From NCBI RefSeq assembly GCF_003334255.1, contig NZ_QOWU01000181.1: a stretch of DNA of 955 nt. One strand, written 5' to 3'. The DNA is from Escherichia coli. Its GTDB lineage: Bacteria > Pseudomonadota > Gammaproteobacteria > Enterobacterales > Enterobacteriaceae. The translations under genes were made by a program, and so were the position numbers. Positions 1-955 of this stretch are shown here, piece by piece; within the stretch, counting starts at the first letter, position 1; each line of letters starts with the position of its first letter. The notes beneath the pieces are model-generated. The model saw nothing but the letters and a program-made list of their open reading frames with translations, ran no database searches and was not told the DNA's origin.

Positions 1-43
1 TCCAGCCATCAGCCGAAAGGCACCCGCGCATAATCTACGATTT

Positions 44-60
44 TTGCCCTGCACGGGCAA
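44..60. other. Second short hairpin (6-bp stem TTGCCC/GGGCAA, 5-nt loop) next to the terminator; function unclear
   Basis: Seen in sequence: 44..49 TTGCCC and 55..60 GGGCAA are perfect reverse complements. The hairpin is flanked by a T-run on its 5' side and an A-run on its 3' side on the plus strand, so it lacks a trailing U-tract in either orientation. It may stabilise the 3' end or belong to terminator architecture shared with a convergent neighbour. Confidence 0.3.
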
Positions 61-86
61 CAAAAAACCCGCCATCACAGCGGGTT
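58..86 (-). terminator. Rho-independent (intrinsic) terminator of the CDS
   Basis: A perfect 7-bp stem (66..72 AACCCGC pairing with 80..86 GCGGGTT) encloses a 7-nt loop (73..79). On the minus-strand transcript this reads AACCCGC-UGUGAUG-GCGGGUU followed directly by UUUUGUUG, giving a GC-rich core and a U-tract. It begins about 25 nt after the TGA stop. Confidence 0.75.
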
Positions 87-108
87 ATGACATGTTGTCG
101 GATACAGA

Positions 109-840
109 TCAGAATTTCAGGCCAATACCTACAACAACCCCGCTCGTGCGCCAGTCACCAGATCCGGAGCTTTCATACGCGACATCCATAGCAACACTTT
201 CATTCAGGTTAAATTGTGCACCAGCAGCCCATGCAAGTGCTGTTTTTTTCGTACTGTTGCTTTCAGAAAATCCACCGGTACTGTTAATGTTGTCCTTAAT
301 TTTCAGGTCAGCGGTAACTTTAGCTACGCCCATACCAGCCATTGCATACACACTGAGGTATTCGTTAAACCGCCACGAAGGACCGGATAGTAGACTCCAG
401 TAATTAGCCCTGATATCAGTTCTCGCTGAAGCTGCCGGATTTTTAACCTCTCTGGATTCATCTCCTGGGTTAATATCAATAAATGCCTGCGCATTAGTCA
501 TAGAACGCGCCCATGTAAAAGATGTTATAACACCAATCTCATCCGTTATCTCATAACGATACCTGATGCTCATCCCCTGAGGAGATTTGCCTTTGCCATC
601 ATGCCCCCGGACAGAAGCATCTGCATATTCGCCTGAATTGAAGTAGTGTCTGTTTGTAAAACGGTTAAAAGTATCAAGATTATAAAGACTTAAATCCTTA
701 ACAAAATTGTTCAGTCCAGAGAGCTGAAGATGAGCGTATCCGAAAGAAACTGTACTGTCACCTTGTGCTGCACAGGCAGGGGCTGCTACAAAACTCATCA
801 CAAAAGTTGTGCACGCAAAAATAATTCTGGCATGTTTCAT
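109..840 (-). CDS. Ail/Lom/PagC/OmpX-family outer-membrane beta-barrel protein precursor (Lom-like, virulence-associated), 243 aa
   Basis: Seen in sequence: uninterrupted 244-codon minus-strand frame, ATG at 840..838, TGA at 111..109. N-terminus MKHARIIFACTTFVMSFVAAPACA|AQ is a textbook Sec signal peptide. The C-terminal block ...AYESSGSGDWRTSGVVVGIGLKF ends in Phe, the aromatic beta-signal of outer-membrane barrels. From memory, the blocks STVSFGYAHL, MSIRYRYEITDEIGVITSFTW, SGPSWRFNEY..YAMAGMG, ALAWAAGAQFNLNESVAMDVAYE and SGSGDWRT are colinear with lambda Lom (STLSAGYLH, INVKYRYEFTDTLGMVTSFSY, AGPSVRVNEW..YAMAG, SLAWGAGVQFNPTESVAIDIAYEGSGSGDWRT..GVGYKF). No database search was run. Confidence 0.85.
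   Translation of the reverse strand: MKHARIIFACTTFVMSFVAAPACAAQGDSTVSFGYAHLQLSGLNNFVKDLSLYNLDTFNRFTNRHYFNSGEYADASVRGHDGKGKSPQGMSIRYRYEITDEIGVITSFTWARSMTNAQAFIDINPGDESREVKNPAASARTDIRANYWSLLSGPSWRFNEYLSVYAMAGMGVAKVTADLKIKDNINSTGGFSESNSTKKTALAWAAGAQFNLNESVAMDVAYESSGSGDWRTSGVVVGIGLKF
769..840 (-). other. Predicted Sec signal peptide (residues 1-24), likely signal peptidase I cleavage after A-C-A (or one residue later after C-A-A)
   Basis: Positively charged n-region (K2, H3, R5), hydrophobic core IIFACTTFVMSFVAA, then A-x-A-type motif ACA followed by AQGD. Pro at -2 relative to the Cys argues against a lipobox, so a lipoprotein is unlikely. The corresponding lambda Lom segment, as I recall it, is ...AVSGAPAWA|SEH. 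Confidence 0.7.
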
Positions 841-851
841 TTTTAGACTTT

Positions 852-855
852 TCCT
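852..855 (-). promoter_or_regulatory. Candidate Shine-Dalgarno (AGGA) for the CDS
   Basis: Minus-strand sequence reads ...ATTATAGGAAAAGTCTAAAAATG. AGGA lies 11 nt upstream of the ATG, which is longer than the optimal spacer but the only purine-rich SD-like element present. Confidence 0.45.
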
Positions 856-955
856 ATAATAAAATAACCCCGTATTATCTAAGATGAATTTAGTTTTATT
901 ACTTAATATTCATACTGACAGGCATATCAGTCATATATTGATGAATTAATGACCA
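856..955 (-). promoter_or_regulatory. AT-rich 5' region presumed to carry the gene's own promoter; weak candidate -10 GATAAT (plus coordinates 874..879)
   Basis: The region is visibly far more AT-rich than the CDS. On the minus strand GATAAT matches TATAAT at 5 of 6 positions and sits about 34 nt upstream of the ATG. No convincing -35 hexamer at 16-18 bp spacing (best is GTAATA, 3 of 6). The exact promoter cannot be fixed from sequence alone. Confidence 0.35.

Follow-up and report, generated by a model that had tools for sequence, protein, structure and literature searches.

Intrinsic terminators of Escherichia coli and its phages are found at the 3′ end of phage "moron" genes, lambda lom being one example. 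Closure of the messenger by pairing of its 5′ tac element with its 3′ fbi element is a hallmark of hok mRNAs, as described for the R1 system, and at other hok/sok loci this pairing likewise keeps the full-length mRNA closed. The enrichment of hok genes in prophages has already been documented (10.1101/2025.08.07.668861). This article deals with a place where the two kinds of element meet: a stretch of 955 nucleotides from E. coli (contig NZ_QOWU01000181.1), hereafter the window, whose positions 25..86 very likely hold the terminator of a lom gene followed by the promoter of a hok gene, both on the minus strand and both belonging to adjacent accessory units of a Stx-type lambdoid prophage.

Each half of this junction has a close counterpart among described systems. 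Like other intrinsic terminators, the lom element combines a GC-rich stem of 7–8 bp, a short loop and six U directly 3′, placed 22 nt past the stop codon of an accessory gene of the lysogenic-conversion type; it differs in nothing essential, except that the last two bases of its T-run are here also the first two bases of the −35 hexamer of the next promoter. The hok part shares with R1-type hok/sok a weak promoter with the same layout (−10 hexamer, 6 nt, +1 G), the tac–fbi pairing, a Sok promoter in the leader and a toxin with the SLCE motif. In contrast to R1-type and most other hok promoters, which are without a palindrome, the lom-linked hok promoter carries a lineage-specific one. The lom–hok junction as a whole is an ordinary one, already covered by existing knowledge and data.

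The lom gene and its predicted terminator

The best E. coli match to the window (98.8% identity) lies in a prophage, and an IMG/VR contig differs at 18 of the 955 bases, none of them in window 1..150. The same junction is present in Stx-converting phages of the Sepvirinae, for example vB_EcoP_24B and the Stx phage of EDL933. All annotated relatives have, as the next gene to the left, a Hok/Gef gene that shares the minus strand with lom, and across 17 kb of the related locus L001 all 17 genes are on that strand. The hok gene itself stands outside the window, and its position was deduced from relatives identical over 1..150 and 98–99% identical overall, in which its start codon is found about 125 nt beyond position 1. 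The features are collected in Table 1.

Table 1. Features of the lom–hok junction, in coordinates of the 955-nt window.
Feature	Position	Strand	Basis or remark
First 25 nt of hok mRNA, tac element GGGUGCCUUUCGGCUGA...	1..25	minus	pairs with 3′ fbi element outside the window
hok mRNA transcription start, first G of GGGUGCC	25	minus	Rfam model start; orthologous Cappable-seq start
hok promoter −10 hexamer TAGATT	32..37	minus	TAnnnT at −12..−7 in 15/15 contexts
Perfect palindrome TTGCCC-N5-GGGCAA	44..60	either	spans −35 hexamer and upstream part of promoter spacer
hok promoter −35 hexamer TTGCCC	55..60	minus	17 bp upstream of −10; also 5′ arm of hairpin 44..60
T-run TTTTTTGTT, U-tract of the predicted lom terminator	59..67	minus	sequence; terminator scan
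Predicted lom terminator stem-loop AACCCGCU-GUGAU-GGCGGGUU	66..86	minus	ΔG −11.7 kcal/mol; terminator scan, folds, conservation
Ail/Lom-family outer-membrane beta-barrel gene (lom), 243 aa	109..840	minus	ORF; RefSeq annotation of 98.8%-identical DNA

The lom reading frame ends at a TGA codon (111..109), and its product gives partial NCBIfam matches to the Rck and OmpX families. Upstream of the gene, window 841..955 is very AT-rich, with 25% GC against 44% in lom. The Cappable-seq table of EDL933 contains no lom-specific start site; the nearest sense starts (1377120 and 1377363) belong to two upstream genes, and lom may therefore be co-transcribed with them. Three wastewater isolates carry an IS1 insertion between lom and the gene upstream of it (L135 2457..3154, just right of window 840..955).

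Two perfect short hairpins had been reported downstream of lom in a preliminary description of this DNA, and both are indeed there. The one at 44..60 (TTGCCC-TGCAC-GGGCAA) has six perfect pairs and a 5-nt loop, with RNA folding energies of −8.3 (plus strand) and −9.2 kcal/mol (minus strand). The one at 66..86 (AACCCGC-CATCACA-GCGGGTT) has seven perfect pairs, or eight with a U·G pair in the minus-strand RNA, and a folding energy of −10.0 kcal/mol on the plus strand (that of the minus strand is given in Table 1). Both are recovered on folding either strand, with z = −2.0 against shuffles for the minus strand (30..108) and z = −2.2 for the plus strand (25..100). When the window is shuffled with its dinucleotides preserved, 20% of the shuffles contain at least one GC-rich perfect hairpin of at least six pairs, so that hairpin 44..60 taken alone does not go beyond chance; two such hairpins no more than 30 nt apart appear in only 0.1% of 2000 shuffles, and the pair does therefore exceed it. 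Searching Rfam with the window gave no RNA family covering 41..90, only sub-threshold matches shaped like attenuators or terminators (Trp and Leu leaders, Hrs1), those to the Trp and Leu leaders being explained by recognition of the terminator shape. A dispersed repeat or REP-like element was discarded as an explanation, both hairpin sequences being confined to this junction within 1.15 Mb of related loci. Visual inspection of 41..90 for LexA and CRP boxes showed only a CRP half-site, TGTGA, in the loop of hairpin 66..86.

The A/T run between the hairpins had been taken for the U-tract of a minus-strand terminator, and this interpretation holds: the run 67..59 trails the stem of 66..86, which begins 22 nt past the lom stop codon. 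The accompanying claim, that a U-tract exists only on hairpin 44..60 and only in the minus direction, was right as to the direction and wrong as to the hairpin, the tract belonging to 66..86. In the minus-strand RNA this stem counts eight pairs, five of them G–C, closing a 5-nt loop, and it is followed at 65..57 by the tail TTTTGTTGC, with six U directly 3′ of the stem. The T-run is shared on both sides, for its bases 66–67 can also close the stem and its bases 59–60 open the hok −35 hexamer. A terminator scan of the minus strand finds hairpin 66..86 with this T-run as its sole site. Across 11 distinct relatives, seven of the eight pairs are unvarying, as is the T-run except at position 61 (G or A), while the 22-nt spacer between the lom stop and the hairpin has accumulated many substitutions in the same relatives. 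Hairpin 66..86 and its T-run are thus predicted to be a canonical intrinsic (rho-independent) terminator of lom, at which transcription of the gene would end by the stem-loop 86..66 followed by UUUUUUGUU.

The preliminary description had gone further and proposed a shared or bidirectional termination region, in which a convergent plus-strand gene would end at a frame-1 TAA (31..33). The TAA is present, and as in bidirectional intrinsic terminators of convergent genes the hairpins fold on both strands with A/T runs flanking them; on the plus strand, hairpin 66..86 comes after an A-run. There is also a plus-strand transcript on the left, Sok, whose antisense start appears in Cappable-seq data. 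However, no convergent gene is found there: the left neighbour is hok on the minus strand, co-oriented with lom and with all the other genes of the 17 kb. With the sequence extended leftwards through the relatives, the frame closed by the TAA spans no more than 25 codons when counted from an ATG, and its orientation is antisense to the hok leader. On the plus strand the hairpins are followed by CAAAAAA (44..60) and ATGACATG (66..86), neither of which is a U-tract, and the only site detected by the scan is on the minus strand. Sok, for its part, has a stem-loop and UUU tail of its own, from which this short antisense RNA would end about 20–25 nt beyond the left edge of the window. Convergent or bidirectional termination is accordingly scarcely credible here. 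Long plus-strand ORFs do run antisense through the hairpins and lom (window 44..403 (+); EDL933 1378841..1379086 (−)), one of them being locus 29910 in the annotation used by PMC10469882; it is absent from the current RefSeq and probably spurious.

The hok promoter and the hok/sok locus

Past the T-run, the minus strand enters a weak sigma-70 promoter of hok, directly downstream of the lom terminator and overlapping the end of its T-run by two bases; as the last two bases of the one are the first two of the −35 hexamer of the other, terminator and promoter abut. The promoter consists of TTGCCC, 17 bp, TAGATT and 6 nt before the G at position 25. Its hexamers agree with the consensus at 8 of 12 positions, which is weak and falls under the threshold of a promoter scan. 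Its conservation was followed through the tac sequence: viral contigs scanned for the 17-nt tac gave more than 120 stretches, each a hok locus, 80 of them among the matches listed, and the regions upstream of these tac-bearing loci were grouped into 15 sequence clusters with differing upstream genes (lom, P2 ogr, the tail-tip gene J, a ribosomal protein paralogue and others). Among the matches listed, TAnnnT occupies −12..−7 in every cluster, and TTGnnn stands 16–18 bp further upstream in 14 of the 15.

Two other stretches recur across the unrelated contexts of these clusters. One is an A-tract in the promoter spacer, at about −22..−18 (window 41..45); the other is a GC-rich stretch between −10 and +1 (GCGC or GCGT; window 26..31), which may hint at stringent-type control.

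Besides these hexamers and their recurrence across the clusters, a model match and a fold point to window 25 as the start of the hok mRNA. The Rfam model of the sok/hok leader, RF01794, has its first position there, in a match to L001 8025..7865 on the minus strand that stays below the gathering score (42.1 bits against 59, E = 6.7e-8), and an RNA beginning at this base folds with the tac–fbi closure described below. In EDL933, whose orthologous hok locus is 90.7% identical and has the same palindrome with one loop difference, the corresponding start was computed from the alignment, before any look-up, as CP008957.1 1378994 (+). Published Cappable-seq data (PMC10469882, supplementary files 6 and 7) place a start at exactly 1378994 (+), in eight of eight conditions and assigned to the Hok/Gef gene. 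The hok promoter and its start site are therefore measured in an orthologue, and the promoter is further backed by its conservation across contexts. The same data contain additional sense 5′ ends on the (+) strand at 1379067, 1379091, 1379103, 1379129 and 1379181, that is hok +74, +98, +110, +136 and +188; they lie left of the window, inside the leader and the coding part of hok. Some are found under all eight conditions, and they could be internal promoters or artefacts.

The locus to the left of the window has the make-up of a hok/sok system. The toxin ORF, present in the left flank of all close relatives, encodes 46 residues and is annotated Hok/Gef by RefSeq; its product is a small hydrophobic toxin with an SLCE motif, matched by the NCBIfam HokA model with E = 9e-10, below the curated cut-off. 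A 366-nt RNA taken from L001 and beginning at window 25 has a minimum-energy fold closed by pairing of the 5′ GGGUGCC(UU) with the 3′ (AA)GGCACCC (z = −6.1, none of 100 shuffles being as stable). Window 25..1 would then be the 5′ tac, which would pair with fbi some 350 nt downstream and keep the full-length toxin mRNA closed. On the opposite strand, within the hok leader, inspection reveals a Sok promoter (TTGCCT, 17 bp, TAACCT), and the antisense start recorded in EDL933 at 1379100 (−), equivalent to hok +107 and found in eight of eight conditions, fits its position. Among the ORFs listed, no overlapping mok frame of at least 20 aa was seen.

The literature yielded no experiment on this particular hok locus. 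The hokW of PMC8621323 is another one: identity with the hokW–sokW of Sakai prophage Sp5 is ruled out by the published primer sequences, and unlike the toxin described here, which has 46 aa and begins MSQKSLITV..., hokW has 51 aa and begins MKQQKAM.... Experiments on hokW therefore do not transfer directly.

The 3′ ends of hok loci also deserve a few observations. P2-type loci (L005 1400..1520, minus) have a strong intrinsic terminator 24 nt after fbi, AACCCCGCAGCG-TAAAAA-CTGCGGGGTT with a T-run. The lom-linked type (L001 7600..7700) is without such a 3′ terminator, and the ATG of its next gene overlaps fbi (ATGGCACCC, L001 7679). A further group of GGGTGCCTT sites, which follow strong terminators, was set aside: these are not promoters, being the reverse complement of fbi and the 3′ terminator at P2-type hok loci. 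Finally, O121 strains have a frameshift in hok, and strain 2014C-3338 has a truncated hok (L133 1236..1377; L004 1600..1737); these strains still possess the promoter, together with both hairpins or with only the palindrome.

The palindrome over the −35 hexamer

What, then, is hairpin 44..60? Its 3′ flank reads AAAAATCG on the minus strand and CAAAAAA on the plus; because it has a U-tract in neither direction, it is not an intrinsic terminator. The palindrome arises because the spacer bases GGGCAA happen to be complementary to the −35 hexamer, and among the hok promoters compared only those of the lom-linked (Stx-phage type) lineage have it. The promoters of P2-type, J-type and other hok genes keep the −35 hexamer and the A-tract, with other sequence in place of the 3′ arm. 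The palindrome can be separated from lom: in L004, apparently a deletion or recombinant, it is kept with neither lom nor hairpin 66..86, the break lying just upstream of the −35 hexamer. Palindrome 44..60 is therefore promoter DNA, with a hairpin potential probably incidental to this lineage and presumably no terminator function. At most it would add a small hairpin to transcripts reading through the lom terminator.

The tail-tip junctions have a layout of their own: in L004 (1900..1940) and L010 (1880..1910) the hok −35 hexamer comes some 15–20 nt past a J-like tail-tip gene, with no lom and no terminator, and the L004 junction sits just upstream of ATTGCCC.

Several readings would give the second hairpin a function of its own, and the natural variation bears on all of them. 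It is limited: the lom–hok junction, present in 41 stretches of the whole viral collection, shows 7 haplotypes in 51 instances. Within the stem only two positions change, each by a one-sided C-to-T that leaves a G·U pair on the hok-sense strand, and no compensatory change occurs among these 7 haplotypes and 51 instances. For this reason covariation can neither prove nor disprove a structure. Pairing is nonetheless fully maintained within the lineage, and the retention of G·U is weakly compatible with a role at the RNA level.

One such role would be that of a tandem terminator or insulator, the hairpin catching or processing the transcripts that escape the lom terminator and so preventing hok expression from 5′-extended read-through RNA. 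The closeness of the two hairpins beyond chance speaks for it, as do the stem pairing kept in all 11 distinct relatives (both C-to-U changes giving G·U on the hok-sense strand), the intrinsic terminator found just upstream of the promoter in other hok lineages too, and a second lineage, that of L086, with a different 6-bp palindrome over its −35 hexamer. Yet the hairpin is followed by AAAAAUCG, hence is no intrinsic terminator, and its few haplotypes show no compensatory double change. Nor is a hairpin a general property of hok promoters, a possibility that was also considered for itself and rejected: 13 of the 15 promoter clusters are without a comparable one, and folding energy over −50..−9 is not systematically low. 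The two clusters with a 6-bp palindrome over the −35 hexamer are the lom-type, split across L001 and L004, and the L086 lineage, and we estimate ourselves that 2 of about 14 lineages would have such a hairpin by chance with a probability of about 0.1. The J–hok junctions (L004 and L010), moreover, have no terminator upstream of hok. Our analysis brought no evidence in support of an insulating palindrome, and we consider the role unlikely.

A related and very unlikely possibility is that hairpin 44..60 acts as a functional RNA element in read-through transcripts, where it would insulate or be processed by an RNase and thereby couple Hok to the lytic cycle. After induction of the prophage, late transcription antiterminated by Q would pass the lom terminator and enter hok; in the resulting RNA the palindrome, lengthened by the U-run and A-run on its flanks, would form the insulating or RNase-processed stem. 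The palindrome might also act as DNA. A perfect dyad over a −35 hexamer has the typical geometry of an operator, and TTGCCC-N5-GGGCAA, with its 6-5-6 arrangement, could bind a dimeric phage or host repressor controlling hok transcription. Against this, the orthologous promoter of EDL933 fires in eight of eight conditions, natural variants (L092, L133 and L134) break the dyad on one side only, most hok promoters are without it, 1.15 Mb of related phage DNA contains no further copy of it, and the analysis turned up no candidate regulator; an operator is thus highly improbable. The reading of 44..60 as ordinary promoter DNA of the lom-linked lineage is the one retained here.

Meaning for the accessory genes of Stx phages

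The region thus appears as a compact junction where a predicted terminator has bases in common with a toxin gene's promoter, the T-run of the one ending inside the −35 hexamer of the other. With its reading as a convergent or bidirectional terminator corrected, its significance is mainly one of annotation. In Stx-type (Sepvirinae) phages hok comes immediately after lom, and the hok/sok locus is unannotated in the two phage GenBank records examined, yet its start site is in published Cappable-seq data. In these records, HM208303.1 (L137 1280..1707) and PV340552.1 (L138 1281..1709), a gap of about 430 nt after lom is left empty; in bacterial chromosomes RefSeq puts a Hok/Gef gene in the equivalent stretch. 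Should the palindrome be an RNA element after all, its stem would define a near-native 5′ end for hok, and Hok production would thus be coupled to the lytic cycle. More broadly, a functional palindrome would bear on how type I toxin modules may be insulated from read-through inside phage late operons.

Follow-up and report, generated by a model that had tools for sequence, protein, structure and literature searches.

The 955-nt stretch of Escherichia coli DNA analysed here (the window) carries lom, a known gene of a known kind, whose predicted product is an outer membrane protein and which is an ordinary prophage accessory gene. Taken as a whole, the locus is very probably best explained as the lom of a temperate lambdoid phage of the 933W/Stx-phage type (Sepvirinae-like), in which it is an accessory, moron-type gene that ends the tail/receptor-binding block. 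Descriptions of its orthologues in 933W, VT2-Sakai and Phi24B as prophage accessory genes date back to 1999-2012.

The lom locus and its phage context

Over its whole length the window matches Escherichia phage PhiR12_3 (PV340552.1) with 100% identity, and in that record the gene is already labelled "Lom"; a literature search found no paper describing this phage. All features of the window lie on the minus strand, in the order 3' end of a 205-aa gene, spacer, lom, terminator and 5' part of a hok/sok-type module:

927..955, minus strand: 3' end (29 nt) of the 205-aa upstream gene, stop TGA at 929..927; the CDS is annotated in PV340552 and NZ_AP045173
841..926, minus strand: AT-rich spacer, 86 nt, 24% GC; presumed lom promoter and 5' UTR
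109..840, minus strand: lom, 243 aa; ORF with ATG at 840 and stop at 111..109
59..86, minus strand: lom intrinsic terminator; stem-loop 86..66 and T-run to about 59
26..60, minus strand: second small hairpin (60..44, from folding) and putative hok-type mRNA promoter (hexamers read from the sequence), outside the lom unit
1..25, minus strand: first 25 nt of a hok/sok-type leader (Rfam RF01794 match); the Hok ORF lies beyond the window

The original prediction, which gave no strand, had drawn one self-contained cassette from 58 to 955; the lom unit stands, but positions 927-955 belong to the upstream gene and 1-60 to the hok/sok module. Its single outer membrane protein gene was borne out as one real ORF of 243 aa. 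Plus-strand ORFs overlapping lom (one of 119 aa, and others) were treated as antisense artefacts.

PhiR12_3 is recorded as a complete temperate phage; integrase, cI, cro, Q and lysis genes are present, and no stx gene is annotated. Upstream of lom lie a tail tip fibre gene (Pfam Phage_Tail_Tip), more tail fibre genes and an N4-gp56-type capsid gene, and downstream an 8.4-kb gene for an LPD5 protein; the immediate order is tail tip fibre, 93-aa ORF, 205-aa ORF, lom, hok/sok, 133-aa ORF. The gene is thus set among phage genes of unrelated function, with tail-region genes on one side and the hok/sok module on the other. The 205-aa gene matched PHROG 425, 'membrane associated protein' (E=9e-80), and its homologues adjoin tail genes in virulent siphoviruses. 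Phage tail genes had been expected nearby and were found, as was the integrase; the lambda layout of J, lom and stf that had been expected with them was absent, the neighbours being the 205-aa and 93-aa ORFs, the tail tip fibre, hok/sok and hypotheticals, with no stf downstream. The tail tip fibre (422 aa) has only the Phage_Tail_Tip domain in common with lambda J (E=1e-10; BLASTP E=6e-5 over 97 aa).

The surrounding region is carried by about 198 Stx-type phage records, including VT2-Sakai, Phi24B, PA28 and Lys12581Vzw. JNEC-KY177-like and O121 STEC strains are examples of E. coli with the window-type allele. In E. coli there were 156 matches, all chromosomal, and because only 147 of 5426 genomes had one, the distribution of lom is accessory rather than core. 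The view of lom as prophage cargo and not a housekeeping gene was therefore upheld by its phage flanks, by the integrase, cI, cro and Q genes of the record and by this distribution. That lom might instead be a chromosomal, non-phage ompX/ail-like housekeeping gene has a practically negligible probability; all that speaks for it is the family resemblance to OmpX and Ail, and it is refuted by the identity to a phage genome, the flanking phage genes and the small fraction of E. coli genomes with a match, as well as by scores far below the OmpX and Rck equivalog cut-offs (below).

In composition, too, lom (44% GC, GC3 36.5%) departs from the surrounding 26 kb of phage genes (about 52%), and the spacer is lower still. 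However, the 93-aa and 205-aa ORFs are also low in GC (41-42%), so composition alone does not single out lom. The three genes, at 41-44% GC against about 52% around them, could be taken for one horizontally acquired, co-expressed island of about 1.7 kb, and in PHROGs the category assigned to the 205-aa family is 'moron, auxiliary metabolic gene and host takeover'. We consider such a larger unit highly improbable: in JenP2 and SECphi27, two virulent siphoviruses, the 93-aa/205-aa pair stands beside tail genes without lom; a link of the pair to the tail or to receptor binding has been argued for (PMC12309495); and the pair lies only 5-14 nt from its neighbours, which leaves no room for a promoter. 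Its divergence is also decoupled from that of lom, the 205-aa gene having a dS of 0.09 and the 93-aa ORF being 96.5% identical where lom has a dS of 0.66.

Lom is a predicted Ail/Lom-family beta-barrel

In a profile search the lom product matched Pfam Ail_Lom (PF06316; E=9.8e-31, residues 88-243) and, over its full length (residues 1-243), PHROG 108, 'Lom outer membrane protein' (E=5e-72). The sequence also matched the solved structure of lambda Lom (9wso; E=5e-23), and Ail and OmpX as well. The predicted structure (AF2; pLDDT 84.3) consists of long antiparallel strands, and its top fold matches in the PDB were Ail of Y. pestis (3qrc; TM 0.82) and OmpX (1qj9; TM 0.80), both target-normalised. 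Read from the translation, the protein begins with an N-terminal signal peptide at about residues 1-24, MKHAR-IIFACTTFVMSFVAAP-ACA, and ends in ...GIGLKF, an aromatic beta-signal with a terminal Phe. Together these data indicate that lom encodes the precursor of a predicted 8-stranded outer membrane beta-barrel of the Ail/Lom family. It scored 88.2 bits against the Rck equivalog (NCBIfam NF011777; cut-off 258) and 68.1 bits against the OmpX equivalog (NF006917; cut-off 176), and is by these profiles a family member that is neither an Rck nor an OmpX equivalog.

Ail, Rck, PagC and OmpX have in common with the window Lom the fold, the PF06316 domain, the signal peptide and the C-terminal Phe, but the window Lom is phage-borne and about 60-90 residues longer, in its extracellular loops. 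Lambda Lom (206 aa) belongs to the same family, with 32% identity over 185 aa (E=3e-30); it lacks insertions of about 32 residues in loop 1 and about 13 residues in the second variable region. The loop-1 insertion, predicted to be helical at residues 43-67, is characteristic of the long-Lom clade and is without counterpart in lambda Lom, Ail or OmpX. The Stx short-tailed lambdoid phages (933W, VT2-Sakai and Phi24B; Sepvirinae) carry orthologues of this long clade (about 244 aa) in the same slot; PhiR12_3 differs from them in having no annotated stx gene.

The gene is under purifying selection, with dN/dS of 0.07-0.3 in coarse Nei-Gojobori windows and about 0.7 in the signal peptide only; at that window resolution the loops gave no sign of positive or diversifying selection. 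PADLOC defence models had no match to Lom or to the two upstream ORFs.

The lom terminator abuts a hok/sok-type module

An intrinsic terminator had been predicted within about 25 nt of the lom stop, and the prediction held: 22 nt past the stop begins the stem-loop AACCCGCTGTGATGGCGGGTT (AACCCGC-TGTGATG-GCGGGTT; 86..66), followed by a T-run to about position 59. The terminator scan described a 9-bp stem with 5 GC pairs and a T-run, the hairpin had a dG of -11.7 kcal/mol, and the 76-nt region folded better than 198 of 200 shuffles (z=-2.65). Hairpin and T-run were invariant across six aligned relatives that show 20-45% divergence in the lom coding sequence, and the terminator was found in Phi24B too. 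Since a single terminator-like site in the window does not exceed chance (0.7 expected), the case rests on the quality, position and conservation of the site, and part of that conservation may merely mirror the conserved hok module downstream. As judged by these features, lom appears to be followed by its own strong intrinsic terminator. At the 3' end of lom a weak Rfam match to Trp_leader (23 bits; gathering score 41) reflected the terminator hairpin only, and matches to BSnc120 and GlmZ were regarded as noise.

From window position 25 onwards, the Rfam sok/hok leader model (RF01794) was matched over model positions 1-157 (E=2e-7) with 42 bits, below the gathering score of 59; the leader opens with GGGUGCCUUUCGG... 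(window 25..1). Just downstream of the window lies a 46-aa ORF that PGAP annotated as a Hok/Gef family protein; it matched the HokA NCBIfam model (E=1e-9) with 38 bits, under the cut-off of 89. Placed relative to the start of the Rfam match, the hexamers TTGCCC (-35; 60..55) and TAGATT (-10; 37..32), 17 nt apart, constitute a putative hok-type mRNA promoter at 60..32, with which the second hairpin (60..44) overlaps. The lom terminator thus abuts the presumed promoter of a hok/sok-type module, one which is unannotated in many phage records. We reasoned that transcription entering or starting in the AT-rich spacer would halt at the hairpin and T-run, and that the terminator would thereby shield the adjacent toxin module from ordinary, non-antiterminated transcription.

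In the Stx phages the terminator and the leader downstream of it are identical to those of the window. Lambda lom is likewise followed by a similar strong terminator, about 25-27 nt past its stop.

The spacer and the expression of lom

The 5' region of the gene proved as AT-rich as had been proposed, the spacer (926..841) having 24% GC, compared with 44% in the gene and 52% in the surroundings. The promoter that was expected within it did not emerge. A consensus scan found no sense-strand sigma-70 site in the spacer at 9/12, and the best candidate for a position weight matrix (PWM), GTAATA-17-GATAAT (8/12), scored 6.6, whereas all 300 dinucleotide shuffles scored higher, with a mean of 10.3; the PWM was self-made and approximate, and the shuffles served as its background. 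With nothing above chance in either scan, the AT-richness is real but does not in itself demonstrate a promoter. Silencing by H-NS is frequent among AT-rich leaders of outer membrane protein genes. Candidate -10 hexamers were present at 879..874 (GATAAT) and 861..856 (TATTAT), as was an SD-like AGGA at 855..852. The Sakai/Phi24B-type spacer had sigma-70 candidates at 9/12 (p about 0.3). By these scans, a promoter appears unrecognisable from sequence in every version of the lom spacer examined, that of lambda included, and to our knowledge the lom promoter has never been mapped. This bears on the status of the gene, as the promoter is the element that makes a moron 'self-contained'.

Conservation within the spacer was uneven. 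In relatives of the same type (84-88% identical overall), 45 of the roughly 48 ATG-proximal nucleotides were kept, including an invariant GATAAT, and the distal part was 63-71% conserved. Constitutive expression of lom in the lysogen, as for the Phi24B orthologue, would probably come from a promoter, weak or non-consensus, in this conserved block of about 48 nt before the ATG. By RT-qPCR, Phi24B lom was strongly expressed in the lysogen and unchanged on induction, when the terminase, capsid and Q genes rose (PMC3342100), and RNA-seq agreed that its expression is uncoupled from prophage induction (PMC4651098). These published measurements concern the Phi24B orthologue only, which is the Sakai-type allele, with 68-69% protein identity and an unalignable spacer; expression of the window allele in the lysogen is probable by analogy.

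The orientation of lom is that of the late operon, and with no terminator ahead of it the gene could be expressed by read-through alone; when the phage grows lytically, late transcription modified by Q should for the same reason run into lom, and through its terminator. Lom might then be a late-operon gene that lacks its own promoter, its sole source of transcription being Q-antiterminated read-through from pR', with the signal in lysogens coming from the spontaneously induced fraction and with a role in the lytic cycle, such as keeping released virions from attaching to cells already infected or to debris. We regard this as unlikely. The gene does lie on the strand of all the late genes, with no terminator between the 205-aa gene and itself; its spacer lacks a sigma-70 consensus, it is fixed in its lineage in the manner of a core gene, and lambda Lom expression has been reported to climb strongly late in infection, with a kin-protective anti-adsorption role proposed (PMC11888456). 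However, Phi24B lom RNA is already high in the lysogen and does not rise on induction as terminase, capsid and Q do (PMC3342100), lom is preceded by 86 nt of spacer whose proximal block is conserved, as against gaps of 5-14 nt between the neighbouring late genes, and a dedicated terminator lies directly 3' of the gene. The preferred reading remains that of an accessory gene probably transcribed in the prophage from the proximal part of its spacer.

Lambda lom, which is by tradition counted among the moron genes expressed from a prophage (PMC3594210, PMC7067206), likewise lies just after tail-tip/receptor-binding genes. Its neighbours, however, are J and stf, whereas those of the window lom are the 205-aa ORF and hok/sok; a hairpin and T-run lie between J and lom in lambda and none lies upstream of lom in the window locus; and its spacer, at 52% GC, is not AT-rich, unlike that of the window (24%).

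Spacer and lom diverge as a module

Among the Stx-type phage records, Lom was present with at least 60% identity in 187 and the upstream gene with more than 80% in 188, so that lom is essentially fixed in the lineage; no record sampled within Sepvirinae was without it. The gene therefore does not seem to fit the strict sense of a moron as DNA that is extra relative to close relatives, and what varies in the lineage is the allele and not its presence or absence. In the more distant JenP2 and SECphi27, which have the 93-aa/205-aa pair and no lom, the downstream flank is different.

The alleles themselves are deeply diverged: lom had a dS of 0.66-1.21 and a dN of 0.17-0.22, compared with a dS of 0.05-0.59 and a dN of at most 0.05 in flanking genes. 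Between the window and Lys12581 the flanks had a dS of 0.07-0.09 and lom 0.66; the Sakai/Phi24B lom is another allele again (dS 0.84). No alignment was possible between the window spacer and those of Sakai/Phi24B and Lys12581 (35-47% identity; 43% for Sakai/Phi24B). Since spacer and lom diverge much faster than their flanks, they have been exchanged as a module of their own. We infer that the two would constitute an allelic cassette swapped between related phages, with recombination joints that probably fall where the upstream gene ends on one side and at the lom 3' end or the terminator on the other. When three allele groups were compared, no co-variation of the Lom allele with the neighbouring 93-aa or tail-tip alleles was seen.

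Morons of the HK97 gene 15 type (Juhala 2000; Cumby 2012, PMC3594210) are likewise single tail-region genes of atypical GC with their own terminator, and for both them and lom, prophage expression and action at the cell envelope are presumed. HK97 gp15, however, is absent from close relatives and so truly extra DNA, whereas the window lom is fixed and variable in allele; gp15 is, moreover, an inner-membrane protein for which superinfection exclusion has been demonstrated.

Discussion

With the gene annotated as Lom in the PhiR12_3 record itself, the locus has little value as a discovery, and its modest value lies in points of detail. Adhesion or serum resistance has been claimed for lambda Lom and its Ail/Rck relatives. 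The lom product would be exported by Sec and inserted into the host outer membrane, displaying its long variable loops, and its role is likely to be modification of the lysogen surface (adhesion or serum resistance), a block to phage adsorption, or both.

It is conceivable, though doubtful, that the long-Lom clade of Stx-type phages serves mainly the phage, as an anti-adsorption or self-exclusion factor, and is not a host virulence factor. Lom lies beside receptor-binding genes, as do cor/llp in T1-/T5-like phages, and might, as a tentative reading of comparable standing, mask the phage receptor; for Phi24B that receptor is BamA. Such an anti-adsorption role would explain both the fixation of lom in the lineage and the swapping of deeply diverged cassettes between conserved joints.

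Overexpression of lambda Lom blocks lambda-vir (PMC11888456), an observation compatible with the anti-adsorption reading, as is the fixed and hyper-diverged state of lom. The uncoupling of the Lom allele from the 93-aa and tail-tip alleles speaks against it, as does the purifying signal of the coarse dN/dS. The slot for lom is fixed in these phages and yet filled by deeply diverged alleles, a pattern as consistent with service to the phage as with service to the host.

Phage origin and gene neighbourhood

The window is 100% identical to positions 48996-49950 (minus strand) of Escherichia phage PhiR12_3 (PV340552.1), where the gene is labelled 'Lom'. PV340552.1 is a complete lambdoid temperate phage encoding an integrase, cI, cro, Q and S/R/Rz, and its annotation lists no stx. 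Matches were found in 147 of 5426 complete E. coli genomes, and all of the matching places (156/156) were chromosomal. Its surroundings match those of the 933W/VT2-Sakai/Phi24B group (Sepvirinae), and all genes lie on the same strand; upstream of lom lie, in order, an N4-gp56-type capsid gene, tail fibre genes, a YadA-like adhesin, a 422-aa tail tip fibre, a 93-aa ORF and a 205-aa ORF, and downstream a Hok/Gef gene, several hypothetical genes and an 8.4-kb gene for an LPD5-domain protein. The tail tip fibre contains a Phage_Tail_Tip domain (E=1e-10) and resembles lambda J only weakly and locally (E=6e-5 over 97 aa). The original prediction of tail genes nearby was correct, although the neighbours differ from those of the lambda J-lom-stf layout; an integrase and atypical composition were found as well. 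With the genomic context so corrected, these data support lom as phage accessory cargo.

In PhiR12_3 the interval between Q and the lysis genes (21162-27871), which is the stx site in Stx phages, holds other cargo, among it a further small ORF named 'host killer protein' and a gene for a BcgI-alpha-like restriction enzyme. The annotation of a related phage, phiSTEC1589-Stx1c (PQ600364.1, 299-4916), looks wrong: it names the lom orthologue 'virulence determinant Bor', calls the 205-aa gene 'endopeptidase Rz' and gives the hypothetical genes downstream as 'portal protein'. Between hok and the 133-aa gene, this phage also has an insertion of ~1.6 kb annotated as 'terminase large subunit' (1539-2750).

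Features of the window and its left edge (all minus strand; L001 is a locus sequence in which position 12054 equals window position 25)
929..927: TGA stop codon of the upstream 205-aa gene
926..841: spacer, 86 nt
840..109: lom, 243 aa, ATG at 840 and stop codon at 111..109; the sole convincing ORF in the window
86..66: predicted intrinsic terminator stem-loop of lom, AACCCGCTGTGATGGCGGGTT, followed by a T-run
60..44: small hairpin directly past the lom terminator, overlapping a plausible promoter
60..55 and 37..32: putative hok-type promoter, TTGCCC and TAGATT with a 17-nt gap
25: start of the match to Rfam 'sok' (hok leader; 42 bits, under the gathering score of 59; E=2e-7)
1-60, on into L001 12054..11765: putative hok/sok-type type I toxin-antitoxin module, with a putative mRNA 5' end at about 25

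The lom gene product

The gene is an orthologue, and a distinct allele, of the lom long known in 933W, VT2-Sakai and Phi24B. Its product matched Pfam Ail_Lom (PF06316; residues 88-243, E=1e-30), PHROG 108 'Lom outer membrane protein' (full length, E=5e-72) and, by sequence, the solved lambda Lom (PDB 9wso; E=5e-23), with Y. pestis Ail and OmpX matched too. It scored far below the NCBIfam equivalog cut-offs for both Rck and OmpX, and is therefore a family member that is neither. As read from the translation, the N-terminus is a typical signal peptide (MKHAR, a hydrophobic core, then ACA), and the protein ends in GIGLKF. Modelling by AlphaFold2 with 19 homologues (pLDDT 84) predicted long antiparallel strands, as expected, and the top structural matches of the model were Ail (target-normalised TM 0.82) and OmpX (0.80). 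The protein is under purifying selection (dN/dS 0.07-0.3).

Lambda lom is a more distant relative (32% protein identity over 185 aa, E=3e-30), sharing the fold, the site after the tail-tip genes and a terminator about 25 nt past the stop codon. Compared with lambda Lom, the window protein has ~32 extra residues after strand 1 and a second insertion of ~13 residues in the next variable region. Lom residues 43-67 (window 712..640), within the first insertion, are predicted to be helical, at a pLDDT of about 85; only the long-Lom clade of Stx-type phages has this loop-1 insertion, which lambda Lom, Ail and OmpX all lack.

Lambda Lom is cited in PMC3594210 and PMC3342100 for epithelial-cell adhesion. 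When overexpressed, it protected strongly against lambda-vir, and an anti-adsorption or superinfection-exclusion role was proposed (PMC11888456). Low-level Lom in Phi24B virion preparations was deemed a contaminant by the authors (bioRxiv 10.64898/2026.04.10.717836), and no PADLOC model matched Lom. The lambda protein is chain C ('Outer membrane protein lom') of 9wso, a multi-chain entry absent from the Foldseek copy searched and for which we found no describing paper; its partner chains might show the binding target of Lom.

The spacer and expression of lom

GC content is 24% in the spacer, 44% in lom and 52% in the surrounding 26 kb, which bears out the AT-rich 5' region. A promoter was not confirmed: a sigma-70 consensus scan of the sense strand gave no site at 9/12 matches, and with an approximate sigma-70 PWM the best candidate, GTAATA-17-GATAAT (8/12), scored 6.6, lower than all 300 dinucleotide-preserving shuffles (mean 10.3). 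Of the cassette originally proposed, the AT-rich region, gene and terminator were thus confirmed, all but the promoter.

Among alignable window-type relatives, which are 84-97% identical overall, the ATG-proximal ~48 nt (ATCTTAGATAATAC...ATG) were conserved at 45/48 positions, compared with 63-71% for the distal spacer and 77-78% for the first 60 nt of the lom coding sequence; GATAAT (879..874) was invariant, and TATTAT (861..856) was TAGTAT in two sequences. Conservation of the proximal block points to functional constraint, which may reflect a weak -10 element plus 5' UTR or merely the translation-initiation region, and does not prove a promoter.

In lysogen cultures, lom of Phi24B gave a strong RT-qPCR signal that was unaltered by norfloxacin induction (PMC3342100), a result that RNA-seq is said to support fully (PMC4651098). 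Direct expression evidence is limited to this orthologue, a Sakai-type allele, whose spacer is identical to that of VT2-Sakai and unalignable with that of the window. Since no terminator was found upstream of lom, which is oriented as the late genes are, Q-modified late transcription should also read through it; a late rise of lambda lom expression, cited in PMC11888456, is consistent with late read-through.

In E. coli SW071611 (NZ_CM129855.1), IS1 (1257-1954 of the extracted locus) interrupts the AT-rich spacer at a point corresponding to about window 897, ~56 nt before the lom ATG, and three wastewater isolates from the Galapagos (H8-H10) carry this insertion. The conserved proximal block is left untouched and lom is severed from the upstream late genes, so that these isolates are a natural test of whether the block alone drives lom expression. 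In E. coli 2012C-4502 the PGAP-called orthologue is just 690 bp (209-898 of its locus), with the usual ATG and leader present in the alignment; a frameshift or alternative start choice may account for the call.

Predicted terminators of the distal late region

The terminator noted close behind the stop codon was confirmed at the sequence level. It starts 22 nt past the stop, with a hairpin of -11.7 kcal/mol; the fold of the region beats 198 of 200 shuffles (z=-2.65), and six aligned relatives with differences of 20-45% in their lom coding sequences show no change in hairpin or T-run. The same element is present in Phi24B. By count alone, terminator-like hits are not above chance (one per window against 0.7 expected), and conserved DNA downstream may account for part of the invariance. 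The terminator would thus also isolate lom transcription from the putative toxin-antitoxin locus that follows. Two more strong sense-strand terminator-like hairpins lie on the minus strand of L001, after the 133-aa gene (11255..11236) and before the 8.4-kb LPD5 gene (8528..8509), suggesting that the distal late region is divided into several terminator-bounded units, lom being one.

Exchange of spacer and lom as a unit

As defined by Cumby et al. 2012 (PMC3594210), a moron has plainly been added to the phage genome, differs in GC content from the genes around it and carries a promoter and a terminator of its own. The composition of lom fits, yet the two ORFs immediately upstream are also low in GC (41-42%); a terminator of its own is predicted. 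In the strict sense lom does not appear to be extra DNA: the surrounding 4.6 kb is common to about 198 phage records, and Lom occurs at at least 60% identity in 187 and the 205-aa gene at >80% in 188, so that lom is essentially fixed in this lineage.

The variation lies in the allele: among window-type, Sakai-type and Lys12581-type phages, spacer identity was just 35-47%, and that of lom 54-70% in its 5' part and 72-93% in its 3' part. For lom, dS was 0.66-1.21 and dN 0.17-0.22, whereas for flanking genes dS was 0.05-0.59 and dN at most 0.05; the contrast was clearest between window and Lys12581, with dS of 0.09 for the 205-aa gene, 0.07 for the 133-aa gene and 0.66 for the intervening lom. 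This excess divergence over the flanks indicates that spacer and lom are exchanged as a unit independently of their neighbours, with joints where the upstream gene ends and at the lom 3' end or terminator. The mosaic-module signature is consistent with a moron-type element.

The 93-aa and 205-aa ORFs were ruled out as part of this unit: they are tightly packed (5-14 nt gaps to neighbours), occur beside tail genes without lom in the virulent siphoviruses JenP2 and SECphi27, and an association with the tail or with receptor binding has been argued for them (PMC12309495). About 93 virulent siphoviruses (Nonagvirus, Warwickvirus and others) carry the pair at 42-60% identity; there it adjoins, and is convergent with, the big tail protein gene and is followed by no lom (JenP2 locus 3217-4115; SECphi27 locus 3220-4115). 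Although PHROG labels the two ORFs 'outer membrane protein' and 'moron', they appear to form a portable tail/receptor module.

A putative hok/sok-type module downstream of lom

The module at the left edge encodes a 46-aa Hok-family ORF beyond the window. It is annotated by PGAP in chromosomes (RefSeq name 'MokW-like host killing') and lacks annotation in the PV340552, VT2-Sakai and Phi24B records. Phi24B produces 24B_1, a 20-nt 'microRNA-size' RNA with a precursor of ~80 nt (PMC4426718). Both map antisense in the hok leader, 24B_1 at 2693-2712 (minus strand) of the Phi24B locus (HM208303), within the Rfam match at 2637-2798 and 140-159 nt beyond the lom stop codon. No connection between 24B_1 and hok/sok is made in PMC4426718 or in the 2017 review by the same authors (PMC5488031). 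24B_1 appears to be a piece of a Sok-like antitoxin RNA; if so, deletion of 24B_1 might derepress the Hok toxin.

Follow-up and report, generated by a model that had tools for sequence, protein, structure and literature searches.

Lom of a 933W-like Escherichia coli phage, an Ail/Lom-family protein with an insertion between its first two barrel strands

The window, i.e. the whole stretch of 955 nucleotides from Escherichia coli that was analysed, carries a gene that its sequence identifies as lom of a temperate E. coli phage of the 933W-like (Sepvirinae-type) kind, orthologous to the 'LomW' of Stx phages. The long first loop of its product, which an earlier sequence-only reading had taken for an unusual enlargement, is already known: it is the usual architecture of a widespread subfamily of Stx-phage Lom proteins that has long been known. 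The data below demonstrate what the gene is, to which family its product belongs, where the insertion lies, how large and widespread it is, and that it evolves under purifying selection. The explanation that best accounts for them jointly, and that is probably correct, is a lom gene of a 933W-like phage that encodes an Ail/Lom barrel with a folded insertion in loop 1, exposed as a surface protein of the lysogen.

Identity, context and family of the gene

The single long open reading frame of the window lies on the minus strand (840..109) and encodes a protein of 243 aa, the length given by the sequence-only reading. As the dN/dS ratio of the mature protein amounts to 0.14-0.23 in comparisons with four phage orthologues, this frame is a real gene. 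Over its full length, the window displays 100% DNA identity with Escherichia phage PhiR12_3 (PV340552.1), where the CDS is annotated 'Lom'; the host of this phage is E. coli ECOR13 and the phage name bears no Stx label. A prophage of E. coli JNEC-KY177 shows 98.8% identity to the window and its gene is annotated 'Ail/Lom family outer membrane beta-barrel protein', and DNA-level matches to the window are present in 147 of 5426 complete E. coli genomes. In PhiR12_3 and the E. coli prophage, the gene is bordered by tail-fibre genes on one side and by 933W-type hypothetical genes on the other. The 933W-type neighbours in this tail region include tail-fibre proteins, a protein with a YadA C-terminal domain, a giant ORF with an LPD5 domain and a capsid gene of the N4-gp56 type.

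Downstream of lom, the terminator-like hairpin found by a pattern scan (Table 1) consists of a 9-pair stem with 5 G-C pairs, followed by TTTTGTTGCC. Upstream, the gene is preceded by an A+T-rich intergenic spacer of 86 nt (841-926; GC about 0.36), and a pattern scan for sigma-70 consensus promoters upstream of lom on the minus (coding) strand returned none. The gene is thereby a temperate-phage gene of the tail/tail-fibre region in a separately terminated cassette, as expected of a phage Lom.

The membership in the Ail/Lom family proposed by the sequence-only reading is borne out by two profile searches. The protein matches Pfam PF06316 (Ail_Lom) with an E-value of 9.8e-31 (residues 88-243 to model positions 49-199 of 199) and PHROG 108, 'Lom outer membrane protein', over its full length with an E-value of 5.4e-72 (residues 1-243 to profile positions 1-199 of 199). 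The N-terminal part of PF06316 is matched only weakly (residues 12-39 to model positions 12-39, E 8.9), because the insertion splits the alignment to the model. Among PDB sequences, the matches are lambda Lom (9wso_C, 5e-23), Ail and OmpX. The strand motifs of the family, [KR]YRYE, GP..R.N, Q[FI]N and a YE near the C-terminus, are all present. Furthermore, G89, Y94-E97, G153, P154, S163, Y165, G169, G207, Q209, N211, D219, Y222 and E223 are invariant in the window protein, its subfamily, lambda Lom, Ail and OmpX, and those located in strand 2 (G89, Y94, R95, Y96 and E97) are invariant in 13 family members.

The best NCBIfam match is the 'resistance to complement killing' model of Rck (NF011777), with 88.2 bits for a curated cut-off of 258; the OmpX model (NF006917) scores 68.1 bits for a cut-off of 176. 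Both equivalog identities are ruled out by these scores, and the window protein is therefore a member of the family but neither Rck nor OmpX. Salmonella Rck and PagC belong to the same Pfam family; the match to the Rck model is limited to residues 85-243, and the Rck/PagC-like members have only 15-16 residues between strands 1 and 2 versus 57 in the window protein. The sequence-only reading had also likened the protein to the adhesins Tia, Hek and PagN. The scans of Pfam and NCBIfam retrieved no family of these names, and the likeness is one of length only.

The N-terminus and the C-terminus of the protein provide, as read from its sequence, a signal peptide and a terminal aromatic residue for outer-membrane assembly; a C-terminal Phe is the usual assembly signal of outer-membrane proteins. 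The signal-peptide region is modelled by AF2 as a helix (residues 3-18), pLDDT falls below 50 at residues 22-24, and the alignments of mature Ail and OmpX begin at residues 26-27. The barrel, the signal peptide and the C-terminal Phe all point to insertion in the outer membrane of the host.

Table 1. Features of the window (positions in the window; residues of the window protein)
Feature	Position	Strand	Basis and remarks
lom coding sequence	109..840	minus	ORF list; 243 codons, stop at 109-111; encodes the precursor of an outer-membrane beta-barrel of the Ail/Lom family
Signal peptide, residues 1-24 (MKHAR, hydrophobic core, ACA|AQ)	769..840	minus	Cleavage site placed by eye
Strand 1, residues 29-40 (STVSFGYAHLQL)	721..756	minus	AF2 E29-40; pairs with strand 1 of Ail, OmpX and lambda Lom (MAFFT, hhalign)
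Insertion relative to short-loop family members, residues 41-82	595..720	minus	Single 42-column gap in hhalign; core of the feature at 574-723
Predicted alpha-helix, residues 43-67 (LNNFVKDLSLYNLDTFNRFTNRHYF)	640..714	minus	AF2 H43-67, 10-residue block pLDDT 88-93
Predicted extra beta-strand, residues 72-80 (YADASVRGH)	601..627	minus	AF2 E72-80; Y72 and G79 invariant in the subfamily
Gly/Lys-rich turn, residues 81-87 (DGKGKSP)	580..600	minus	Non-regular in AF2; K85 invariant; runs into strand 2
Strand 2, residues 88-97 (QGMSIRYRYE)	550..579	minus	AF2 E88-97; family motif [KR]YRYE
Tip of enlarged loop 2, residues 126-136 (GDESREVKNPA)	433..465	minus	One of the two most variable stretches of the mature protein
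Last strand with C-terminal Phe (…GVVVGIGLKF)	112..141	minus	Sequence; AF2 E232-242; F243 nearly invariant
Intrinsic-terminator-like hairpin and T-run	66..86	minus	Pattern scan, consensus match only; 23 nt past the lom stop
Shine-Dalgarno-like AGGAAAAG	846..855	minus	Upstream of the lom ATG; read from the minus-strand sequence

Size and predicted fold of the insertion

Translation of positions 574-723 on the minus strand gives LSGLNNFVKDLSLYNLDTFNRFTNRHYFNSGEYADASVRGHDGKGKSPQG, i.e. the 50 residues 40-89, flanked by STVSFGYAHLQ (strand 1) and MSIRYRYEITDE (strand 2). The location announced by the sequence-only reading was therefore right, and the long stretch that it counted as about 49 residues is real, with an exact count of 50. 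Its figure of about 12 residues for the counterpart in lambda Lom was too low, as this counterpart comprises 19 residues (PGTLPSLSGGDTGVSHLKG). Residues 40-89 would link strand 1 to strand 2 on the extracellular side, their surface exposure being deduced from this position.

The loops were compared by measuring the distance between motifs conserved in all members, for this connection from the G[YF] of strand 1 to the [KR]YRYE of strand 2. From anchor to anchor, the window protein has 57 residues between strands 1 and 2, and lambda Lom, Ail and OmpX have 26, 21 and 17, respectively. Between strands 3 and 4 (loop 2), the four proteins have, in this order, 44, 32, 28 and 24 residues, and between strands 5 and 6 (loop 3) 39, 46, 29 and 29, whereas loop 4 and all the periplasmic turns have the same lengths in all of them. 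Compared with lambda Lom, the net excess of 37 residues breaks down into +31 in loop 1, +12 in loop 2, -7 in loop 3 and +1 at the N-terminus. The extra length therefore lies mostly in loop 1, as the sequence-only reading had proposed, but is not limited to it, since loop 2 is also enlarged.

Profile-profile alignment by hhalign of the subfamily against a set of 26 short-loop members including Ail and OmpX places strand 1 on residues 29-40 and then leaves one unbroken gap of 42 residues at 41-82; a second insertion, of 11 columns, is found at the tip of loop 2. The DGKGKSP turn of the window protein aligns with the tip of Ail loop 1, KLDKNP. A search with the insert alone (51 aa), as the sequence-only reading had suggested, yielded no match in Pfam or PHROGs and a best E-value of 1.4 among PDB sequences.

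The AF2 model, built on an alignment of 78 sequences, has a mean pLDDT of 91.8 and a pTM of 0.81. Beyond the helix in the signal peptide, its elements are a strand at 29-40, a helix at 43-67, strands at 72-80 and 88-97, four long strands at 102-125, 137-157, 162-183 and 190-211, and two short strands at 216-225 and 232-242; a count of eight barrel strands plus the strand 72-80 is deduced from this element list. The closest PDB folds found by Foldseek are Ail (3qrc, E 5.5e-16) and OmpX (1qj9, E 1.3e-12), with a TM score of 0.83 normalised to the target, and the prediction thus agrees with the eight-stranded barrel with a long loop 1 expected by the sequence-only reading. Lambda Lom (9WSO) is absent among the listed Foldseek matches in the PDB. 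The best match in AFDB50 is a 243-aa E. coli Ail/Lom protein (A0A6L7A7Q7, TM 0.78, 46% identical), and the viral structure library BFVD contains no close match (best TM 0.46).

Across residues 41-80, the block pLDDT is 88-93. In a Salmonella homologue (P0032; 243 aa, 34% identical), AF2 also predicts the corresponding segment to be helical (helices at 39-53 and 57-66), with a pLDDT of 93.2, although both runs used the same 78 sequences and are therefore not independent. As tests of the sequence for an amphipathic helix, the hydrophobic moment of the helix at 100 degrees (0.276 versus a shuffle mean of 0.206, p = 0.24) and its conservation periodicity at 95-105 degrees (p = 0.11) are both non-significant, so that the evidence for the helix is the AF2 model itself. 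This model predicts a folded insertion rather than a floppy loop: about 25 residues of helix are followed by a short strand and a Gly/Lys turn.

In the AF2 model, strands 1, 2, 7 and 8 are of membrane length (10-12 residues), whereas strands 3-6 are about twice as long (21-24 residues each). The helix, 25 residues or about 37 Å in length, may rise from the membrane surface at the top of strand 1, alongside the long strands 3-6, and its length fits the distance to the top of the sheet that protrudes there. The strand 72-80 would then run back down along the upper half of strand 3, extending the lane of strand 2, to which it would be joined by the bulged turn DGKGKSP. Together with the long strands 3-6, the helix and this strand could thus build a rigid extracellular tower; this packing is deduced from strand lengths and residue character. 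With N, K, D and R throughout, the helix 43-67 is too polar for a location in the bilayer. Many homologues carry D or E at position 73, and the strand 72-80 is therefore unlikely to face lipid and is probably located outside the membrane.

Relatives, variation and selection

A tblastn search of the window protein against 50,697 phage records gave 400 records with a match, 187 of them at 60% protein identity or more; among the matches listed at this level, all 19 cover at least 98% of the query. The phages concerned include VT2-Sakai, EDL933-Stx (933W), TL-2011c, Min27 and many Stx1a and Stx2a phages, as well as the Shigella phages POCJ13 and 75/02. The lom product of VT2-Sakai, 244 aa in length, shares the insert of the window protein. 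These results contradict the view that the enlarged loop is unusual: the same loop is common to database members, a finding that the sequence-only reading had itself named as one that would refute it.

The Lom proteins of the short-tailed Stx phages 933W ('LomW'), VT2-Sakai, phi24B and POCJ13 have, like the window protein, 240-245 aa and 57-58 residues between the anchors of strands 1 and 2. They also display the enlarged loop 2 and the position in the tail region, are 68-81% identical to the window protein, and differ from it in allelic sequence only. The window protein is one more allele of Stx-phage Lom.

Lambda Lom (206 aa; PDB 9wso chain C) has in common with the window protein the family, the PHROG, a prophage origin, the location in the tail-fibre region (the lambda lom gene sits between J and the tail-fibre gene stf), the motifs KYRYE, GP, QxN and YE-SGSGDWRT, and a loop 4 of equal length. 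It is, however, only 32-34% identical, its strand 1-2 segment is rich in Pro and Gly without any helix-like stretch, and it has 12 residues fewer in loop 2 and 7 more in loop 3. Yersinia Ail (3QRA/3QRC) and E. coli OmpX (1QJ8/1QJ9) are eight-stranded barrels whose turns and loop 4 equal those of the window protein in length, but they are shorter by 36-40 residues in loop 1, by 16-20 in loop 2 and by 10 in loop 3, and their identity to it in structural alignments is 21-26%.

Among representatives of the whole family, lengths of the strand 1-2 segment range continuously between 15 and 58 residues. Long forms are also found in Salmonella enterica and Morganella morganii, and a 231-aa protein of Serratia symbiotica was retrieved as a structural match. 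These long-loop proteins of the three genera have 217-243 aa, strand 1-2 segments of 37-58 residues and 28-43% identity to the window protein. In many relatives with a long segment, the latter opens with the motif G-L-K-x-x-V.

In the subfamily, conservation along the mature protein is lowest in the helix 43-67 (mean pairwise identity 0.46) and at the tip of loop 2 (0.41). Within the segment, G42, just before the helix, Y72, G79 and K85 are invariant, L43 is nearly so, and F46 and V47 are largely conserved. Pairwise comparisons with four phage alleles give dN/dS ratios of 0.23-0.39 for residues 41-87, 0.11-0.19 for the membrane core and 0.04-0.10 for the upper region of loop 3. Purifying selection acts on the insert, if less tightly than on the barrel, and positive selection on loop 1 is ruled out at the regional level. 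The loop-1 helix occurs as two main sequence types, LSGLNNFVKDLSL… and FPGLKDFVKDA…, which reassort with the rest of the gene. Alleles are mosaic: two of them (P0005 and P0011) carry the loop-1 type of the window and are most divergent at the C-terminus, while another (P0004) shows the reverse.

These data also bear on two other readings of the structure. Residues 40-89 could be a long, flexible and exposed loop comparable to the hypervariable loops of Opa and free to evolve new binding, a suggestion that is improbable. It would suit the low pairwise identity of residues 43-67, a dN/dS ratio 2-3 times that of the barrel core, the lack of matches to the insert alone in Pfam, PDB sequences and PHROGs, and the non-significant periodicity tests. 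The AF2 models of two proteins only 34% identical nevertheless give this segment a confident helix in both and, in the window protein, a helix plus a strand; its dN/dS ratio stays well under 1, and both the invariant and largely conserved positions and the recurrent G-L-K-x-x-V at its start argue against a freely evolving loop. The loop character advanced by the sequence-only reading thus gives way to a constrained segment that is predicted to be folded; the new binding specificity that it proposed for the loop is neither favoured nor disfavoured by these results.

Very improbable is a topology in which the barrel starts with a strand at residues 72-80, the homologue of YAQSRVKED in Ail, and residues 25-67 are an N-terminal addition, which would imply a barrel of nine or ten strands or a periplasmic extension. 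This idea originates in the phmmer alignment, which puts Ail 11-52 on residues 72-112 with YAQSRVKEDGYK paired with YADASVRGHDGK; the start of the main PF06316 domain at residue 88 only and the nine strands of the AF2 element list go in the same direction. However, the clean gap after a strand 1 placed on residues 29-40 by hhalign rules out a first strand at residues 72-80, as the pairing of Ail YAQSRVKEDGYK with residues 72-83 had suggested, and this topology was rejected on that result. MAFFT agrees with hhalign, and the PHROG 108 match runs from residue 1. Furthermore, the best structural matches are eight-stranded barrels, the polarity of the helix and the acidic residue frequently found at position 73 are hardly compatible with a membrane location, and the window contains no internal DNA repeat of the kind that a duplication of strand 1 would leave. 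The eight-stranded barrel with a folded loop-1 module is thus retained in what follows.

Putative role at the lysogen surface

The product of lom would be exported by Sec and assembled as an eight-stranded Ail/Lom barrel in the outer membrane of the host. By analogy with Ail, Rck, PagC and lambda Lom, it most likely decorates the surface of the lysogen and may contribute to adhesion and/or serum resistance. Lambda Lom resides in the outer membrane and has been connected with attachment to buccal cells, in work that PMC3342100 cites. Sera against LomW lower the adherence of EHEC to Caco-2 cells and immunisation lowers the colonisation of mice (PMC5003871), and the function of the LomW of 933W 'has not been characterized' (PMC6692519). 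The effects of the LomW antisera show surface accessibility but are not proof of an adhesin. The gene itself may act as a 'moron' of lysogenic conversion, with its own terminator, an A+T-rich upstream spacer and an expression that would be uncoupled from induction, as in phi24B, where the level of lom expression in induced cells is equal or similar to that in stable lysogens (PMC3342100).

The protein could alternatively serve the phage, by masking or modifying a receptor against superinfection or re-adsorption of virions, or as a minor component of the virion or tail. This proposal has little probability, slightly less than that of the flexible loop. The location of lom in the tail-fibre gene region, as for lambda lom, is in keeping with it, and Lom peptides are found in purified phi24B virions at levels similar to those of low-abundance structural proteins (bioRxiv 10.64898/2026.04.10.717836); the variability of the exposed parts and the mosaic alleles suit an arms race as well as immune pressure. 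The authors of the phi24B study nonetheless classed Lom as a contaminant (bioRxiv 10.64898/2026.04.10.717836), none of the PADLOC defence models matches the window protein, and the features that indicate insertion in the host outer membrane (barrel, signal peptide and C-terminal Phe) argue for a host-surface location. Moreover, phi24B is described in PMC3430580 as capable of multiple infection of a single host cell at high frequency, which is against strong exclusion.

For the lysogen surface protein, the best reading of the model is that the loop-1 module and loop 2 would together make up most of the exposed, antigenically variable surface. A further-reaching and rather unlikely extension is that the long-form Lom proteins, i.e. 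the LomW type together with those of Salmonella, Morganella and Serratia, constitute a distinct sub-class. Their loop-1 tower, made of a helix plus a strand, would then offer a ligand surface absent from Ail, OmpX and lambda Lom, and it could behave as a cassette that reassorts between alleles and thereby shifts the specificity of EHEC lysogens for host cells or serum factors.

The meaning of these results beyond annotation is small. The gene is already annotated as Lom in PhiR12_3, and the orthologue LomW has been present in Stx-phage genomes since the VT2-Sakai record (AP000363), where it is annotated lom. LomW is, however, a repeatedly used EHEC vaccine antigen, and its surface is predicted to consist mostly of a helical, structured module in loop 1 and of the enlarged loop 2; these two parts also vary most between alleles. 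This predicted dominance of loops 1 and 2 at the surface of LomW would bear on the choice of epitopes, on cross-protection and on the design of loop swaps to address its function.

Allelic mosaicism and codon-level constraint in lom

The lom alleles are mosaic, the C-terminal half of the protein and the loop-1 sequence type reassorting independently. Indeed, the alleles P0005 and P0011 share 81–85% identity with the window protein in residues 41–87, which include loop 1 (the connection of strands 1 and 2), and 70–72% in residues 184–243; for the allele P0004, the corresponding values are 48–55% and 95–100%. Because the two parts reassort in this way, the comparison of sequences suggests recombination within the gene.

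The strongest codon-level conservation in Lom is found in the extracellular residues 172–200 (window 241–327), which comprise the upper strands 5 and 6 and the loop 3 that joins them and which display a dN/dS of 0.04–0.10, below that of the membrane core. In Ail, loops 2 and 3 are those reported to matter for function. Such a low dN/dS would be consistent with loop 3 bearing a functional surface that is conserved.

Neighbouring genes and an apparent IS1 interruption of the locus

The upstream gene, which encodes a hypothetical protein, is kept in VT2-Sakai as orf64. A few kb from lom, amid tail-fibre genes, lies a gene whose product has a YadA C-terminal domain and carries the note 'putative adhesin/invasin'; this looks like an anchor domain of the trimeric-autotransporter type placed in a phage tail region.

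In NZ_CM129855.1 and two sister E. coli genomes from wastewater (hits H8–H10), the locus appears to be interrupted by IS1, since the window match falls in two pieces and an IS1 family transposase is annotated beneath the split match in all three.

Features at and around lom in the window, in phage PhiR12_3 (L002) and in an E. coli prophage copy (L001)
Feature	Position	Strand	Basis
YadA-C-terminal-domain protein gene	L002 13657-15150; L001 17658-18911		
Upstream hypothetical gene (205 aa), 3' end	window 927-955; whole gene L002 8927-9544	minus	
sok-like match	window 1-25, running on into L002 7865-8025	minus	Rfam RF01794, sub-threshold
Hok/Gef CDS	L001 11736-11876		annotation in E. coli prophage copy

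The hok/sok-like stretch downstream of lom

Directly downstream of lom, the Rfam 'sok' model gives a match that is below threshold (42.1 bits for a gathering score of 59, E 1.3e-7). In the E. coli prophage copy, an annotated Hok/Gef gene lies 233 nt beyond the lom stop; the PhiR12_3 record carries no annotation for this gene. The 20-nt RNA '24B_1' of phi24B has been mapped 140–160 nt downstream of lom (PMC4426718). As this position would be within the hok/sok-like stretch, '24B_1' may represent a piece of either a Sok-type antisense RNA or the hok leader.

Follow-up and report, generated by a model that had tools for sequence, protein, structure and literature searches.

The AT-rich spacer upstream of lom in a 933W-like Escherichia coli phage: an incidental plus-strand TATAAT and candidate weak promoters for lom

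A stretch of Escherichia coli DNA of 955 nt, referred to here as the window, carries on its minus strand a gene for an outer-membrane protein, and ends at its right-hand side in a markedly AT-rich region (841..955) with a perfect TATAAT on the opposite strand. The question raised by this locus is what the AT-rich region does. A reading made from the sequence only had considered a divergent promoter for a gene to the right, a by-product of base composition, and silencing by H-NS with counter-activation by PhoP or SlyA as typical of pagC in Salmonella. The analysis described here supports the second of these for the plus-strand TATAAT, which is judged incidental, and indicates that 841..926 is probably the 5′ flank of a lom moron with its own weak promoter.

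Identity and organization of the lom locus

The window was found to be 100% identical to a part of Escherichia phage PhiR12_3 (PV340552.1, 48996-49950, reverse strand), and prophages of a few E. coli genomes share 94–99% identity with it. PhiR12_3, a temperate E. coli phage, is 933W-like (Sepvirinae-type); of publications on it, only an incidental mention of the phage set was found. The gene order in 933W-like short-tailed phages of the Stx type is tail-fibre gene, L0126-like gene, L0127-like gene, lom, hok-like locus, L0129-like gene and giant protein, with the whole order on one strand and synteny unchanged across relatives. The lom gene was located at the same position in every relative examined, and the minus strand carries all 16 annotated neighbours, as well as every neighbour annotated across eight loci. 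The window is the lom region of a 933W-like phage with a minority allele of the upstream spacer (Table 1). Related copies were compared as two clades, with clade A consisting of the window and its relatives of 94–99% identity, and clade B of the O121 Stx2a phages, strain 2012C-4502 and strain OkiPb01717.

Table 1. Features of the lom region, in positions of the 955-nt window
Feature	Position	Strand	Basis or remarks
Intrinsic terminator 3′ of lom	86..66	minus	9-bp stem with 5 GC pairs, then TTTTTTGTT
lom, 243-aa Ail/Lom-family outer-membrane beta-barrel protein	109..840	minus	ORF, Pfam PF06316, Lom annotation
Intergenic spacer, L0127-like gene to lom	841..926	minus	86 nt, 24% GC
Conserved proximal block (TCTTAGATAATACGGGGTTATTTTATTATAGGAAAAGTCTAAAA)	841..884	minus	Covers candidate -10, leader and lom translation-initiation region
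lom Shine-Dalgarno core AGGA	855..852	minus	11 nt 5′ of ATG 840..838
Perfect TATAAT	855..860	plus	Sequence; judged incidental
P2 candidate promoter	-35 GTAATA 902..897; -10 GATAAT 879..874	minus	17-nt spacer; PWM score 6.9
IS1 target site (TAGTTTTA)	891..898		768-bp IS1 in three related prophages
Degenerate PhoP-like repeat GTTTTA-N5-TAATAT	893..909	plus	Present in sequence; not a PhoP box
P1 candidate promoter	-35 ATGACT 934..929; -10 AATATT 910..905	minus	18-nt spacer; score 6.4, clades A and B
3′ end of upstream gene (last 29 nt)	927..955	minus	Annotation, translation ..VINSSIYD*; stop TGA 929..927

The description of 841..955 as an AT-rich upstream region was correct as regards composition, with a G+C content of 25% for 841..955 and 24% for 841..926, lom being at 44% and the 19-kb phage locus at 52%. 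Not all of this DNA is intergenic, since 927..955 is the coding end of the preceding gene. That gene is co-directional with lom and encodes a protein of 205 aa, being a homologue of 933W L0127 and phi24B vb_24B_42, and it matches PHROG 425 (“membrane associated protein”, moron category, E = 9e-80).

Assignment of the lom product to its family was made on the basis of Pfam PF06316 (E = 9.8e-31, residues 88-243), and its N-terminus as seen in translation resembles a signal peptide (..APACA followed by AQ). The NCBIfam cut-offs for Rck and OmpX equivalogs were not reached, and Lom is therefore a member of the family and not an Rck or OmpX equivalog. With 243 aa, Lom is longer than the family models of ~170–200 aa. 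Residues 12-39 align with positions 12-39 of the Pfam Ail_Lom model and residues 88-243 with positions 49-199, which implies ~40 extra residues (about 40-87) close to what is predicted to be surface loop 1. Within the gene, divergence between the clades is also greatest over the first 90 nt (27%).

The predicted terminator of lom has a fold energy of -14.5 kcal/mol (z = -2.0), and the flank in which it is located (1..108) is 92–94% conserved between the clades. A second small hairpin (TTGCCC-TGCAC-GGGCAA; 44..60, minus strand) follows directly after this terminator, without a T-run, and is located between it and the start of a match to the Rfam sok model. The lom-L0129 spacer (428 nt) holds a hok/sok-type toxin-antitoxin locus that touches window positions 1..25, with coordinates 8865-9025 (minus strand) in locus L002 and 1637-1798 in the phi24B locus L019. 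The matches to the sok model, at 42 and 38 bits (E about 1e-7), fall short of the gathering score of 59, a Hok/Gef CDS is annotated by PGAP in relatives, and phi24B has a Hok-like ORF of 46 aa at 45784-45924. The 20-nt “microRNA-size” RNA 24B_1 of phi24B (TAACGTTAAGTTGACTCGGG, 45711-45692) falls within the match to the sok model, in antisense orientation to the hok-like leader, and on this basis resembles a piece of an antitoxin RNA of the Sok type; the 20-mer is not preserved exactly in the window phage. This RNA, published as lying “between lom and vb_24B_43”, was considered as a possible RNA of the flagged region and set aside, as it maps downstream of lom and outside the window.

The plus-strand TATAAT

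The perfect TATAAT which the sequence-only reading had placed over the ribosome-binding region of lom is indeed present, with the overlap amounting to one base (855), shared with the Shine-Dalgarno AGGA on the minus strand. Its occurrence is not unusual for DNA of this composition, as a perfect TATAAT on either strand was obtained in 44% of mononucleotide and 60% of dinucleotide shuffles of 841..955, and near-consensus -10 hexamers number 6 in this region versus 6.1 ± 2.3 in shuffles. The best two-hexamer sigma70 score was 9.6 versus 10.7 ± 1.6 in shuffles, with weights built on approximate consensus-base frequencies after the Hawley-McClure and Lisser-Margalit compilations. With shuffle frequency and sigma70 scores both at chance level, the suggestion that the hexamer is a by-product of AT-richness was borne out, and the weight-matrix scan for sigma70 sites recommended in the same reading gave no site in 841..955 above those of shuffles. 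The hexamer matches the -10 consensus at 6/6 positions, its best -35 (ATGTTT) at only 2/6, and it is without a TG extension; a separate promoter scan reported no site on either strand of 841..955.

The other suggestion, that of a divergent promoter serving a gene to the right, is refuted by the neighbouring genes, which are all on the minus strand, with the next gene ending at 927. Extension of the window to the right, through the 8 annotated loci and the ORF lists, revealed no divergent gene, and plus-strand ORFs to the right of the TATAAT were short ones only. One of these (884..949, 21 aa) was examined as a candidate gene and rejected on the loss of its ATG in the sister clade. The TATAAT at 855..860 is thus neither a sigma70 promoter by these tests nor a divergent promoter; it is the complement of AT-rich bases just 5′ of the Shine-Dalgarno sequence and a chance product of composition.

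Spurious promoters are frequent in AT-rich horizontally acquired DNA. A working promoter on the plus strand, whether at the TATAAT, at TTTCCT-17-TATTAT or at TTCATT-18-TAAAAT, would produce an RNA running to the right, in antisense to the spacer and the upstream gene's 3′ end. This RNA could have a regulatory antisense function, or it could reflect spurious transcription, the DNA being foreign and AT-rich. In its favor, the plus-strand scores of 9.3–9.6 exceed those of all sense sites and are within the top 24 when about 189,000 positions are scored across the 19-kb locus, and two of the candidates lie within the conserved block and are retained in clade B. However, the scores are as composition predicts, with 74% of shuffles at least equal to the best of them, and the perfect TATAAT is not conserved, reading TATACT in clade B as one of only 3 differences between the clades within the proximal block. 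A rightward gene and a conserved ORF are absent, as is any plus-strand terminator within 1 kb to the right, the plus-strand RNA is unstructured (z = +0.5), and about 94% of related prophages carry an unrelated sequence in place of the entire spacer. A working plus-strand promoter is accordingly considered very improbable. This grading, like those of the other alternatives below, is a stand-alone estimate and not a share of one total.

Conservation of the spacer and control of lom

The real signal in the flagged region is conservation on the sense strand of lom. The 44 nt before the ATG (841..884) differ between clades A and B by 6.8%, compared with 33–40% for the distal spacer (885..926; Fisher p = 2.6e-4) and 27% for the first 90 nt of lom (p = 6e-3); with two clades only, this amounts to one comparison, in which constraint on a promoter and constraint on translation initiation are inseparable. 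A second small conserved block is found at 912..898, followed by a variable stretch at 926..913, and the alignment is without indels. The AGGA of the Shine-Dalgarno sequence is invariant across window-type copies, and other versions of the spacer carry an SD-like AGGA or GAGA. A scan of IMG/VR with the conserved block returned 10 contigs, all with an identical setting and all falling into clades A and B. The block was also considered as a mobile promoter cassette, an idea left unsupported by the one context shared by the 10 IMG/VR contigs. Neither the sense leader (z = -0.1) nor the complete sense spacer (z = +0.3) is more structured than shuffled sequence, and an Rfam search gave no family match within 841..955; together with the value of +0.5 for the plus strand, these results give no sign of a structured RNA such as a thermosensor, riboswitch or antisense RNA.

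Two promoter candidates for lom were identified on the sense strand (Table 1). P2 has the best sense-strand PWM score; its -10 is invariant among the BLAST-derived copies, which form an unbiased set (the invariance of GATAAT in the IMG/VR loci is by construction, as the search pattern contains it), and its -35, with 3/6 matches, is not conserved. Judged from the sequence, P2 would have its start at ~867-871 and give a leader of ~27–31 nt. The -35 of P1 overlaps the stop codon of the upstream gene, and both of its hexamers are kept in both clades while the spacer varies. P1 and P2 each show 8/12 consensus matches, neither rises above the composition background, and sense-strand sites with at least 9/12 matches were absent. 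The best sense score of 6.9 is below the antisense scores of 9.3–9.6 and is unremarkable for such a composition. A stronger sense candidate, TTGAAG-19-TAAAAT with a score of 10.5, is present in the spacer of the 933W type. No -10/-35 motif at a fixed distance from the ATG was common to the four non-homologous spacer versions, and no published TSS, ChIP or promoter data were found for lom of Stx phages.

The spacer itself exists in several versions. Of 5426 complete E. coli genomes, 413 retain the 3′ end of the upstream gene as far as the stop codon, and the version of the spacer found in the window is present in 24 of these 413, homology in the others breaking at the stop codon. At least three further versions were recognized, namely an O121-Stx2a type (related to the window type), a Stx2_EC3283 type and a 933W/VT2-Sakai/phi24B type, all versions being of 23–31% GC and 79–90 nt with an SD each. 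On sequence comparison the spacer and the 5′ end of lom form a module that is exchangeable between phages and is bounded by breakpoints at the upstream gene's stop codon (window 927-931) and at 846 or 772. Homology to phages of the 933W/VT2-Sakai type ends at 772, within the signal-peptide coding region, and that to the Stx2_EC3283 type at 846, just past the ATG; almost all relatives show a further break at the upstream gene's stop codon. In the wastewater isolates SW071611, SW071619 and SW07163 from Galapagos the spacer is split by an IS1 (L020 about 1902-2669; target duplication TAGTTTTA), which leaves the proximal block and lom on one side and the distal conserved block with the upstream gene on the other.

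The distal spacer also bears on the proposal of control by PhoP and H-NS. The degenerate repeat at 893..909 had been called not convincing as a PhoP site, a judgment with which the present results agree: the pattern KGTTTA-N5-KGTTTA gave no match in 841..955 at up to 3 mismatches, and window-wide it gave 4 matches versus 3.4 expected. The GTTTTA half-site falls in the part of the spacer which differs between the clades and which IS1 splits, in three related prophages, at the half-site itself (target 891..898). The high-affinity H-NS motif TCGATAAATT gave 2 matches at up to 2 mismatches versus 1.4 expected, and its single match in the flagged region is within the coding sequence of the upstream gene. 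The scan for PhoP and H-NS sites in 841..955 that had been proposed thus produced no PhoP box and H-NS motifs at chance level only. As for composition, 841..926 has the AT-richness of H-NS-silenced xenogeneic DNA (24% GC over 86 nt), from which alone H-NS silencing of the spacer is plausible; no H-NS ChIP or expression data were found for the window phage. The Salmonella/pagC framing fits poorly, as this is the lom gene of an E. coli phage and not a chromosomal pag gene, and 841..955 was found not to belong with PhoP-activated promoters of the pagC type.

H-NS prefers AT-rich DNA. Under pagC-like control, H-NS would coat and silence the spacer, and PhoP and/or a SlyA-type factor would relieve this silencing under host-like conditions. 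A spacer of 24% GC flanked by DNA of 41–44% GC fits the H-NS preference, another member of the family, rck, is H-NS-silenced (PMC5727353), and lom of lambda is undetectable under some growth conditions (PMC2147009). Against this stand the absence of a PhoP box at 3 mismatches, the chance-level H-NS motif with its hit in the upstream coding sequence, and the state of the distal spacer, where the site of an activator would be expected and which is 33–40% divergent and split by IS1 in some strains; moreover, lom of phi24B is constitutively and strongly expressed in ordinary culture. Control of the pagC kind is hence regarded as improbable here.

Morons are defined by their own promoter, their own terminator and a deviating GC content (PMC3594210). 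The GC content of lom (44%) and of the spacer (24%) deviates from the 50–52% of the tail-fibre and downstream genes, and a hairpin with a T-run on the minus strand (Table 1) provides the terminator. The two genes upstream of lom are likewise low in GC (41–42%), the low-GC island extending over L002 9109-10831, that is from window position 109 to beyond its right edge, and the L0126-like gene matches PHROG 557 (“outer membrane protein”), so that three genes for envelope proteins (L0126-like, L0127-like and lom) may make up the accessory unit. The inclusion of two upstream genes in the island weakens the case for a promoter in the spacer, as an independent unit could start farther upstream.

Expression data are available for relatives. 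In uninduced phi24B lysogens lom was strongly expressed and remained flat by qPCR on induction, in contrast to a downstream late gene, which did change (PMC3342100), and in RNA-seq on induction lom changed 3.0-fold (p = 0.14) versus 29.9-fold for the portal gene (PMC4651098). Lambda lom is among the few genes expressed in lysogens (PMC7067206), and the regulation of its promoter has been described as little known (PMC2147009). The spacer of phi24B is non-homologous to that of the window, and transfer of these data is by analogy.

By this analogy with phi24B and lambda, a weak lom promoter within 841..934 is most likely. The low-GC accessory gene lies within the late/tail gene block and is transcribed in the same direction as its neighbours, and a weak sigma70 promoter with a poor -35, on the minus strand within 841..934, would allow lom to be expressed from the repressed prophage. 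GATAAT at 879..874 or ATGACT-18-AATATT at 934..905 could serve as this promoter, and the lom transcript would end at the terminator (86..66). In the lytic cycle, transcripts of the late operon could also run on through the spacer; such read-through into lom is possible because no terminator lies ahead of lom, with no minus-strand terminator-like site being found between lom and L002 position 11000.

Alternatively, the spacer could hold no promoter, with lom expressed by read-through only, whose source would be the Q-antiterminated late operon or else a promoter in or upstream of the two preceding low-GC genes. L0126, L0127 and lom would then form one accessory unit for which the spacer supplies the ribosome-binding region alone. 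Several observations agree with this, namely the absence of a consensus-grade promoter on the sense strand and of a terminator between the upstream genes and lom, the G+C content of 41–42% and the moron or outer-membrane PHROGs labels of both upstream genes, and the fact that translation-initiation constraint alone could account for the proximal block. However, conservation reaches 44 nt 5′ of the ATG, beyond the SD region, and is seen again in the second block at 912..898. In addition, lom of phi24B is uncoupled from late-gene induction, which pure read-through from the late operon cannot achieve, and all four versions of the spacer hold 79–90 nt of very AT-rich DNA with no collapse to a short gap. 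Expression of lom without a promoter in the spacer is therefore judged unlikely, and a weak promoter of its own is preferred.

It is also conceivable, at a level close to speculation, that 841..884 is conserved for a rightward promoter cluster as well, transcribing antisense into the membrane-protein gene in the manner of an excludon-like switch, possibly under H-NS control. If true, such a switch would separate lysogenic expression of lom from late-operon read-through.

Comparison with known systems

It is textbook knowledge that lambdoid and Stx phages have morons of the lom type and that these are expressed in lysogens, and in this respect the finding matters little. However, lom promoters are unmapped, even that of lambda (PMC2147009), and the window locus offers a compact and naturally variable test case, with two conserved blocks, a variable spacer, natural disruptions by IS1 and four exchangeable versions of the spacer. 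It bears on the way in which a prophage keeps a gene for an outer-membrane adhesin on inside a silent late operon.

Among known systems, the Salmonella pagC promoter resembles 841..955 in being AT-rich and located upstream of a horizontally acquired gene of the Ail/Lom family. Unlike pagC, 841..955 lacks a PhoP box and belongs to a phage late region and not to a chromosomal island, the gene upstream of lom is co-directional at a distance of 86 nt, and the phi24B orthologue is constitutive.

The lom genes of 933W (L0128), VT2-Sakai (H0144) and phi24B are like that of the window in gene order and in the Lom family of their product. Identity of the 933W type to the window is 79% over the body of lom and the flank that follows it, terminator included, and its spacer is similarly AT-rich, 79–90 nt long and equipped with an SD. 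The 933W type differs in that its spacer and the signal-peptide end of lom are non-homologous, homology stopping at window position 772, and in the score of its sense promoter candidate (10.5, compared with 6.9 for the window type).

Lambda lom, as described under the moron concept (Juhala et al. 2000; Cumby et al. 2012, PMC3594210), is an accessory outer-membrane gene placed after the tail-fibre genes. The window lom shares with it a deviating GC content and its own terminator, and lom of both lambda and phi24B is expressed from the repressed prophage. The window Lom is longer than is typical of the family (243 aa), with extra residues between Pfam positions 39 and 49, and the low-GC island at this locus, in contrast to lambda, includes two further genes. 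With these differences, the lom region of the window behaves like a classic lom moron of lambda and the Stx phages, a kind that is already known.
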